Source of the DNA: Bacteroidota bacterium
Lineage (GTDB): Bacteria; Bacteroidota; Bacteroidia; AKYH767-A; OLB10
Direction: 5' to 3'
Assembly: GCA_046052065.1 (NCBI GenBank)
Contig: JBJOND010000003.1
Location: 663-64,662 of the forward strand
DNA length: 64,000 nucleotides
Part shown: positions 1 to 64,000 of the stretch, piece by piece
How positions within the stretch are numbered: the stretch's first letter is position 1
How the letters are laid out: each line of letters opens with the position of its first letter
The notes under the pieces: generated by a model
Seen by the model: the letters and a program-made list of their open reading frames with translations, nothing else
Told to the model about the DNA's origin: nothing
Databases searched by the model: none
Made by a program: the position numbers and the translations under genes

Positions 1-119
1 GGAACAGGGAAGTTAAGCAAAACGCTCGCGTCAAGGCGTGGGCGTTGCTTTACTTTGTTCCGTGGTTCTTGGTCGAACCTTCAAGGCAAGTAATAGCAAC
101 TAACCCACGCTATTTTTTT
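1..119 (+). ncRNA. Unassigned GC-rich structured element: two long imperfect hairpins followed by a T7 run. It is probably the 3' end of an RNA or 3'UTR that begins left of the window.
   Basis: nt 1-61 fold back on themselves. ggaaca 1-6 pairs with tgttcc 56-61, agttaagcaa..cgc 11-25 pairs with gcgttgctt.act 42-54, and the apex is cgcg-tcaagg-cgtg. cgtgg 61-65 pairs with ccacg 105-109 and is followed by T7 at 113-119. The motif tcaagg occurs in both hairpins. GC is visibly higher than in the AT-rich flank. Confidence 0.3.
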
Positions 120-162
120 GACTGATTCTATCCATTTAGTTAGTTTATTTATTGGTGAAGAC

Positions 163-237
163 CAGAACTCACTTTAAAAAACGGCCATGCTCAAATTGGA
201 AATTTGAGGGCGCATACCGAAAAGCCTAATGAGTAGG
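163..237 (+). promoter_or_regulatory. Conserved 75-nt leader element, copy A, with a perfect palindrome ctcaaatt-gga-aatttgag at 190-208
   Basis: About 92% identical to copies at 983-1057 and 1807-1881 by my own alignment. The palindrome is invariant in all three. The element ends 17 nt before the ATG at 254. Confidence 0.6.
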
Positions 238-253
238 GAAAGGGAATTTAAAA

Positions 254-727
254 ATGGAAAACGTACTTTCTCAAATTAATGTAGATCAATTGTCGATTAA
301 ATTAACAGATGAAAAATTGTATATTAATACAGCTACATCAAACGAAACCTTTGCTTTACGATCAATTAATGGTATTGGTGTGATTGATTTGGTTGATGAG
401 TATAATGCAGCTCTAACGGAGTTTAAGAAAAAAAGAAATGGGCCTTTAGTATTATTGGTTGTGGGAATTATATTTACAATTGAAGGATATTGGCTTAATG
501 TTTTTGGTTTGACTGTGGCAGGGCTTTTAATGACTTTAATAGGTTTTTTTGCATATCAAGGTTTCAATTCGAAAAAGCCTACATTAATGTCTGCCGTACG
601 TGTTATGATGAGCGGAGGAAATCGCGATTTTAAATTCGATAAAGCGAATGTTACAAGTGGATACATTGCAGATTTTGTAGCAAAAGTAGAGTCGACATTG
701 TCAGCATACCATAAAAAGAATGTATAA
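254..727 (+). CDS. Hypothetical membrane protein: conserved soluble N- and C-terminal segments flanking a hydrophobic two-helix hairpin (paralog 1)
   Basis: 157-aa ORF. Compared with 1075-1548, the first 51 codons show 1 non-synonymous and 6 synonymous changes, and the last roughly 50 codons show 6 non-synonymous and 16 synonymous changes. The central part (PLVLLVVGIIFTIEGYWL / VFGLTVAGLLMTLIGFFAY) is hydrophobic and diverged. I do not recognise a family. Confidence 0.75.
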   Translation: MENVLSQINVDQLSIKLTDEKLYINTATSNETFALRSINGIGVIDLVDEYNAALTEFKKKRNGPLVLLVVGIIFTIEGYWLNVFGLTVAGLLMTLIGFFAYQGFNSKKPTLMSAVRVMMSGGNRDFKFDKANVTSGYIADFVAKVESTLSAYHKKNV

Positions 728-930
728 TTGGTTTTTGGGATACTTTTTGGAAGGTATTGCAAGTTAGAACATCGGTTCAAATACAGGAGAATTTAGAAAG
801 TACTAATAGTAGAAACCGACGACAACGTGAATTGAATTCTAATTTAGAAGAAATTCATTATGAATTAGAAAAGAAGCGTGAATCCTGGGACTATCAAAAA
901 AAGGCCTCTCGAAAAAAAAACAATAAGTGA
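727..930 (+). CDS. Small charged coiled-coil protein (paralog 1) with ATT in place of the ATG start. It could be a functional non-canonical start or a decaying copy.
   Basis: This open frame of 67 codons is not in the ORF track. It translates to (I/M)GFWDTFWKVLQVRTSVQIQENLEST..KKRESWDYQKKASRKKNNK, roughly 85% identical to the product of 1551-1754. ATT 727-729 overlaps the upstream TAA stop. Confidence 0.4.
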   Translation: MGFWDTFWKVLQVRTSVQIQENLESTNSRNRRQRELNSNLEEIHYELEKKRESWDYQKKASRKKNNK

Positions 931-982
931 TATTCTGCAAAATAGCTTGCCACTTAAATAAGAAATATTAAACTATGGAGTT

Positions 983-1057
983 CAGAACCCATATTAAAAA
1001 ACGGCCATTCTCAAATTGGAAATTTGAGGGCGCATAACGAAAAGCCTCATGAGTAGG
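983..1057 (+). promoter_or_regulatory. Conserved 75-nt leader element, copy B (palindrome 1010-1028)
   Basis: Same element as 163-237. It ends 17 nt before the ATG at 1075. Confidence 0.6.
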
Positions 1058-1074
1058 AAAATGAAATTTAAAAA

Positions 1075-1548
1075 ATGGAAAACATACTTTCTCAAATCAA
1101 TGTAGATCAATTGTCAATTAAATTAACAGATGAAAAATTGTATATTAATACTGCTACATCAAACGAAACCTTTGCTTTACGATCGATAAATGGAATTGGT
1201 GTGATTGATTTGGTTGATGAGTATAATACATTATTATCTGATTGGAAGAAAAAAAATAAAAAAACATTATCTCCAATTGCAGTGGGCATTCTGTTTTTAT
1301 TTACAGGTTATAGTGATAACAATATCAAGTTAGGTTTATTAGGTTTACTAGCCATTATTGGCGGGGCTATATGGTATAATAAAATGCTTTCAGAAAAGCC
1401 ATCTATGATGTCAGCAGTTCGAATTATGATGAGTGGTGGAAACCGTGATTTTAAATTTGATAAGGCGAATGTTTCAAGTGGATCTATTGCAGATTTTGTT
1501 GCTAAAGTGGAGTCGACATTATCAGCGTACCATAAAAAGAATGGGTAA
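1075..1548 (+). CDS. Hypothetical membrane protein with a hydrophobic hairpin (paralog 2)
   Basis: 157-aa ORF, paralog of 254-727. The hairpin is LSPIAVGILFLFTGY / LGLLGLLAIIGGAIWY. The excess of synonymous differences argues for real coding sequence under purifying selection. Confidence 0.75.
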   Translation: MENILSQINVDQLSIKLTDEKLYINTATSNETFALRSINGIGVIDLVDEYNTLLSDWKKKNKKTLSPIAVGILFLFTGYSDNNIKLGLLGLLAIIGGAIWYNKMLSEKPSMMSAVRIMMSGGNRDFKFDKANVSSGSIADFVAKVESTLSAYHKKNG

Positions 1549-1550
1549 TA

Positions 1551-1754
1551 ATGGGATTTTGGGATACGTTTTGGAAGGTATGGCAAGTTAGAACATCGGT
1601 TCGAATTCAGGAGGATTTGGAAAGCACTATTAGTAGAAATAGACTACAGCGAGAGCTGAATTCAAATTTAGAAGAAATTCATGATGAATTAGAAAAGAAG
1701 CGTGAATCTTGGGACGATCAAATAGAGGCCTCTCGAAGAAAAAACAATAAGTAA
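1551..1754 (+). CDS. Small charged coiled-coil protein (paralog 2)
   Basis: 67-aa ORF whose ATG lies 2 nt after the upstream stop (taataATG). It has a W-rich N-terminus (MGFWDTFWKVW) followed by a highly charged helical-looking sequence. The gene is conserved in the first unit. Confidence 0.6.
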   Translation: MGFWDTFWKVWQVRTSVRIQEDLESTISRNRLQRELNSNLEEIHDELEKKRESWDDQIEASRRKNNK

Positions 1755-1806
1755 TATGCTGGAAATTGTTTTGTTATTTAGTTTGTAAATAGTCAACTAT
1801 GGAGTT

Positions 1807-1881
1807 CAGAACCCATATTAAAAAACGGCCATGCTCAAATTGGAAATTTGAGGGCGGATACTGAAAAGCCTTAAGAGTAGG
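1807..1881 (+). promoter_or_regulatory. Conserved 75-nt leader element, copy C (palindrome 1834-1852), upstream of the lipoprotein/SIR2-like pair
   Basis: About 92% identical to copy B. It ends 18 nt before the ATG at 1900. Confidence 0.6.
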
Positions 1882-1899
1882 TTCAATAAAATATAAATA

Positions 1900-2307
1900 A
1901 TGAAAAAACTGTTTTTAAATTTAATGTCATTTTGTATGACTGCTTCTACATTACTTTTTGTAAGTTGTAACGATGGTGGATTTAGCGGTAAAAGTGAAGA
2001 ACCCTCGATCGTAGGAACCTATGAAAATATTGCTTATTCATCAGGAAGTAAAATTGAAATCAAAGCAGATAGCACTTATATAAAATGGGAATGTAAGCCA
2101 GATATGTCTGGCGTTGATTTACAAACTGCTGATCCTAATGCTGAAATTCCAATGAAGTGCACCGAAGTGAAAAGAGGAAAATGGACTTTGGAAGGTACTG
2201 TATTACATATTGATGATTGGCCATATAAATTTGGTGTAAAACCTGACAGACTTTATTATAATGACACCATGTATGGTAAAGGGACTATTGAGTGGACAAA
2301 AAGATAA
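1900..2307 (+). CDS. Small lipoprotein of unknown function
   Basis: Signal peptide with a lipobox (MKKLFLNLMSFCMTASTLLFVSC). The mature part of about 110 aa looks beta-rich. I do not recognise a family. Confidence 0.65.
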   Translation: MKKLFLNLMSFCMTASTLLFVSCNDGGFSGKSEEPSIVGTYENIAYSSGSKIEIKADSTYIKWECKPDMSGVDLQTADPNAEIPMKCTEVKRGKWTLEGTVLHIDDWPYKFGVKPDRLYYNDTMYGKGTIEWTKR

Positions 2308-2350
2308 TTAGAATTGGAATTGATTGATTTTAGAATTTAGCAAAAACGAT

Positions 2351-3304
2351 ATGGATTTTGAAAATTATTTTAATCAAGAATTATTAAAGGGTAAAATTGA
2401 TAAGAAATTTGTTTTAATTATCGGTTCTGGAATCCATAAACAAGCATTCAGAGAGAAAAAGAATATATTGTCGGATTGGGAGACATTGCTAAAAAGTGTA
2501 AGCAAAAATGTTTCCCTATCCAATAATTACATTTTAGATTTTGAATCAATTGTCGTTGCTGAAACAAGAAAGCAAAAGTCGGATTCTGCTAGTAAAATTG
2601 AACTTGTAAAACTGAAATCCTTATCAAGTAATATAATTAATTTTAAAGTCAATAAATATAAATTAAATTATCCTCTTAGGATTTTTAATTCGAATTGCAT
2701 TAGTGATGTAATAAATCTAAATTTTGATATCGTTGTTGAAAAAATTTTATCTAATTATAAAATTAATAGAGGTCGTTATTCAGATCATAATTTGGACGAA
2801 ACTGGAACAAAAAAATCGCCCATTTTAAATTCGATGTATTATGAAATTAATGGTATTAAATTTTGGCATCCTCATGGGTCAGTTTTAAAACCGGATTCTA
2901 TTCTTTTAGGATTAAGAAAATATTCAAAGAGTGCAAAGGAAGTTGAGCAATTAAGAATACGGTATAAAAGCAAAACAGATGGAGGCGAAAAATTTACTGT
3001 TGACGGTTTTAATTGGTTTGACGCACTTGTTCAAAGACCCATTATTATATGTGGTACATCTTTGAGTGATTCGGAATGGGACATTTGGTTAGCCATCGTA
3101 AATCGTTTTAGAAATTATGCAAAACATCCCCAAAAAGAACAGCCAATTTTTATAATGACTGGTGGAAAAAGTCTAAAAAGGAATTGTTTAAATAACTTTA
3201 TTAAAGCTTTTAGACCTGTATCATCCAATGCATGTTCTTATAACGAAGAATGGTTGTTGTTGGAAAAATTATTGGGAGATTGTCAAAATAAAAACTTGAC
3301 ATGA
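2351..3304 (+). CDS. Stand-alone SIR2_2-like (defence-type sirtuin/NADase-like) protein
   Basis: Motifs appear in the SIR2_2 order: FVLIIGSGIH..SDWETLL (GxG plus W..LL), NLNFDIVVEK (N.D), FWHPHGSV..PDSILLGLRKY (HG), and PIIICGTSLSDSEWDIW (G.S..D). It lacks the CobB-type Zn-Cys motifs. The track starts at TTG 2324, but ATG 2351 is more likely. Confidence 0.6.
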   Translation: MDFENYFNQELLKGKIDKKFVLIIGSGIHKQAFREKKNILSDWETLLKSVSKNVSLSNNYILDFESIVVAETRKQKSDSASKIELVKLKSLSSNIINFKVNKYKLNYPLRIFNSNCISDVINLNFDIVVEKILSNYKINRGRYSDHNLDETGTKKSPILNSMYYEINGIKFWHPHGSVLKPDSILLGLRKYSKSAKEVEQLRIRYKSKTDGGEKFTVDGFNWFDALVQRPIIICGTSLSDSEWDIWLAIVNRFRNYAKHPQKEQPIFIMTGGKSLKRNCLNNFIKAFRPVSSNACSYNEEWLLLEKLLGDCQNKNLT

Positions 3305-3384
3305 GGTAATTGATATACTTTCAATATTAGTTTAAGCGTGCAATGTTTTGCCTTTGTGCATTCCTGCAAATGATATAACGAAAA

Positions 3385-4149
3385 TTATCTTTGTGAATTT
3401 ATAACATACTCCGTCATTACCTTATAAACCTCCAACGATTTCTTATCCTTTTTCAATAATTGAAGGTGCTCTTGAATTATCTTTTGATCATTACGTCGTG
3501 CTGGACCTGTTTGTACGTCTACTGGTGCGTGGCTATGAACTTTTAACGTGGTTTGGTCGATGAGTGGTAAAAGATATTCCCACTTCAAATTTTTCTTTTG
3601 TAAATGATCATGCGCAATCGTGAAGCATGCATTCACAAAATTATTCACGAACACAGCAGCTAAATGTAATTCCTTACGCTGATCACTACTCAGTACATAA
3701 GACTTTTTTGAAAGTCGTTTTGCTAATCGTAAAAGCTTCTTTTCTGTAGCCGGATTATTACCTTCAACAAATACAGGTATTTCATTCCAGTTAACTTTTA
3801 CCTTCGGACTAAATGTTTGCAATGGATATAAAACACCATTGTTTCCTTTGTGCTTATTTAAATCGCTTATAGGCGCTGTTCCGGAAGTATGCAACAAAAT
3901 GCCACTGTAGTTTTTAAAGTTTGGCACAAGCTCTTTAATGCTGCTATCTGAAACGCAAAGTATAACCGCATCTGCATTTAAATTAAGCAGAGAAATGTCT
4001 TCAATAAAATCAAGCTTGTGTTTTTTGGCTAATGACTTTCCCGTTGAATGGTTTCTAGAAAATAATTGTTGTACCTTAATTCCTTTTTCAAGTAAACGAG
4101 GAATAATATGTGAAGCTAAGTTGCCCGATCCAACAATGCTTATTTTCAT
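3385..4149 (-). CDS. Rossmann-like plus DUF2520 domain protein
   Basis: MKISIVGSGNLA dinucleotide-binding start. The C-terminal LHLAAVFVNNF and QTGPARRND motifs are typical of DUF2520. The gene overlaps the ccmF stop by 4 nt. Confidence 0.6.
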   Translation of the reverse strand: MKISIVGSGNLASHIIPRLLEKGIKVQQLFSRNHSTGKSLAKKHKLDFIEDISLLNLNADAVILCVSDSSIKELVPNFKNYSGILLHTSGTAPISDLNKHKGNNGVLYPLQTFSPKVKVNWNEIPVFVEGNNPATEKKLLRLAKRLSKKSYVLSSDQRKELHLAAVFVNNFVNACFTIAHDHLQKKNLKWEYLLPLIDQTTLKVHSHAPVDVQTGPARRNDQKIIQEHLQLLKKDKKSLEVYKVMTEYVINSQR

Positions 4150-6569
4150 GAAGCTCGTTTTAGGTCTGAAATCTGTTTACGGATTGCAATCCAAGTCCCA
4201 ACAAACATTAAAATACATCCAATCCACAAAATATTTATACCTGGGAAAATCAAAGCTTTCATGATGATGAAATCACGACTGTTGCTTTTCTTCTCCGATA
4301 AGCTAACTTCAAATTTGTTCGCTTGAGTATCAATAGAGGTAAAGTCGAATTTTAATCCTAGTTTTTCAATTTCTGTTGGAACAGTTATTTTTTCATTGCC
4401 ACGAATAACAAAAATAGGTTCTGTCAAATAATTATTTTTATTGATATCAGTAACCTTAATTTTTAATCCTAATGCGATATCAGATTCGATAAGTGAATTT
4501 ACTTTTCTATCAACCGCTTTATCAATCTCCAATAAAGTAAATAAACTATTGCTTACAACAATCGTGTCGCCAACTGCCATTAAGTGTTTCTTGGGCTCTT
4601 TGTAACCTTTTTCATCCACCTGATTTTTGTTTTCCATCTCTGCATAGGTTACATGCGTGTAGATATCTTTGTGCAAGAAATGGCGAGTTGCAGGTTCACT
4701 CACATTCCCCATTCGTTCGTTCAGTTGAATAAATGGCTTCAAGGAAAATTCTTTCGTAAAGCCACCAGCGTTATGATTGGCTTTTAAATATTCTACCTCG
4801 TAATATTGATTAATCCCTTCTTTTTCTTTGCCTTTATAAGTCACATAATATTCACCCATCGCTAATGTATCACCTTGATACAACAAAATGTTTTCTTTGT
4901 TTGGAAAGTCTTTTCCTAAGTCGACATTTAATCTGTTTTCGCTGATGATTTCTTTTTTAGCATTGGATACTAAAGCACCTAAAAGAATTAATCCAATTCC
5001 AATATGTGCAACGCTACCGCCCGAAAAACTGAATTTGCCTTTTAAAACGCGAATCAAATAATCAAGATTAGCTACTATAGCCCATAATGAGGTCATGAAT
5101 AAAATCGAGTGTTGAACTCTCGAGAATCCAACGTAAATTTCAAAAACTATAGTAACGATCAATGATATACTAAAGCTAACGGCCAATTTTTTTGCTACGA
5201 CATTCCAGTCAGATTGCTTCCATTTAAAGAACTGACTAACGGCTATCAGTAACGCAATAATCGCAGCTAAAGGTGTTTGCCATGAATTGTAAAAGTCAAT
5301 CACATCAACTGGCGGTGCCATTTTTAATCCGAAGACTTTATTGATAACAGGTATCGATGTTGTGAATGTAATCTGTATTGCAGAAATCAATAAAACTAAC
5401 ATTCCCATAAACATCCAAAACTCACGACTGCTCAGAGCTTCATCTTCTGTTGGATTGCTAATTGCTTTTCGATGTACAATCAATAAAACGATAGTAAGTA
5501 CAATGAAGAACAGCATGTATAACAGTAATTGTCCTGTCATTCCTAAGTTCGTAAATGCATGTACCGAGGTTTCACCAAGAATTCCACTACGAGTTAGAAA
5601 GGTAGAGTAGAGAACAAGAATGAACGATACAGCAAGTAACATGACTGCTGTGAATAAGGATGTTCCATTCTTTTTATAAATCAACATGACATGCGCTCCA
5701 CCCACTAACGTAATCCAAGGTACGAGCGATGCATTTTCAACTGGATCCCACGCCCAGAAACCACCAAAGCTTAGTGCTTCATATGCCCAAGCGCCACCCA
5801 TTAAAATACCGATTCCGAAAATGGCTATTCCGAAAAATGTCCAAGGCAGTGCTGGCTTAACCCACTCACGATACTGACGAGTTACTAATCCGCCCATTGC
5901 AAATGCAAACGGAATTGCAGTCGCGGCAAATCCTAAAAATAAAGTAGGAGGGTGGATTACCATCCAATAGTTTTGTAATAACGGATTTAATCCACGACCA
6001 TCTTTTAGCTTAGCTAAATAATCAGGCAGGTGTATAAATGGCAAGTTGGCAAAGTCAGGATGATTACGCAATAAGATAAAAGGGTTAGATCCAATTTTAA
6101 TATCACCAAATTGTAATCCCAGAAGCATTGATGCAAGAAATACCTGTATCATCATGATGAACATCATCGTTGGTGCTTCCCATTTTTTTCCTTTCCAAAC
6201 TAACAAGATAGATAATACAACATGCCACACTGTCCAGATTAAAAAACTTCCTTCTTGTCCTTCCCATAAACAAGCCCACATGTACTTTTCAGGAAGTGCG
6301 GTGCTTGAATGTTGCCATACATAATAGTATTCGAAATAATGTGATTGAATTAAATAAAACAACAACGATATAATTCCGAAAACGCTGCATGCATGAATGA
6401 AAAAACTAAATCGTGCTAGTTTATTCCATGATGGTGATTCTTCCTGATTGCGATAAATCTGAAAAGCGTATGATAACATTGCAACGATAGCAGCAGTGAA
6501 TGATAAAACGACAAATGCGTTTCCAATTTTGCCGAACATTAAATGCTCGTTTAAGTACTGTATTCCCAT
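4146..6569 (-). CDS. ccmF: Cytochrome c-type biogenesis haem lyase CcmF
   Basis: Polytopic protein with the W-rich motif GGFWAWDPVENASLVPW. It lies downstream of ccmE. Confidence 0.85.
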   Translation of the reverse strand: MGIQYLNEHLMFGKIGNAFVVLSFTAAIVAMLSYAFQIYRNQEESPSWNKLARFSFFIHACSVFGIISLLFYLIQSHYFEYYYVWQHSSTALPEKYMWACLWEGQEGSFLIWTVWHVVLSILLVWKGKKWEAPTMMFIMMIQVFLASMLLGLQFGDIKIGSNPFILLRNHPDFANLPFIHLPDYLAKLKDGRGLNPLLQNYWMVIHPPTLFLGFAATAIPFAFAMGGLVTRQYREWVKPALPWTFFGIAIFGIGILMGGAWAYEALSFGGFWAWDPVENASLVPWITLVGGAHVMLIYKKNGTSLFTAVMLLAVSFILVLYSTFLTRSGILGETSVHAFTNLGMTGQLLLYMLFFIVLTIVLLIVHRKAISNPTEDEALSSREFWMFMGMLVLLISAIQITFTTSIPVINKVFGLKMAPPVDVIDFYNSWQTPLAAIIALLIAVSQFFKWKQSDWNVVAKKLAVSFSISLIVTIVFEIYVGFSRVQHSILFMTSLWAIVANLDYLIRVLKGKFSFSGGSVAHIGIGLILLGALVSNAKKEIISENRLNVDLGKDFPNKENILLYQGDTLAMGEYYVTYKGKEKEGINQYYEVEYLKANHNAGGFTKEFSLKPFIQLNERMGNVSEPATRHFLHKDIYTHVTYAEMENKNQVDEKGYKEPKKHLMAVGDTIVVSNSLFTLLEIDKAVDRKVNSLIESDIALGLKIKVTDINKNNYLTEPIFVIRGNEKITVPTEIEKLGLKFDFTSIDTQANKFEVSLSEKKSNSRDFIIMKALIFPGINILWIGCILMFVGTWIAIRKQISDLKRAS

Positions 6570-6586
6570 CTATGCTAAGAGCTTAT

Positions 6587-7006
6587 TTATTGAGGTCGCT
6601 GTGATTCGTTTGTCATCTCCTGACTTTCGCTTTCTTCTGTTTTATTGTACTTCGAAGGACATTTCATTAAAACTTGCGATGCGATAAAATCATCACCTTT
6701 CATTTTTCCAACTACCACAATTCGTTCTGCTTTTTCAAAATCTTGAGGTTTGGTTCCGTTGTAAAAAACCCTCTTTTCAGTTCCAATAGTATCTGTCATA
6801 AAAAAGCCAAACACGTTCGCATCTTTCTCTGGATTATAAATAAATTCTTTTTGAAGATTTACTTTGCCTATGATATGATATGTGCGATCTGGTTTTTCTG
6901 CAGCTGTATTAAAGCTTACATAGGTCCCTGATTCACTAACAGTACTGATAATAACGCCCAATAAAATGGCAATTAAAACTATTAAGGCGATGTGTATTTT
7001 TTTCAT
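6587..7006 (-). CDS. ccmE: Cytochrome c maturation haem chaperone CcmE, CxxxY variant
   Basis: N-terminal membrane anchor followed by an OB-like body. VLMKCPSKY occupies the position of the canonical VLAKHDENY haem-binding motif. Confidence 0.8.
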   Translation of the reverse strand: MKKIHIALIVLIAILLGVIISTVSESGTYVSFNTAAEKPDRTYHIIGKVNLQKEFIYNPEKDANVFGFFMTDTIGTEKRVFYNGTKPQDFEKAERIVVVGKMKGDDFIASQVLMKCPSKYNKTEESESQEMTNESQRPQ

Positions 7007-7032
7007 TTCGATTTATCGAATCAAATGAGATT

Positions 7033-7254
7033 TTATTTCTGATTAATTTTTTCTTCGAGCTTAGTTACTTTTCTGTCTATCAGAATAACATAAGCAGTAA
7101 GGATGGTTATAACGATAGCGGCTACTATAGCAACAACATAAATTTTTCCATTCGCATAAAGTCCGTCTGCCATCTCAACTTGATTTGCTTCTTGTGCATG
7201 TGCTGAAACTAACACAAACAAAAACAGTATGGAAAGTATAATTGTTTTTTTCAT
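7033..7254 (-). CDS. CcmD-like small membrane protein
   Basis: 73 aa counted from MKKTIILS. It has an N-terminal signal-like segment and a C-terminal TM helix (IYVVAIVAAIVITILTAYVIL), and sits between ccmC and ccmE. The track start at 7335 overlaps ccmC and is unlikely. Confidence 0.5.
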   Translation of the reverse strand: MKKTIILSILFLFVLVSAHAQEANQVEMADGLYANGKIYVVAIVAAIVITILTAYVILIDRKVTKLEEKINQK

Positions 7255-7256
7255 AA

Positions 7257-7955
7257 TTAATTTTCTTCTGTAACTTCTTTTATTCTTCGGATACGAACTT
7301 TTAAACTCATTAACCAAGTTCCTAATAAACACCAACCAATTACTGCAGGATAAAATACCATGCGCATATTCGAATCTAAATCGTATTTGTTGAAGCCTGG
7401 ATTGCCTCCCTTACCAGGATGAAGCGAGTTATACATTTTGGGAATAACCATGATGAATACAAACATCATCACAAACGCAAAAATCGCATAGACACTGGCA
7501 ATTTTTGCCTTTTTATTTTCATCAGGAATTGCATTACGCAAAATAAAATAAGCAGCATACATTAAAATAGTAGCAGCTGTACCATTTAATTGCGGATCAT
7601 TTGTCCAAGGTGCGCCCCATGTATAATTGGCCCAAACCATTCCTGTTATTAAACCAGCTGCTGCAAATACCATTGCCATTTTACCTGATTCTTCAGCAAC
7701 GATGTCGTGATAGCGATTTAAACTGCTCAAATATTTTATGGAATAAATTGCATTGATCAACATCAATAGCATCATCGCCATCCACATCGTAACATGAAAA
7801 TATAAGTTTCGTATTGTTTCATGCAATACAACCATGGCAGGTACTTCGCCTATAAATCCGTAATAGCAGGTGTACACTAAACACACGATTGCGATGATTT
7901 TCCACCACCAAGCACGAGCAATTTTGTTTTTGTAAAACGAGTCCATTTTATTCAC
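7257..7955 (-). CDS. ccmC: Haem exporter protein CcmC
   Basis: Polytopic protein with the W-rich motif WANYTWGAPWTNDPQ. It overlaps ccmB by 8 nt. Confidence 0.85.
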   Translation of the reverse strand: MNKMDSFYKNKIARAWWWKIIAIVCLVYTCYYGFIGEVPAMVVLHETIRNLYFHVTMWMAMMLLMLINAIYSIKYLSSLNRYHDIVAEESGKMAMVFAAAGLITGMVWANYTWGAPWTNDPQLNGTAATILMYAAYFILRNAIPDENKKAKIASVYAIFAFVMMFVFIMVIPKMYNSLHPGKGGNPGFNKYDLDSNMRMVFYPAVIGWCLLGTWLMSLKVRIRRIKEVTEEN

Positions 7956-8610
7956 GCCAAAGATAAGGAAACAGTAAGTAGGATAGGAGTACAGTAATCA
8001 AATTTAAACTGATAAGTACGATAAATAATTGCTGATTAACCAACCAATCGAAACCGTTAATGGCATTCATTGAACATTGTATGATAATGCTTAAAAGTGG
8101 GAATAGCAATGGAAATCCTAAAATAGCGAGCAAAGCAGCGTTATTATTGGCTTTAGAAACAATTCCTGCAACCATGGTTAATACAGTTGATAATCCGATG
8201 GAGCCTAATAAAATACTTAATAGGTACTGAGCAGTTTGATCAATACTGATGGGGAATATAAGCTGAAAAATAAAAAAGTTTACCAGTGATAGTCCACTAA
8301 TTAAGAGTAAATTATAGATAATCTTTGCAAGAATCAATTGCTTTGGCGAAAGCATGCTATAGTAATACAACTGTAATCCTTTTGAATCTTGTAAAAAGCT
8401 TTTAGCTATAGCATTTGTCGATGCAAATAACATAATTAGCCAAAATAAAGAATTCCAAGTTGTTAAATCGATGGTTTGTTGAAATGCGAGGTAGGTAACA
8501 AAAATACTGGCTAGTGAATAAATTAACAGGGCTGTAATGGATTGTTTATTTTTCCATTCTAACCTCGCTTCTAAAAGCACAAGTTGAGCAACTTTTCGAC
8601 TAAACGACAT
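7948..8610 (-). CDS. ccmB: Haem exporter membrane protein CcmB
   Basis: 220-aa six-helix-type hydrophobic protein immediately upstream of ccmC. Confidence 0.75.
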   Translation of the reverse strand: MSFSRKVAQLVLLEARLEWKNKQSITALLIYSLASIFVTYLAFQQTIDLTTWNSLFWLIMLFASTNAIAKSFLQDSKGLQLYYYSMLSPKQLILAKIIYNLLLISGLSLVNFFIFQLIFPISIDQTAQYLLSILLGSIGLSTVLTMVAGIVSKANNNAALLAILGFPLLFPLLSIIIQCSMNAINGFDWLVNQQLFIVLISLNLITVLLSYLLFPYLWRE

Positions 8611-8729
8611 TTCAATGCAAAGGTGCTATTTAATTTAATAATATTGCAAAAAAATAGACTCGAAAAAGCGAATCTTTTATTCGAATTTGTTTGTTTTTTA
8701 TGTCAATGTAATTTGTTTAATTTTCAATT

Positions 8730-9455
8730 ATGATAAAGCTCGATATATTAGCCTTTGGTGCGCATCCCGACGATGTAGAGTTAGGCGCAGGAGGAACAAT
8801 TGCCTTGGAGGTTGCTAATGGTAAAAAAGTGGGAATTATCGACTTAACCCGTGGTGAACTTGGTTCGAGAGGTAGTGCTGATATTCGTGATAAGGAAGCA
8901 ATTGAAAGTGCTCGTATTCTTGGAGTTGAAATGCGTCTGAACTTAGGGCTTCGTGATGGATTTTTTCTGGATAATGAAGTAAATCAGTTAGAGGTAATTA
9001 AGTGGATCCGTTATTTTAAACCGGAAGTCGTTTTGTGTAACGTGGTTAGCGATCGTCATACAGATCATGGAAAAGGCAGTAAGCTGGTATCGACAGCTTG
9101 TTTTTTATCAGGATTAAGAAAAATCGAAACACACTACGAAGGAATTTTGCAACAAGAATGGCGACCTAATGCGGTATATCATTACATACAAGACCATTAT
9201 CATAAGCCTGACTTTGTTGTGGATGTAGAAAAATATCTTGATCAGAAGTTATCTGCAATTGGAGCATTTAAAAGTCAGTTTTATTCACTGGATCAAGATC
9301 AAAATGAACCACAGACGTTAATTTCTACTAAAGAGTTTATGGATTTTGTAATGGCGCGCGGATTAGATTTCGGACGACCTATAAATTCTCGTTTTGGGGA
9401 AGGTTTTCTAATTGAAAGATCGATAGGTGTTAATTCTTTATTTGATATAAAGTAA
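8730..9455 (+). CDS. bshB1: PIG-L/LmbE family deacetylase, probably bacillithiol biosynthesis BshB1
   Basis: ILAFGAHPDDVELGAGGTI metal-binding motif, HTDHGK, and a length of 241 aa. Confidence 0.7.
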   Translation: MIKLDILAFGAHPDDVELGAGGTIALEVANGKKVGIIDLTRGELGSRGSADIRDKEAIESARILGVEMRLNLGLRDGFFLDNEVNQLEVIKWIRYFKPEVVLCNVVSDRHTDHGKGSKLVSTACFLSGLRKIETHYEGILQQEWRPNAVYHYIQDHYHKPDFVVDVEKYLDQKLSAIGAFKSQFYSLDQDQNEPQTLISTKEFMDFVMARGLDFGRPINSRFGEGFLIERSIGVNSLFDIK

Positions 9456-9481
9456 CAGCGTTTTTTTAAGTTAATACAAAT

Positions 9482-9515
9482 AAAAAACCCTGTAGTGAAA
9501 ACTACAGGGTTTTTT
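9482..9515. terminator. Bidirectional Rho-independent terminator
   Basis: aaaaaaccctgtag-tgaaaa-ctacagggtttttt lies between convergent genes. Confidence 0.8.
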
Positions 9516-9534
9516 AATATTAGTGATATACTAA

Positions 9535-11454
9535 TTACTTAACCATTAAAGTGCGAGTTAATTTCTCAGCACCAACTGTTACAGAGTAAGTATATAATCC
9601 TGCATTGAAACCAGCAAGGTCTAATGTGATTACGTTAGTACCAGCGTTTAAGTTGTTTAACGTTTCAGTCTTAACTAATTTACCTAATACGTTATATAGT
9701 TCAACTGTTACATCAGAATTAGCATTTAAATTCAATTCGAAACGAGTTGTACCGTTAACTGGGTTAGGGTAGTTTTGGCTCATTGTGAATGAATTTGCAG
9801 TAGCGATTTCAGAAACACCAACTGGGTTAGTCCAAGATACGAAAATGATATCGTTAGTTGAAGTGTTTTGAGGACCATAAACTGAAGTATTGTTTACGAA
9901 ATACTCAGGGCATGGGTCACGTTGATAAACGATGCTAACAGCGTTACCGTTGTTCTTAGCGATTGATGGCCAAACACCTTCTTGGTATTCTCCGTCACCA
10001 CCTTGAGCAGCTGAAGGAACTAAATCTTCTGCAACAGACCAAGTAGCTCCCATATCTGAAGAGTACGTTAAGAAGATGTGACGTAATGCTGCATTGTAGT
10101 TAATAGTATCTGTAACTTCAGAAACTGCTGAGTATACTAAAAATACGTTATTGTTACCATCAAATCCAATTTGTGGGTGAATTGTTAAACCACCATTGCC
10201 ATAACGGCCAAAAGGAAGGTCTGTTCCGTTACCAACAGGTAATGTGAACTGTCCGTCACCATCTTGATCAACTAAACCAGCAACTTCAGCAGGTGCAGAC
10301 ATACCTTCATTCCAGTACATAATACCAGATGTAGTTAAGAATACTCCTAAAGAAGTACCAGCAGTTGTATCATCATCTAAACAACGCATTAAGCTCCATG
10401 TAGCGTGAACCATTCCATTATTGTCTAATGTTACGTTCATATCACCAGCATTTGATAAGATTGTATCACCAACTCCATCTCCATCAACGTCAGAGATAAG
10501 TGGAGCATAGTCAGCAGCAGTGTTGTAAGCAGCGATTGGAGCAGCTTCGATGATAGTTTTTGTCCAAGTTGTTCCGTTGTCTGTAGATTTCCACATAACA
10601 ACATCGCACATAAGATCACAAGCAGCGATAACTACCGTGTTTCCACTGCAATCGATGCTATAGTTTTCTGCACTGAAACCAGCATAGAAAGATGAATCAC
10701 AACCAGGTAATACAACGTGTTGAATATCCCAAGTAGCACCACCGTCTTGTGAACGAGAATAAGTTAAAGGACCATTTTGACCTAAAACTGGAGTTGTTCC
10801 TGAACCTTGTGAGTTTACGATAGCGTGTACTGTGTTGCCATTAGCTCCACCAGCTGCCATTCTGAACCATACGTCTGCTCCTGGAGTTGTTCCACCAGCT
10901 GGAGTGTAAGTCGTCCAAGCACCAGCACCTTTAGTTCTGGTTAATAAAACACCAGCACCAGATCCATTGTGAGCTAAAGAGAATTCATTACCACCAGATA
11001 CAGCTATATTAGCAAATCCAGTACGAACACCTTCAATACGCGCAGTAGGAATTGCTCCCCAAGCTGTACCATCATAATAGTTGTAACCAGTACCACGATC
11101 AGGGTATCCTGACTGGTTAGCTGAGAATGTCCAAGCTGCAGAAATAGTTCCGTCACCGTTGTTAACTAAACGACGAGCTGGTCCACGGTTAGATTGTAAA
11201 TCATACAATGTGTTTCCAATTACAAACTCAGTTTGAGCTGAACTTGTTCTGTACGATTGAGAAACGCTTGCTGACGGTGCAGCAGGTACGCGCACTGGTG
11301 TGTAATTGTCAACGCCAGTTGTTTGCTTTTGAGCTTTAGCCACTTTGTTGTAACGGCTCGCATTCTTTAAGGTAACTTTGTTACCTGCGCGATTTTGAGC
11401 AGAAACAGAAAGTGCTACTGTTAATGCGATTCCGCAAAGTAGTAGTTTTTTCAT
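9535..11454 (-). CDS. Secreted BNR/Asp-box repeat protein with a T9SS type A C-terminal sorting domain
   Basis: Signal peptide. Asp-boxes SQDGGATW, STDNGTTW and SSDMGATW. The C-terminus NYPNPVNGTT..YTYSVTVGAEKLTRTLMVK matches the Por secretion tail pattern. Confidence 0.75.
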   Translation of the reverse strand: MKKLLLCGIALTVALSVSAQNRAGNKVTLKNASRYNKVAKAQKQTTGVDNYTPVRVPAAPSASVSQSYRTSSAQTEFVIGNTLYDLQSNRGPARRLVNNGDGTISAAWTFSANQSGYPDRGTGYNYYDGTAWGAIPTARIEGVRTGFANIAVSGGNEFSLAHNGSGAGVLLTRTKGAGAWTTYTPAGGTTPGADVWFRMAAGGANGNTVHAIVNSQGSGTTPVLGQNGPLTYSRSQDGGATWDIQHVVLPGCDSSFYAGFSAENYSIDCSGNTVVIAACDLMCDVVMWKSTDNGTTWTKTIIEAAPIAAYNTAADYAPLISDVDGDGVGDTILSNAGDMNVTLDNNGMVHATWSLMRCLDDDTTAGTSLGVFLTTSGIMYWNEGMSAPAEVAGLVDQDGDGQFTLPVGNGTDLPFGRYGNGGLTIHPQIGFDGNNNVFLVYSAVSEVTDTINYNAALRHIFLTYSSDMGATWSVAEDLVPSAAQGGDGEYQEGVWPSIAKNNGNAVSIVYQRDPCPEYFVNNTSVYGPQNTSTNDIIFVSWTNPVGVSEIATANSFTMSQNYPNPVNGTTRFELNLNANSDVTVELYNVLGKLVKTETLNNLNAGTNVITLDLAGFNAGLYTYSVTVGAEKLTRTLMVK

Positions 11455-11578
11455 GTTAAATGGTTTTAGTTATTGATTGTTAATTTAAATAATTTATTGT
11501 TATTCGGGTTGTAAAAACACTCGAACTACAAATCTAATAGTTTTTCGTTTATTTCCAAGTAATGATTTGTGTTTTTAC

Positions 11579-12874
11579 CTAGAGAAAGTTTTCAACAAAA
11601 AAATAAAGTAAAATCGTGATTATTGTGAATATAATCCACTTGCCAAAATTTGTATATTGTTGAAAATCAATTTTTAGCCTTTTAAGTTGATAGGCAAGGA
11701 TTAATTTTTCACTCAAAAATGCCACAAAAGTCCCATAAGCAATTCCAATAATTCCAAATTTCCACATTAAAATTACACTAGAAAAGATGTTAATAATGAC
11801 TTCCCAATAGGCTGTTTTTAAAATTAAATCACGTCGATTGATAGCCATTAATACAGATTGAGGAAAAATCATTCTACTGACAATTAATAAGAGGTAAATA
11901 TTGAAAATACTAGCACTTTGTTCAAATACATTACTAAAAAGTAATGGATACAAAAATTTACTGCAAACTAAAAAGACCCATGTTAGTGGGAATAGCACAT
12001 TCATTAGTCGTGAACTTTGATGCTTTAAATCCTCAAGACCTGTTTTCAAATTATCTTGTTTTGCAATCTGACTTACCATTGCAAGACTGAGTGAATTTGC
12101 TAGTAGCAACGATAGTGGAAATTCTTTTGCTCCGTATTTGAAAATGGCAAAGGATTCACTTCCGAAATAATTAAGAACTAAAAAGCTATCGATATAGTCT
12201 GCTGATCCACTTATTAATAATCCGAAAATAAGTGGACTACATGACTTTAAAAATGACCAGTCTGGTTTAACTGTTAATCGGATTTTTTCGGATTGTAAAT
12301 TGTAAATAAAAACTAGTGTTTTCCAAAGTGATATTCCAACCAGCGCATAGGTAAAGTTTTTAATTGTAGGATTCGTAAGTACTACGACTACCACTGCTAA
12401 CAACTGTACACAAAAATTACCAATAGCATATAATGTTAGTTTGTTGGTGTTTTCTTTTATCAGATAATAATGTTCGTTGAAAAAAGTTAAGGTGTTAAGT
12501 AATATGAAAGAGCCAATTAATAGGATTGTAGGGTAGCCCAAACTGTAAGAATCATCAACTATTATAAGATAGGTAATTGCTACTATTGAAGATATAATTC
12601 CAAGGAAAAACTGAGTGCTTATTGTCCTGGATAATAGTCCGTTTTTATCTGATTCTTTGTGATAGTTTGAAAGTAAGGTTTGATAGATACCCCCAACCCA
12701 AAAGAAGCTAACAATAGCGCCTAAAAACAAAATGAATTCATATTGTCCGATAATAGGTAATGGAACACCAAATTTTGCCAATATAATTCCCGATAGGAAT
12801 AGTCCTGCATACCTCGCAATCTGAAAGAACTGGAGATAATTAGCAATTGTCAACTTGTTGAATAGTTTTTGCAC
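11579..12874 (-). CDS. Polysaccharide biosynthesis / oligosaccharide flippase (MOP superfamily) membrane protein
   Basis: 431 aa with about 12 hydrophobic helices and a Wzx-like size and pattern. No sharper motif was recognised. Confidence 0.5.
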   Translation of the reverse strand: MQKLFNKLTIANYLQFFQIARYAGLFLSGIILAKFGVPLPIIGQYEFILFLGAIVSFFWVGGIYQTLLSNYHKESDKNGLLSRTISTQFFLGIISSIVAITYLIIVDDSYSLGYPTILLIGSFILLNTLTFFNEHYYLIKENTNKLTLYAIGNFCVQLLAVVVVVLTNPTIKNFTYALVGISLWKTLVFIYNLQSEKIRLTVKPDWSFLKSCSPLIFGLLISGSADYIDSFLVLNYFGSESFAIFKYGAKEFPLSLLLANSLSLAMVSQIAKQDNLKTGLEDLKHQSSRLMNVLFPLTWVFLVCSKFLYPLLFSNVFEQSASIFNIYLLLIVSRMIFPQSVLMAINRRDLILKTAYWEVIINIFSSVILMWKFGIIGIAYGTFVAFLSEKLILAYQLKRLKIDFQQYTNFGKWIIFTIITILLYFFVENFL

Positions 12875-14995
12875 TTATTTATTTTTAATTCTTAATGAAT
12901 TTCCAATCACAATAACATCTGAAAACCCCATCGATAATGAAGCTATCATTGGATGCAATAAACCTGTTGCCGCAAATGGTATTGCAATGATATTATAAAT
13001 AAATGCCCAGAATAAATTTTGTCTGATAATTTTATTCGTGAATTCAGCAAGTATTTTTATTTTTTTAATTCCTGCTAAAGGATTTTTAGTCATTAATACA
13101 ATTTCTCCGCTACTAATAGCGATTGAACTTCCATTACCTATGGCTAAACTTAAATTTGCTAAACTTAGTGCAGCCGCATCATTGATTCCATCACCAATCA
13201 TAGCCACTGGATGTAATTTAGATTGCTTTTCGATATAGTCCGCTTTTTCCTGTGGCAATTGCTGGGCGAAGTAAGTTTCAATTCCTAGTTCTTTTGCTAT
13301 TGACTCACATCGATTGTTTGTATCGCCACTTAACAAGGTGGTTTTTATATTTTGTGATTTCAACCATTCAATCACTTCTTTCGCTTCTAATCTTATTTCA
13401 TCTTTTAACTCGATATAGGCTAGCAATTCTTTGTTTTTAAATAAATAGACCTGAAATTTTGAATCTGTTTTTATAGGAGCAAATTTACCACTACCTACAT
13501 AATAATCGTTTCCTTCTTTGTCTTTAGCAAAAATTCCTTTGCCTTTTATTTCCTGAATATTCTGAAATCCAATGGAAGTAATTTTTTGTTCAGAATGCTG
13601 CAAATAGACTAGTATCGATTTTGAAATCGGATGACTGGAATATTGTTCTAATGAGTAAAGTATTGCTGGGGTTAATGCATCATTGTTAGTGTAGTTTATT
13701 TTTTCGATTTTGAATTTCCCAGTAGTAAGTGTTCCTGTTTTATCAAATACAATTTCTTTAATTTTCTGTATCTTATCGAATACATCGCCACCTTTAATCA
13801 GGATGCCTTTTTTTGCGGCATTTCCAATACTAACCGCTACAGCTGTAGGAATTGCTAACCCCATTGCGCAAGGACAAGAGATAACCAATACAGCAATAGC
13901 TCTTAACATCGAATTAGTAATTGAAATGTCAAATGCAAAATGATTAATTAAAAATGTGATAACTGAAATGCCAATCACCGTTGGAACGAATACCAAACTT
14001 ATTTTATCACTAAGCTTTTGAATGGCTGGTTTTTTAAAAGTTGATTTTTTAACAAGGTCAATCATACTCGACAAGGAAGTATCCTTCCCACATTTTTCAA
14101 CAATAAACTTTATCGAACCTTCTAATAAAATTGTACCTGCTAAAACTTTATCGTTAATTGATTTTGATTCAGGGATTGATTCTCCTGTTAAAGCAGATGC
14201 ATCAACTAGTCCATAACCCTCGTAAATTAATCCGTCTGCTGGAATTTTATCTCCAGTATTAACAAGTATTAAATCATTCGGATTCAATAATTCAATTTCG
14301 ACTTCTATTGATCCTTCATTACTGCTATATGCATTTGTTATTCTTCTGGCTTTTGAAGGTTGCATTTTAATCAAGGAAGCAATTGATGAATACGTACGCT
14401 TCAAACTTTTTTCTTCAATCAGATTTCCTATCAATACAAAGGTGATAATGGAGGCCGTTGTTTCAAAAAAATTATAAGTCATCCATTCGTCTAGCGATAC
14501 TGCCAAAAAGTATCCTGCTATACTATATAGATAGGAGGTAAGAGCTCCCATCATTATTAATACATCCATATTAGGACGTAATTGACGTAATGATCCTAAT
14601 GCACTTTTCCCGAAATGATTTAGTCCAATTATTAAAACCAAAGAAGATAAAATAATCTGAAATAAAAAGCTATGCATCCACGCCGAGCTAAGCACCATTG
14701 TTAGCCATAAGGGCAATGTAAAAGTCAGCGCAAATAAGGTCTTGATATAAAGTGGTGAATATTTATTTTCTGTCTGGATTTCTTCTTTAGTTCCTGAAGC
14801 ATTATAGCCGAGCTTATTTATTTCCGAAATAATAAACGCTGTTTGTTGTTCACCGATGGTCTCAAATTCAACCTCGCCGCTTTCGTAAAAAACATGCACT
14901 CCTTTAACACCTTTACTTGTTAAGTGTCTGTCGATGCCCTGCGCACAACTAGAACAGGTCATACCTTTAACAGATAAAGTTGTTTTGTTTGACAT
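12875..14995 (-). CDS. Copper-translocating P1B-type ATPase
   Basis: N-terminal HMA domain with GMTCSSCAQ, a transmembrane CPC motif (SCPCAMGLA), DKTGTLT and GDGINDA. Confidence 0.9.
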   Translation of the reverse strand: MSNKTTLSVKGMTCSSCAQGIDRHLTSKGVKGVHVFYESGEVEFETIGEQQTAFIISEINKLGYNASGTKEEIQTENKYSPLYIKTLFALTFTLPLWLTMVLSSAWMHSFLFQIILSSLVLIIGLNHFGKSALGSLRQLRPNMDVLIMMGALTSYLYSIAGYFLAVSLDEWMTYNFFETTASIITFVLIGNLIEEKSLKRTYSSIASLIKMQPSKARRITNAYSSNEGSIEVEIELLNPNDLILVNTGDKIPADGLIYEGYGLVDASALTGESIPESKSINDKVLAGTILLEGSIKFIVEKCGKDTSLSSMIDLVKKSTFKKPAIQKLSDKISLVFVPTVIGISVITFLINHFAFDISITNSMLRAIAVLVISCPCAMGLAIPTAVAVSIGNAAKKGILIKGGDVFDKIQKIKEIVFDKTGTLTTGKFKIEKINYTNNDALTPAILYSLEQYSSHPISKSILVYLQHSEQKITSIGFQNIQEIKGKGIFAKDKEGNDYYVGSGKFAPIKTDSKFQVYLFKNKELLAYIELKDEIRLEAKEVIEWLKSQNIKTTLLSGDTNNRCESIAKELGIETYFAQQLPQEKADYIEKQSKLHPVAMIGDGINDAAALSLANLSLAIGNGSSIAISSGEIVLMTKNPLAGIKKIKILAEFTNKIIRQNLFWAFIYNIIAIPFAATGLLHPMIASLSMGFSDVIVIGNSLRIKNK

Positions 14996-15062
14996 AAAGC
15001 AAATGTAGCACTTCAGTAGTTAAAACAATCGAAAATGAGTCATTAGAATTTATTTTAAGCTT

Positions 15063-15095
15063 TTTGGTTTAATTAAAAATAATATTCTAATTTTG
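15063..15095 (+). promoter_or_regulatory. Bacteroidota-type promoter of tRNA-His (-33 TTTG, 21-nt spacer, -7 TAATTTTG)
   Basis: TTTG at 15063-15066 and TAATTTTG at 15088-15095, the latter ending 12 nt before the tRNA. Confidence 0.55.
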
Positions 15096-15106
15096 CACCT
15101 CGATAC

Positions 15107-15181
15107 GGTGATTGTAGCTCAGTTGGTTAGAGCGCCTGATTGTGGTTCAGGAGGTCGAGGGTTCGAGACCCTTCATTCACC
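15107..15181 (+). tRNA. tRNA-His (GTG) with genomically encoded G-1; CCA is not encoded
   Basis: Manual cloverleaf. D stem gctc/gagc, anticodon stem cctga/tcagg, loop ttGTGgt, T arm gaggg-ttcgaga-ccctt. G-1 (15107) pairs with C73 (15181). There is one T5:T68 mismatch in the acceptor stem. Confidence 0.9.
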
Positions 15182-15187
15182 CTTAAA

Positions 15188-15212
15188 GGCCCTGATTTTC
15201 AGGGCCTTTTTT
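15188..15212 (+). terminator. Rho-independent terminator after tRNA-His
   Basis: ggccctg-atttt-cagggcc followed by T6. Confidence 0.8.
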
Positions 15213-15270
15213 ATTTTGAGGCTCTTCAAAATTCATTGATTTAAAGCTTTTTTAATGATTTGATAATCCC

Positions 15271-15278
15271 TAAATTTG
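15271..15278 (+). promoter_or_regulatory. -7 box TAAATTTG upstream of gap
   Basis: Exact TAnnTTTG match 21 nt before ATG 15299. No clear -33 element was found. Confidence 0.4.
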
Positions 15279-15298
15279 CACACCCAAAAAAATCTATT

Positions 15299-16768
15299 AT
15301 GTCAGCAACAAATACAAACTCTGATTTAATGCAAAGCTATGATCGTCAATTAGGCGAGTGGATTGAATCAGAAAAATCAGCAATTGAATTAATTCACATT
15401 ATTGGCGATTTATGGTTCAATAAATCAATTGAGTTGGTCATCTTCAGAAATCAATTAGTAGACAGAAGTGCAAGTCAGATTATGAACCTGCACCAGTATG
15501 CACACGATTTCGTAAAGAAACCAATACACGTAAATAACACGTTAGCCATTGCAAGCGCTATTCGTGAAATGAATATTGCACCGTCAAAAATTGACGTAGG
15601 TAAGTTGGCTTTTGAATGGGAAAATGAAAAAGAAGGGAACGATCTTCAGAAGTTTTTAGATAATAAATTGGCATCATTCATTGGAGCAGATAAAATGCAA
15701 TTGGTTCCTCGCGATGTGGTTTTGTATGGTTTTGGTCGTATCGGCCGTATCCTTGCTCGTGAGTTAGTAGCTCAGGCTGGTAAAGGAGAACAACTTCGTT
15801 TAAAAGCAATTGTAGTTCGTAGTCGTTCAGAAGATGATTTATCGAAACGTGCTGAGTTATTGAGAAATGACTCTGTTCATGGACCATTCCCAGGAACGGT
15901 AATCGAAGACAAAGAAAAAAATGCTTTAATCGTAAATGGTCACACCATTTATGTGATAGATGCAAAGAATCCTGAAGAAATCGATTACACAAAATATGGA
16001 ATTAATAACGCCTTGTTAATCGATAATACTGGTGCTTCTCGCGATCGCGCTGGTTTATCGAAGCATTTATCTGCTAAAGGAGTTGATAAAGTTTTATTAA
16101 CTGCGCCGGGTAAAGGTGATATTCCTAATGTGGTGTATGGTGTAAATCAAAAGAATCATGCAGCTGACGAAAAGATTTTCTCTGCTGCGTCTTGTACTAC
16201 TAACGCAATTGTTCCAGTTTTAGAAGTGATTGAAAAAACGTTAGGAATTGAGCGCGGACATATTGAAACAATTCACTCTTATACAAACGATCAAAATCTA
16301 TTAGATAATTATCATAGCAAATATCGCCGTGGACGTTCTGCAGCAATGAATATGGTAATTACAGAAACTGGTGCTGATAAAGCAGTTACTAAAGTAATTC
16401 CTCAGCTGGATGGTAAACTTACTGGTAATTCAGTGCGTGTACCAACCCCAGATGTTTCATTAGCAATCTTAAATCTTACCGTTAACAAAGAAGTTACTAA
16501 AGAAATGGTAAATGATATTTTGAAAGATGCTGCATTAAATGGTGCATTGGTAGAGCAGATTCAATTTATGCAAAGCAATGAGTTAGTTTCTAGCGATCTT
16601 ATCGGTAATCCTTGTGCATCTATTGTAGATAGTCCTGCAACAATTATTTCTAAAGATAAAAAAGCGATGGTGCTTTATATCTGGTATGATAACGAGTATG
16701 GTTATAGTCGCCAGGTATTACGTTTTGCAAAATACTTGGCAGATGTAATTCGTTTGACTTATTATTAA
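15299..16768 (+). CDS. gap: Glyceraldehyde-3-phosphate dehydrogenase, long form with an N-terminal extension of about 140 aa
   Basis: YGFGRIGR NAD-binding motif and SAASCTTNA catalytic Cys motif. The TTG at 15260 used by the track lies upstream of the -7 box, so ATG 15299 is preferred. Confidence 0.85.
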   Translation: MSATNTNSDLMQSYDRQLGEWIESEKSAIELIHIIGDLWFNKSIELVIFRNQLVDRSASQIMNLHQYAHDFVKKPIHVNNTLAIASAIREMNIAPSKIDVGKLAFEWENEKEGNDLQKFLDNKLASFIGADKMQLVPRDVVLYGFGRIGRILARELVAQAGKGEQLRLKAIVVRSRSEDDLSKRAELLRNDSVHGPFPGTVIEDKEKNALIVNGHTIYVIDAKNPEEIDYTKYGINNALLIDNTGASRDRAGLSKHLSAKGVDKVLLTAPGKGDIPNVVYGVNQKNHAADEKIFSAASCTTNAIVPVLEVIEKTLGIERGHIETIHSYTNDQNLLDNYHSKYRRGRSAAMNMVITETGADKAVTKVIPQLDGKLTGNSVRVPTPDVSLAILNLTVNKEVTKEMVNDILKDAALNGALVEQIQFMQSNELVSSDLIGNPCASIVDSPATIISKDKKAMVLYIWYDNEYGYSRQVLRFAKYLADVIRLTYY

Positions 16769-16790
16769 GATTCAAAAACAATAAACAGAA

Positions 16791-16818
16791 AAGGCTCATC
16801 ATTGATGAGCCTTTTTTT
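16791..16818. terminator. Rho-independent terminator between convergent gap and the sigma factor gene
   Basis: aaggctcatc-att-gatgagcctt (10-bp stem) followed by T7. A-rich sequence on the other side allows weaker function on the minus strand. Confidence 0.75.
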
Positions 16819-17686
16819 ATTCTTCTCCGAGGAAAGATTTTAAATGCAGAGAGTTATTTCGTATTCTTAATTTTTTAAGTGCTTTCTCTTTAATCTGTCG
16901 CACACGCTCTCTCGATAAATCATATTTTTCTCCTATCTCTTCTAAGGTATAGGCTTCGTCTGATTCTAATCCGAAAAACAAAGAAATAACATCTTTTTCT
17001 TTTTCATCTAATACATTCAGTGATCGTTCAATTTCTTTTTTCAATGCTTGATTCATCATCATAGTATCCGCCTGAACGACTTCATTATTTTGAATAACAT
17101 CTAGTAATGAATTGTCTTCTCCATTTAGTAATGGTGCGTCCACACTGACTTGTCGTGTTGAGATTCTGAATGCATCAGAGATTTTATCAACGGTCAATTC
17201 AGTGATAGCAGCCAGTTCTTCTAAGGATGGTTCACGTTCGAACTCTTGTTCGAGTTTTGTAAATGCTTTGTTAATCTTAGTAAGTGAGCCTAATTGATTT
17301 ACTGGAAGTCTTACAATTCGGGAATTTTCTGAAATAGAATGCATGATGCTTTGACGAATCCACCATACTGCATAGGAAATGAATTTAAATCCTCTTGTTT
17401 CATCAAATCGTTGGGCTGCTTTGATGAGACCTACGTTTCCTTCGTTGATTAAATCGGGTAGGGTCAGACCTTGATTCTGATATTGCTTTGCTACTGAAAC
17501 AACAAATCGCAAATTAGCTCTTGTTAATCGATCTAAAGCAACCTCATCACCTTCGCGAATTTTCTTTGCTAATAATATTTCTTCATCTGAAGAAATCATT
17601 TCCTCCTTCGCGATATCAGCTAAATATTTCTCAAGAGAGGCACTGTCTCTGTTGGTAATCGATTTTGTGATTTTCAGTTGTCTCAT
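16817..17686 (-). CDS. rpoD: RpoD-family (group 1-like) sigma-70 factor, paralog 1
   Basis: Regions 1.2-4.2 are present. [34 protein letters not shown] and [17 protein letters not shown]. Which of the two paralogs is the primary sigma is unresolved. Confidence 0.85.
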   Translation of the reverse strand: MRQLKITKSITNRDSASLEKYLADIAKEEMISSDEEILLAKKIREGDEVALDRLTRANLRFVVSVAKQYQNQGLTLPDLINEGNVGLIKAAQRFDETRGFKFISYAVWWIRQSIMHSISENSRIVRLPVNQLGSLTKINKAFTKLEQEFEREPSLEELAAITELTVDKISDAFRISTRQVSVDAPLLNGEDNSLLDVIQNNEVVQADTMMMNQALKKEIERSLNVLDEKEKDVISLFFGLESDEAYTLEEIGEKYDLSRERVRQIKEKALKKLRIRNNSLHLKSFLGEE

Positions 17687-17780
17687 GGTCGATGTTTTTT
17701 TAAAAACTGAAAATTGCTGGCTCTGTGAATCGGTATTGTAAAGGACCGATATAACAAATTTAAACTAATTTCTAACAAAT

Positions 17781-17806
17781 AAAAAAGCGGAAGAAAATTC
17801 TTCCGC
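17781..17806 (-). terminator. Rho-independent terminator of htrA
   Basis: On the minus strand: gcggaaga-attt-tcttccgc followed by T6. Confidence 0.75.
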
Positions 17807-17840
17807 CCTTTTAACCAACAAACCTAAAATGAAGACTAAA

Positions 17841-19283
17841 CTATAATCCAAATCCGTAATATGCTTTCATGCCATTCTCATAAACTCCTTCAATTAAAAC
17901 ACCCCCTTTTTTATCCTTCAGATAATTCATTACGTCTGATGTAGATTTCATAGGTGTATTATCAATCGAGGTAATTATAAATCCTTGACGAACACCCGAA
18001 ATTTTTAATTTTCCAGACTGCAGTTCTTTTATTTTTACTCCTGAATCAATTCCTAATTTTGCTAACTCATCATCACTTGCATTTTCTAATGTTGCTCCTA
18101 AAGCATTACCAATTTCGTTTTTAACCATTAATGTATTACCATCTTTATTCTTTAGTACAACATCAATTACTTTTTCCACATCATTTCTCAATACGGTAAC
18201 ACTTATTTTATCACCTGGTCTAAATCGACCAACTTGTTCTTGTAAAGCAGGTGCTGTTTTAATCACTACACCATTAATTTTTGTGATAACATCGCCAATT
18301 TTAATTCCTGCATTTTGTGCCGAGCCACCATCTGTTAATCCGTCAACATAAACACCATCTAGTTTTTTAATCGACTTTTCCTTTGCGAAATCAGCATCGA
18401 TATCTTTAATACTTACACCAATAAATCCTCTTTGTACCTTCCCGAATTCTAATAAATCATCAACTACTTTTTTTACAATTGTTACAGGTATAGCAAACGA
18501 ATAACCTGAATAAGATCCAGTGTTCGATGCAATGGCAGCGTTAATTCCAACGAGTTCACCTTTTGTATTAACCAAAGCTCCACCACTGTTACCTGGATTC
18601 ACTGCAGCATCTGTTTGTATGAAAGATTCAATAGGGAATTTTTGATTAGGTAGAATGTTGATATTCCTGGCTTTTGCACTGACAATTCCTGCAGTAACGG
18701 TTGACGTTAGATTAAAAGGATTACCCACTGCTAAAACCCATTCTCCCACTTTAACATTATCAGAATTACCATAAGCAGCATAATTTAATCCTTTCTCATT
18801 GATCTTTAAAAGCGCTAAGTCGGTAGAAGGGTCCGTGCCTATTATTTCTGCTTTATATGTTCTTTTATCATCGAGCGTTACTTCTACTTGATTTGCATTT
18901 TCAACTACGTGGTTATTGGTAACTATATAACCATCATCAGACAATATAACTCCCGAACCAGTGGACTGTTGCTGCTGTTGTTGTTGTGGCATTGGCTGTC
19001 CCCAGAAGAATTGAAATGGATCAAATGCCTGAAAATTATTTTGGTTTTGGTAAGTTGTTTTTACGTGTACTACCGTTGATACTGTATGTTCCGCCGCCAC
19101 TGTGAAATCGAGATTCCCCGGAATAGTTGCTTCGTAATTGACCGATTTAATTGGTGGTTGTACATGTTGTCTTTTTACAAATAGTGAACTGCCATTCGTT
19201 GAAGTACTTAAAATACTTGCACCTGCAATACTGCCTGCGGCTGCCACTATAAATACAATCGCATAGTTTTTAAAAGATTTCAT
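17841..19283 (-). CDS. htrA: HtrA/DegQ family periplasmic serine protease with two PDZ domains
   Basis: Catalytic triad context TNNHV, DLALLK and GNSGGALVN. Signal anchor. Two PDZ-like C-terminal segments. A Q7 run is present. Confidence 0.9.
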   Translation of the reverse strand: MKSFKNYAIVFIVAAAGSIAGASILSTSTNGSSLFVKRQHVQPPIKSVNYEATIPGNLDFTVAAEHTVSTVVHVKTTYQNQNNFQAFDPFQFFWGQPMPQQQQQQQSTGSGVILSDDGYIVTNNHVVENANQVEVTLDDKRTYKAEIIGTDPSTDLALLKINEKGLNYAAYGNSDNVKVGEWVLAVGNPFNLTSTVTAGIVSAKARNINILPNQKFPIESFIQTDAAVNPGNSGGALVNTKGELVGINAAIASNTGSYSGYSFAIPVTIVKKVVDDLLEFGKVQRGFIGVSIKDIDADFAKEKSIKKLDGVYVDGLTDGGSAQNAGIKIGDVITKINGVVIKTAPALQEQVGRFRPGDKISVTVLRNDVEKVIDVVLKNKDGNTLMVKNEIGNALGATLENASDDELAKLGIDSGVKIKELQSGKLKISGVRQGFIITSIDNTPMKSTSDVMNYLKDKKGGVLIEGVYENGMKAYYGFGL

Positions 19284-19443
19284 AGCTATATTCTGTTTTG
19301 TTTGGAGGTATAACGAAATTTTTGAGCAAAATTATATTTCAATTTCTTTTGATTTCTAACTTTAACAATCGTTTAACAAGGCCAGTTTTTTTGATTAATT
19401 TAGCCAATGAAATCGGAGTGTTCGTTTTAAATAAGTTTATAGC

Positions 19444-20223
19444 ATGCAATTAAAATTTTATAAATATCAAGGTACAGGTAACGACTTTGTTATAATAAAT
19501 AATTTTCAAGGATTAGTTGATTTATCCAAAGAGCAAAGAGCAAATATCTGTGACCGTAAGTTTGGTGTTGGTGCTGATGGATTGATGTTATTGGAAAAGT
19601 CGAATAAGTACGATTTTGAAATGAAGTATTATAATGCTGATGGTAAACTAGGATCAATGTGCGGTAATGGCGGACGATGTATAGTTAAGTTTGCACAGGA
19701 TATTGATTTGATTGGTGAACATGCTATGTTTCTAGCATATGATGGAGTGCATGAAGCAAGTCTTGATAACAACGGAATCGTTTTTCTTGAAATGAACGAT
19801 GTGAATAATCTTATTAAAATTGATAGTACTTCTTGCGAATTAAATACAGGTTCTCCTCATTTTGTATCCTTTGTAAAAGATGTTTTAGCTATGGATGTTT
19901 TTAAATCGGGAAGAGAAATACGTTACAACGATAAGTACGCTAATGATGGAATTAATGTGAATTTCGTAAGTGTTAATGGTGAACAATTGAGCATTCGTAC
20001 CTATGAGCGAGGAGTGGAAAATGAAACATTGAGTTGTGGTACAGGGGTTACAGCAGCGGCGATTGCAGCATATCATTTAGGACTAATTAAATCCACATCA
20101 GTAAATGTTAGTGCTGTGGGTGGCGAACTTTCAGTTTCATTTGAGTGTGCTGATAATCACTTTACGAATGTTGTTTTAGCTGGACCCGCAACTAAATCTT
20201 TTGAAGGAACAATAGAACTATGA
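19444..20223 (+). CDS. dapF: Diaminopimelate epimerase
   Basis: Catalytic cysteine motifs SMCGNGGRC and LSCGTGV; 259 aa. Confidence 0.9.
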   Translation: MQLKFYKYQGTGNDFVIINNFQGLVDLSKEQRANICDRKFGVGADGLMLLEKSNKYDFEMKYYNADGKLGSMCGNGGRCIVKFAQDIDLIGEHAMFLAYDGVHEASLDNNGIVFLEMNDVNNLIKIDSTSCELNTGSPHFVSFVKDVLAMDVFKSGREIRYNDKYANDGINVNFVSVNGEQLSIRTYERGVENETLSCGTGVTAAAIAAYHLGLIKSTSVNVSAVGGELSVSFECADNHFTNVVLAGPATKSFEGTIEL

Positions 20224-20762
20224 TAAGAGGAACATCTGTTTTGTTACGCGCTATGGAACCATCGGATGTCGATCTGATGATGATTTATGAAAATGATCCA
20301 GAGAACTGGGCGGTTAGTGGTACCGTTAGTCCGTATAGCCGTTATACAATTGAGCAGTTTTATGAGAATGCCACCCAAGATATTTTTACTTCAAAGCAAT
20401 TGCGTTTGGCAATAGAAATGACTTCTGAGTCAGAACGTCATCGAGGTAAAACAATTGGTTTTGTCGATTTGTTCGAGTTTGATCCGTTGAACAGAAAAGC
20501 TGGAATTGGAATTCTGATTGGTGATTACGAAGAACGTAGAAAAGGATATGCTCGTGAGGCCTTAGATTTACTTATCCAGTATGCATTTAACACACTTAAC
20601 ATACATCAGATCTATTGTCATATTGAATTGTCGAATGTAGCAAGTATTAGATTGTTTGAGCGAACAGGCTTTGAAAAATGTGGTGTACTAAAAGATTGGG
20701 TAATGAATAACAGTCGTTGGCACGATGTAGTGATGATGCAAAATATTTCATCAACCATATAA
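20220..20762 (+). CDS. GNAT family N-acetyltransferase (RimJ/RimL-like)
   Basis: RRKGYAREALDLLIQYAF acetyl-CoA binding motif. Overlaps dapF by 4 nt. Confidence 0.75.
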   Translation: MIRGTSVLLRAMEPSDVDLMMIYENDPENWAVSGTVSPYSRYTIEQFYENATQDIFTSKQLRLAIEMTSESERHRGKTIGFVDLFEFDPLNRKAGIGILIGDYEERRKGYAREALDLLIQYAFNTLNIHQIYCHIELSNVASIRLFERTGFEKCGVLKDWVMNNSRWHDVVMMQNISSTI

Positions 20763-20766
20763 AACT

Positions 20767-22794
20767 ATGCGCAGAATACAATTTATTAAGTTAGGATTCA
20801 CTGTTCTTGTAGCAGGGGCTTGCTTATTCAATTGGTTTTGTTCATCAGAAAAAAAGATTGAAGATCCCTATAAAAGAACAACCTATGCTAATCTTTCTGA
20901 TACTGTAAAGTATGTTGGTATGGAAACTTGTAAAGGATGTCATACAGGCATACATGCAACGTTTATTCATACAGGAATGGGTTTGTCGTTTGATGCAGCA
21001 ACTAAGCAAAAATCATCCGCTGATTTTTCAAATCATCCTGTCGTACACGATCAATATAAAAATTTATCATACACGCCTTTCTGGGAAAATGATTCTCTTT
21101 ATTTTTTAGAATATCGATTAGAAGGAGCAGATACGGTTTATCAGCGCAAAGAAAAAATCAAATACATTGTAGGATCTGGTCAACATACTAATTCACATAT
21201 ATGGGAATCGAATGGTTATTTGTATCAGGCTCCTATGACTTTTTATACGCAAAAGAAAAAGTGGGATTTGCCTCCTGGATTTGAAGATGGCAATAATACA
21301 CGCTTTAATCGTATTATCGGATTAGAATGCATGAGTTGTCACAATGGTTATCCAACGTTTGAAGAAGGTTCCGAAAACCAATATTCATTTGTGAAAAACG
21401 GTATCGATTGCGAACGTTGTCACGGGCCAGGCAGTTTACATGTGCGTGAAAAAAGTTCTGGAATTTTAATTGACACATCAAACGCTATCGATTATTCAAT
21501 CGTTAATCCTTCTAAGCTTCCAATCGATTTACAATTTGATGTTTGTCAGCGATGCCATGTGCAAGGCAATACAGTGTTGAATGAGGGAAAATCATTTTTT
21601 GATTTTAAGCCCGGTATGAAGTTGTCGTCTGTAATGAATTTGTATATGCCCATTTATGAGGGCAACGCTTCAGCACATATTATGGCTAGTCATGCAGAGC
21701 GATTAAAACAAAGCAAGTGTTTTATCGAAACGATGAAGAAGGTAGATGCACAAGGCAATTCTGCTAATCTGGCTTTAAAGCCTTACAAGAACGCACTTAC
21801 TTGTATTACTTGCCATAATCCGCATGTAAGCGTAAAGCAAACCAATAAAGATGTTTTCAATGCAACTTGTCGTTCTTGTCATGGAGAAAGTAAAAAGCCT
21901 GATTGTTCATTGTCGCTTGATAAACGTAAAGTTAAAAACAACGACTGTGTGAGTTGTCATATGCCTTTTAATGGTGCAACGGATATCCCTCACGTTAGTG
22001 TTCATGATCATCGTATTGCTGTTCCTTTAGAAAATAAGGAGATTGAGAGCATTAAAAAGTTTATTGGTATTACAGCTATCAATAATCCTAATCCTCCACG
22101 TGAATCAAAAGCACAGGCTTATATTAACTATTTTGAAAAATTCGGAATGGGTCCGTCCATGCTTGATTCTGCCTTGGTTTATTTAAAAGAGAATGGAAAG
22201 ATTGATATCAATAAAAATATCACAAAGCTGATTCATATTTACTATTTGAAAAAAGACTACGCAACAGTTATTAAATATGTTGATCAGGTAAAATCATTAA
22301 AGGATAAGTTGAAAATAAAGCAGTATGATAATTACTATGCATGGACAGCCTACCGAGTAGGGGAGTGTTATCAGCAAATAGGAAATAATACGAGTGCTAA
22401 GCAATATTTTGAGTTGGCTTACGAGCAGGCTCCTTTAATTCCCGACTTTGCCAATAAATATGCAAGTGCACTCGCATCAAGCGGAGATTATTCAAATGCT
22501 CGTAAAATATATTTGACGGTAATAAAACAGCAACCGAAGTATGCACCAGCTTATTGTAATTTAGGCTACTTAGTTTTAATAGCCGATAAGAATACCGCAA
22601 TGGCAATGAGTTATTATGACAAAGCGTTGGTATTGGATCCTGACTATGAAGCAGCTTTGTCAAATAAAGCGGCCTTGCTCGCGTTTACAGGTGATAAACA
22701 AAACGCAGTTAAAATACTCAACCGACTATTAAAACGAAATCCTTCAAATGTTCAAGCAAAAGAACTTTTGAAATCGTTAAATACAATTCAATAA
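20767..22794 (+). CDS. Multihaem c-type cytochrome (7 CxxCH) fused to C-terminal TPR repeats
   Basis: The motifs are CKGCH, CMSCH, CERCH, CQRCH, CITCH, CRSCH and CVSCH. It has an N-terminal signal anchor. The C-terminal roughly 200 aa have TPR-like periodicity (AYCNLGYL.., YYDKALVLDPDYEAAL). Confidence 0.8.
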   Translation: MRRIQFIKLGFTVLVAGACLFNWFCSSEKKIEDPYKRTTYANLSDTVKYVGMETCKGCHTGIHATFIHTGMGLSFDAATKQKSSADFSNHPVVHDQYKNLSYTPFWENDSLYFLEYRLEGADTVYQRKEKIKYIVGSGQHTNSHIWESNGYLYQAPMTFYTQKKKWDLPPGFEDGNNTRFNRIIGLECMSCHNGYPTFEEGSENQYSFVKNGIDCERCHGPGSLHVREKSSGILIDTSNAIDYSIVNPSKLPIDLQFDVCQRCHVQGNTVLNEGKSFFDFKPGMKLSSVMNLYMPIYEGNASAHIMASHAERLKQSKCFIETMKKVDAQGNSANLALKPYKNALTCITCHNPHVSVKQTNKDVFNATCRSCHGESKKPDCSLSLDKRKVKNNDCVSCHMPFNGATDIPHVSVHDHRIAVPLENKEIESIKKFIGITAINNPNPPRESKAQAYINYFEKFGMGPSMLDSALVYLKENGKIDINKNITKLIHIYYLKKDYATVIKYVDQVKSLKDKLKIKQYDNYYAWTAYRVGECYQQIGNNTSAKQYFELAYEQAPLIPDFANKYASALASSGDYSNARKIYLTVIKQQPKYAPAYCNLGYLVLIADKNTAMAMSYYDKALVLDPDYEAALSNKAALLAFTGDKQNAVKILNRLLKRNPSNVQAKELLKSLNTIQ

Positions 22795-22796
22795 TC

Positions 22797-23849
22797 ATGT
22801 CGACAAAATCGTTTAATTATAAAAAGTACTTTGTAATAATTATTATGATGGTAACACTGGGTACTTCTTTTTTAGGCATCATAGCTTATCTCAAATTTCT
22901 TTCGCCAGTAGTTAGGAATATAGATATTAATGATCCCTTTGTTTACATTCCAACAGGTGCTGATTTTACAGATGTAGCTGCAATATTGAAAAAGAAAAAA
23001 TTGATTGATAATGTAAATGATTTTTCATGGTTGGCTAAACAAATGAAATACGTTAATAACATCAAGCCAGGCAAGTATAAATTACATAATGGAATGAGCA
23101 ATAAAGAAATTATTCAATTGCTCCGAGCAGGTCGACAAGAGCCAGTTAAATTGTCGATTAATAATATTCGTAAACTCGATGGATTAGCATTACTAATTTC
23201 TTCAAAATTAGAGGCGGATTCAAATTCTGTAGTTGAGTTGTTTAATGATTCTAATTATTTAAGTCAACATGGATTTAATACTTACAATGCCATTGGTGTA
23301 ATAATTCCCAATACCTATGAGTTTTATTGGAATACAAGTGCTGAAGAGTTTTTTGAAAGGATGTTGAAGGAGTATAAAAATTTCTGGACAGATAACAGAT
23401 TAAAGATGGCGAGAGATTTAGGATTAGATCCAAAACAAGTTTCAGTAGTTGCATCCATAGTAGAAAAAGAAACACGTCAAAATGATGAAAAACCTATTCT
23501 TGCAGGTATATATTTAAACCGATTAGCGCAAGGATGGAAGCTCGAGGCTGACCCAACATTGGTTTATGCTGCGAACGATTTTACCATCAAACGTGTTTTA
23601 AATGTTCATAAGCAAATTAATTCGCCCTATAATACCTATTTGAATTTTGGTTTACCTCCAGGTCCAATTTGTACTCCTTCAATTGAGTCTATTGATGCAG
23701 TATTAAACAGAAAAGAAAGTAATTATATGTTCTTTTGTGCGCGAGAAGATTTTTCAGGATACCATAATTATGCTTCTACCTATAGTGAACATTTGCGTAA
23801 TGCACGAACGTTTCAAGCCGCTCTTAATCGCAGAGGAATCAAAAAGTAG
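22797..23849 (+). CDS. mltG: Endolytic murein transglycosylase MltG (YceG family)
   Basis: N-terminal TM anchor, ASIVEKET catalytic region, and SPYNTY..GLPPGPI motif. Confidence 0.85.
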   Translation: MSTKSFNYKKYFVIIIMMVTLGTSFLGIIAYLKFLSPVVRNIDINDPFVYIPTGADFTDVAAILKKKKLIDNVNDFSWLAKQMKYVNNIKPGKYKLHNGMSNKEIIQLLRAGRQEPVKLSINNIRKLDGLALLISSKLEADSNSVVELFNDSNYLSQHGFNTYNAIGVIIPNTYEFYWNTSAEEFFERMLKEYKNFWTDNRLKMARDLGLDPKQVSVVASIVEKETRQNDEKPILAGIYLNRLAQGWKLEADPTLVYAANDFTIKRVLNVHKQINSPYNTYLNFGLPPGPICTPSIESIDAVLNRKESNYMFFCAREDFSGYHNYASTYSEHLRNARTFQAALNRRGIKK

Positions 23850-23887
23850 GAGCTGTTTACATGCTGAATATTTTTTAACTTTACAGC

Positions 23888-25093
23888 ATGAAAATTGGCA
23901 TCATCAGAGAAGGAAAAATACCTCACGACAAGCGCGTTCCATTCACACCCGTACAATGTAAATTTCTTTTAGAAACCTATTCTGATTTACAAATTGCTGT
24001 TCAGCCTTGCCCTTATAGATGTTATACCGATGATGAATACAAAATGCAAGGAGTTACTTTGCAGGACAATTTATCGGATTGTGATATTTTGATGGGTGTT
24101 AAAGAAGTGCCTGTTGAGAATTTAATTCCCAATAAAAAGTATCTGTTTTTTTCACATACCATAAAAAAGCAACCTTACAATAAAAAGCTTTTACAAGCTG
24201 TTCTAAAAAATAACATTCAACTTATCGATTATGAATGTTTAGTTGATGAAAATTTTAATCGTGTAATTGGTTTTGGAAGGTATGCCGGTATAGTTGGTGC
24301 CTACAATGGTATCATGGGCTACGGACTTAAATACGGCATGTTTGATTTGAAGCCAGCTCATCTTTGTCATGATAAAAAAGAGTTGTTTCATGAGCTTGAA
24401 AAGGCTAATCTTCCGAATATAAAAATAGTAGTAACCGGTGGTGGGCGTGTTGCTAATGGAGCATTAGAAACATTAGGTGCGCTTGAAATTAGAAAGGTAA
24501 CACCTTACGAGTTTTTGAATTATACGTTTAGAGAACCTGTGTACGTTCAAATTCATAGTAAGGATTTTCATGCCTTAAAGAATGGAGCAGGGTGGAGCAG
24601 TGCTGAGTTTTACAATCAACCGGAATTATTTAATTCTACTTTTTCTACACCAGGGTCCTATGCAGATAATTGTGATTTGTTAATTCATTGTACGTATTGG
24701 AATCCGAAAGCGCCTGTTTTATTTACAAAGGAACAAATGAAAGGGCCTATGTTCAAGGTTAGTGTTATTGCAGATGTTACATGTGATATTGACGGAAGTA
24801 TTCCTTCAACAACGCATCCTTCAACAATTGAGAATAAATTTTACGGATATAATCCGCATACGGAGAAAGAAGACGAAGCTTTCGCACCTTCTACGATTAC
24901 AGTTATGGCGGTAGATAATTTACCTTGTGAATTACCTCGTGATGCTTCAGAAGGTTTTGGAAAAGATCTGATGGAAAAAGTAATTCCTTCGTTGATAGGT
25001 AATGATAACGGACTTATCGAACGCGGAACAATTACAATTGAAGGAAAACTAACTTCTCGTTTCGAATATTTAGCTGATTACGCAGCGAACTAA
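23888..25093 (+). CDS. AlaDH/PNT-fold NAD(P)-dependent oxidoreductase (saccharopine dehydrogenase / lysine-ketoglutarate reductase-like)
   Basis: MKIGIIREGKIPHDKRVPFTP start and VVTGGGRVANGA dinucleotide-binding motif. Confidence 0.55.
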   Translation: MKIGIIREGKIPHDKRVPFTPVQCKFLLETYSDLQIAVQPCPYRCYTDDEYKMQGVTLQDNLSDCDILMGVKEVPVENLIPNKKYLFFSHTIKKQPYNKKLLQAVLKNNIQLIDYECLVDENFNRVIGFGRYAGIVGAYNGIMGYGLKYGMFDLKPAHLCHDKKELFHELEKANLPNIKIVVTGGGRVANGALETLGALEIRKVTPYEFLNYTFREPVYVQIHSKDFHALKNGAGWSSAEFYNQPELFNSTFSTPGSYADNCDLLIHCTYWNPKAPVLFTKEQMKGPMFKVSVIADVTCDIDGSIPSTTHPSTIENKFYGYNPHTEKEDEAFAPSTITVMAVDNLPCELPRDASEGFGKDLMEKVIPSLIGNDNGLIERGTITIEGKLTSRFEYLADYAAN

Positions 25094-25746
25094 GCAGTAA
25101 TAGTCTTTAGTTGAGTAATTGCTTCAGTCGGATTTGAATGACCGAATACGGTGTTGCCAGCCACTAAAACATCAGCACCACACTCAACCAATTTACGGGC
25201 ATTATTAAAATCAACTCCGCCATCAATCTCAATGAGTGTTGTAGCGTTATTTTGAATAATCAGATTTTTCAGTGCTTCAACTTTTGCATAGGTTTGTTCA
25301 ATAAACTTTTGTCCACCAAAGCCTGGGTTTACCGACATGATACAAACTAAGTCGATGTCTTTAATTACATCAGAAAGTAAAGAGATATTCGTATGAGGAT
25401 TGATTGCAACACCCGCCTTAACGTTTAGTGCTTTTATTGCTTGAAGGCTACGATGTAAATGCGTACATGCTTCATAATGAACAGAAATTACAGCTGCACC
25501 TGCATCTGCAAAGGACTTCAAGTATTGATCAGGATTAACAATCATCAAATGCACATCCAAAGGTTTTTGAGCATGCTTTTGTATTGACTTTAGTACAGGA
25601 AATCCGAAGGAAATATTTGGTACAAAAACACCATCCATAATATCGATATGAAACCAATCGGCAGCGCTATTATTTACCATGTTTGTATCTCTTTCAAGAT
25701 TTCCAAAGTCGGCTGAAAGCATGGAAGGAGCGATTAGTGCAGGCAT
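25090..25746 (-). CDS. rpe: Ribulose-phosphate 3-epimerase
   Basis: PSMLSADF, HIDIMDG and MSVNPGFGGQKF motifs. Confidence 0.92.
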   Translation of the reverse strand: MPALIAPSMLSADFGNLERDTNMVNNSAADWFHIDIMDGVFVPNISFGFPVLKSIQKHAQKPLDVHLMIVNPDQYLKSFADAGAAVISVHYEACTHLHRSLQAIKALNVKAGVAINPHTNISLLSDVIKDIDLVCIMSVNPGFGGQKFIEQTYAKVEALKNLIIQNNATTLIEIDGGVDFNNARKLVECGADVLVAGNTVFGHSNPTEAITQLKTITA

Positions 25747-25785
25747 ATCAAATATTTTTTGCTAAACTACAAAACATTTTCTTTT

Positions 25786-25816
25786 AAAAAGACAACCCCG
25801 CATCTGTAGTGCGGGG
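25786..25816 (-). terminator. Rho-independent terminator after sigma factor paralog 2
   Basis: On the minus strand: ccccgca-ctacaga-tgcgggg followed by ttgtcttttt. Confidence 0.7.
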
Positions 25817-25849
25817 CTGACTAAAACTAAACCTAAAAACCAATATTTT

Positions 25850-26713
25850 TTATCCGAGATATGTTTTTAAAATCTTACTTCTTGAAGTATGTTTTAATCT
25901 GCGGATTGCTTTTTCTTTTATTTGTCGTACTCGTTCGCGAGTTAATTCGAATCTTTCTCCTATTTCTTCCAACGTTAAGGCAGAATCAGCAAGTCCAAAG
26001 TACAAGCGAATTACATCCGCTTCACGTGGTGTTAAGGTAACCAAGGCGCGTTCGATTTCTCTTTTTAAAGATTCATTAATTAAATTGTTTTCTGGAGAGG
26101 GTGCTCCCTCATCACCTGGCATTACGTCCATTAATGTTCCATCCTCACCTGTAATCAATGGTGCGTCCATTGAAATATGTCGGCCTGATGAACGCATAGT
26201 ATCTGTTACATCAGCAACTGTAATGTTCAAGATTATAGACAATTCCTCGTTTGTGGGTTCTCTTTCGAACTCTTGTTCTAATTGAGAGAACGCACGATTG
26301 ATTTTATTAATGAATCCTATTTTATTTAAAGGCAAACGAACTATTCTTGCTTGTTCAGCTAAGGCTTGTAAAATACTTTGACGAATCCACCATACAGCAT
26401 AGGAGATAAATTTGAATCCTCTTGTTTCATCAAAGCGTTGTGCAGCCTTTATTAAACCAAGGTTACCTTCGTTGATTAGATCACCTAATGTTAATCCCTG
26501 GTTTTGATATTGCTTTGCAACAGAAACCACGAAACGTAGATTTGCCTTTGTTAAACGTTCTAAAGCTAATCGGTCGCCTTCACGAATTCTTCGTGCTAAT
26601 TCCACTTCATCTTCAGCTCGTAGTAATTCTACTTTGCCGATTTCCTGAAGGTATTTATCAAGCGAAGCTGTTTCGCGATTGGTTACTTGTTTCGTAATTT
26701 TTAGCTGTCTCAT
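25850..26713 (-). CDS. rpoD: RpoD-family (group 1-like) sigma-70 factor, paralog 2
   Basis: 287 aa, roughly 65% identical by eye to 16817-17686. Identical over [19 protein letters not shown] and [22 protein letters not shown]. Confidence 0.85.
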
Positions 26714-26884
26714 TGTATTTCAAATTTGACAACCTTAACGACAGCACGGTTAAATGGTTGCAAAAAATGAAATAGCTATTTGTAAGGAAAAGCGGGTTTG
26801 TTGTTCATTTTATGCTAAATGCAATAGTGTTTTTGATACCTAAGGTATTATTCATTACAGGTAATTTTCAAATGTTGAAGGCAC

Positions 26885-26909
26885 AAAAAAAGTCCCGCAA
26901 TGCGGGACT
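26885..26909 (-). terminator. Rho-independent terminator of pnp
   Basis: agtcccgc-aat-gcgggact with a T6 run on the minus strand. Confidence 0.75.
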
Positions 26910-26964
26910 TTCAGAGGTAAAACCAATTTAAATGGTTCTATCTGGATGTTAAATTTTGAACAAA

Positions 26965-29073
26965 TTATAACAAAACCTTACGAGATAAGCGATACTTACC
27001 TGTTTTCTTATCTATTTCAACAAGTTTAACTTGAATAATTTCTCCTTCCTTTAAAACACCTTCCATAGATGGTAGTCTATCTTTAGAAATTTCAGAGATA
27101 TGAAGTAAACCATCTTTACCAGGCATAAATTCAACGAATGCACCGAAAGTAGTAATCGTTTTTACTTTTCCTTCGTAAGTTTCTCCAACTTCAGGCTCAG
27201 CTACAATTCCCTTAACCCAGTTTAATGCTGCATCAATGGATTGCTTATTTGGAGAGGCAATTTCAACGACACCTTCATTATTAACTTCTTCAATAGAGAT
27301 TGTTGCTCCAGTTGTGCGCTGAATTTCCTGAATGATTTTTCCACCTGGTCCGATAACCGCACCGATATATTCTTTAGCAATTCTTAAAACGACAATGCGA
27401 GGTGCATGTGCTTTATAGTCTTCGTTTGGCTGAGCAATAGTCTTCGACATTTCATTTAAAATGTGCAAACGACCCGCTTTTGCTTGTTCTAAAGCTTGTA
27501 ATAAGATATCATATGGAAGACCATCAACTTTTAAATCCATCTGGCAAGCACAGATACCTTTTTCAGTACCCGTTACTTTAAAGTCCATATCACCTAAGTG
27601 ATCTTCATCGCCAAGAATATCACTTAAAACGGCGAAGTTTCCTTTACCATCTGTAATTAATCCCATCGCAATACCTGAAACTGCAGCCTTTAATTTAACA
27701 CCTGCATCAAATAATGCCAACGAACCAGCACAAACAGTAGCCATTGATGAAGAACCATTTGATTCAAGGATATCAGAAACAATACGAACAGTATAAGGAT
27801 TCAGGTCATCACCAGGCATCATTTGCTTTAACGAACGCATCGCTAGGTTACCATGACCCACCTCACGACGACTTGTTCCTCTGTTAGGCTTTACCTCTCC
27901 AGTACTGAAGCCAGGGAAGTTATAATGTAATAAGAACTTATTCTTTCCTTGGTACATTGCCTGATCGATAATTTGCTCGTCAAGTTTAGAACCTAGTGTT
28001 ACAGTAGTTAACGATTGAGTTTCACCTCGTGTGAAAACAGCAGAACCATGAGCTGATGGTAAGTAATTGACTTCAGACCAGATAGAGCGGATGTCCGTTA
28101 ATCCACGTCCATCTAAACGAATCTTTTCTTTTATAATCATATCACGAACAGCTTCTTTCTCAACATCATGATAATATGTTTTGATGAATCCCATTTTAGC
28201 AGCTAATTCTTCTTCAGTAAACTGAGAACAGAATTCTACTAAAACTTCTTTAAAAGCAAACTTGCGGGCATGCTTATCAGGATTACAACGACGAGCAACA
28301 GCATAAACTTTATCGTATGTTTCTTTCCATACTTTTTCACGAAGTTCTTCATCATGTGTTTCATGAGAATAGTTACGCTTCGTCACTCCAAGCATTTCAG
28401 CTAATTCAATCTGAGCCTGGCATTGTACTTTGATAGCTTCATGAGCAAATCCAATAGCTTCAGCCATTTCTTTCTCGCTCACTTCTTTCATTTCTCCTTC
28501 AACCATTAGGATATCCTTAGCCGTACCTGCCACGATTAAATCTATATCAGCAGTAGCCATAGTTGAGATAGGAGGGTTAATAATAAATTGACCATCGATA
28601 CGGGCAACACGAACTTCTGAGATAGGTCCGTTAAACGGAATATCAGAAACTGCTATGGCAGCAGATGCAGCTAATCCAGCTAAGCAATCTGGAGCTACTT
28701 CCATATCGGCAGAAATTAAATTTACCATTACTTGTGTGTCAGCATGGTAATCATCTGGGAATAAAGGGCGAAGTGCGCGGTCAATTAAACGAGAAATTAA
28801 AATCTCGTTATCATTTAAGCGAGCTTCGCGACGGAAAAATCCACCAGGGAATCTTCCAGCAGAAGCAAACTTCTCTTGATAATCAACAGTTAAAGGCATG
28901 AAATCCACACCTGGTTTTGCATCGGGACTAGATACGACAGTAGCTAGTAACATACAATCTCCCATTCTTAATACAATTGAACCATCAGCTTGCTTGGCAA
29001 GTTTACCGGTTTCAATACTAATTTCCCTTCCGTCCGCTAGTTTGAAGGTTTTTACGACAGCGTTTTGTGACAT
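26965..29073 (-). CDS. pnp: Polyribonucleotide nucleotidyltransferase (PNPase)
   Basis: 702 aa with two RNase PH-like domains and C-terminal KH and S1 domains. Classic rpsO-pnp synteny. Confidence 0.95.
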
Positions 29074-29151
29074 TTTTTTGCAGCTTTTTTTACAGCGTTT
29101 GACAGCTTTTGATTTATAATACTTATGAATTAAATCGGTGGTAATAAAACG

Positions 29152-29179
29152 AAAAAAGGCAAATTCAATTTGAATTGCC
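29152..29179 (-). terminator. rpsO terminator / pnp leader hairpin
   Basis: On the minus strand: ggcaattcaaattgaatttgcc hairpin followed by T6, located between rpsO and pnp. Confidence 0.7.
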
Positions 29180-29210
29180 TCTTTTCATTTATCGTTGTGG
29201 CGACATCGCC

Positions 29211-29480
29211 TTATTTACGAATTCCTAGTTCAGCGATAATAGCACGGTAGCGATTGATATCTGTTTTGTATAGATAATCTAATAAGCTACGACGCTTACC
29301 AACTAAACGAATTAATGCACGTTGCGTAGAGAAGTCTTTCTTGCTAGTCTTTAAGTGACTAGTTAAATGATTGATTCTATGAGAAAACAATGCAATTTGA
29401 CCTTCTGCTGAACCTGTATTGGTTTCGCTATTACCGTGTTTTTTGAAAATTTCTTTTTTTGCTTCTGAAGTTAATAACAT
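29211..29480 (-). CDS. rpsO: 30S ribosomal protein S15
   Basis: 89 aa. GSAEGQIALFSHRINHLTSHLK..LVGKRRSLLDYL. Confidence 0.95.
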   Translation of the reverse strand: MLLTSEAKKEIFKKHGNSETNTGSAEGQIALFSHRINHLTSHLKTSKKDFSTQRALIRLVGKRRSLLDYLYKTDINRYRAIIAELGIRK

Positions 29481-29515
29481 GATTCTTCGGTGATTTTCTT
29501 TTTATTATTGGAGGG

Positions 29516-29523
29516 CAAAGATA
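29516..29523 (-). promoter_or_regulatory. -7 box TATCTTTG upstream of rpsO
   Basis: Exact TAnnTTTG match on the minus strand, 36 nt before the rpsO ATG. No -33 element was found. Confidence 0.35.
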
Positions 29524-29719
29524 TAAACCAAATTCTTATTAAACAATAGATTGAAGTGTATTTTTATTAACGTATCAAAGAAATCATTAAGCGCTGTTTG
29601 TTGGATAATTAGGTGTCGAATATCAATCCTGTAAATTAAAATTAAATAAATCTATAACAATCAGTATATCAGTTTTTAGTATTGTTTAATTGAATAATAC
29701 TTTAATTAGTAAACTCTGT

Positions 29720-30445
29720 TTATTCAAAGAAATAATCACTTTGAATTTCTTTAATTTGCCAAACATCTAATTGAAGTAAAAGAAAAAATTTCATCTGAAC
29801 CCAACGTGCTGCCGACTTCGGATTCGTTTTTATCTGATAATCTACATAAATAATCGCTTGTTCTTCATCATAATTATTTAAAGTCAGTCGATTGCTCTTA
29901 ATAATCAGGTTTCCGTGCCTCAACTTGAACCCAAGTTCAAGATTTTCCCATAATTCATAGCTGGAATGTATCCCATTAATAATTAAATGTTCACTTAAAA
30001 TTGGGTATAATCTTCTCCATGGAGCTTCAAAAAAAATCAAATTAAAGGCATTAACTGTATTGAATAAAAAGTTTAGGTTAAGTGTCAATATATCTTCAAA
30101 ATCAATTTCTTGTATGTATTTAATCGATTTAATTTCTTTTACTTTGATGGTCACTATATACTCACTCAGGAGTTTGTAATAGCAGATATCATCATACAGG
30201 TATCGATGATTAAACCGTACTTTTTGGAATTTCATCCGCTTCTTTAATTTCTCGAGATTCTCTAGGTTTCTTTTAATACTCAAGTCTTCATCAAAAAGTG
30301 GAGGATAGTCTAGAAATTCTAGCAAATTGATTATTCCAGCACCTTTGATCCTTTCTTCTGATTCTTGTAAATGCTTGGGATGGTAGCGATTAAACTGTCT
30401 TGCTGCAGCATTTAACTTTATTTTTGATTCAGCTGATGGTTGCAT
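29720..30445 (-). CDS. Hypothetical protein, orphan-looking
   Basis: 241-aa ORF, very AT-rich, with no motif I recognise. It is flanked by unusually long non-coding gaps (239 and 270 nt). Confidence 0.55.
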   Translation of the reverse strand: MQPSAESKIKLNAAARQFNRYHPKHLQESEERIKGAGIINLLEFLDYPPLFDEDLSIKRNLENLEKLKKRMKFQKVRFNHRYLYDDICYYKLLSEYIVTIKVKEIKSIKYIQEIDFEDILTLNLNFLFNTVNAFNLIFFEAPWRRLYPILSEHLIINGIHSSYELWENLELGFKLRHGNLIIKSNRLTLNNYDEEQAIIYVDYQIKTNPKSAARWVQMKFFLLLQLDVWQIKEIQSDYFFE

Positions 30446-30516
30446 ACTTTCATATTTAGAAAAACGAAAGTATAATCAGGGTTAGCGATTATTCGGTAAC
30501 AAACGGATGTAAGCGT

Positions 30517-30678
30517 TTAATGACGTCGGTTGTGATAACGTTTAGGATGCAAGATTTCTTTTTCTAGACGGGTATTTTTTACACCCATTTTACGTTTTCG
30601 CTTTACGCAATTAACCTTATGACTGCAAGAAGATAGGCCTATGATTAATACTAAAAATATGCAGGTAAACCGATTCAT
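30517..30678 (-). CDS. Possible 53-aa small lipoprotein with a strongly basic tail (not in the ORF track)
   Basis: Manual translation gives MNRFTCIFLVLIIGLSSCSHKVNCVKRKRKMGVKNTRLEKEILHPKRYHNRRH. The signal peptide plus LSSC lipobox are canonical. Confidence 0.35.
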   Translation of the reverse strand: MNRFTCIFLVLIIGLSSCSHKVNCVKRKRKMGVKNTRLEKEILHPKRYHNRRH

Positions 30679-30715
30679 TGTATTGCTTTACATAACAACG
30701 ATGCAGTATCAAGTA

Positions 30716-31561
30716 TTAGTGTGCGAAATAACTTAAGACATGCGACATACGGTCTTTCAGTTCTGTTCTTGGAACAATCATATCTAGGAAGCCATGTTCT
30801 AAAACGAATTCAGAAGTCTGAAAGCCCTTCGGCAAATCTTTACCGATTGTTTCTTTAACTACACGAGGACCAGCAAAGCCAATCAAAGCACCTGGCTCCG
30901 CAATGTTTAAGTCGCCAAGCATTGCAAACGAAGCTGTTACACCTCCTGTAGTAGGATCCGTTAAAAAAGAGATATAGGGTAATTTAGCATCCGCTAATCG
31001 GGTAAGTTTTGCAGAAGTTTTGGCCATTTGCATTAGCGATAGTGCCGCTTCCATCATACGTGCCCCACCTGATTTAGAAATCATCATAAATGGAGTATTA
31101 TGCTCAATGGAATAATCGATGGCTCTCGCAATCTTTTCTCCCATTACCGAACCCATTGAGCCACCAATAAATTTAAAATCCATGCAGGCAATAGTCAATG
31201 GATAACCACCACATTTACCAGAAGCTGTGCGCACTGCATCTTTTAATCCTGTCTTCTTTTGAGTATCAACAAGTCGGTCGGCGTATTTTTTAGTGTCAGA
31301 AAAGTTAAGCGGATCAGCAGAAGTCATATTTGCATTAAACTCTACAAATTCATTATCATCAAATAAAATTGAGAAATACTCTTCAGACCCGATACGCTCA
31401 TGATAAGCGCACTTTATACAAACCCAATTATTGTTCTGATGCTCCTGGGAAGGTTGAATGTTCTTGCAAGAGGGACATTTATACCATAATCCTTCAGGTG
31501 TTTCTTTCTTTTCACTGGTAGAAGTAGTAATCCCTTCCTTAATTCGATTAAACCAACTCAT
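30716..31561 (-). CDS. accD: Acetyl-CoA carboxylase carboxyltransferase beta subunit
   Basis: N-terminal Zn ribbon CPSC..CIKC, followed by a carboxyltransferase domain ([15 protein letters not shown]). Confidence 0.92.
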
Positions 31562-31585
31562 AGTCGTAGTATTTGAGAGTTCTTA

Positions 31586-32644
31586 TTAAGCAATAGTAAT
31601 TTCATTTGTCAGGTACACATCCTGAATTGCGTTTAGCATTTGAATTCCTTCACTGAAAGGTTTTTGAAACGCCTTTCTACCAGAGATTAATCCTTGACCA
31701 CCCGCACGCTTATTAATCACAGCTGTTGTAACTGCCTCTGCCATGTCCGAAGCGCCTTTACTTTCACCACCTGAATTAATCAAGCCCATACGTCCCATAT
31801 AGCAATTTGCTACCTGGTAACGAGCTAAATCGATAGGATGGTTTGTAGTAAGTTCATCGTAAACTTTCTTATGCGTCTTACCAAAATTAACCGCCGTATA
31901 TCCGCCGTTATTCGTTGGAAGCTTTTGCTTGATAATATCCGCCTGAATAGTAACTCCTAAATGGTTCGCTTGTCCAGTTAAATCGGCTGAAGTATGATAA
32001 TCAACACCATCTTTCTTGAACGCATTGTTTCGGGTATAGCACCATAGAATAGTTGCCATTCCTAATTCGTGAGCACGTTCAAAAGCTTGAGCAACTTCTA
32101 CTATCTGACGTGATGACTCTTCAGAACCAAAGTAAATCGTCGCACCAACTGCTGTAGCACCCATATTCCAAGCTTCTTCAACAGAACCGAACATGATTTG
32201 ATCGAACTTATTTGGGTAACTTAAGAATTCATTGTGGTTAATTTTTACAATGAAAGGAATTTTATGAGCGTATTTTCTAGAAACCGATGCTAACACACCA
32301 TAGGTAGAAGCAACTGCATTACATCCACCTTCTATTGCTAGCTTAACAATATTTTCAGGATCGAAGAACATAGGGTTTGGTGCGAAAGAAGCTCCAGCTG
32401 AATGCTCAATTCCCTGATCAACAGGTAAAATGCTTAAGTAGCCAGTACCCGCCAAACGACCGTGGTTATAAAGTGTATTAATGCTTTTGATAACCTGGTT
32501 ACTTCGGTTACTTGGTATAAAAATTCTATCGGTAAAATCAGGTCCTGGTAAATGAATCTGATCTTTTGTAATTGTCTTACAGTTGTGGTTCAAAAGGGAG
32601 TCAGCATCCTGACCTAATAATTCAGTGATTTTTTGCAACGACAT
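31586..32644 (-). CDS. Class I fructose-bisphosphate aldolase (FbaB/DhnA type)
   Basis: 352 aa with [13 protein letters not shown] and KINHNE segments typical of the FbaB type. Confidence 0.8.
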
Positions 32645-32698
32645 ATTGAATCTTTGTTTAGTATAATTTGGATGACAAAACTAACAAAAATTGGTGTA

Positions 32699-33298
32699 TC
32701 ACCAACCACTTGTAAATGACCCCATATTGGCTAAGAAATCAAGGCTGCTCAAATTAGGCTCGAAAGGATGCTTATAATTGAAGACCTGATTGTAGATTTT
32801 AAAAGAATCTAAGGGTAGTATTGTTGGCTCATACCCATGATTATCAGAAAGTTTTCGGTAATCGCTAATGTTGTTTTCTGAAGTAAGTACTTCTGAAATT
32901 TTAACGGATAACTTTAGTTTCTTTAAAAATAATGCGAGAAAATCACGGTTTAAATCGATTAATAATTCAGGCTGTCGATCATAGATAAGCCAGATATCAT
33001 CTTTTATAAACTCGAAAAAAGGAGCTGTATTGTAAGCAGCTTCCAATGCGCCTTTGTGAACACGTATCCATGGCTGACTATAATCGATTTTAACATCAGA
33101 GATAACCGTGCTGTTATGCTTTGCATTTACAGGCACACTCAAACATTGAATCCCGTTAGGAGATAAAATATGGCACCTATTGCGGACAGTCTTTTTTTTC
33201 CAGAATTCTTGATGGTCAACAATAACACCATCCATCGTACTGATTAATTTCAAGTACTCGATAGAAGGCAGGTAAGAAGTACTGACTAATGCAGTCAC
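32699..33298 (-). CDS. WbqC family protein
   Basis: STSYLPSIEYLKLI..KKTVRNRCHILSPNGIQCLSVPV pattern. A GTG at 33298 starts just after the lepB stop. The track start at 33382 would overlap lepB by 80 nt. Confidence 0.6.
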   Translation of the reverse strand: MTALVSTSYLPSIEYLKLISTMDGVIVDHQEFWKKKTVRNRCHILSPNGIQCLSVPVNAKHNSTVISDVKIDYSQPWIRVHKGALEAAYNTAPFFEFIKDDIWLIYDRQPELLIDLNRDFLALFLKKLKLSVKISEVLTSENNISDYRKLSDNHGYEPTILPLDSFKIYNQVFNYKHPFEPNLSSLDFLANMGSFTSGW

Positions 33299-33302
33299 AG
33301 AG

Positions 33303-34406
33303 TTAATCGTTGTTCCAATGAATGATATTAAACAAACGGTTCCATCTGATTTTCTTAAACAGATTGGTAGCGCTGCCATCAATACTCATCCAGATAAATA
33401 CTGCTTTACCTACTATATGATCTTCCGGAACAAATCCCCAAAAACGTGAATCAGCTGAGTTATGGCGATTATCACCCATCATAAAATAATAATTCATTTT
33501 AAAAGTATAGGAAGTAGCGACTTTGCCATTGATGTAAATTTTACCATCTTTTTCTTCAACCGTATTATGCTCATATGCAAAAATTACTCGCTGATAGATG
33601 GAAATATTGTTAGTGTCTAATTGAATGGTAGCTCCTGCTTTAGGAATGTAAATAGGTCCATAGTTATCAGTGTTCCAAGGGTAAAAGGGATTAAAAGGAT
33701 AAATATGTCCTTCGAAAAATCCTTTCGGTTGAATAATAGGTTGAACAGCACTGACAGCTGATATTTTCTTTAATTCTTTTACTGCTTCATCTGATAAGAT
33801 TGCCTGATACTCCCCATTTCCAATTGGTTGGTATTCGCTAATCTCTAATTTCTTCCAGGTATCTTCAACTAATCCATAGCCAGTTGTTTTAATCAGGTAG
33901 GTATGCTGACTTCCCTTTGGAACCAAGTTTTTTTGACTATTCAAATAAACAATACGATCAATTACTTGAAGGGTATCGCCTGGCAATCCAACACAACGTT
34001 TAATATAATGCGTTTGCTTATCTATTGGCCGTTCATCTTCCATTGGATAATTAAATACAACAATGTCGTTATGCTTTACTTCCGAAAACCCTGGTAATCG
34101 GTGATAACCCCATTTAATTGCTTCCGAATAAGATTTACCTCCAATTACTGGCAGTTCCTGGTGCACGAAAGGAAAGGAAATAGGAGTCATTGGTGTACGG
34201 GCACCATAATGCATTTTACTTACAAATAAGAAATCACCTACCATTAATGTGCGTTCCATCGATGGAGTAGGGATGGTAAAAGCTTCGAAGAAAAATGTTC
34301 TTATAATCGTAGCTGCTACAACCGCAAAAACGATGGCATCAACCCATTCTCTTGTTTTACTTTTTGGTCCGCTGGCTGTATCTTTTTTCCAAAATTTCCA
34401 ATTCAT
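33303..34406 (-). CDS. lepB: Signal peptidase I
   Basis: Catalytic Ser box IPTPSMERTL, Lys box YIKRCVGLPGD, and GDNRHNSADSRFWGFVP. Confidence 0.92.
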   Translation of the reverse strand: MNWKFWKKDTASGPKSKTREWVDAIVFAVVAATIIRTFFFEAFTIPTPSMERTLMVGDFLFVSKMHYGARTPMTPISFPFVHQELPVIGGKSYSEAIKWGYHRLPGFSEVKHNDIVVFNYPMEDERPIDKQTHYIKRCVGLPGDTLQVIDRIVYLNSQKNLVPKGSQHTYLIKTTGYGLVEDTWKKLEISEYQPIGNGEYQAILSDEAVKELKKISAVSAVQPIIQPKGFFEGHIYPFNPFYPWNTDNYGPIYIPKAGATIQLDTNNISIYQRVIFAYEHNTVEEKDGKIYINGKVATSYTFKMNYYFMMGDNRHNSADSRFWGFVPEDHIVGKAVFIWMSIDGSATNLFKKIRWNRLFNIIHWNND

Positions 34407-34438
34407 AATATGTGTTATTTCGCTTCTAAATTAATTAT

Positions 34439-35161
34439 TTAATTATTATTTCCGAAAAGAATATCCTTCATTGTAAACACTCCTTTCTTTCCGATTATCC
34501 ACTCTGCAGCATGTATCGCTCCTAGTGCAAATCCATCTCTTGATTTAGCGTGATGGTGTAATTGAATGATGTCAATTTCAGATTCCCATTTTACATCATG
34601 CGTTCCAACCACATCCGGCTCTCGCTGCGCATCAATATGTATGGCATTATTCTGATTTTCTTCTAGCGTCCATTTGCTATAAGCCTCATTATTTTCGATT
34701 ATTCCATTAGCTAACGTTACCGCTGTACCGCTTGGCTTATCCAATTTATGTGTGTGATGAATTTCAGATAGCGAAACGTGATATTCATTATGAGATTGCA
34801 TCCACTTTGCTAAAATTCTGTTAAGTTCAAACATCATGTTAACACCCACGCTGAAATTACTAGCATAAACAAATGCCCCATTGTTGCTTGTAAACAAATC
34901 TGTGATTTGATTTAATTCATCGTACCATCCTGTTGTACCACAGACTACAGGAATATTAGCCGCTAAGCATCGTTTCAAATTACCAGTTGCTGCATCAGGT
35001 CTTGTAAATTCGATTGCAACATCGGCCACCTTTAAATCTTCGTTTGTGAATGAATCAATATTTTCATGATTTAGTTTTAATACGATTTCATGTCCGCGAC
35101 TTACAGCAAGCATCTCAATTGCTTGTCCCATTTTACCTGTTCCGATTAAAGCAATTTTCAT
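34439..35161 (-). CDS. dapB: 4-hydroxy-tetrahydrodipicolinate reductase
   Basis: MKIALIGTGKMG and EIHHTHKLDKPSGTA motifs. Confidence 0.92.
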   Translation of the reverse strand: MKIALIGTGKMGQAIEMLAVSRGHEIVLKLNHENIDSFTNEDLKVADVAIEFTRPDAATGNLKRCLAANIPVVCGTTGWYDELNQITDLFTSNNGAFVYASNFSVGVNMMFELNRILAKWMQSHNEYHVSLSEIHHTHKLDKPSGTAVTLANGIIENNEAYSKWTLEENQNNAIHIDAQREPDVVGTHDVKWESEIDIIQLHHHAKSRDGFALGAIHAAEWIIGKKGVFTMKDILFGNNN

Positions 35162-35163
35162 CT

Positions 35164-35697
35164 TTAAAATTTTATCGTGAGTTTTAATTCAGAGTGTGGA
35201 GGACGATTAGCAAATGAAGGAACAAAAACTGGTTCAACTTTTAGTGATAAGTCATCACTCACATTAAAGGTATATAAATGTGCATCCACATGCGCATCAA
35301 TAATATTCAAAACATAAACTATTGTAGCTGCAGCAAACGATAAATCGCGGTTTCGGCGAAATCCATCACTTAATATTCGCAAGTTATCAGTACTAATTTC
35401 TGTTAAAAGGTCATTGGTACTGTTACTATCATACCTTCTGATAAGTGCATCGTTGAACTGCTTATAATTTTTGTTGTTGTAATTGATATAATAAGCGGTA
35501 GCTCCAAGTGCAGCATATACCAATGGTACTTTCCAATATTTTCTATTATAAACTTGTCCTGCACCTGGTAATATGGTGGATAAAATAGTTGCTTTTCTAA
35601 CTGAGTGCACACGTGCAGTAGTGTCAACAGGTGACTGTGCACTGCATGTAAAACAACACCAGTAAAAAATCGAAAAAAGAAAAACTCTTTTAACCAT
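35164..35697 (-). CDS. DUF5683 domain protein
   Basis: Signal peptide plus the ILPGAGQVYNRKYWKVPLVY motif typical of this Bacteroidota family. Confidence 0.65.
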   Translation of the reverse strand: MVKRVFLFSIFYWCCFTCSAQSPVDTTARVHSVRKATILSTILPGAGQVYNRKYWKVPLVYAALGATAYYINYNNKNYKQFNDALIRRYDSNSTNDLLTEISTDNLRILSDGFRRNRDLSFAAATIVYVLNIIDAHVDAHLYTFNVSDDLSLKVEPVFVPSFANRPPHSELKLTIKF

Positions 35698-35705
35698 TAT
35701 CGATA

Positions 35706-36650
35706 TTAATGAATTCCTTTAGCTGCAAGCCATCTTTCAGCATCAAGCGCTGCCATGCAACCACTTCCTGCAGCTGTTACAGCCTGACGATAAATATGAT
35801 CTTGCACATCACCAGCAGCAAATACTCCTTCTGCAGTTGTATAGGTACTTCCTGGTTTCGTTACGATGTAACCGTTAGTATCTAAGTCTAACGCACCTTT
35901 GAATATTTGTGTGTTAGGTTCGTGTCCAATAGCAACAAAAAATCCTGTTACAGCAATTTCTTTTTCTTCACCAGTCTGATTGTTTTTTACTCGAACACCT
36001 GATACAGATTGTTCTCCCAATATTTCAACTGTTTCGTGATGATATAGTATTTCGATATTTGGAGTACTCTCTACACGGTGAATCATTGTTTTGCTTGCTC
36101 TCATTTCTCCTTTACGAACCAACATGGTTACCTTGCTACATAATTTAGCTAGGTATGATGCTTCCTCTGCAGCAGTATCTCCAGCACCAACAATTGCGAC
36201 TTCTTGTCCTCTGAAAAAGAATCCATCACAAACAGCACAGGCACTAACACCAAAGCCGTTTAATCTTTTTTCTGAATCAAGTCCTAACCATTTTGCACTC
36301 GCACCCGTTGCAATAATTACTGCATCCGCTTCAATCGTATGTTTTTCGTCAACAATAACTTTTTTCGGGTGTCCGCTAAAGTCAACTGATGTTGCATATC
36401 CAAAACGAATGTCGGCACCAAAACGCTTTGCTTGCTTTTCAAAATCGATCATCATTTCCGGACCTTGAACTCCTTCTGGATAGCCTGGATAGTTTTCTAC
36501 TTCAGTTGTAATTGTTAATTGTCCTCCTGGTTGTAAGCCTTGATATAAAACTGGTTTTAGATCAGCACGAGCAGCATAAATTGCAGCTGTATATCCAGCA
36601 GGACCAGATCCTATAATTAATAATTTTACTTTTTCAGTTGTGTTTGACAT
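35706..36650 (-). CDS. trxB: Thioredoxin-disulfide reductase
   Basis: GSGPAGYTAA FAD motif, CAVCDG redox centre, and GAGDTAAEEA NADPH motif. Confidence 0.93.
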   Translation of the reverse strand: MSNTTEKVKLLIIGSGPAGYTAAIYAARADLKPVLYQGLQPGGQLTITTEVENYPGYPEGVQGPEMMIDFEKQAKRFGADIRFGYATSVDFSGHPKKVIVDEKHTIEADAVIIATGASAKWLGLDSEKRLNGFGVSACAVCDGFFFRGQEVAIVGAGDTAAEEASYLAKLCSKVTMLVRKGEMRASKTMIHRVESTPNIEILYHHETVEILGEQSVSGVRVKNNQTGEEKEIAVTGFFVAIGHEPNTQIFKGALDLDTNGYIVTKPGSTYTTAEGVFAAGDVQDHIYRQAVTAAGSGCMAALDAERWLAAKGIH

Positions 36651-36727
36651 ATGACTATAAACTAATTTTGAATAATAATTTTAAGTGTTGATTCCTTAAA
36701 ATTGTTGATGCTATTGAATGTTTAATA

Positions 36728-37699
36728 TTAATCTTTAAGTAGATTTTCAATAATGTTCTCTACTGATACTCCTTCTGCTTCTGCTTTGAAATTTTTCACA
36801 ATACGATGACGAAGAATAGCAGGAGCAATTGCTTTTACATCTTCAATATCCGGAGAGTATTTTCCATGTAATACAGCATGACATTTAGCTCCCACAACTA
36901 AAAACTGAGAAGCTCTTGGTCCGGCACCCCAACTTAAATATTCGTTGGTAATGCTTGCAGCCATCTCGGTATTTGGACGAGTTTTAGCGGTTAATTTAAC
37001 TGCAAATTCTAAAACATTGTCAGGAACAGGAATTCTTCTGATTAATTGCTGATAATACAAAATTTCTTCAGCACTTATAATGTTTTTTAGCTCAGGATTA
37101 TAATTACCCGTTGTGTTTTTTACAACCATAATTTCTTCTTGAAGAGTAGGGTAGTCTAACGTTACATTAAACATGAAACGGTCTAACTGTGCTTCTGGAA
37201 GAGGATAGGTTCCTTCTTGCTCAATTGGATTTTGCGTAGCCAATACGAAAAAGGGAGACGGTAATTCATAACGTTTACCCGCAGCCGTTACTGCTCTTTC
37301 TTGCATTGCTTCAAGTAAAGCAGATTGTGTTTTAGGTGGGGTACGGTTAATCTCGTCAGCAAGAATAATATTAGAAAACAACGGACCCTTTACAAATTTG
37401 AATTGTCTGTGTTCATCTAAAATTTCTGTTCCAATTATATCACTTGGCATTAAGTCGGGAGTAAACTGAATTCTGTTATAGCTTAAACCTAATACTCTTG
37501 CAATTGTATTTACTAATAAAGTTTTTGCTAATCCTGGTACACCTACTAATAAACAGTGACCATTACAAAAAATAGAGATTAATGAATCCTGAACAACTTG
37601 GTCTTGTCCAACAATAACCTTCCCGATTTCAGCTCTTAATTCTGCGTAGGACTGACGTAATGCGTCTACCGCTTCAACATCCGAAGAAAATGATTTCAT
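36728..37699 (-). CDS. MoxR-family AAA+ ATPase
   Basis: Walker A GVPGLAKT, Walker B ILADEINR, and a typical length of 323 aa. Confidence 0.85.
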   Translation of the reverse strand: MKSFSSDVEAVDALRQSYAELRAEIGKVIVGQDQVVQDSLISIFCNGHCLLVGVPGLAKTLLVNTIARVLGLSYNRIQFTPDLMPSDIIGTEILDEHRQFKFVKGPLFSNIILADEINRTPPKTQSALLEAMQERAVTAAGKRYELPSPFFVLATQNPIEQEGTYPLPEAQLDRFMFNVTLDYPTLQEEIMVVKNTTGNYNPELKNIISAEEILYYQQLIRRIPVPDNVLEFAVKLTAKTRPNTEMAASITNEYLSWGAGPRASQFLVVGAKCHAVLHGKYSPDIEDVKAIAPAILRHRIVKNFKAEAEGVSVENIIENLLKD

Positions 37700-37709
37700 A
37701 TTTAATTTA

Positions 37710-39083
37710 TTATTTAGCTGTAGTTATAATCCAATCTTTTAAAGGTTCACAGGCCTGATATTCTTCTGTAATACGAACATAGGTTGAAGCTACTTTTTTA
37801 TTTTTCCAGGTTTGCAAGGCTGTGTTTTGCTTTTCGCTTAACGTAAGCTCTTGCAATTTAGGATAGTCATCAGTCAGATTCATTTGATGAGGTTCTGATC
37901 TGCTCATTAACTTTAATATTCGATATGCTTGCTTACCATCTCGAGTAGTAATTAACGTTGCAGATGATACTTCTCCAACAGCCATTTTATCAATAGCGAA
38001 AAGTACATTTGGGTCAACCTGGTCTGATTCAAATTTGGTTGCACCAGTGGTAGGGTTAATCACATTTCCACCACTCATTTTAGTTTCTGTATCATCAGAA
38101 AACTTTTCCGCTGCTTCGTTAAACGAAAATTTATTTACACGAATTAAATTAGCAATGCTATCTGAAAACAATTGAGCACTTACCAGATCTTCTGCTTGAG
38201 TTACTGCTCGCAAAAGAATATGACGAACATTAATCTTTTCACCTCTGCGTTCTATCAATTGAATGATGTGATAGCCAAACGGTGATTCAATAATTTCAGA
38301 AATTTCAATATTGTTTTTTAATTTAAAAGCCGCTGCACTGAATTCAGGCACAAGGTCGCCCCTGTTAACAAAGCCTAATTCGCCTCCTTGCTTCGCACTT
38401 TCAATATCTTGAGAGTAAAGAACCGCAAGCGTTGAAAAATCTTCTCCGTTTATAATACGATCACGAATGGACCTTAATTTATCCTTTGCCTCTTTTTTTT
38501 GCGCTTCACTTACTGGAACATAATGAATAATTTGAGCATATTCCATTTCAGCATTTACATACGGTAAACTGTCCTTCGGTATTTTATTAAAGAAGGTTTT
38601 GACATCAGAAGGCGATGAACTAATACCCTTGGTAACTTTACTTTGCATTTGCTGTGCAAGTAACTGCTCTCTGATTAATGGCTTAAATTCTTCTTTCAAT
38701 TCAGCCACTGATTTACCATAGTATTGTTCTAATTTTTCTACAGAGCCAATTTGCTGGATGAAGTAGGAGAGGTTGCTTTCGATTTTTTGATTCACCTGCG
38801 AATCATCAACAGTTAAACTGTCAATATTTGCCTGATGTAATAATAGTTTATTCAACAAAAGCTGGTCTAGAATACGACATTTTAAATTGGCGTCATCAGG
38901 ATTTCCTTGAGCAATCAACTGTGCATACTGTGATTCTACTTCTGACTTCAATACGATATTGTTGCCAACTACCCCCACAATTTGATCAACGATATTTCCA
39001 GATGTCTGAGAAAAAGATTGATTTGAGAAAAGTATAATTAGTAATAGGAATAATTTATTTTTTAGGTAATAAAATCTCGACAT
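37710..39083 (-). CDS. SurA-like periplasmic chaperone / parvulin peptidyl-prolyl isomerase
   Basis: Signal peptide, SurA N-terminal-like region, and parvulin segment GGELGFVNRGDLVPEF..FGYHIIQL. Confidence 0.8.
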   Translation of the reverse strand: MSRFYYLKNKLFLLLIILFSNQSFSQTSGNIVDQIVGVVGNNIVLKSEVESQYAQLIAQGNPDDANLKCRILDQLLLNKLLLHQANIDSLTVDDSQVNQKIESNLSYFIQQIGSVEKLEQYYGKSVAELKEEFKPLIREQLLAQQMQSKVTKGISSSPSDVKTFFNKIPKDSLPYVNAEMEYAQIIHYVPVSEAQKKEAKDKLRSIRDRIINGEDFSTLAVLYSQDIESAKQGGELGFVNRGDLVPEFSAAAFKLKNNIEISEIIESPFGYHIIQLIERRGEKINVRHILLRAVTQAEDLVSAQLFSDSIANLIRVNKFSFNEAAEKFSDDTETKMSGGNVINPTTGATKFESDQVDPNVLFAIDKMAVGEVSSATLITTRDGKQAYRILKLMSRSEPHQMNLTDDYPKLQELTLSEKQNTALQTWKNKKVASTYVRITEEYQACEPLKDWIITTAK

Positions 39084-39954
39084 CTTTTTCTTTTATTGCA
39101 GTGTTGTAAGCGTCTTTTTCCATTTTAGCAATAAGGTCTAGTTTACGCTTGTTGATAATCAAATTTCGTATGTTGTCAGTTTCAAAATTCAATGGTGATA
39201 AACTCTCTTTAATTTTGAATCCCTTAATATTAATGAAATAAATTGAAGTAGAATCGGTCACTTCAATAAATCGGTTGTTTTTTAAATATTGCTCCTTATC
39301 ATAGGCGCTAATAGGGGCCTTCTTTAGTAAGTCATCAAATAGCAACCATTCGTTTTCATTGAAATAATAATCGGTTGCATATTGATAACAGTAATCTTGT
39401 AATAGTTGCTTTTCTTTTTCTTTTTCTGATTTATACAACACACGTAAGCGATCAATCTTTGGAGCATTTTGAGGCACTCTTACGAAAATACACTTTACGA
39501 TATTGTCTCTTAATTGAAAGTTTTCTGGATGTTCGCTGTAGTATTTTTCAATTTCTTCTGATGAAATAGTTGTATCAAGTTTTTCTCTAATGTATTCTCG
39601 CTCGTAAGCATAGGCCATAAGTGAATTACGGTATTCTTCTAGTTGTTCATCTACATTTTTTAATTCTTCATCCAGATTATCTTCAGCGAGTTTTAAGATT
39701 ACTTGTTTTTGAAGCCAGTTTTGAATGTAGCTTTGAAGAATTGTAATACTATCTTTTTTTGATGTGCCTGCAGGAATACTTTTCTTAACATCTTCCAGAT
39801 AAAGCTCCTTATCGTAAGCCTTTGCAATGATAGTTTTATCTGATGTTGCCTTTTTATCTTTGTTACATGCAACTGAAAAAAACAAACCGATCACTCCGCA
39901 AACAACAACAAGGTTATTCAGAAAGCGATCGGTATATTTTATTTTAAATGTCAT
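39055..39954 (-). CDS. Hypothetical lipoprotein, possibly a SurA-N-like chaperone domain
   Basis: Lipobox FSVAC. Sits between two PPIase genes. No parvulin motif was seen. Confidence 0.45.
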   Translation of the reverse strand: MTFKIKYTDRFLNNLVVVCGVIGLFFSVACNKDKKATSDKTIIAKAYDKELYLEDVKKSIPAGTSKKDSITILQSYIQNWLQKQVILKLAEDNLDEELKNVDEQLEEYRNSLMAYAYEREYIREKLDTTISSEEIEKYYSEHPENFQLRDNIVKCIFVRVPQNAPKIDRLRVLYKSEKEKEKQLLQDYCYQYATDYYFNENEWLLFDDLLKKAPISAYDKEQYLKNNRFIEVTDSTSIYFINIKGFKIKESLSPLNFETDNIRNLIINKRKLDLIAKMEKDAYNTAIKEKDVEILLPKK

Positions 39955-42017
39955 TATTTAGTCCAGATCGTTTGAAGGATTTCCTGGTTGATTTTTACAG
40001 GATATTTCGTTTTTAATTCATCTACCCATTCTTTTTCAAGTGAAGTCTGATAATCCGAAGTCACTAATCCTTTTGCTTCGTTCAACGATTTTGGCATTGG
40101 AGGTAAAACTTTTAAATCAACCACATACCAATTGTTAGAAATAGTTATCGGGTTACTAATTCCTTGAACCCAATTTGTTTTTTCAATTAAATCACTTTCG
40201 TTGTGTGAGTATTTTGCTTCTTTCTTAGTGATTGCATTTGGAGTCTTTTTGTTGATGGCTGCCATAATATCATCCATCGACTTTTTACCTTTTACTAATT
40301 GCTTTCTGAAATCAGCAGCGGTTGTTTCGTTGTTACATTGGAAAATAGTTGCATTGCAACGCTCTCCCCACATATAATTATTTTGTGTAGATTCATGAAA
40401 CTCCTGTAATCCGATAGTGTCTTTTACAGCTTTCGTCCAAACCATTTTGTCTGTTAAATCAAACAATAAGATACCATCTCTGTATTCTTTCATTAGGTTT
40501 TTAAAGTCAACATATTTGTTATCTAAACGTGCCTCTTCAAATGCTAATACTTCTTCTTGCAACCATTGGTCGTACATGCTATATCCTATAGACTGTGGAT
40601 TGCTACTAGCTCGTTTTGTTTGATGCGTAGAAATATATTTAGCAAAATCTTGAACCGAATAATTTTTAACCGTACCTGTTGAGTCGCTTAGCGAGAACAA
40701 ATTGCCATTAAAGTTATCTGCTTTTTTCAAATCCCATTCTCCGTTTGTTAATGAGGTGTCAAGTGTATTGATAAAAGCATCTTTCGATTTAGCTACTTCT
40801 TTAAAACGATATTCCATTTTAATTTTATTCACCATACTCATACGACTTGTTTCATTTCTACTGTCACGCATAATCATCTGACGTAGCTCTCCTTTTTTCT
40901 CATCAAAGCTTGGCATGCCTCGTTTTTCTAAACGCTTTATGATATGCCATCCGTAAGTAGTCTTAACTATATTAGAAATCTCGCCATCCTTTTGCATTGC
41001 AAATGCCACCTTTTCAAATTCAGGAACCATTCTTCCTGTTCCAAACCAAGGTAACTCGCCTCCTTTCTTTGCAGAAGCTTTGTCTTCACTATATTTTGTT
41101 ACAACTGAATCCCAAGGCATCCCAGTTTTTAACATAGATTGTGCTTCTTTAATTTTTGATTCAGCTATTTTGATGATTGAATCATTCGCATCCTTAGGCA
41201 TTCTCACCATTAAGTGCGCAACATGAATTTCTCCTTGAGCGGCGCGCATGTCCATTGTTTTAATGATGTGATAACCAAAACGGGTTCTTACTGGTAAAGT
41301 AACCTGGCCAATTTTGTTGTTGTATGCTGCAGTTTCAAACGGATAAACCATTTGCATTCCTGTGAAATAGCCTAAGTCACCGCCGTTATCTTTTGCTGAG
41401 GGATCTTCGCTTGAGTCACGAGCAACTTTTGCAAAGTCAGCACCTTTTAAAATCATATCGCGAATTTTCATTGCACGATTATAGGCTAGAACTGTATCCT
41501 TTGGAAGTGCTTCATTGCCACACTTAATCAAAATATGACTAGCACGTACATCATTTTTCAAACGGTTGTAAGCTTCCTGAATTAATTGCTCACTTACATT
41601 TTTATCTGTTAGATAAGGTTGTGCTAATTGTTTTCTGTAACCAGCTAATTCTGTTTTAAATGTTTCGCTAGTATCCATTTTTAAGGCTTCTGCTTCCTTA
41701 ACTTTCAATTTATAATTGATATATAAATCTAAGTAATCACGTACTGATTTTTCAGTAAATACTGTGTCTTTATTGTTCTTCTTGAAAACACGTTCAAATT
41801 CCGAACGAGGTACTTGTTCTTCGCCAACACTTAACAAAATTGGGTCGATAACAGGTTTTGGAGCAACAACAGGTGCCGCCTGGTTTCCAGCCTTTGCTGC
41901 AGGCTTTGCTGATGGCGCAGATTTCAATCCTTTTGATTCAGAATTTACTTGAGCAAACGAGCAGGTACTTGCAAACAAAGAGATTAAAATTACTGGTAAT
42001 ACAAACGCTTTTTTCAT
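39954..42017 (-). CDS. PpiC-type peptidyl-prolyl cis-trans isomerase with two parvulin domains
   Basis: Signal peptide. GGDLGYFTGMQMVYPFE..FGYHIIK and GGELPWFGTGRMVPEFE..YGWHIIK. Confidence 0.8.
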   Translation of the reverse strand: MKKAFVLPVILISLFASTCSFAQVNSESKGLKSAPSAKPAAKAGNQAAPVVAPKPVIDPILLSVGEEQVPRSEFERVFKKNNKDTVFTEKSVRDYLDLYINYKLKVKEAEALKMDTSETFKTELAGYRKQLAQPYLTDKNVSEQLIQEAYNRLKNDVRASHILIKCGNEALPKDTVLAYNRAMKIRDMILKGADFAKVARDSSEDPSAKDNGGDLGYFTGMQMVYPFETAAYNNKIGQVTLPVRTRFGYHIIKTMDMRAAQGEIHVAHLMVRMPKDANDSIIKIAESKIKEAQSMLKTGMPWDSVVTKYSEDKASAKKGGELPWFGTGRMVPEFEKVAFAMQKDGEISNIVKTTYGWHIIKRLEKRGMPSFDEKKGELRQMIMRDSRNETSRMSMVNKIKMEYRFKEVAKSKDAFINTLDTSLTNGEWDLKKADNFNGNLFSLSDSTGTVKNYSVQDFAKYISTHQTKRASSNPQSIGYSMYDQWLQEEVLAFEEARLDNKYVDFKNLMKEYRDGILLFDLTDKMVWTKAVKDTIGLQEFHESTQNNYMWGERCNATIFQCNNETTAADFRKQLVKGKKSMDDIMAAINKKTPNAITKKEAKYSHNESDLIEKTNWVQGISNPITISNNWYVVDLKVLPPMPKSLNEAKGLVTSDYQTSLEKEWVDELKTKYPVKINQEILQTIWTK

Positions 42018-42149
42018 TCTATTAAATTATTAATTTTAAGAGTGGACAAATGTAATCAAGTATTGCCTTTAGCAGACATGATTAGCATTTTATTTTATGA
42101 AATTAGAGTGAAAAACAATCACTCCTGTTAATCAAATGTTAAACGGATT

Positions 42150-43619
42150 TTAGCGACTATAATTAGGTGCTTCACGAATGATAGATACGTCGTGAGGATG
42201 ACTTTCTTTAATACCACTAGAGGTGATTTTAATAAACTGCGCTGATTGCAAATCTTTGATTCCCTTAGCACCGCAATAACCCATCGAAGCTTTTAACCCT
42301 CCAACAAGCTGATAAACCTCTTCACCAACTGTTCCTTTGTAGGGTACACGACCAACAATTCCCTCAGGAACCAGCTTCTTAATATCATCTTCTGCATCCT
42401 GAAAATAGCGATCCTTGCTACCTTGTTTCATCGCTTCAATGGATCCCATTCCACGATAAACCTTGAACTTTCTTCCCTCGTAAATCATCGTTTCTCCCGG
42501 TGATTCTTCTGTTCCCGCTAAAAGAGAACCTACCATAACTGTTGATGCACCTGCAGCCAATGCCTTTGGAACATCGCCTGTAAAACGAATTCCTCCATCA
42601 GCAATTACGGGTACTCCTGTGTTTTTTAAAGCTGTTGCTACTTCCAATACAGCCCATAATTGAGGTACGCCAACGCCTGCAATAACACGAGTGGTACATA
42701 TAGAACCAGGACCAATTCCTACTTTAACGGCATCAGCTCCTGCCTTAACTAAGGCTCTTGCAGCATCAGCTGTAGCTATATTTCCAACTACGCATTGTAA
42801 TTCTGGGTAGGTCTTTTTTACTTTCTTCAATGTTTCTATTACACCCTTCGAATGTCCATGTGCCGTATCAATTACGATGGCATCAACTCCTGCCTCTTTT
42901 AAGGCTTTTACGCGATCAAGTGTATCGGCAGTAACACCAACAGCAGCGGCAACACGTAATCGTCCAAATTCATCTTTGCATGAGTTTGGTCGCGATTTAA
43001 ACTTGATAATATCTTTATAAGTAATCAATCCAATTAACTTACCCGTTTTATCAACAACGGGTAGTTTTTCAATTTTATGTTCTTGTAAAATCAACTCTGC
43101 TTTTTGAAGTGAAGTAACTCCCTTCGCTACAATTAAATTTTCTGAAGTCATCACTTGACTTACTCTCTTTTTTGCATCTTTTTCAAAACGCAAATCGCGG
43201 TTAGTTAAAATACCAACTAATTTATTTTGCTTGTTGATGATAGGAATACCGCCAATTTTATTCTCACGCATTATTTTTAATGCATCGCCAATAGTCGCAT
43301 TTTCTTCTAAGGTAACAGGATCCTGAATCATTCCACTTTCACTTCGCTTTACTTTTCGGACTTCGGCCGCCTGTTGTTCAATACTCATGTTTTTATGTAA
43401 CACGCCAATACCGCCCTCTTGAGCCATTGCAATTGCCATTGCAGACTCTGTAACAGTATCCATTGCTGCAGAGATAATTGGAATGTTAATCGGAATTTTA
43501 CGAGTAAAAAGACTAGTAGTGTTTGTGTCTCTCGGCATAATTTCCGAGTAGGCTGGAACTAATAAAACATCGTCGTAGGTGAGGCCTTCGCCAATAAATT
43601 TAGGGGTGTTCTTTTTCAT
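42150..43619 (-). CDS. guaB: IMP dehydrogenase
   Basis: [10 protein letters not shown], a CBS pair, and the catalytic loop [11 protein letters not shown]. The start at MKKNTPKF is preferred over the track's extended start at 43649. Confidence 0.93.
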
Positions 43620-43656
43620 AAAGAATTGAAAGTGTTTATTGGCGAGCAAAGATAAT

Positions 43657-43686
43657 AAAAAAAGGTCACCTGGGGAGGTGACCTTT
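43657..43686 (-). terminator. Rho-independent terminator of the giant adhesin gene
   Basis: On the minus strand: aaaggtcacc-tcccca-ggtgaccttt followed by a T run. Confidence 0.8.
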
Positions 43687-43705
43687 TACACGCATTGACC
43701 GGAAA

Positions 43706-46700
43706 TTACCGTAACAGTGTTACGGACCCGTTCTTTTCGATCTCCTGACCGCTCGTTCCGAAAATACGAACGTTGTACACATAAGTGCCTTCAGGAGCGA
43801 GCGTTCCATCGAACGTCCCGTCCCAACCCTCTTCAGGGTTATTGGTCTCGAATACTTTCTGTCCCCATCGATTAAACACGATGAAGAAATAATTTTTAGC
43901 ATCTACATAAATGAAGCTTGGCTTGAATATCCCATTTTTTCCACCAGGAGTAAACCCTGAAGGAACATATACTTTAGGTTCTTGTATTAAGCAAATCTCA
44001 TTCGATGAGCTCGTATCTGTGAATCCATAAATATTTCCGCCACCTTCATAAGCTTCTACACGGTAACAGAAGCGTCCTGTTGTTTGGAATATAGAAGAGA
44101 CATCATCAATATAAGCTTGCTGACCAAATGGTAAGATTGCAGCAGGAACTAGTTGCCATGTATCGTCAATTTTTCTGAATAAGGAATAATTGCTTACACC
44201 ACCTAACCATTCTTCGTAATCGTTATACTTGAGACTGTTTGTTAGATTTTTTTCAGCTAAACCGCTAAGTAATATAGTTCTTCCTAGATTACTAATTAAT
44301 ACTTCGTTTCCGCATGAGTCCACAGTAACTATTCTATAGTAATAACTATACTGATTAGTTCTTGCTGTGAAGTCAGAGAATGTTAAATCAGGTAAACCAG
44401 AATAAGTTTGAACTGCTACGGTTGAGAATGGACCTGTTTTTTCAAAAGCACGCTGTAGTTTATACTTGCTGACATCAGGTTGTTTTAATGTATCCACATA
44501 AGCAGTTACAATTACTCTGCGTAAATCGATTACCGTTGCTTTACGCAAATAACCAAATGTAGGTAACACCAATAAATTAGCAGTATCACTTGCTTGCGTT
44601 GATATAGCTGTTTTAGTATTGTCATTTCCAACAACCTGTATATAGTAATTATAAATAGAACCGTTGGTCAATGTATTATGGCTGTAAGTTATATTCGTTG
44701 CAGGTACACTTGCCAACAATGTTATTGGACCTCCATTTTCACTCACAAACACATTATATCCAGCAACACCTCCAGGCATATTAATAAACGGATTCCATTG
44801 TAGGTCGATAGCATACTTACATACATCTAACTTAGCTTTCAAGAACATCGTATTTTGAGAAAGTCCAATACTACTGCGATTACCACAACTGTCGTAAGCA
44901 GCAATGCTGTAAAGCTGCGATCCATTCTGAACAGCAGGATCAACGAATGAGAAGCTTGTACTATTGGCACCTGTTACAGCCCCAATTGAATCCCAACTAG
45001 CTCCATTGAAGTTATAGATGATATAACCTTCTACATCACCTGATGTACTAGGAATCCAACTAATATTAACATTTGTTCCAGTCGGCGTACTTAAACTAAC
45101 GGTATCCATTACCGAAACATTTGGTTTGGTAATATCTTTAAATAAATCACCATCAATTGATGAGTTAGAAATACATCCGGATTGATCTCCTGTACTCACA
45201 TAATAGTTAATGATTGCAGAGCATACATTGATAGTATCTGACCAATCATAGTCAGGTGCAGTAGTAGTTCCAATTTTAGACCATGTACCTGTAGGATATT
45301 CTTTGTAAACATCATAGGTTAAAGTGGCGGTTGCCAATTCAGGATCATGTAAAGGATTCCAGCGAATAAATGCAACACCGTTGTTGTTAATCACATTCAC
45401 TCGAATCGTTCTAAGTGTATCGGTTACAGGTGATGTTTCACCACCACATGCTGTTTGGGTGGTGATATAGTAGTAAATGCTGTTGTTTTGAGCATTCGCA
45501 CCAATATGGGTGTAGCTAAGAGTATTGTAATTGTTTACTGTTTGAATTTTTGCAAATGGTCCGTTAGGATTTGCAGAGGAGTAAATCTGATAATTTCCAA
45601 ATCGCATTCCTGTATCAACAGGAGCAATCCATGTTAAAGTAACATCTCCATTTGGTAAAACAGACGCACATCTTAATTCAGGTGATGTTGGTATTGTATG
45701 ATCGACAAATGTTTCACCATCATAGTTCGACATAGAAATACAAAATGTATCTTCTAAACTTACTCTATAATTTACGGAATCGATACATAATGTTAATGGC
45801 TCAGTAAATGTTGTTGCTGTTACATTGCCAGCAACAGTCCAATTACCACTTCCCGCAGGTTGTTCTCTTTCTACTGTATAAGTATTGCTTGTATTTGGCA
45901 ATAATGGAGTAGATGGAGCATTCCAATTTAAGTTAGCTGTTGTAGTATTTGCGCCTGTTACTTTTAGATAAATTGAACTGATTGTATTTCCTAAGGTGCC
46001 ATTGTCAACCTGTCCAGAACATCCTGACTTTGTTACTAAGTAATAACTCACCGATCCATTGTAGCCATTCGCTGTATTATCGGTGTAAGTTACAGCAGAA
46101 TTATTTTGAACAGAGTCAATCAAAGTGAATCCAGTACCTGTATTTCTGTAGATATTAAATTGATTGAAATTAACCCAAGATCCTGATAAAACCCCTTTCC
46201 ATGTCAACTGTATTTGGCCGCCCGGAGAAATCACACTTGCGCAATGTAATTCTGGGTTGCCAATAATATTTCCTATGTAAGTAAATAAGTTCGTGTCAAT
46301 ATTTGATGTCGATATACAGCCACTATTATCAGCTATTTTAATCTGATAATGTATAGTTGTGTCGCAATTGTTGATTGGCTGACTATAAACTAACCTATTG
46401 GTATCACCATAAAGCTGTAAGTTGCCAGTGGTATTGTAAGATGACCACACATCATATTGACCTGTAGTTGTTGTACCAGGAATTGGATTCGCTAATGCCG
46501 TCCAATTTAAATTAGCAGTTCCTAATGCAGGAGTTGTAGATAGATAAATTGAACTTAATGTTTGTGAATTTGATGCGCTGTTAATCTGTCCACTACAGCC
46601 AGATTGCGTAAGCATGTAGTAGCTATACGATTGGTTATTTCCATTTGCAGTAGCATCTAAATAGGTTGTAGCAGCAAAGTTGGATACAGAATCTAATTTC

Positions 46701-49700
46701 GTAAATCCAGCCCCGTTATCTCTCCATATTTCAAACTCATTGAAGTTGATACTTGAACCAGTAGGAGGGATAAAACTAAGTTGTATTTGTCCATTAGATT
46801 GAACGCTAACACAACGTAAGTCAGGATTGTTAATCACATTACCTAAGTAAGTGTATAAGTTAGCATCAATATTAGATGTTGATATACAACCACTATTGTC
46901 CGCAAGTTTAATTTGATGACTAAGAGTTGTATCGCAATTGTTAATTGGCTGACTATAGACTAATCTATTGGTATCTCCATAAAACTGCAAGTTTCCTGTA
47001 GCATTATAAGATGACCAAATATCATACTGTCCTGTCGTTGAAGTTGCAGGAATCGGATTTGCTAATGCTGTCCAACTTAGGTTCGCTGTCCCTAATGCCG
47101 GTGTGGCTGTTAAGTAAATTGAACTTAATGTTTGTGAATTTGATGCGCTGTTAATCTGTCCACTACAACCAGATTGCGTAAGCATGTAATAGCTATACGA
47201 TTGGTTGTTTCCATTTGCAGTAGCATCTAGATATGTAGTAGCAGCAAAGTTGGATACAGAATCTAATTTCGTAAATCCAGCACCGTTATCTCTCCAAATT
47301 TCAAACTCATTGAAGTTGATGCTTGAACCAGTAGGAGGGATAAAACTTAATTGTATTTGCCCATTAGGTTGAACGCTAACACATCGTAAGTCAGGATTGT
47401 TAATTACATTACCTAAGTAAGTATATAGGTTAGCATCTATATTAGATGTTGAAATACAACCGCTGTTATCTGCTAATTTAATTTGATGACTAAGTGTTGT
47501 GTCGCAATTTACTATTGGCTGACTATAAACTAATCTATTGGTATCTCCATAAAACTGTAAGTTTCCTGTAGCATTATAAGATGACCAAACATCATATTGC
47601 CCTGTCGTTGAAGTTGCAGGAATCGGATTCGCTAATGCTGTCCAGCTTAGGTTCGCTGTTCCTAATGCAGGCGTAGCTGTTAAGTAAATTGAACTTAATG
47701 TTTGCGAATTTGATGTACTGTTAATCTGTCCACTACAACCAGATTGCGTAAGCATGTAATAGCTATACGATTGGTTATTTCCATTTGCAGAAGCATCTAA
47801 ATAGGTAGTAGCTGCAAAGTTGGATACAGAATCTAATTTCGTAAATCCAGCACCGTTATCTCTCCATATTTCAAATTCATTAAAATTGGTATTAGAACCA
47901 GCAGGAGGAATAAAGCTTAATTGTATTTGTCCATTTGATTGAACGCTAACGCATCGTAAGTCAGGGTTTGCTATGATATTTCCTATATAAGTATATAAGT
48001 TAGTATCTATATTGGATGTAGATATGCAACCACTGTTGTCGGCTAATTTAATTTGATGACGGAGTGTTGTATCGCAATTGTTGATTGGCTGACTATAAAC
48101 TAATCTATTGGTATCTCCATAAAACTGTAAGTTTCCTGTAGCATTGTAAGATGACCATACATCATATTGTCCTGTAGTTGACGATGCAGGAATTGGATTC
48201 GCTAATGCTGTCCAACTTAAGTTCGATGTTCCTAATGCCGGTGTGGCTGTTAAGTAAATTGAGCTTAATGTTTGAGAATTTGATGTGCTGTTGACCTGTC
48301 CCGTACAACCAGATTGTGATAATAAATAATAGCTGTAAGATTGACTATTACCATTTGCCGTAATATCCAAATAAGTGGTAGAAGCAAAGTTCGATACAGA
48401 ATCTAATTTCGTAAATCCAGTTCCGTTATCTCTCCATATTTCAAACTCATTAAAATTAGCACTTGATCCAGCTGGAGGAATAAAGCTTAATTGTATTTGT
48501 CCATTTGCTTGAACACTAACACAACGCAAGTCAGGGTTTACAACTACATTTCCTAAATAGGTGAAAACACCATTTGCAGCCGACGATACAGATGTACATG
48601 GTGCATTGTCAGCAATTTCAATGGTATACTCGTAAGGTACGTTACATGTTGTGATATTATCGATGTAGTTAAGGTTACTGGTTGTTCCAATTTGAGCATA
48701 AGCCCCAACTCCAGTTGTTCTTCTTTTAACGATATAAGTTCCGCTTGATGATGCTAACAATGGATTGCTCATCGCATTCCAGTTCAATGTTGCACTTCCA
48801 AGAGTTGCGTTGCTAACGGATAAATAAATGGAGGCTAATGTATCTCCTGTACTTCCGTTATCTGCTAAACCAGAACATCCCGAAAGGGTTTTCAAATAGT
48901 AATATTTAGAACCTACATTAGCATTAGCACCAACATGTAACCATGAAGTAGTTGCATAACTGTTTACAGTTCCAACTAGCGTATATGGTCCAGCTAAAGC
49001 AGCTGCAGAATAGATTTGATATTTCGAGAAGAAATTATCTGGGTCAGATGGTGCTACCCATGTCAGCTGTACATCACCGTTAAGTTGTACTGCTAAACAT
49101 CGAAGTGAAGGATTATCAAGAATATCACCTACCGATGTAAATTGGTTAGCAGAATCTGAGGAGGTAGATATGCATCCTGATGCATCTGCAATTTCCACTT
49201 TGTATTGAATGGTGGTATCACATAGGGTTATTGTATCTCTGAAAGTAAGCGCCGCGGTTGTACCTCGTAATACCCAAGGCAAGCTAGGCACCACTCTTCT
49301 GTATACTTTATATTGTCCACTACTTGTAGCAGGTAACGGAACTCGAAGTGCGTTCCACGATAAATCAGCAAAGCCGACAGTTGCATTGTTCAAGATTAAC
49401 TTAATTGATGATAAACTATCTGATGTAGTAGGTGAGTCGAACGTAGTAGTAACATCGCATCCAGCTTTAGTTCTTATGTAATAAAAATGTGGCTGTGCAT
49501 TTCCTTGCGCACCTACGTGGGTAAAGGTGTTTGCACCGTAATTGGTAACGGTTCCTATTTGAGTATAAGGACCTGCTTTGGCAAGTGAATGATAAATTTT
49601 ATACTCCGCAAATGCTCCTGCAGTATCGAGTGTTCCAATCCAGCTTAATTGGATATCTTCATTTGGTAAAACACTAACGCATCGCAATGATGGCGGAGTG

Positions 49701-51703
49701 ATGGTTGGAGCAGCAGCTGTTAGTCGAGCACCATTAATGTTAGATCTGGAGTCACAACCTCTTAGATCATTACGAAGTCTGATGTAATAGTTAATGGAAT
49801 CGTTACAAACAGATACGGGGTCTAAATAGGTTGTATTTGAAGTTGAATCAATCAAATTGAAAACTCCTGAACCGGCAGGCTGCTCTTTGTAAACGTAGTA
49901 TCTCGGACGTGATCCAACTGGATTTGTTGGGGTTCGCAATGGATTCCATGATAAACTCGCATTGGTTCCAACCTGTGAGACCTGAAGATACATAGTTGAT
50001 AATGTATCTGTTTGTGGTCTTGCTAATAAATCACAACCTGATTTGGTTTCTAAAAAATACCTTACTGAACCAGTATTTGCATTAACGTTGTTATCTGTCC
50101 AAGTTAAAGTGGTGGCAACGTCAATACTATCAACTAATGCAAACGGACCAGCTCCAATTGCGCGATAGATAAAATGTTTTCTGAAATATTTTAGAGTGTC
50201 TTGAACTCCTGTATCAGGTGGTATATCCCATGAGAGCGTAACTTTTCCACTGGGTTGGACATCGGCGCAATAGAGGGTCGATGCTTTCATTTCTGGTGGT
50301 GCGACAACAACTATGGAAAGCGTAAAGAAGTTTACAGCTGGTGAAGGGCAGAAGCTGTCAAACGCTTTTACAACGAAATTGTAGGTGTTCGAAAGCCGGA
50401 CGCAGCCAACGGTTTTTGCAAGGTGATTACAATCCGTTATCCAATTAAAATTGATGGAATTATTAAAGAGTCCAAAACCTGTAGGTACCGTCGTTCCTAC
50501 ACCCGCAACGTTAGTCAAATAGGCGCATGGTGGAAACGGACATCTACCAGTATTAGCAGCTTCAGAAGTATCGAGCTGAATTCCGGTTACATCAAACGAA
50601 ACACTTTGAGGCAAGGAAGCGGCAGTACCGCCAACGAATTCAAAATCGGTAGCTTGTATTGTCGTGAAGACTGTATCACCAGCATAGACTGTATCAACAT
50701 ATTGGTTAACTCCTCCCTGTTGGAATCCGTAAGTGAAAATAATGGTTGTATCGACATCAGGAGGGGTATTCAATCCTGTTGTACCACCACTATAGGCAAC
50801 GGTTCTGTTACCTATGAGTGTGATTTGAATTTCACGAAAAACTTCTGCGATTTTAATTCCACATCTAAAGGCTGATACTTTAGTTACAGTTACAAAAGAT
50901 CCTGTATTAAATGATAAGAAAGATACGATTCCAGAGTTCGGGTCCAATATCGCAGCTTGGTTATTTGCATTTTGAGGAGGAGTAGGGCTAGGCAAGGGAT
51001 TAGTAAAAGAATATCCAGCTGCATAGGGATAGTTGGTCCCGGGGTAAGTTGTCCCATCTAAAGGGCGACCCCATTCATAGTATAAAGAATCTCCTTCTTC
51101 GTCAACCGCATTCGCAGAATAGGTGGTTATATTACCAATCATCGTTGCAAGTTGAGGACGCTCAGCAAAACGTGGCGATGAATCATAGCAAGGATTTGTA
51201 TTCGTAGCATTGTAAGGAAACATGGTAGCTCTTAAAATAAAGTTCCCACCACCACTAGCTCCTAAATTCGTAATACCCGTATTACGACAACAATCCCAGT
51301 AAAAAAAATTCCAGCCTGTTGCAGGAGGTACACCGGTGATTGTTATCCAACCAGATTCGTAAATACATTCTAAAACGGCGTTAAGCTGGCCTCCTGGTGT
51401 AGCACAAGTTGGACAAGGTATAGTTTGACCTGGAGTGCCTACAGGAGATAAATCCAAGGTCGAAACTTGAGGACAGTTAATTCCGCCACCCAAACCAGGT
51501 GCGTTAGATTGTAAGTTAACAGTTGTCGGTGCAGGAATTCCGTTACAGTCTCTGTAGAGTTTTACAGTAAATTTAAATCTCCCAGCGTTTGGTCCTGATT
51601 TTTTACAGACCCATGTAACCTCACCCCCCATTAAGTGAGATCCAAATGAGTCAACTACACCAATGCATAGCAGGAGTAGGATAATACTCAGTAATTTCTT
51701 CAT
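43706..51703 (-). CDS. Giant modular cell-surface protein (2665 aa) with a gliding-motility-associated / T9SS type B C-terminal domain
   Basis: Signal peptide, followed by about nine modules of roughly 190 aa that each open with P.LRC.SV..NG.(I/V)QL(S/T)(W/F). The C-terminus VPSGFTPGGKNGIFKP..FNRWGQKVFE..GWDGT..GTYVY fits the type B CTD pattern. Confidence 0.85.
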   Translation of the reverse strand: MKKLLSIILLLLCIGVVDSFGSHLMGGEVTWVCKKSGPNAGRFKFTVKLYRDCNGIPAPTTVNLQSNAPGLGGGINCPQVSTLDLSPVGTPGQTIPCPTCATPGGQLNAVLECIYESGWITITGVPPATGWNFFYWDCCRNTGITNLGASGGGNFILRATMFPYNATNTNPCYDSSPRFAERPQLATMIGNITTYSANAVDEEGDSLYYEWGRPLDGTTYPGTNYPYAAGYSFTNPLPSPTPPQNANNQAAILDPNSGIVSFLSFNTGSFVTVTKVSAFRCGIKIAEVFREIQITLIGNRTVAYSGGTTGLNTPPDVDTTIIFTYGFQQGGVNQYVDTVYAGDTVFTTIQATDFEFVGGTAASLPQSVSFDVTGIQLDTSEAANTGRCPFPPCAYLTNVAGVGTTVPTGFGLFNNSINFNWITDCNHLAKTVGCVRLSNTYNFVVKAFDSFCPSPAVNFFTLSIVVVAPPEMKASTLYCADVQPSGKVTLSWDIPPDTGVQDTLKYFRKHFIYRAIGAGPFALVDSIDVATTLTWTDNNVNANTGSVRYFLETKSGCDLLARPQTDTLSTMYLQVSQVGTNASLSWNPLRTPTNPVGSRPRYYVYKEQPAGSGVFNLIDSTSNTTYLDPVSVCNDSINYYIRLRNDLRGCDSRSNINGARLTAAAPTITPPSLRCVSVLPNEDIQLSWIGTLDTAGAFAEYKIYHSLAKAGPYTQIGTVTNYGANTFTHVGAQGNAQPHFYYIRTKAGCDVTTTFDSPTTSDSLSSIKLILNNATVGFADLSWNALRVPLPATSSGQYKVYRRVVPSLPWVLRGTTAALTFRDTITLCDTTIQYKVEIADASGCISTSSDSANQFTSVGDILDNPSLRCLAVQLNGDVQLTWVAPSDPDNFFSKYQIYSAAALAGPYTLVGTVNSYATTSWLHVGANANVGSKYYYLKTLSGCSGLADNGSTGDTLASIYLSVSNATLGSATLNWNAMSNPLLASSSGTYIVKRRTTGVGAYAQIGTTSNLNYIDNITTCNVPYEYTIEIADNAPCTSVSSAANGVFTYLGNVVVNPDLRCVSVQANGQIQLSFIPPAGSSANFNEFEIWRDNGTGFTKLDSVSNFASTTYLDITANGNSQSYSYYLLSQSGCTGQVNSTSNSQTLSSIYLTATPALGTSNLSWTALANPIPASSTTGQYDVWSSYNATGNLQFYGDTNRLVYSQPINNCDTTLRHQIKLADNSGCISTSNIDTNLYTYIGNIIANPDLRCVSVQSNGQIQLSFIPPAGSNTNFNEFEIWRDNGAGFTKLDSVSNFAATTYLDASANGNNQSYSYYMLTQSGCSGQINSTSNSQTLSSIYLTATPALGTANLSWTALANPIPATSTTGQYDVWSSYNATGNLQFYGDTNRLVYSQPIVNCDTTLSHQIKLADNSGCISTSNIDANLYTYLGNVINNPDLRCVSVQPNGQIQLSFIPPTGSSINFNEFEIWRDNGAGFTKLDSVSNFAATTYLDATANGNNQSYSYYMLTQSGCSGQINSASNSQTLSSIYLTATPALGTANLSWTALANPIPATSTTGQYDIWSSYNATGNLQFYGDTNRLVYSQPINNCDTTLSHQIKLADNSGCISTSNIDANLYTYLGNVINNPDLRCVSVQSNGQIQLSFIPPTGSSINFNEFEIWRDNGAGFTKLDSVSNFAATTYLDATANGNNQSYSYYMLTQSGCSGQINSASNSQTLSSIYLSTTPALGTANLNWTALANPIPGTTTTGQYDVWSSYNTTGNLQLYGDTNRLVYSQPINNCDTTIHYQIKIADNSGCISTSNIDTNLFTYIGNIIGNPELHCASVISPGGQIQLTWKGVLSGSWVNFNQFNIYRNTGTGFTLIDSVQNNSAVTYTDNTANGYNGSVSYYLVTKSGCSGQVDNGTLGNTISSIYLKVTGANTTTANLNWNAPSTPLLPNTSNTYTVEREQPAGSGNWTVAGNVTATTFTEPLTLCIDSVNYRVSLEDTFCISMSNYDGETFVDHTIPTSPELRCASVLPNGDVTLTWIAPVDTGMRFGNYQIYSSANPNGPFAKIQTVNNYNTLSYTHIGANAQNNSIYYYITTQTACGGETSPVTDTLRTIRVNVINNNGVAFIRWNPLHDPELATATLTYDVYKEYPTGTWSKIGTTTAPDYDWSDTINVCSAIINYYVSTGDQSGCISNSSIDGDLFKDITKPNVSVMDTVSLSTPTGTNVNISWIPSTSGDVEGYIIYNFNGASWDSIGAVTGANSTSFSFVDPAVQNGSQLYSIAAYDSCGNRSSIGLSQNTMFLKAKLDVCKYAIDLQWNPFINMPGGVAGYNVFVSENGGPITLLASVPATNITYSHNTLTNGSIYNYYIQVVGNDNTKTAISTQASDTANLLVLPTFGYLRKATVIDLRRVIVTAYVDTLKQPDVSKYKLQRAFEKTGPFSTVAVQTYSGLPDLTFSDFTARTNQYSYYYRIVTVDSCGNEVLISNLGRTILLSGLAEKNLTNSLKYNDYEEWLGGVSNYSLFRKIDDTWQLVPAAILPFGQQAYIDDVSSIFQTTGRFCYRVEAYEGGGNIYGFTDTSSSNEICLIQEPKVYVPSGFTPGGKNGIFKPSFIYVDAKNYFFIVFNRWGQKVFETNNPEEGWDGTFDGTLAPEGTYVYNVRIFGTSGQEIEKNGSVTLLR
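46259..48538 (-). repeat. Four in-frame tandem repeats of exactly 570 bp (190 codons) inside the adhesin gene
   Basis: Module starts fall at 48538, 47968, 47398 and 46828, and the next module starts at 46258. Sampled stretches of the three downstream copies differ at only a few percent of positions, and the fourth copy is more diverged. Confidence 0.9.
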
Positions 51704-51743
51704 AGTAATTTGGTACTATTAATTTTGGTCAATTGCGTGTAGC

Positions 51744-51775
51744 CAAATTTACGAAACGAAGAATTAAAAAACAAA
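51744..51775 (-). promoter_or_regulatory. Bacteroidota-type promoter of the adhesin gene (-33 TTTG, 20-nt spacer, -7 TAAATTTG)
   Basis: The minus strand reads catTTTGttttttaattcttcgtttcgTAAATTTGg. The -7 box ends 40 nt before the ATG at 51703. Confidence 0.55.
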
Positions 51776-51779
51776 TGAA

Positions 51780-53051
51780 TTAAGGGCCAACCACCACCTC
51801 GCTCAATGATGATTTTTCGAGGTGTTTTTGAGCACATAATCGAATATCATCAGCGGTAATACTGTTCAACCTACTGATGTAATCATGGTAATGATCGGCA
51901 GTTAAGTTATTTAAATGCAATGTTTTGTGTCTTTCTGAAAGTGCAAAAACTCCGTCAATGCTTCTCTGAAAGCTTCCAAACAGATAGTTTTTTACAAGCG
52001 TTAATTCCTCTTCTGGTACGAGCTCGTTTTGCAGGCGCTCAACTTCAAAATAAATTTCTTTCAATGCATCATTGGCTACATTTGACCCAACTTCAGTTGT
52101 AATGAAAAAATAACCATCGTTGATATCTGTCGCTAATCCCGATCCAATTCCGTAGGTAAATCCTTTGTCTTCTCGGATATTCGACATCAACCGAGACCCA
52201 AAGTAGCCTCCCAAAATGGTATTCAAAATGGTGAAATCGAAATAGTCCTCATGTTTTCTGTTAAACATTTTTTTACCAATTCTAATTGCCGACTGAATAC
52301 TATCTTTCTTATTAATATAGGTTATTTTAGGATTTAATATTTTATTTTCAACGACATTATTAATGTTTGAATAATTAAAATTCAATTCTTCTATCAGGTT
52401 TTTAATAGCGCTTTCATGTTCCGAAGATAATTTTCCTGCAATAAATACAGCTCTCAGTTTATTTCGGTAATTGTTATGGTAGAATGCTAATAAAGCTTCT
52501 TTGTTTAACATGTCAAAGTCCTCTGCCTTCGACATGATTCCTAGTGAATGATTATCCCCATAAATTGTATTCAAAAAGTTTCTTCTGGCTAAAAAGTCGA
52601 CTTTGTTAAGGTTGATAGCAAGTCGCTGTTTCCCTTGCATTTTATAGGTTTCAATCTCTTCTTCAGCAAATGTTGGTTCTGTAAGAATTGTCTTTAAAAC
52701 TGGCAGCGTCTGAAGGATAAATTTTCCAGTAGTATAGAATGATAAGGTAGCAAATTCGTTCCCCGCTTCCGTAACAAAATAAGCTCCATATTGGTCAAGC
52801 ATTTCTGAAATCTCAGCAGATGAAAATTTTCCGCTACCTTCTTCAATTAATCTGTTGCAAGAGTTAGCAATAATTGGATGTGAACTATAAGCTGAGCCCG
52901 CCTCAAAAATCAGATCAATTTTTATGACTTCCTGAGTACCTGAGTTAATAGTTATATAGGGAGTCCCATTTTTTAAATAGTCAACAATAGCTCCTGGTAT
53001 TTGTAAGCTTTCAGGTATAGTTAATTCTGGTGCGATTATTCTGTTAAGCAT
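51780..53051 (-). CDS. M16 family peptidase-like subunit lacking the HxxEH motif
   Basis: 423 aa with the two-domain pitrilysin size. Overlaps the upstream M16 gene by 8 nt. No zinc motif was seen. Confidence 0.7.
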   Translation of the reverse strand: MLNRIIAPELTIPESLQIPGAIVDYLKNGTPYITINSGTQEVIKIDLIFEAGSAYSSHPIIANSCNRLIEEGSGKFSSAEISEMLDQYGAYFVTEAGNEFATLSFYTTGKFILQTLPVLKTILTEPTFAEEEIETYKMQGKQRLAINLNKVDFLARRNFLNTIYGDNHSLGIMSKAEDFDMLNKEALLAFYHNNYRNKLRAVFIAGKLSSEHESAIKNLIEELNFNYSNINNVVENKILNPKITYINKKDSIQSAIRIGKKMFNRKHEDYFDFTILNTILGGYFGSRLMSNIREDKGFTYGIGSGLATDINDGYFFITTEVGSNVANDALKEIYFEVERLQNELVPEEELTLVKNYLFGSFQRSIDGVFALSERHKTLHLNNLTADHYHDYISRLNSITADDIRLCAQKHLEKSSLSEVVVGP

Positions 53052-54285
53052 GATGATTGGATAAGTAAGTTAAAACGGAGCAATTTTCTTTGGTTAAAAC
53101 AGTATTTGCAATTGCTAATATGTCCGATGATTGAATCGAATTATATATTGTTTCTTGTTGGTTGGCTAAATCAGCGTCTCCTAGCATTTCATAGTAGGCA
53201 AGGTTTAATGCTTTATTGGCAATACTCATTTCTGAAAATAAGACAGTAGAGTAGGCCTTGTTTTTAATTTTCTCCAATTCTTTATCTGAAATACCTTTTT
53301 TTAGTTCTTCAATCACATCAAATACAGCTTCTTCAGCATCTTTCGGATTAACTCCATCTGAAATTTTTCCTTCTATTAAAATCAGGCTTTTGTCTAAGTC
53401 GCCCAGCATATAAGCGCCAATATCAGTAAAAAGCTTTTTCTCTTTAACTAGTTGCTGATAAAGTCTCGATGATTTCCCTCTCGATAAAACATCGCTTAAT
53501 AAATCAGTTGCATAAAAATCATTATCGTACCTCGAACAGCAATGAAATGCTAAGTATAGTTGATCCGATGGTACATCGGCTTTAACTTCCAATCGACGCA
53601 TTTCTGTTTGTTTAGGCTCTTCAGGTAGATTTCTTTCGGTGAGGTTTACAGAAGGAATTGGCTCAAACCATTTTGCACAAAGTTCTTTTGCTCTTTCTAA
53701 AGAACAATTGCCTGCTAAAGTTAGTATGGCATTGTTTGGTGCATACCATTTCTTAAAGAAGTTTTTTACATCTTGTAAGGTCGCATTCTCAATATGTGAT
53801 ACTTCCTTGCCAATGGTCGCCCATTGATAAGGATGAACTTTGTAAGCAAGCGGTCTTAGTTTTAACCATGCATCGCCATAAGGCTGATTTAAATAACGCT
53901 GACGAAATTCTTCAACAACTACATTTCGTTGTACCTCTAAACTTTTTTCAGTAAAAGCAAGGCTTAACATTCTGTCTGACTCCAGCCAAAATCCCGTTTC
54001 AAGATTTGCTGCAGGTATTGTTAAATAGTAATTAGTAAAATCATTATTTGTAAAGGCGTTGTTTTCACCTCCAGCTTTCTGTAATGGTTCGTCGTAGCTT
54101 GGGATATTAATAGAACCGCCAAACATCAAGTGTTCAAACAAATGAGCAAAACCTGTTTGTTCAGGATCTTCATCTCTTGCACCTACCATATACAAAATAT
54201 TCATAGCTACAAGGGGAGTGCTTTTGTCCTCATGAACAATTACTTTTAACCCATTGGACAATTCGAATTTTTCAAAATTTATCAT
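53044..54285 (-). CDS. M16 family zinc peptidase (active subunit)
   Basis: HLFEHLMF inverted zincin motif (HxxEH). Confidence 0.85.
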   Translation of the reverse strand: MINFEKFELSNGLKVIVHEDKSTPLVAMNILYMVGARDEDPEQTGFAHLFEHLMFGGSINIPSYDEPLQKAGGENNAFTNNDFTNYYLTIPAANLETGFWLESDRMLSLAFTEKSLEVQRNVVVEEFRQRYLNQPYGDAWLKLRPLAYKVHPYQWATIGKEVSHIENATLQDVKNFFKKWYAPNNAILTLAGNCSLERAKELCAKWFEPIPSVNLTERNLPEEPKQTEMRRLEVKADVPSDQLYLAFHCCSRYDNDFYATDLLSDVLSRGKSSRLYQQLVKEKKLFTDIGAYMLGDLDKSLILIEGKISDGVNPKDAEEAVFDVIEELKKGISDKELEKIKNKAYSTVLFSEMSIANKALNLAYYEMLGDADLANQQETIYNSIQSSDILAIANTVLTKENCSVLTYLSNHHA

Positions 54286-54287
54286 AA

Positions 54288-55238
54288 TTAATCGATGCTT
54301 ATTTCTTGTAGTTTTTTCTTTTCATTAATAAACTCTTCCCACATTTCATTCAAAATCATGGCTGCTGGTTTGATCTCCTTAAAATTGGCAGAAACTTGTC
54401 CGATTTCTAATTCACCTTCAATCATATCTCCTTCAAACATTCCTTTTTTTGCTCGAGCTCTTCCAAGTATTTCTTTTAGTTCTTCGTTACTTGCGCCTCG
54501 CTTTGTAGCTTCATCAACTTTCTGGTAAAATTCATTCTTGATTAATCGAACTGGGGTTAGACTTTTTAAAGCTAATGCGGTATCGCCTTCATTCATGTTT
54601 ATGATTCTGTTTTTGAAAACATCGTTAGCCGATGATTCTTCGCTTGCTACAAACCTTGTTCCAACTTGGACTCCTTCAGCACCTAATGCAAAGCATGCTA
54701 GCATCGCTCGTCCGTCTGCAATTCCACCAGCTGCAATCAAAGGCAATTTAACAGCATCTCGAATAAGTGGTATCAAGCAAAGAGTTGTTGTTTCCTCGCG
54801 ACCATTATGTCCGCCTGCTTCAAATCCTTCTGCAACAATCGCATCGACTCCAGCGGCTTCTGCTTTCAGTGCAAACTTTGTATTGGCAATTACGTGTACC
54901 ACTTTAATTCCATGTGATTTTAAATGGTTAGTCCATGTTGCAGGGTTACCAGCAGAGGTAAATACTATCGGGACTTTTTCTTCGATGATGATAGCAATAT
55001 GATCATCGATATTTGGGTATAGCAACGGAAGATTAACAGCGAAATTGTTTTTCGTTGCAGATTTACACTTTTGAATATGTTCTCTTAGTACATCAGGATA
55101 CATAGACCCTGCGCCAATAATCCCTAATCCGCCAGCATTACTAACGGCTGCGGCTAAACGCCATCCACTGCACCAAATCATTCCTGCCTGAATGATAGGA
55201 TACTGAATATTGAATAATTCGGTTATTCTGTTTTTCAT
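54288..55238 (-). CDS. Nitronate monooxygenase-fold FMN oxidoreductase (FabK-like enoyl-ACP reductase candidate)
   Basis: YPIIQAGM, GGLGIIGAG, AEGFEAGGH and IAAGGIADGR motifs. Starting at MKNRITEL avoids overlap with the upstream gene. Confidence 0.75.
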   Translation of the reverse strand: MKNRITELFNIQYPIIQAGMIWCSGWRLAAAVSNAGGLGIIGAGSMYPDVLREHIQKCKSATKNNFAVNLPLLYPNIDDHIAIIIEEKVPIVFTSAGNPATWTNHLKSHGIKVVHVIANTKFALKAEAAGVDAIVAEGFEAGGHNGREETTTLCLIPLIRDAVKLPLIAAGGIADGRAMLACFALGAEGVQVGTRFVASEESSANDVFKNRIINMNEGDTALALKSLTPVRLIKNEFYQKVDEATKRGASNEELKEILGRARAKKGMFEGDMIEGELEIGQVSANFKEIKPAAMILNEMWEEFINEKKKLQEISID

Positions 55239-55240
55239 TT

Positions 55241-55831
55241 TTAAAAGAATATTTCTAATGTTGCTTTTACTCTTGCGCCCATTTCCCGTATTAAAAACCA
55301 CTTAGGTTCTCGTTTCGGCCATCCCTCTGCGACGTATCCAACAGCGTTTATATTCATCTGTTTGGCCATCCAAAGTGCTCTGCAAAGATGTGCTTTTTGA
55401 CTTACAATGATAACGGGCTCATACAAATAATTTTTGTTGAACATTTGCAATGATGCGTAGGTGTCTTTGCTGTCTGAGTCTAACATAATCAGCGTGTCAT
55501 TAACTCCTTTGTCTACTAATTCCTTTTTTAAATCGTTTGCTTCGTCGTAATGATTGCCGTCTGAAATTCCGCTAATAATAATTTTACAATTAGGATACAT
55601 TTGACGTAGCTTTACCACCACATCAACTCTTCCATTGAAGAAATAGTTTGGTCGCGTTCCCATTCTATATTCTTTACCAGCTCCTAGAACTAATACATAA
55701 CGGTTTTTTAGTTGGAATGTCTTACTCTGAATAATCATTTCATTGCCAACATGAGAAATCCACCAATAATTACAAAGTATTAGTACAATAGGAAGTAGCA
55801 GTATGAGGAAAAAGATTTTTAAAAACTTCAT
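55241..55831 (-). CDS. SanA/YdcF (DUF218) family protein
   Basis: N-terminal TM anchor, YVLVLGAG..RVDVVVKL..IIISG pattern, and 196 aa. Confidence 0.7.
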   Translation of the reverse strand: MKFLKIFFLILLLPIVLILCNYWWISHVGNEMIIQSKTFQLKNRYVLVLGAGKEYRMGTRPNYFFNGRVDVVVKLRQMYPNCKIIISGISDGNHYDEANDLKKELVDKGVNDTLIMLDSDSKDTYASLQMFNKNYLYEPVIIVSQKAHLCRALWMAKQMNINAVGYVAEGWPKREPKWFLIREMGARVKATLEIFF

Positions 55832-55974
55832 TTAACAAATGTAAGGTTTGGCCACAACAACTATCCTTTGGTTGTTCTCTATTTTTGAACAATAACACTG
55901 TTTTTCACCGTTAATAAAGAATATTGTTCAATACTATTTTGCATAGTTGATTTTTATATTTTTAGCCCTGAGAA

Positions 55975-56970
55975 ATGAAAATAATTATACCTGTTGCGGG
56001 GATTGGCAGTAAGTTGCGTCCGCATACACATACTCAACCTAAAGCATTGGTTCCTGTTGCAGGGAAGCCAATATTGTCGCATATCGTTGATTACCTTGTT
56101 GAAGGAGGTTATAAAGAGTTCATTTTTATTGTGGGATACTTGGGAGACAAGATTGAAGATTATGTTAAAAATAAATATCCTCATCTAAAATCTTCTTTTG
56201 TTATTCAGGAGCCTCGCGAAGGAACAGGTCAGGCTGTTTGGATGGCCAAAGATTTAGTCAACGACGGCGACGAATTGCTGATTGTTTTAGGAGATACTAT
56301 TATCGATTATGATTTGCATGCTATCGTAACATCTCCATGTTCTTCTTTGGGAATTAAAAAAGTAGATGACCCTCGTCAATTTGGAGTTGCAGAAATAGAT
56401 GATCAGGGTTTTATCAAAAAACTCGAAGAGAAACCATTGATTCCAAAATCGAATTTAGCATTGGTAGGTATCTATTACATCAAAAACGGATTTTTACTAA
56501 TGGAAGCATTAGACCATTTGATTAAAAATGACATCCGTCACAATGATGAATTTAATTTAACATTGGGTATTCAGCGAATGGTGCAGGCCGGAGAGAAGTT
56601 TTCTACATTTCAGGTCGGAAACTGGTTCGATTGCGGAGGTAAAAACAATTTGCTTGAGACCAACGCTACCTTGTTAAGTTACGATAAAAATATTTCCAAT
56701 AAAAAATACAATTATAGTAACACCATTATTATTCATCCGGTTAGTATTGCGCCTAATTGCGATATAAGCGATTCGATCATTGGACCAAATGTGTCTATTG
56801 GTGATAATACCATCATCCGACATTCAATTTTAAGTAATTCTATCATTGGATCCTATTCGCAATTAGAGTCTGCTATTTTACATGAGAGTGTAATTGGTAG
56901 TGATGCTTATCTAAAAGGACTTAGTCAAAGTTTAAGTATTGGTGATAGTACAGAAATTGATTTTAGTTAA
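55975..56970 (+). CDS. Sugar-phosphate nucleotidyltransferase with a C-terminal left-handed beta-helix
   Basis: IIPVAGIGSKLRPHTHTQPKALVPVAGKP signature. Hexapeptide-like C-terminus (IGPNVSIGDNTII.., IGSYSQL). Confidence 0.75.
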   Translation: MKIIIPVAGIGSKLRPHTHTQPKALVPVAGKPILSHIVDYLVEGGYKEFIFIVGYLGDKIEDYVKNKYPHLKSSFVIQEPREGTGQAVWMAKDLVNDGDELLIVLGDTIIDYDLHAIVTSPCSSLGIKKVDDPRQFGVAEIDDQGFIKKLEEKPLIPKSNLALVGIYYIKNGFLLMEALDHLIKNDIRHNDEFNLTLGIQRMVQAGEKFSTFQVGNWFDCGGKNNLLETNATLLSYDKNISNKKYNYSNTIIIHPVSIAPNCDISDSIIGPNVSIGDNTIIRHSILSNSIIGSYSQLESAILHESVIGSDAYLKGLSQSLSIGDSTEIDFS

Positions 56971-56982
56971 TACATAACAGTT

Positions 56983-58254
56983 ATGATAAAGAAAGACACT
57001 CAGGTTTTTAATCTGATAACAAAAGAGTTAAAACGTCAGCGTCACGGAATTGAGTTGATTGCCTCTGAAAATTTTGTTTCCAAACAGGTAATGCAGGCAG
57101 CTGGTTCTTGCTTAACCAATAAATATGCTGAAGGACTTCCAGGCAAGCGCTATTATGGTGGATGTGAAATTGTTGACCAAATAGAGCAAATTGCAATTGA
57201 TCGTGCTAAAGAATTATTTGGTGCTGCTTGGGCTAATGTGCAACCACATTCAGGTGCACAAGCGAATGCTGCAGTGATGCTTGCAATTTTAAATCCTGGT
57301 GATAAAATCATGGGATTTGATTTGTCGCATGGTGGACATTTAACGCATGGTTCTTCTGTGAATTATTCTGGTAAGTTGTATAAACCATGTTTCTACGGAG
57401 TAGAAAAGGAAACTGGTCTAATTAACTATGACAAAGTAGAAAAGCTAGCAAAGAAAGAACTTCCTAAATTGATTATTTGCGGTGCTTCTGCTTATTCTCG
57501 CGACTGGGATTATGTTCGTTTGCGTAAGATTGCTGATAAAGTAGGTGCGTTACTTTTAGGAGATATTTCGCATCCATCGGGATTAATTGCAAAAGGAATT
57601 TTGAATGATCCAATTCCACATTGTCATATTGTTACGACTACAACACATAAAACTCTTCGCGGACCACGTGGTGGTTTAATTATGATGGGTAAAGATTTTC
57701 CTAATCCTTACGGAATTACAACTCCTAAAGGAGAAATCAGATCGATGAGTAGTTTGTTAGATGCTGCTGTTTTTCCAGGAATTCAAGGCGGTCCACTAGA
57801 GCATGTTATTGCGGCGAAGGCAGTAGCTTTCGGAGAAGCTTTAACGGATGAGTATTTAAAGTATACAATTCAAGTTGTAAAAAATGCTCAAGCAATGGCT
57901 AAAGCATTTACTGATTTGGGATACCACATTGTTTCAGGCGGAACAGATAATCATTTAATGTTGATTGATCTTCGTAATAAAAATATCACAGGAAGAGAAG
58001 CAGAAAATGCATTGGTGAAAGCAGATATAACTATCAACAAAAACATGGTTCCTTATGATGACAAAAGTCCGTTTGTAACATCAGGAATTCGTGTTGGAAC
58101 GCCAGCAATAACATCACGTGGCATGAAAGAAACGCACATGAAAAAAATCGTTTCGTTAATTGATAAAGTTTTAATGAATCATACTAACGAAAAAGTAATT
58201 GAAAAGGTAAGAGGAGACGTTAATACATTCATGGATAAATTTCCACTATATTAG
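56983..58254 (+). CDS. glyA: Serine hydroxymethyltransferase
   Basis: [17 protein letters not shown]-lysine motif; 423 aa. Confidence 0.95.
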
Positions 58255-58262
58255 TAGTTCGA

Positions 58263-59312
58263 ATGAAAAGAATTAATCTGATATTATGTTCTCTATTATT
58301 GATTGCTCAAATTTCTTTTGGGCAATCAGGTGGACTATCAGCATTTAATTTTTTAAACTTTAATACCAGTTCTCGCGCTGCCGCTTTAGGTGGTAGTGCA
58401 ATTGTGACTCCTGCAGAAGATGTATCCTTGATGGTTTATAATCCTGGGCAGTTATTCCCTACAATCGATAAACAGTTTTCTGTGAGTTTTGTGGGGTATG
58501 CTTCGGATATATCGTATAGCGATTTTGTGTATGCACAAAAGACAAAACGTTTTGGAATGATTGGAGGTTATTTACATAATGCAAATTATGGGACTTTCAA
58601 TCAAACTGATGCTGCTGCAAATGTTATAGGAGAGTTTAAAGCTTCTGATAATGCCATCGGATTAACTTGGTCAAAGCAATTAGATAGTACTTTGAATTTA
58701 GGTGTATCTGTGAAGGGAATATTTTCAAATCTTGGTTTAGGTAATACCTCTAATGCGTTGGCTGCTGATTTCGGAATTAATTATTATTTAGCAAAAAAGA
58801 ATTTTTCAGCAGCCTTTGTGGTGCGTAATGTCGGATCTCAATTGAAAAAGTTTGATGGGGGAGCATCAGAACGATTGCCTCTACAAATTCAATTAGGGGT
58901 TTCAAAGAAACTAACGAATGCGCCTTTCCGTTTTTCCTTAATCGGTCAACAGTTACAGAAGTATGATTTATCGTACCTCAATCCGAATGAAAACGGAATT
59001 GATCCACTAACTGGAGAAGAAAAAGTGCAAACCATCACTGCAGGTAATAAAATCATGCGCCATGTGATTATGAATGTGGAAGTGTTATTTTCTAAGAACT
59101 TTAATCTTCGTTTAGGTTATAATTTTCTTCGTAGAAATGAACTGACATTAACTGAGAAAAAAGGATTGTCTGGATTTTCGATGGGATTAGGATTGAAGAT
59201 TAGTGCGCTTCAGATTTCTTTTGCTAAGACGCTTTACATGCCTTACGAAGGAAGTAATCATATTACTATTTCGAGTAATCTTAGCGACTTTAAAAAGAAG
59301 AGGATTAATTAA
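58263..59312 (+). CDS. porQ: Type IX secretion system outer-membrane protein PorQ
   Basis: Signal peptide, N-terminal GGLSAFNFLNFNTSSRAAALGG motif, beta-barrel-like alternation, and about 350 aa. Confidence 0.7.
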   Translation: MKRINLILCSLLLIAQISFGQSGGLSAFNFLNFNTSSRAAALGGSAIVTPAEDVSLMVYNPGQLFPTIDKQFSVSFVGYASDISYSDFVYAQKTKRFGMIGGYLHNANYGTFNQTDAAANVIGEFKASDNAIGLTWSKQLDSTLNLGVSVKGIFSNLGLGNTSNALAADFGINYYLAKKNFSAAFVVRNVGSQLKKFDGGASERLPLQIQLGVSKKLTNAPFRFSLIGQQLQKYDLSYLNPNENGIDPLTGEEKVQTITAGNKIMRHVIMNVEVLFSKNFNLRLGYNFLRRNELTLTEKKGLSGFSMGLGLKISALQISFAKTLYMPYEGSNHITISSNLSDFKKKRIN

Positions 59313-59766
59313 ATTTCTTCATTACGCGTCCCATCTCTCGTTTAGCTTCTGCTTTCTTTAACGTTTCGCGCTTGTCGAATAATTTCTTACCTCGTGCTAA
59401 GCCTATTCTTAATTTGATAATTCCTCGTTCGTTTTCCTGAATGCTAATTGGAATAATGGTAACACCTTTCTCTCGTAATTTACTCTGGAATTTTGTTAAT
59501 TGATGTCGGTGTAAAAGCAACTTTCGTTCTCTCTTTGCTTCGTGATTAGCATACGACCCATGTTCGTAAGGAGAGATATGTAGGTTTTTAAGCCACAATT
59601 CATCATTTTTAAAATAACAGAAAGAGTCGCTTAAATTGGCTTTGCCCTCACGAATGGCTTTTACTTCAGTACCGGTTAACTGAATACCAGCTTCAACCTC
59701 ATCAGAAATGAAAAAGTTAAAACTCGCTCTGCGGTTAACGATATTGATTTTTTGTTTGATAGCCAC
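59305..59766 (-). CDS. smpB: SsrA-binding protein SmpB
   Basis: NRRASFNFFI..GTEVKAIREGKANL..LLLHRHQ pattern; 153 aa. Confidence 0.93.
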   Translation of the reverse strand: MAIKQKINIVNRRASFNFFISDEVEAGIQLTGTEVKAIREGKANLSDSFCYFKNDELWLKNLHISPYEHGSYANHEAKRERKLLLHRHQLTKFQSKLREKGVTIIPISIQENERGIIKLRIGLARGKKLFDKRETLKKAEAKREMGRVMKKFN

Positions 59767-59783
59767 AGCGCAAAGATAGTTAA

Positions 59784-61661
59784 TCAGCGAACTACCAATA
59801 TAGGAATGGTTAAATTATGTCGCACGGCATCAATGGTAGAACCAAATATTAAATCTTTAATTCCTTTGTGTCCATGGGCACCCATCACCAATAAGTCGAC
59901 ATTGCACTCAATTGCAATTCGTGAAATTTCTTTACGCGGTCGACCATAGCCCATTTTAATTTCGCAGCTATAGCCCCATGCTTCCATTTGCGATTTATAT
60001 TTAGCTAAGTTTTCCTGATCAACTTCTGTTTCATAATCGCCTGCTTCTTTTCCTAGCAACTGTGCATTGGCAGTTTCTGAAATATGAATTAAATAGTAGG
60101 TCGCATTTTTACCTCCTTGTCGTAAGGCCTGCGGAATTACATTCAAGTCTGCATCAGTAAAGTCTAACGCCAAGGCTACCCGTTGAGGATTCATTATGAT
60201 GTTGTCATCAATAACTAAATCTTTCTTATGTGGAAGATTTACAGTTCTGTCAATTTTATCGGTAATTAACGGAGCAATGCTAATGTAAATTAATATCAAA
60301 ACAGAAATTACGACAAACACCAACGATAAAATCACTTTGATATCACCCCAGCCACTCTCTAAAATCCACTGATGTAATTCGTTACCAACCATCTTCAAAT
60401 TGAGCACAACAATTACTAATGCACAAAGCCAAGCAAGTGATTTTACTAATTTAGAAATGACAAATTCTCCCATCTTTTCTTTGTCGCTTACGAAGTGTAT
60501 AAGCGGTATAACTGCAAAACCTAACTGAAGACTTAATATAACTTGTGAAAAGACGAGTAGGGGACCAGTAGCATCTTCGCCTGCAATGTAAATAACAAAT
60601 AATGCTGGTACAATTGCAATAAATCGTGTTATTAACCTTCGTAACCATGGAGCTATTCTTAAATTCAAATAGCCTTCCATTACAATCTGACCTGCGAGTG
60701 TACCTGTAATGGTCGAGCTTTGTCCCGCACAAATCAAAGCAACAGCAAATAAAACTGGAGCTACAGTACTTCCTAATAATGGTGTAAGTAGTAGATGCGC
60801 TTGTCGAATGTCACTCACATCTTTTTGTCCATTCATAAAAAATGCTGTGGCTGCAACGACTAAAATCGACATGTTTACAAAAAAGGCAATGTTCAATGCA
60901 ATGGTGCTATCAAGGAAATTAAATTTTAATGCACGTTTGATTTCTTTAGGGGTACGTTCGATTTTTCTGGTTTGTACGAGTGAAGAATGCAAGTATAAAT
61001 TATGTGGCATAACGGTAGCACCAATAATTGCAATGGCAATGTAAAGTGCACCATCATCAGCAAATCCAGGTATGAATCCTCCCGCAATATTTGATATTTC
61101 AGGATGAGCTATAAAAACCTGTGCAAAAAATGCAAGTCCGATGATTGCAACTAATGTTATAATGAATGCTTCAATTTTTCGTATTCCGTAATGTAAAAGA
61201 AGCAACAAAATAAACGTATCAAATGCGCAAATAATTACTCCCCAAAACAACGGTATATGAAATAATAATTGAAGTCCGATTGCCATTCCTAATACTTCAG
61301 CTAAATCGCAGGCGGCAATAGCTATTTCAGCTAATACATATAAAAAATAGTTGATGTATTTTGGATACAACTCCCTAGATGCCTGGGCAAGATCACGACC
61401 GCGCACTATGCCTAATCGAACACTTAAACTCTGTAAGAGTAATGCCATTAGATTCGATAACAACAATACCCAGATTAATGAGTAGCCATATCTGCTACCT
61501 CCTTCAATGTCGGTAGCCCAGTTACCCGGGTCCATATAACCAACGCTTACTAAATAAGCAGGACCAATAAACGCAAATAGTTTTTTGCGAAAACTCATAC
61601 TTGATTTCACATCAACAGAGCTATGGACTTCTGATAGTGATGCTTTATTTTGAGCTGACAT
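59784..61661 (-). CDS. mntH: Nramp-family divalent metal (Mn2+/Fe2+) transporter fused to a C-terminal universal stress protein (USP) domain
   Basis: GYMDPGNWATDIEGG and MPHNLYLHS Nramp motifs in the first roughly 440 aa. The C-terminal roughly 150 aa carry a USP-like signature ending VDLLVMGAHGHKGIKDLIFGSTIDAVRHNLTIPILVV. Confidence 0.85.
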   Translation of the reverse strand: MSAQNKASLSEVHSSVDVKSSMSFRKKLFAFIGPAYLVSVGYMDPGNWATDIEGGSRYGYSLIWVLLLSNLMALLLQSLSVRLGIVRGRDLAQASRELYPKYINYFLYVLAEIAIAACDLAEVLGMAIGLQLLFHIPLFWGVIICAFDTFILLLLLHYGIRKIEAFIITLVAIIGLAFFAQVFIAHPEISNIAGGFIPGFADDGALYIAIAIIGATVMPHNLYLHSSLVQTRKIERTPKEIKRALKFNFLDSTIALNIAFFVNMSILVVAATAFFMNGQKDVSDIRQAHLLLTPLLGSTVAPVLFAVALICAGQSSTITGTLAGQIVMEGYLNLRIAPWLRRLITRFIAIVPALFVIYIAGEDATGPLLVFSQVILSLQLGFAVIPLIHFVSDKEKMGEFVISKLVKSLAWLCALVIVVLNLKMVGNELHQWILESGWGDIKVILSLVFVVISVLILIYISIAPLITDKIDRTVNLPHKKDLVIDDNIIMNPQRVALALDFTDADLNVIPQALRQGGKNATYYLIHISETANAQLLGKEAGDYETEVDQENLAKYKSQMEAWGYSCEIKMGYGRPRKEISRIAIECNVDLLVMGAHGHKGIKDLIFGSTIDAVRHNLTIPILVVR

Positions 61662-62319
61662 ATTTCTTGATTAATATGTTTTTTGAAACTTCTAGACTTA
61701 AATGAAATTTATCCTTGCTGACTTTCACGAGCATACTTTTATCATAATCCATTATTTCGGCTATGCTTACCGTTACCCCTGGTAATAATCCATATTTCCG
61801 AAGGTGTTTTAAAAACAAGGTGCTATGATCGGTAACACCTGTAATGATATACTTTTCTCCCACTTCTCCTGCTGAAAGATTGAACTTATCATGCGACTCC
61901 ATTTTGCCTGTCTGATCGGGAATAGGATCGCCATGCGGATCAAACTTTGGATGACCAAGAAACGTATCAAGTCGCTTAATTAACTCTTCACTGCTCACAT
62001 GTTCTAACTCCTCTGCCATATGATGCACTTCGTCCCATTCAAAATCCAAGATGTTTGTTAAGAATACTTCCCATAAGCGATGCTTACGAATGATTCCTAA
62101 TGCTACTTTTTCACCCTTGCGCGTAATTTTTACCCCTTTGTATTTTTCATAATTGATCCATTCTTTGTCGGATAACTTACGCAACATGTCTGTCACAGAA
62201 GCCGCAGTTGTTTCCATAGATGTTGCAATGGAAGAGGTGTTTACACTCTTTGTTCCGGTATTCGAAAGGTGATAGATGGCTTTAAGATAATTTTCTTCTG
62301 TTGCAGTTGGCTGGTACAT
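61645..62319 (-). CDS. mntR: DtxR/MntR family metal-dependent transcriptional regulator with a C-terminal FeoA/SH3-like domain
   Basis: TEENYLKAIYHL, winged HTH, HHMAEELEH metal-site region. Overlaps mntH by 17 nt. Confidence 0.8.
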   Translation of the reverse strand: MYQPTATEENYLKAIYHLSNTGTKSVNTSSIATSMETTAASVTDMLRKLSDKEWINYEKYKGVKITRKGEKVALGIIRKHRLWEVFLTNILDFEWDEVHHMAEELEHVSSEELIKRLDTFLGHPKFDPHGDPIPDQTGKMESHDKFNLSAGEVGEKYIITGVTDHSTLFLKHLRKYGLLPGVTVSIAEIMDYDKSMLVKVSKDKFHLSLEVSKNILIKKYVSSK

Positions 62320-62342
62320 TATTTAATTACTCAAATTATAAG

Positions 62343-62358
62343 TTTAGACAAATCTAAA
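62343..62358. promoter_or_regulatory. Candidate operator palindrome TTTAGA-caaa-TCTAAA upstream of mntR-mntH
   Basis: Perfect 6-4-6 inverted repeat 24 nt upstream of the mntR start codon. Confidence 0.3.
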
Positions 62359-62404
62359 AATAGTATTCAAATTATCAAATAAAAAAAATGATTAATCTTG
62401 CAGT

Positions 62405-63415
62405 ATGTATCGCAGTCTGATTCGCCCGCTATTATTTACGATGGATCCTGAAAAGGCCCATCACTTTACTTTTTCTTTAATCAAAAGTTCCTTCAAAATT
62501 CCGGGAGTAAAAAGTCTCGTAAAATTGATTGTAGGAAATACCAGTAAGCCTGTTGTTTGCATGGGTTTAGAATTTCCTAACCCCGTAGGACTTGCAGCGG
62601 GATTTGATAAAGATGCTGTTTTGTTTGAAGAGCTGGGCGCCTTCGGTTTCGGATTTATTGAAGTTGGAACTTTAACACCTAAAGCGCAAGATGGGAATCC
62701 GAAGCCACGTATGTTTCGCTTACCTGCTGATAAAGGACTGATTAACCGAATGGGCTTCAATAATCAGGGAGTTGATGCAGCTGCTTTACGACTAAAAAAC
62801 AGAAAATCGAAACTGATAATCGGAGGTAATATTGGTAAGAATAAAATCACCGCTAATGAAGATGCAAATTCCGACTATCGTTATTGCTTTGAAGCTTTGT
62901 TTCCAGTGGTTGATTATTTTGTGGTGAATGTAAGTTCACCGAATACTCCTGGTTTAAGAGCTTTGCAGGATAAAGAACCACTGACGAAGTTGTTAACAGA
63001 GGTAATGGCTCTAAACAATGCGAAGGCTAATCCCAAACCAGTACTTTTAAAAATAGCTCCCGATTTAACAGATGAGCAAATTGCAGAGATTGTTGAGATT
63101 GTTAAGGCCGTTAAATTGGACGGTGTGATTGCAACCAATACAACAATTAGTCGCGAAGGACTTGCAGCACCAGCCTTAATCACCTCTGAACAAGGTGGTT
63201 TGAGTGGAAAGCCTGTTACCGATAGAAGTACTGCCGTTATCAAGAGATTAAGAGATTTAGCAGGTCCAGAGATGGTAATTATTGGTGTTGGTGGAATTTT
63301 TAATGCGCAAGATGCTAGAGAGAAATTAGCTGCAGGTGCTAATCTATTGCAGGTTTATACAGGATTCATTTACGAAGGGCCTTTTATTGTTAAAAACATC
63401 GTTCGTAATCTGTAG
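62405..63415 (+). CDS. pyrD: Dihydroorotate dehydrogenase (quinone), class 2
   Basis: [10 protein letters not shown] and [11 protein letters not shown] (Ser catalytic base) motifs, with an N-terminal membrane-association segment. Confidence 0.93.
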
Positions 63416-63473
63416 ATTTTACTTCTGATTTTTTTTAGGATTCCTTAACTTTGAAGACCTAAAAAATAAGATC

Positions 63474-63971
63474 ATGTTTAAAAGAATTTCAGTTTTTGCA
63501 GTAGTAGCACTATTTGCAGTTTCATGTAATCAATCATCAGATAAAACAACTTCTGAAAATGCTAAAGATTCAACTAAAGTAGAATATTTTGGAGCCAAGA
63601 TTAAAGATGAGAATGCATTGCCAATTGACTCTGTCGTTTCAATGCTTAAAAATTCTCCTCAGGATATAGCATCAGTTAAAGCAACAGGTAAAATTGATGC
63701 TGTTTGTAAAAACAAAGGATGTTGGATGACTATCGCAAATAGTGTTGGTGAGCCAATCAGAATTACTTTCAAAGATTACGGATTTTTTGTTCCGATGGAT
63801 TGCGATGGTAAAACAGCCGTTTTTGAAGGAAGAGCATATCACGACACTGTTTCAGTGGCTATGTTGAAGGAGTATGCAAAGGATGATGGGAAATCGAAAG
63901 AGGAAATCGAAAAAATTACTGAGCCAGAAATTAGTTTAGGTTTCGAGGCAACAGGAGTTATCATCAAGTAA
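63474..63971 (+). CDS. DUF4920 domain lipoprotein
   Basis: Lipobox FAVSC, and the CKNKGCWM motif characteristic of DUF4920. Confidence 0.6.
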   Translation: MFKRISVFAVVALFAVSCNQSSDKTTSENAKDSTKVEYFGAKIKDENALPIDSVVSMLKNSPQDIASVKATGKIDAVCKNKGCWMTIANSVGEPIRITFKDYGFFVPMDCDGKTAVFEGRAYHDTVSVAMLKEYAKDDGKSKEEIEKITEPEISLGFEATGVIIK

Positions 63972-64000
63972 TTTTTAACCAATTAATTTTTCGAAATGAA

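What the first reader, a model, noticed from the sequence alone, without database searches (positions are those of the whole stretch)
163..3304. Candidate undescribed conflict/defence locus: a stand-alone SIR2_2-like protein plus a lipoprotein, linked by a shared leader to two membrane-hairpin/coiled-coil gene pairs
The only accessory-looking DNA in the window is AT-rich and contains no recognisable housekeeping genes. It is bounded by a terminator at 113-119 and by the convergent ccm operon at 3385.

It encodes three transcription units: 157-aa + 67-aa genes, a second 157-aa + 67-aa pair, and a lipoprotein + SIR2-like pair. All three are preceded by the same 75-nt leader.

The last gene carries, in order, the GxG, N.D, HG and G.S..D motifs of the SIR2_2 family. 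Members of that family in Thoeris ThsA, DSR and SIR2-HerA systems act as NAD+-depleting effectors.

At about 318 aa the protein has no room for a sensor domain, so sensing or regulation would have to come from partner genes. None of the partners resembles a known SIR2 partner (TIR, SLOG, HerA, pAgo).

The combination of a membrane-hairpin protein, a small coiled-coil protein, a lipoprotein and a SIR2-like protein does not match any named system I know.
Basis: partly seen in the sequence, partly recalled or inferred. Interest (0 to 1): 0.8.

Follow-up and report, generated by a model that had tools for sequence, protein, structure and literature searches.

The report
SIR2-like gene beside DUF805-RNA-led envelope genes
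The region is a small accessory islet in a freshwater Bacteroidota chromosome in which a known but unexplained RNA leader (the DUF805 motif) precedes small membrane and lipoprotein genes. The last gene encodes a compact NAD-cleaving-type SIR2 enzyme whose relatives almost always sit inside operons for exported cell-surface proteins, an association I found described nowhere.

Summary
The sequence-level observation holds. The window carries two 157-aa + 67-aa gene pairs and a lipoprotein + SIR2_2 pair, each preceded by the same leader of about 100 nt.

The interpretation as one new defence system is only partly supported.
- **The leader.** It is a lineage-specific variant, with a 25-nt extra hairpin, of the Rfam DUF805/DUF805b RNA motif. 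Canonical copies precede 160-aa homologs and small lipoprotein genes in unrelated genomes that lack SIR2.
- **The 157+67 pair.** It is a widespread, self-contained cassette, and 49 of 50 loci examined have no SIR2.
- **The SIR2-like protein.** It passes Pfam SIR2_2 and keeps the invariant N, D and H residues. Its model matches only defence-type NADases (KomC, ThsA, DSR2, FAM118B). It hits no PADLOC model and does not lie in defence islands.
- **Its neighbours.** In other genomes, 38 of 44 adjacent same-strand genes encode signal-peptide proteins, including type IX secretion system (T9SS) cargo, collagen-like proteins and lectin-domain proteins.
- **A second lineage.** One distant lineage (L054/L085) repeats SIR2 + 157 + 67 + leader + small lipoprotein in a permuted order. 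The linkage is therefore recurrent but facultative.

Verdict: a new variant of a known kind. The function is not established.

The parts
146..257 (+). Leader copy 1: DUF805-type RNA motif variant carrying a 25-nt inserted hairpin, immediately 5' of the first 157-aa gene
   Evidence: The session's covariance model R2 scores 120.5 bits. Rfam DUF805b RF02914 matches 207-239 at 33.3 bits, E 8.7e-7, just under the gathering score of 35.6. The P1 helix is kept through a compensatory change.
254..727 (+). A1: 157-aa membrane protein, modelled as a PH-like beta-sandwich split by a transmembrane (TM) helical hairpin
   Evidence: ORF. The family has at least 228 clusters. The AF2 model, built with copy A2 (1075-1545) as first sequence, has pLDDT 83.6, with five strands, two long helices, two strands and a C-terminal helix. 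Top Foldseek hits are PH domains but are weak, E 0.04.
727..930 (+). B1: 67-codon small helical protein gene without an ATG (ATT 727 overlapping the A1 stop; TTG 757)
   Evidence: Sequence. It is 84% identical at the protein level to B2, and the frame stays open in L047. It matches the B-family HMM. Public gene callers did not call it.
966..1077 (+). Leader copy 2
   Evidence: R2 scores 127.5 bits. Rfam DUF805 RF03081 matches 970-1063 at 40.1 bits, E 5.3e-5, below the gathering score of 51.1 because of a 37-nt insertion where the model has 10.
1075..1548 (+). A2: second 157-aa membrane PH-like protein
   Evidence: ORF. Compared with A1, nucleotide identity is 92% in the N-terminal part, 53% in the TM hairpin and 82% in the C-terminal part.
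1551..1754 (+). B2: 67-aa small helical partner with the conserved N-terminus MGFWDTFxKVWQVRTS
   Evidence: ORF. A B-like gene follows the A gene in 37 of 46 testable loci by tblastn, and in further loci by ORF and motif.
1790..1902 (+). Leader copy 3, immediately 5' of the lipoprotein gene
   Evidence: R2 scores 121.6 bits. Rfam DUF805b matches 1851-1883 at 31.9 bits, E 2.5e-6.
1900..2307 (+). 135-aa lineage-specific small lipoprotein (signal peptide followed by Cys)
   Evidence: ORF. Only 6 homologous clusters exist, all close relatives. There are no Pfam, PADLOC or PHROG hits.
2351..3304 (+). 317-aa compact stand-alone SIR2_2-family protein, a predicted NAD+-processing enzyme
   Evidence: Pfam PF13289 scores 31.9 bits against a gathering score of 24.5. 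The GxG, N124/D126 and H173/H175/G176 positions are invariant. The AF2 model has pLDDT 88.5 and pTM 0.89. Foldseek top hits are KomC, ThsA, DSR2, FAM118B, Avs5 and SIR2-HerA. A PDB sequence-profile search finds FAM118B at E 3.7e-5.

Best explanation
The region is a mosaic accessory islet at a variable chromosomal spot. It is not one dedicated multi-gene machine.

**Module 1 (present twice).** This is a self-contained, widespread Bacteroidota cassette. A DUF805-type 5' leader RNA precedes a membrane-anchored split PH-like protein (157 aa) and a translationally coupled 67-aa helical partner.

**Module 2.** A locally duplicated copy of the same leader drives a small lipoprotein gene and, 43 nt downstream with no terminator-like site between them, a compact SIR2_2 protein.

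**Shown.** The leader's family identity is established. The two gene families occur independently of each other in most genomes. The SIR2 fold and catalytic residues are intact. The SIR2-like family is embedded in operons for exported proteins.

**Inferred.** The SIR2-like protein cleaves NAD+, as its nearest structural relatives KomC, ThsA and DSR2 do. It is probably switched on by oligomerisation, since it has no sensor domain. Its expression in this lineage is tied to whatever signal the DUF805 leader responds to, which also controls small envelope proteins. The most likely role is an NAD+-depleting stress or abortive-infection effector wired to the state of the cell envelope. The co-encoded envelope proteins would act as context or trigger rather than as fixed, specific partners.
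For: **Leader**
- The three window copies hit DUF805/DUF805b with E 1e-5 to 1e-7.
- Canonical copies score 67-84 bits (gathering score 51.1) directly upstream of 160-aa homologs in L035, L038 and L049-L053. They also sit upstream of small lipoprotein genes in L038 and L002.
- In the 9-sequence alignment, 3 of the 4 P1 pairs covary and 97% of cells form pairs.

**157+67 cassette**
- At least 228 clusters exist.
- A B-like gene follows in 37 of 46 loci, and a SIR2-like gene is present in only 1 of 50.
- Chromosomal contexts vary.

**SIR2-like protein**
- Pfam match is above the gathering score, and N, D and H are invariant.
- The model is confident, and all 16 Foldseek hits with E<=0.001 are immune-type SIR2 NADases.
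- The wider clade consists almost entirely of stand-alone proteins of 280-360 aa.

**Envelope link**
- 38 of 44 adjacent same-strand genes encode signal-peptide proteins, against 95 of 263 in the background (Fisher p=3e-10).
- Neighbour domains are Collagen, DUF7151, fn3, Lcl_C, Fib_succ_major, Laminin_G_3, Por_Secre_tail and CHU_C.
- Stop and start codons overlap in many of these loci.

**Local history**
- L004 has leader-A-B-leader-lipoprotein-SIR2, and both its leaders share the lineage-specific 25-nt insertion. This indicates that the lipoprotein-SIR2 leader was copied locally.
Against: - No NADase activity or phenotype has been tested.
- No PADLOC model is hit, and flanks of homologous loci are not defence islands.
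- Partners with cleavable signal peptides end up outside the cytoplasm, so a direct protein-protein trigger for a cytoplasmic SIR2 is hard to picture.
- The window copies of the leader fall below Rfam gathering scores and show no unusual thermodynamic stability, with z between -0.4 and -1.2.
- The second lineage with all components together (L054/L085) argues that the modules are less independent than stated here.
Confidence: 0.45

Rival explanations
1. All six genes form one defence system, in which the membrane-hairpin and coiled-coil pairs and the lipoprotein sense infection at the envelope and activate the SIR2 NADase.
For: - The shared leader implies co-regulation.
- The arrangement is conserved at the same chromosomal site in strains whose SIR2-like proteins are 79-100% identical.
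- A distant lineage (SIR2 34% identical, A 53% identical) again has SIR2-A-B-leader-small lipoprotein, with a 19-nt gap between SIR2 and A and a permuted gene order. By my rough estimate, about 0.05 such adjacencies would be expected by chance among about 30 SIR2 lineages (inference).
- KomC shows that a small SIR2 can rely entirely on partner genes (PMC13454610).
Against: - Apart from the window's own lineage (L004, L041, L047, L048), none of the SIR2-like loci searched carries A or B, even with HMM searches.
- 49 of 50 A-family loci lack a SIR2-like gene.
- The two lineages' lipoproteins are not detectably homologous, E=14.
- The leader-A-B-leader-lipoprotein arrangement exists without SIR2 in L038.
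- There are no PADLOC hits.
Confidence: 0.17
2. The SIR2-like protein is not an immune effector. It is a cytoplasmic NAD-dependent enzyme or regulator serving cell-surface biogenesis, for example ADP-ribosylating or deacylating surface-protein precursors or their regulators before export. Cytoplasmic glycosyltransferases that modify adhesins before export would be the analogy.
For: - The gene is tightly embedded, often with overlapping codons, in operons of T9SS- or Sec-exported proteins across Flavobacteriales, Crocinitomicaceae, Chitinophagales and Sandaracinomonas.
- Two distant family members sit immediately upstream, on the same strand, of surface-polysaccharide biosynthesis gene clusters.
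- There is no defence-island context, and neither family is found on viral contigs.
Against: - Every significant structural match is an NAD+-degrading immune SIR2, and none is a deacylase sirtuin.
- The neighbouring proteins are too heterogeneous to be one substrate class. They include collagen-like, LamG, LPP20/Lcl_C and thioredoxin-like proteins, small lipoproteins and membrane PH-like proteins.
- The distribution is patchy and the G+C is low.
Confidence: 0.22
3. Chance juxtaposition. Unrelated accessory genes accumulated at an insertion hotspot, and the repeated leader merely reflects tandem duplication.
For: - The site is variable. The A-B unit is single or double, and an AAA_14/DUF4143 gene is present or absent.
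- A tandem repeat with a period of about 822 nt explains two of the three leader copies.
- Both families are found mostly apart.
Against: - L004, which has a single A-B unit, still has a separate leader in front of lipoprotein-SIR2.
- The association with envelope genes is family-wide, p=3e-10.
- A second lineage has the same components together.
Confidence: 0.12

Closest known systems
KomC, the SIR2 effector of the Kongming system (PDB 8zsf, 9xvc; PMC13454610; bioRxiv 10.1101/2024.12.20.629578)
   Same: It is a compact stand-alone SIR2 with no sensor domain. It is the best Foldseek match, with E 2e-6 and TM 0.54-0.70. The catalytic His-Gly motif is conserved.
   Different: No KomA (deaminase) or KomB (HAM1-like pyrophosphatase) gene lies nearby. 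Sequence identity is only 13-16%. There is no PADLOC hit (PADLOC-DB 2.0.0 dates from 2023 and may predate Kongming). The neighbours are exported or envelope proteins.
Thoeris ThsA, DSR2, SIR2-HerA and Avs5 SIR2 domains
   Same: They share the SIR2_2 fold and the N/D/H catalytic arrangement, with Foldseek E from 1e-5 to 1e-2.
   Different: The window protein has no SLOG/Macro domain, no large C-terminal sensor and no STAND module. No TIR or HerA partner gene is present.
Human FAM118B, a filament-forming noncanonical sirtuin (PDB 9r3e, 9r0p; PMC12700824)
   Same: It is the best sequence-profile hit in the PDB, at E 3.7e-5. The GxG, NFD and HxHG motifs align. It is a single-domain protein of similar size.
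   Different: It is a vertebrate protein with no operon context. Identity is low.
DUF805 / DUF805b RNA motifs (Rfam RF03081, RF02914, clan CL00115; described, from memory, by Weinberg et al. 2017, PMC5737381, as candidate cis-regulatory RNAs of Bacteroidota)
   Same: The window leaders share the 5' hairpin GUGG...CCAC, the A-rich linker, CCGAAAAGCC and the unpaired GAGUAGGA just before the start codon. They sit 5' of small membrane-protein genes.
   Different: The window lineage carries a 25-nt extra hairpin, which drops the scores below Rfam's gathering values. The downstream genes here are not DUF805-domain proteins. They are a split PH-like membrane protein or small lipoproteins.
Bacterial membrane-anchored PH-like proteins (bPH_2 / YdbS-YdbT type; DUF6232)
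   Same: The 157-aa protein is modelled as a seven-stranded sandwich with a C-terminal helix, anchored by two TM helices. Top fold hits are PH domains, including the bacterial protein 3b77. Pfam DUF6232 matches only at E 0.23.
   Different: The TM hairpin is inserted inside the PH-like fold rather than preceding it. All matches are non-significant.

Membership tests
Pfam SIR2_2 (PF13289) | HMM score at or above the gathering threshold | tested here: met
   31.9 bits against 24.5, E 1.7e-7. Most homologs carry the precomputed PF13289 annotation.
Pfam SIR2_2 (PF13289) | SIR2 Rossmann-type fold | tested here: met
   The AF2 model has pLDDT 88.5 and pTM 0.89. All 16 Foldseek PDB hits with E<=0.001 are SIR2 proteins.
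Pfam SIR2_2 (PF13289) | Catalytic Asn/Asp and His-Gly motifs conserved | tested here: met
   N124, D126, H173, H175 and G176 are invariant in 30 sequences. They align to the NFD and HIHG motifs of FAM118B.
Defence-type SIR2 NADase effectors | NAD+ hydrolysis and phage protection | not testable with these tools
   This needs an enzyme assay and phage challenge.
Thoeris (ThsA/ThsB) | C-terminal SLOG or Macro domain on ThsA, and a TIR-domain ThsB gene nearby | tested here: not met
   The protein is a 317-aa single domain. There are no PADLOC hits at E<=1. No Thoeris model is hit among the window's 49 ORFs.
DSR1/DSR2 | Protein of about 1000 aa with a large C-terminal sensor | tested here: not met
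   The protein is 317 aa. Family members are 280-360 aa.
SIR2-HerA | Adjacent HerA ATPase gene | tested here: not met
   No such gene is in the locus.
Kongming (KomABC) | KomA deaminase and KomB HAM1-like genes in the same operon as the SIR2 | tested here: not met
   The operon partners are a lipoprotein and, upstream, membrane and coiled-coil proteins with no such domains. Only the fold of KomC matches.
AbiH (PF14253) | HMM score at or above the gathering threshold | tested here: not met
   25.3 bits against 30.9. No PADLOC AbiH hit.
Rfam DUF805 / DUF805b RNA (CL00115) | Covariance-model score at or above the gathering threshold | tested here: not met
   The window copies score 40.1 against 51.1, and 33.3 and 31.9 against 35.6. 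The shortfall is explained by a 25-nt insertion. Copies without the insertion in front of homologous genes score 67-84 bits.
Rfam DUF805 / DUF805b RNA (CL00115) | Conserved P1 and P2 helices and conserved unpaired blocks, located just 5' of an ORF on the same strand | tested here: met
   In alignment A6, 97% of cells form pairs, 5 pairs change on both sides, and 0 of 500 shuffles reach the observed score. All copies end 10-25 nt before a start codon.
Rfam DUF805 / DUF805b RNA (CL00115) | Downstream gene encodes a DUF805 (PF05656) protein | tested here: not met
   No PF05656 hit for any downstream protein at E<=1 for the window's genes, or at E<=0.1 for the L038 and L002 lipoproteins.
PH-like / bPH membrane proteins (157-aa protein) | PH-like beta-sandwich capped by a C-terminal helix | tested here: inconclusive
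   The topology of the AF2 model fits. The best Foldseek E-value is 0.041, to the Avo1 PH domain.

The most novel reading that the evidence does not exclude
A clade of compact SIR2 NADase-like proteins in aquatic Bacteroidota is functionally coupled to the export or integrity of cell-surface proteins. The clade has about 100 representative clusters at E<=1e-30. One possible form is an envelope- or secretion-stress-triggered NAD+-depletion switch. In that model, unexported precursors, or membrane proteins such as the split PH-like 157-aa protein, act as triggers, and the orphan DUF805 RNA leader supplies the transcriptional or translational input in some lineages. This would be a new sensor logic for SIR2 effectors and a first functional handle on the DUF805 RNA motif.
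Probability: 0.2. Interest if true: 0.8.

Novelty: new variant of a known kind. Interest (0 to 1): 0.5.

Why it matters
SIR2 NADases are central effectors of bacterial immunity, and how each one is triggered is the open question. This family has no sensor domain and none of the known partners, yet it is consistently co-operonic with exported surface proteins. If that link is functional, it points to an undescribed trigger tied to the envelope or to secretion.

Separately, the work assigns new downstream gene classes to the orphan DUF805 RNA motif: a conserved membrane PH-like plus small-helix cassette, and small lipoproteins. That narrows hypotheses about what the leader senses.

If the link is not functional, the region is simply an accessory islet with an uncharacterised SIR2_2 gene.

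Tried and rejected
- **PADLOC, NCBIfam and PHROGs on the window's proteins.** PADLOC was run on all six, NCBIfam and PHROGs on four. Nothing useful was found. The only hit was a weak holin-like match (E 2.9e-4) confined to the TM hairpin of A1. I regard it as transmembrane-composition similarity, because that segment is the variable part of the family.
- **Leader copies elsewhere.** I searched the 64-kb window and 30+ SIR2 loci with two covariance models and with Rfam. None was found except L002 and L004.
- **Phage-borne origin.** Neither the SIR2-like nor the 157-aa family was found in IMG/VR contigs.
- **Defence-island test.** Among 150 flank proteins, only a few matched single-gene PDC candidates or generic MotB and HTH models. 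Hits within the window go to MzaA, RT-Protease_XI, LmuA, HamA and PDC-M35A models, and no complete system is present. Which window genes they fall on was not listed. From the N-termini I suspect sigma-factor and protease genes (inference).
- **Homology between the two lineages' lipoproteins.** Rejected, E=14.
- **Thermodynamic stability of the leader.** It is not distinguishable from shuffled sequences.
- **Weinberg 2017 supplement on DUF805.** The text is not held in the library, so statements about the motif's original description rest on memory and on Rfam names.
- **Literature linking SIR2 with DUF1566, Fib_succ_major or DUF6175.** None was found.

Full report
**1. What is in the sequence**

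- 254-727 and 1075-1548, each 157 aa.
- 1551-1754, 67 aa.
- 1900-2307, a 135-aa lipoprotein-like protein.
- A SIR2-like ORF ending at 3304. Its real start is most likely ATG 2351 (317 aa), as in all homologs and in public gene calls.

The first small ORF has lost its ATG. The frame opens at ATT 727, overlapping the upstream stop, and the first canonical start is TTG 757. The 67-codon frame is intact here and in a strain about 92% identical. It is therefore probably still translated by coupling (inference).

A tandem repeat with a period of about 822 nt accounts for the two 157/67 units. A 106-nt segment occurs three times, at 156-261, 976-1081 and 1800-1905, with 77-86% identity. G+C drops to 0.26-0.29 inside the SIR2-like gene.

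The window's contig and related strains place the islet between a permease-methyltransferase pair and a DUF2520-CcmF-CcmE-CcmD block. In strains whose SIR2-like protein is about 90% identical, an extra AAA_14/DUF4143 gene sits between the SIR2-like gene and DUF2520. In the relative at 82% identity (L004) there is only one 157/67 unit. The site is therefore a fixed but variable accessory spot.

**2. The shared leader is a known RNA family**

Rfam matches all three copies to DUF805 (RF03081: 970-1063, 40.1 bits, E 5e-5) or DUF805b (RF02914: 207-239 at 33.3 bits and 1851-1883 at 31.9 bits, E about 1e-6). All are just under the gathering scores. L004 gives the same result.

The shortfall is due to a 25-nt hairpin (CUCAAAUUGGAAAUUUGAG) inserted into the central loop in this lineage.

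In other genomes the element directly upstream of 160-aa homologs is a canonical DUF805 RNA, well above threshold. It scores 83.6 bits in L035, 67.1 in L038 and 77-84 in L049-L053. Further copies precede small lipoprotein genes of 111 aa in L038 and 69 aa in L002.

In a 9-sequence alignment, 3 of the 4 P1 pairs covary, 97% of cells form pairs, and no shuffle reaches the observed covariation. Thermodynamic stability is unremarkable. This fits a motif defined mainly by conserved unpaired blocks.

No additional copies occur elsewhere in the 64-kb window, nor upstream of SIR2 clusters in other loci, apart from L002 and L004. The leader is thus a general cis-element for small envelope-protein genes in Bacteroidota. 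It is not a signature of one system.

**3. The 157+67 pair**

The 157-aa family is large, with at least 228 clusters at 50-60% identity. The soluble N- and C-terminal segments are strongly conserved and the TM hairpin is highly variable. The two window paralogs show the same pattern, with 92% and 82% nucleotide identity in the flanks against 53% in the hairpin.

AF2 (pLDDT 83.6) models five strands, a long helical hairpin, two strands and a C-terminal helix. The best fold matches are PH domains but are not significant.

Across 50 loci, a B-like gene with the conserved N-terminus MGFWDTFVKVWQVRTS follows the A gene in 37 of 46 testable cases by tblastn, usually with overlapping or abutting codons. 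More cases are recognisable by ORF and motif.

Chromosomal contexts differ between genomes, and neither family was found on viral contigs. A SIR2-like gene is present in only 1 of these 50 loci.

**4. The SIR2-like protein**

Pfam SIR2_2 is above threshold, and AbiH is below threshold. No PADLOC, NCBIfam or PHROG model is hit.

Thirty homologs share invariant G25, G27, N124, D126, H173, H175 and G176. The AF2 model is confident, with pLDDT 88.5 and pTM 0.89. Every Foldseek hit with E<=0.001 is an immune-type SIR2: KomC of Kongming, ThsA, DSR2 and FAM118B. Avs5 and SIR2-HerA follow at weaker E-values. The only sequence-profile hit in the PDB is FAM118B.

The wider clade has 1480 representatives at E<=1e-3, 549 at E<=1e-10 and 97 at E<=1e-30. 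Nearly all are stand-alone proteins of 280-360 aa.

The molecular inference is an NAD+-processing enzyme without its own sensor. KomC is the precedent for such a protein being controlled by partners (PMC13454610).

**5. Context of the SIR2-like family**

Thirty-one genome loci, all but one (L033, labelled Deltaproteobacteria) from Bacteroidota and many from lake and river samples, plus three metagenome loci were examined. Homologs of the 157-aa, 67-aa and 135-aa proteins occur only in the closest relative, L004, by tblastn and by HMM. The 135-aa lipoprotein family has six clusters in total.

The SIR2-like gene instead sits inside same-strand clusters, often with overlapping stop and start codons. 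Nearly all the other genes in these clusters encode signal-peptide proteins. Of the immediately adjacent genes, 38 of 44 do so, against 95 of 263 elsewhere in the same loci (Fisher p=3e-10).

Their domains are Collagen, DUF7151, fn3, Lcl_C, Fib_succ_major, Laminin_G_3, SUEL lectin, PKD, exported thioredoxins, and the T9SS sorting domains Por_Secre_tail and CHU_C. DUF6175 and PorP/SprF occur nearby. Two distant family members sit immediately upstream, on the same strand, of surface-polysaccharide biosynthesis gene clusters.

Flanking genes are not defence islands, and the window contains no recognisable defence system. The lipoprotein + SIR2 pair in the window is therefore one instance of a family-wide theme: a cytoplasmic SIR2-like gene co-operonic with envelope or exported proteins. 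My literature search found no description of this.

**6. A second lineage with all components**

A metagenome contig (L054) carries a divergent HTH gene, then a SIR2-like gene (34% identical to the window's), then an A homolog after a 19-nt gap, then B, then a DUF805b leader at 37.3 bits, above the gathering score. The overlapping contig L085 continues with a 125-aa lipoprotein that is not detectably related to the window's.

The closest match to that SIR2 gene among the loci examined (L015, 45% identical) has a similar divergent HTH gene upstream, but is followed by a 728-aa secreted protein instead.

L038 shows leader-A-B-102-aa gene-leader-lipoprotein with no SIR2. L002 has a leader plus small lipoprotein next to a cluster holding two full SIR2-like paralogs and one truncated copy.

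The linkage of SIR2-like genes to DUF805-led envelope genes is therefore recurrent and, by my rough estimate, more frequent than chance. It is nonetheless facultative.

**7. Verdict**

The single-system interpretation is only partly supported.

The best reading is a mosaic islet of DUF805-RNA-led small envelope-protein cassettes with an embedded, probably NAD+-cleaving, SIR2_2 effector. That effector's family is linked to cell-surface gene clusters in an undescribed way.

The function is not shown. It could be abortive infection or stress suicide, a role in surface biogenesis, or mere hitch-hiking.

I rate it a new variant of a known kind, with moderate interest.

Noticed in passing
window 1-122 (full element: L041 5596-5772): A 177-nt element ending in the T-run at 113-119 folds into one long imperfect hairpin, with MFE -69.9 kcal/mol and z = -8.0. 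It is 98-99% identical in L004, L047 and L048, although the adjacent locus is only about 80-92% identical. It has no Rfam match and only one copy per locus. It may be a small RNA or a DNA-level element lying between the methyltransferase gene and the first leader.
   Followed up: partly
L041 1888-3069 (just upstream of the window's start on the same contig): A canonical sirtuin (PF02146, 225 aa) and a Y1_Tnp (IS200/RAYT-type) gene lie about 3 kb upstream of the islet. A Y1_Tnp gene also lies about 4 kb from the A-B cassette in the unrelated locus L044.
   Followed up: no
window 435-567 compared with 1256-1388: The TM-hairpin segment of the two 157-aa paralogs is only 53% identical at the nucleotide level, while the flanks are 82-92% identical. 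The same hypervariability is seen across the whole family. This could reflect relaxed constraint, recombination or diversification.
   Followed up: partly
window 725-760: The first 67-codon ORF has ATT in place of ATG, overlapping the upstream TAA. The change and the open frame are shared by L047 and L048. This suggests termination-reinitiation coupling or a non-canonical start rather than a dead gene.
   Followed up: partly
L047 8416-9768 and L048 8269-9621: In strains whose SIR2-like protein is about 90% identical, an AAA_14/DUF4143 ATPase gene on the opposite strand is inserted between the SIR2-like gene and DUF2520. A similar AAA_14-type N-terminus lies near the SIR2 cluster in L013, and two flank proteins matched PADLOC PDC-S01 models, although which proteins was not listed.
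   Followed up: no
L002 6001-11480: One cluster holds two full-length SIR2-like paralogs and a 45-aa N-terminal fragment of a third. They are interleaved with three LPP20-like/Lcl_C exported proteins. This points to repeated local duplication of SIR2 plus surface-protein units.
   Followed up: no
contigs of P0065 and P0062 (no DNA held): Distant SIR2-like members (24-26% identity) sit immediately upstream, on the same strand, of polysaccharide biosynthesis gene clusters containing a flippase, glycosyltransferases, epimerases and DegT. One of them is preceded by a PhdYeFM/YoeB toxin-antitoxin pair.
   Followed up: no
L013, L015, L022, L031, L054 (upstream of the SIR2-containing clusters): A small helix-turn-helix gene on the opposite strand recurs upstream of, or next to, the surface-protein/SIR2 clusters. 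It is 108 aa in L013, L022 and L031, and 128-143 aa in L054 and L015. It may be a dedicated regulator.
   Followed up: no
window 43706-51703 (- strand): There is a 2665-aa ORF with an N-terminal signal peptide. It looks like a giant surface protein and was not examined.
   Followed up: no

What the first reader, a model, noticed from the sequence alone, without database searches (positions are those of the whole stretch)
163..1881. A 75-nt leader with an invariant 8-3-8 palindrome occurs three times and precedes unrelated genes
Copies at 163-237, 983-1057 and 1807-1881 are about 92% identical pairwise (6 differences in 75 nt by my alignment). The palindrome ctcaaatt-gga-aatttgag is identical in all three.

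Each copy ends 17-18 nt before a start codon. The third copy precedes a lipoprotein gene that has no similarity to the 157-aa genes.

The element is therefore conserved independently of the coding duplication. That argues for function as a dimeric-regulator operator, a promoter (GAAATTTG is one mismatch from the TAnnTTTG -7 box), or a 5'UTR hairpin.

No regulator gene is visible in the window.
Basis: seen in the sequence. Interest (0 to 1): 0.65.

Follow-up and report, generated by a model that had tools for sequence, protein, structure and literature searches.

The report
Bacteroidota DUF805-type leader RNA, pseudoknot variant
The thrice-repeated 75-nt "leader" is a structured 5'-untranslated RNA of a family already catalogued in Bacteroidota (Rfam DUF805 RNA), whose function is unknown, and its palindrome is one stem of an optional pseudoknot domain, not a protein operator or a promoter.

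Summary
There are three copies, 6/7/6 differences in 75 nt, with an identical 19-nt palindrome, ending 16-18 nt before an ATG. The third gene is unrelated to the first two.

The element is about 9 nt longer at its 5' end (154-237, 974-1057, 1798-1881). It is a member of the Rfam clan CL00115 (DUF805 / DUF805b RNA), an orphan cis-regulatory leader found across Bacteroidota. All defining blocks are present:
- the P1 hairpin with loop AGnYCAGAAC
- AAAAAACGG
- the P2 hairpin GGC..(C/A)(C/U)GAAAA..GCC
- GAGUAGG

It scores below Rfam's thresholds only because 24 nt are inserted between ACGG and GGCG.

That insert is not peculiar to this locus. More than 85 distinct versions in metagenomes share an H-type pseudoknot (stem A CCUG/CAGG type, stem B CCCGn/nCGGG type) with covariation.

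Across the family the leader sits 16-25 nt upstream of more than 100 unrelated small genes, of which only about 4% encode DUF805. It often occurs in clusters.

A related genome shows one compensatory change and one mismatch in the palindrome. The operator and promoter readings are not supported; the "5'UTR hairpin" reading is roughly right. The mechanism is unknown. Most likely it acts after transcription, on translation or stability, through an unidentified ligand or factor.

The parts
154..237 (+). Leader copy 1, a DUF805-type RNA with a pseudoknot insert. P1 154-158/169-173 with loop 159-168 AGACCAGAAC. Linker plus CGG 174-184. Insert 185-208: stem A 185-187 CCA / 197-199 UGG; stem B 190-195 CUCAAA / 203-208 UUUGAG, extendable to the 8-bp palindrome 190-197/201-208. 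P2 209-211 GGC / 224-226 GCC with loop GCAUACCGAAAA. Tail 227-237 UAAUGAGUAGG.
   Evidence: DUF805b 33.3 bits, E 5e-7; custom model 57.4 bits
238..253 (+). A-rich, poorly conserved spacer between GAGUAGG and the start codon of gene A1
   Evidence: 67-77 % identical between copies
254..727 (+). Gene A1: 157-aa protein with two predicted membrane helices. Uncharacterised family with no Pfam match and 209 homologues.
727..930 (+). Small ORF B1 (57 aa from TTG 757). The homologous ATG of B2 is ATT here (727-729). Paralogue of B2.
974..1057 (+). Leader copy 2. P1 974-978 UAUGG / 989-993 CCAUA, with changes on both sides at P1 pairs 1, 2 and 5 relative to copy 1. CGG 1002-1004. Insert 1005-1028: stem A 1005-1007/1017-1019, stem B 1010-1015/1023-1028. 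P2 1029-1031/1044-1046. GAGUAGG 1051-1057.
   Evidence: DUF805 RF03081 40.1 bits, E 3e-5; 58.1 bits
1075..1548 (+). Gene A2, paralogue of A1 (157 aa)
1551..1754 (+). Small ORF B2 (67 aa), starting 3 nt after the A2 stop codon. The A+B pair is conserved in homologous loci.
1798..1881 (+). Leader copy 3. P1 1798-1802/1813-1817. CGG 1826-1828. Insert 1829-1852: stem A 1829-1831/1841-1843, stem B 1834-1839/1847-1852. P2 1853-1855/1868-1870. GAGUAGG 1875-1881.
   Evidence: DUF805b 31.9 bits, E 1.5e-6; 54.6 bits
1900..2307 (+). 135-aa lipoprotein-like gene, unrelated to A, served by leader copy 3

Best explanation
Each copy is the structured 5' leader of an mRNA and belongs to the DUF805/DUF805b RNA family (Rfam clan CL00115) of Bacteroidota.

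Shown:
- The anatomy is a P1 hairpin with a conserved loop, an A-run plus CGG, a facultative H-type pseudoknot insert, a P2 hairpin with a CCGAAAA loop, an invariant GAGUAGG, about 20 nt of A-rich spacer, and then the ATG.
- The palindrome is stem B of the insert. In this lineage it is lengthened by two A-U pairs that overlap stem A (CCA/UGG).
- The same module precedes many unrelated small genes across the phylum, with or without the insert.
- In a relative it is co-transcribed with its ORF.

Inferred: the leader acts in cis and after transcription on the ORF directly downstream, most probably on translation initiation and possibly on mRNA stability. Three points suggest this. There is no terminator between motif and ATG. 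The motif ends at a fixed distance from the start codon, about where a ribosome's footprint begins. Bacteroidia ribosomes ignore Shine-Dalgarno sequences and depend on unstructured A-rich leaders.

The roughly 35 near-invariant unpaired nucleotides and the heterogeneous gene set suggest that the leader binds one common trans-acting partner. That could be a global RNA-binding factor, the ribosome itself, or a general signal molecule, rather than a gene-specific metabolite. The partner is unknown.
For: Family membership:
- Rfam in E-value mode hits DUF805 and DUF805b on all three copies.
Nearly all of the 120 stretches are Bacteroidota.
- Canonical instances score 55-88 bits on RF03081, against a gathering score of 51.1.

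RNA structure:
- P1 covaries. Pair 13-30 reads GC78/AU16/UA5/CG4, and 0 of 500 shuffles reach the observed score. Copy 1 differs from copies 2 and 3 on both sides of P1 pairs 1 (G-U to U-A), 2 (G-C to A-U) and 5 (A-U to G-C), and each stays paired.
- The insert forms a pseudoknot. Across 85 distinct inserts, native stem B averages 5.74 bp against 4.19 +/- 0.10 after partner swapping (maximum 4.44 in 300 swaps). Stem A averages 4.34 bp against 3.98 +/- 0.09 (maximum 4.25).
- On an unfitted MAFFT alignment 72.4 % of cells pair against 64.3 % shuffled, the covariation score is 0.325 against 0.223 (0/500), and the structure beats every slid register.
- In the related genome L360, pair 7 of the palindrome changes from U-A to A-U, and CCA/UGG is kept in all orthologues.

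Position and gene set:
- The distance from GAGUAGG to the ATG is 16-25 nt for most of 121 cases, median 20, and similar in the insert class.
- Downstream Pfam families: AHSA1 12, OMP beta-barrel 6, DUF805 5, SCO4226-like 5, TM2 5, and others, among 118 proteins. The insert class gives PixA 6, SnoaL_2 5, MIP 3, DUF805 1.
- Several leaders often cluster within one locus.
- No position-specific conservation and no fixed promoter box lie upstream of P1 in 178 loci.

Transcription: metatranscriptome contigs of a rhodopsin gene carry the leader's 3' module and end about where P1 begins.

Constraint inside the window: the motif is 87-93 % identical between copies, against 63-77 % in the flanks.

Background on Bacteroidia translation: PMC6847099 and PMC7797042 (abstracts).
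Against: - No experiment and no 5'-end mapping exists for this locus, and no RNA run holds it.
- The three copies fall below Rfam's gathering scores (40.1 against 51.1; 33.3 and 31.9 against 35.6).
- Single-sequence folding is no better than shuffles (z -0.07 to -1.27).
- P2 (GGC/GCC) is almost invariant in my samples because my patterns fixed it. A few instances break it without compensation, for example GGAG in L073, L198 and L224. P2 therefore rests mainly on Rfam's model and on single compensated cases such as AGC/GCU in L133.
- In the window stem A is only 3 bp and competes with the 8-bp hairpin form.
- The metatranscriptome evidence comes from assembled contigs of relatives. These can contain DNA and give no true 5' ends.
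- Nothing identifies the ligand or factor. Translation control versus stability or processing is not resolved.
Confidence: 0.72

Rival explanations
1. RNA processing or stability element. The leader is recognised by an RNase, or protects the 5' end, and so sets mRNA half-life or cuts clustered genes into separate messages. It would not gate ribosome access.
For: Several leaders occur between closely spaced genes with no predicted terminators, both in the window and in other loci. An RNA contig ends about where P1 begins. The downstream genes look like abundant small proteins, such as rhodopsin, HU, porins and PixA.
Against: A simple 5' stabiliser needs a hairpin, not about 35 invariant unpaired nucleotides. 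The tight spacing to the ATG is not required for stability. No cleavage data exist.
Confidence: 0.15
2. Operator: the 8-3-8 palindrome is the DNA binding site of a dimeric transcription factor that co-regulates the three genes.
For: It is a perfect palindrome, identical in three copies and located upstream of genes. A symmetric change (U-A to A-U) would also preserve a DNA palindrome.
Against: The palindrome lies in an insert that most family members lack. Homologous inserts have at least 61 different stem sequences but keep pairing and the pseudoknot partner. One orthologous copy has a mismatch in one arm only. The element is strand-specific and at a fixed distance from the ATG. More distant homologues of the gene that do have an adjacent HTH regulator lack the leader entirely.
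Confidence: 0.03
3. Promoter: GAAATTTG inside the palindrome is a Bacteroidota -7 box, and transcription starts within the element.
For: It is one mismatch from TAnnTTTG (read directly from the sequence). Transcripts starting there would resemble the 3'-module-only DUF805b class.
Against: The mismatch is at the conserved T, and no -33 TTTG lies at a suitable distance. Sequences like the -7 box are not enriched in 85 homologous inserts. A start there would exclude P1, which covaries and is conserved. The generic promoter scan found nothing specific.
Confidence: 0.04
4. No function of its own: the similarity is just a by-product of a recent tandem duplication or gene conversion.
For: The copies lie in a 2.1-unit tandem array. 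Identity of 92 % is close to that of the best-conserved coding stretch (90 %).
Against: The motif is better conserved than the flanking spacer, the intergenic DNA and third codon positions. The same blocks are near-invariant in hundreds of unrelated loci across a phylum.
Confidence: 0.01
5. Mobile or recombination DNA element (MITE, or an integron attC-like site) that travels with gene cassettes.
For: Arrays of small unrelated genes are each preceded by the same element. The A-B cassette occurs in different contexts.
Against: There are no terminal inverted repeats and no long-range R''/L''-L'/R' type pairing. The element is always co-oriented with the downstream ORF and 16-25 nt from it. It is also present as a single copy before ordinary chromosomal genes such as aqpZ.
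Confidence: 0.02

Closest known systems
DUF805 RNA motif (Rfam RF03081) and DUF805b RNA (RF02914), clan CL00115. These are candidate cis-regulatory RNAs of Bacteroidota from the 2017 survey of 224 candidate structured RNAs (PMC5737381). Their attribution to that paper is from my own knowledge: the main text does not name them and no supplement was held.
   Same: All sequence blocks and both modelled hairpins are present in order. The element has the same orientation and the same position just upstream of an ORF, in the same phylum. Canonical relatives found with a pattern taken from the window score 55-88 bits on RF03081.
   Different: The window copies carry a 24-nt insert between ACGG and GGCG. 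Rfam's model does not contain it, so they score below the gathering thresholds. The downstream genes are not DUF805, but neither are about 96 % of the family's in my sample. The insert is a covarying H-type pseudoknot for which no Rfam family exists.
Small H-type pseudoknot aptamers (preQ1-I, SAM-II, fluoride and guanidine-III riboswitches), compared from my own knowledge of those classes
   Same: Size and topology are alike: short stems, a strand of the second stem lying in the loop of the first, an A/U-rich third loop, and many invariant unpaired nucleotides. The element sits in the 5' UTR close to the start codon, sometimes in several copies per genome.
   Different: No sequence or covariance-model match to any of them. 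The downstream genes do not point to a metabolite. The pseudoknot is dispensable, since most members lack it. No ligand is known.
Leaders of global post-transcriptional regulons, such as CsrA/RsmA target leaders with GGA motifs (own knowledge)
   Same: One short conserved leader precedes many functionally unrelated genes. Purine-rich GGA-containing boxes (GUGGAG, GUAGGA) lie in or near loops and close to the ribosome-binding region.
   Different: Far more nucleotides are conserved than in CsrA sites. As far as I know, Bacteroidota have no CsrA, Hfq or ProQ. No binding protein has been identified.
5' stabiliser leaders (E. coli ompA 5' UTR, B. thuringiensis cryIIIA STAB-SD), from own knowledge
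   Same: A 5'-proximal structure lies upstream of abundant envelope or stationary-phase proteins.
   Different: Those elements are gene-specific and are not conserved across a phylum. There are no half-life data here.

Membership tests
Rfam DUF805 RNA (RF03081) / clan CL00115 | 5' hairpin P1 (4-5 bp) with conserved loop AGnCCAGAAA | tested here: met
   GGUGA-AGACCAGAAC-UCACU in copy 1 and UAUGG-AGUUCAGAAC-CCAUA in copies 2 and 3. Between copy 1 and copies 2/3, P1 pairs 1, 2 and 5 change on both sides and remain paired. Family-wide covariation is shown.
Rfam DUF805 RNA (RF03081) / clan CL00115 | A-rich linker ending in ACGG | tested here: met
   UUAAAAAACGG in all three copies
Rfam DUF805 RNA (RF03081) / clan CL00115 | Second hairpin GGC...GCC with loop ..CCGAAAA | tested here: met
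   GGC-GCAUACCGAAAA-GCC in copy 1..AACGAAAA.. in copy 2 and ..ACUGAAAA.. in copy 3. CUG and UCG variants are common in the family.
Rfam DUF805 RNA (RF03081) / clan CL00115 | 3' tail nnAnGAGUAGG, then about 20 nt to the start codon of a co-oriented ORF | tested here: met
   GAGUAGG at 231-237, 1051-1057 and 1875-1881, with 16-18 nt to the ATG. The family median is 20 nt.
Rfam DUF805 RNA (RF03081) / clan CL00115 | Score at or above Rfam's curated gathering threshold | tested here: not met
   DUF805 40.1 bits against 51.1; DUF805b 33.3 and 31.9 bits against 35.6. The shortfall comes from the 24-nt insert (37 nt aligned against 10 model positions). Other insert-bearing relatives score 51-56 bits or are missed. 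My own model gives 54.6-58.1 bits, but the copies were among its 126 training sequences.
Rfam DUF805 RNA (RF03081) / clan CL00115 | Downstream gene encodes a DUF805 (PF05656) protein, the origin of the family's name | tested here: not met
   No Pfam DUF805 match in the 157-aa, 67-aa or 135-aa products. This feature does not define the family in practice: 5 of 118 and 1 of 78 downstream proteins are DUF805.
Operator of a dimeric transcription factor | Half-site sequence conserved wherever the element occurs, with base identity mattering rather than pairing | tested here: not met
   61 distinct stem-B sequences with pairing kept. A related genome shows a compensatory flip in one copy and a one-arm mismatch in another.
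Operator of a dimeric transcription factor | A cognate regulator binds the duplex DNA | not testable with these tools
   Needs EMSA or footprinting. No regulator gene is adjacent.
Bacteroidota sigma-A promoter (-33 TTTG / -7 TAnnTTTG) | A -7 box with a -33 partner at the right spacing, recurring in homologous elements | tested here: not met
   GAAATTTG lacks the T, and no TTTG lies about 20 nt upstream. There is no enrichment in 85 inserts. No fixed box lies upstream of P1 in 178 loci.
Intrinsic terminator | G+C-rich hairpin followed by a U-run | tested here: not met
   The palindrome is A/U-rich and is followed by GGGCG. The scan reports no terminator at the copies.
Known riboswitch classes with an H-type pseudoknot | Match to the class's covariance model | tested here: not met
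   No Rfam hit other than DUF805 and DUF805b on the window or on 20 insert-bearing loci

The most novel reading that the evidence does not exclude
The DUF805-type leader, with or without its pseudoknot domain, may be the common docking site of a still unknown global post-transcriptional regulator. That regulator could be an RNA-binding protein, the SD-blind Bacteroidia ribosome itself, or a general signal molecule acting as a riboswitch ligand. The leader would then define a phylum-wide regulon of small envelope and stress proteins, in a phylum that (from my own knowledge) lacks Hfq, CsrA and ProQ. The facultative pseudoknot would tune or add a second input to that switch.
Probability: 0.35. 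Interest if true: 0.8.

Novelty: new variant of a known kind. Interest (0 to 1): 0.45.

Why it matters
For this window the finding is largely explained.

The wider value lies in what the follow-up showed about the family:
- The leader is far more general than its name suggests, since about 96 % of downstream genes in my sample are not DUF805.
- It is nearly invariant across Bacteroidota and sits at a fixed distance from start codons, in a phylum whose ribosomes do not use Shine-Dalgarno pairing.
- A few percent of members carry a covarying H-type pseudoknot that Rfam's models do not contain, so those members are under-detected.

Each of these points can be tested with reporters in Flavobacterium or Bacteroides. 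Such tests could reveal how a large set of small envelope and stress genes is controlled.

Tried and rejected
- RNA evidence for the window itself: no RNA run holds it, only DNA metagenomes.
- Literature: 12 papers mention DUF805 and none concerns the RNA. No paper links GAGUAGG to Bacteroid*. The 2017 survey's main text does not name the motif and no supplement is held. The F. psychrophilum transcriptome paper does not mention it.
- Leader-peptide idea. P1 often starts GUG, AUG or UUG, and one frame ends at the UAG in GAGUAGG. I rejected it because the A-run length varies by single nucleotides, so no frame is kept, and because the first P1 base covaries with its partner.
- A core pseudoknot of CGG (in ACGG) pairing with CCG (in CCGAAAA): inconclusive. 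The CUG and UCG variants and the CAG/CUG pair in L136 fit. CAG/CCG in L209 and UAG/CCU in L187 do not.
- Mutual-information scan for other long-range pairs: nothing beyond P1.
- A fixed promoter upstream of P1: none found (the first attempt had a faulty pattern).
- Defence-system annotation of the A, B, lipoprotein and SIR2_2 genes with PADLOC: no significant hit.
- Rfam on the structured region at window 1-125 and on its full intergenic context: no hit.
- Single-sequence folding of the copies: not different from shuffles.
Full report
OBSERVATION

The region holds a 2.1-unit tandem array with a period of 820-824 nt. Each unit consists of a leader, a 157-aa gene for a protein with two membrane helices (254-727; 1075-1548) and a small ORF (757-930; 1551-1754). 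A third leader follows and precedes a 135-aa lipoprotein-like gene (1900-2307).

The 19-nt palindrome is identical in all three and occurs nowhere else in the 64 kb. The ATGs follow after 16, 17 and 18 nt. The lipoprotein is unrelated to the 157-aa proteins.

Three leaders cannot arise from duplicating a single leader-gene unit, so at least two leaders pre-existed. The motif is 87-93 % identical between copies. That is higher than the spacer to the ATG (67-77 %), the intergenic DNA just upstream (64 %) and third codon positions of the duplicated gene (63 %). The one correction is that the element begins about 9 nt further 5'.

WHAT IT IS

At its gathering thresholds Rfam reports only a tRNA in the window. 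In E-value mode all three copies match DUF805 RNA (RF03081; 40.1 bits, E 3e-5) or DUF805b RNA (RF02914; 33.3 and 31.9 bits, E about 1e-6). Both belong to clan CL00115. The alignment shows every block of the model, with 37 nt standing where the model has 10 positions.

I took a 22-base pattern from the window (AAAACGG..GAAAAGCC..GAGTAGG) and scanned one genome per species. The canonical form is GUGGAGaCCAGaaACCAC-uuAAAAAACGG-GGCGaaACCGAAAAGCC-auAyGAGUAGG. It scores 55-88 bits on RF03081.

Only about 3-5 % of those hits carry extra sequence between ACGG and GGCG. The window copies are therefore insert-bearing members of a catalogued family.

STRUCTURE

P1 is well supported. On a model-based alignment of 114 instances all five pairs show changes on both sides. 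Pair 13-30 reads GC78/AU16/UA5/CG4, and 0 of 500 shuffles reach the observed covariation. Inside the window, copy 1 has GGUGA/UCACU where copies 2 and 3 have UAUGG/CCAUA, so pairs 1, 2 and 5 change on both sides and stay paired.

P2 (GGC/GCC) is nearly invariant in my samples, but my search patterns fixed it, so that says little. Isolated cases compensate (AGC/GCU in L133) and a few break it.

THE PALINDROME

After removing false cases it gave 85 distinct inserts. They are not arbitrary hairpins. About 90 % share one architecture, in the order stem A 5' strand, stem B 5' strand, stem A 3' strand, an A/U-rich loop, stem B 3' strand. Stem A is of the type (G)CCUG/CAGG(Y) and stem B of the type CCCGnn/nnCGGG. 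This is an H-type pseudoknot.

Two independent tests support it.
- When the 3' strand of stem B is swapped between sequences, the mean helix drops from 5.74 to 4.19 +/- 0.10 bp (maximum 4.44 in 300 swaps). Swapping the 5' strand of stem A lowers it from 4.34 to 3.98 +/- 0.09 bp (maximum 4.25). There are 57 distinct stem-A and 61 distinct stem-B sequences.
- On an unfitted MAFFT alignment the pseudoknot gives 72.4 % paired cells against 64.3 % in shuffles. The covariation score is 0.325 against 0.223 (0/500), and it beats every slid register.

The window insert CCAUG-CUCAAAUU-GGA-AAUUUGAG fits this plan. Stem A is CCA (185-187) with UGG (197-199). Stem B is CUCAAA (190-195) with UUUGAG (203-208). 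The nearest analogues are CCAUCCUCAGUUGGAUAAAUGAGG (L358) and CCUGCCUCAACAGGAGAAAUGAGG (L283).

Insert-bearing members score 51-56 bits on RF03081 or are missed.

RELATED GENOMES

The 157-aa protein has 209 homologues and no Pfam family.
- A near-identical relative (L359) has the same three-leader arrangement.
- A relative with a 78 %-identical protein (L360, L361) has one A-B pair plus the lipoprotein and SIR2_2 genes, with two leaders.
- In L360 copy 1 the palindrome reads CUCAAAAU-GGA-AUUUUGAG, so pair 7 has flipped from U-A to A-U. L360 copy 2 has an A-A mismatch at that pair. L359 copy 3 changes the loop and the linker. CCA and UGG are kept in all of these copies.
- Homologues at 53-60 % identity (L362-L365) have no leader at all. 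Three of them have a divergent HTH_3 regulator gene instead.

The leader is thus a portable module, and the palindrome behaves as an RNA helix rather than as a sequence-specific DNA site.

GENE CONTEXT ACROSS THE FAMILY

The ATG lies 16-25 nt after GAGUAGG in most of 121 cases (median 20), and the products are small (median 148 aa).

Pfam families among 118 downstream proteins are AHSA1 12, OMP beta-barrel 6, DUF805 5, SCO4226-like 5, TM2 5, DUF5684 3, TRL 3, MIP 2, and single cases of rhodopsin, HU, NmrA and others. The insert class is equally mixed (PixA 6, SnoaL_2 5, MIP 3, DUF805 1, YccF 1) and has the same spacing.

Clusters of two or three leaders before successive small genes are common (L133, L135, L187, L156, L214, L221 and others). 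The window's layout is therefore typical.

Upstream of P1, 178 loci show no position-specific conservation except an A-rich tract at -1 to -11, and no fixed TAnnTTTG box.

TRANSCRIPTION

No RNA run holds the window. A canonical leader before a rhodopsin gene (L122) is held by 24 freshwater and estuary metatranscriptome runs. Contigs of relatives cover the coding sequence and some run into the leader. One 530-nt contig continues 72 nt upstream, and the 30 letters shown of that stretch read, as RNA..AAAAUCCUUAAGAGUAGGGCUAACUUAAAC. It ends about where P1 begins. This shows co-transcription, but assembled contigs do not map true 5' ends.

HOW IT PROBABLY WORKS

Shown: a conserved, strand-specific, transcribed structure abuts the ribosome-binding region of many unrelated ORFs. 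No terminator lies between motif and ATG.

Inferred: it acts in cis after transcription, most likely on translation initiation. Bacteroidia ribosomes do not use Shine-Dalgarno pairing and depend on unstructured A-rich leaders (PMC6847099 and PMC7797042, abstracts).

The many invariant unpaired nucleotides and the mixed gene set argue for one common partner rather than a gene-specific metabolite. That partner could be a global RNA-binding factor, the ribosome or a general signal. A role in stability or processing is the main alternative.

REJECTED READINGS

- Operator: pairing is conserved, not sequence.
- Promoter: the match is imperfect, sequences like the -7 box are not enriched in 85 inserts, and a start there would exclude the covarying P1.
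- Terminator: there is no U-run.
- Leader peptide: no reading frame is kept.
- Mobile or attC-like element: there are no inverted termini, and the element is always co-oriented with the ORF and at a fixed distance from it.

VERDICT

This is a real feature that is correctly seen as independent of the gene duplication. It belongs to a known orphan family, and its palindrome is one stem of a facultative pseudoknot domain that current models lack. I rate it a new variant of a known kind, of moderate interest.

Noticed in passing
window 1-125 (= L118 9748-9872), intergenic after a UbiE-type methyltransferase gene: This stretch folds strongly on both strands (+ strand -44.1 kcal/mol, z -3.55; - strand z -3.93). 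It has a long imperfect hairpin, a second hairpin and a T-run at 111-120. No Rfam family matches, even in E-value mode on the full intergenic region. It could be a terminator or REP-like structure, or an uncatalogued small RNA.
   Followed up: partly
window 2351-3304 (+); L359-L362: A 317-aa SIR2_2 / AbiH-like protein follows the lipoprotein gene. In homologous loci the pair of 157-aa and 64-67-aa genes plus a 116-135-aa protein is followed by SIR2_2 or by a NADase_transloc protein. This hints at a toxin or defence-type cassette. PADLOC gives no significant match.
   Followed up: partly
window 727-760 versus 1549-1583: The small ORF of unit 1 has lost the ATG that unit 2 has at 1551 (ATT at 727-729). 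The next start is TTG at 757, yet the GFWDTFWKV peptide frame stays open. The gene is either decaying or uses a non-standard or coupled start.
   Followed up: no
L363-L365 (homologues of the 157-aa gene at 53 % identity): Here the A-B gene pair has no DUF805-type leader. Instead a divergently transcribed HTH_3 (XRE-type) regulator lies next to it, with a HipA toxin module nearby in L364 and L365. The same cassette appears to be under protein control in one lineage and under the RNA leader in another.
   Followed up: partly
L131, L134, L142, L164, L167, L173, L179, L199, L201, L207 and others: A subclass of the leader has a P1 loop shorter by 2 nt (GUGGAGCAGCAACCAC) and one G fewer (ACGGGCG). 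It is tied almost exclusively to AHSA1/SRPBCC genes that start MSNSVSLH.
   Followed up: no
IMG/VR contigs L054, L073, L014, L028, L071, L005, L053; L008, L043, L044, L052, L057: Full DUF805-type leaders (65-75 bits) occur on contigs classed as viral. A form with only the 3' module (DUF805b-like, with P2 extended to AUGGC/GCCAU) precedes a conserved protein starting MEEQIKKLKKLADEY on several phage-like contigs.
   Followed up: partly
L133 1893-1972 (-): This divergent leader copy has a second GAGUAGG box in place of AAAAACGG. Its P2 reads AGC/GCU, a compensated change of the outer P2 pair.
   Followed up: no
L180, L222, L235 (one MAG, CAXNGM01): A single genome carries leaders both with and without the insert, and its two inserts differ in sequence. 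The pseudoknot domain is therefore gained, lost or diversified copy by copy.
   Followed up: partly
L118 6777-7166: A Y1_Tnp (IS200/IS605-type) transposase gene lies about 2.7 kb upstream of the first leader.
   Followed up: no
L200 2356-2434 (-): In one unbiased copy the P1 loop start changes from AG to GG (GUGGGG) and the 3' box changes from GAGUAGG to GGGUAGG. The same A-to-G change in both boxes might mean the two are read together. This is a single case.
   Followed up: no
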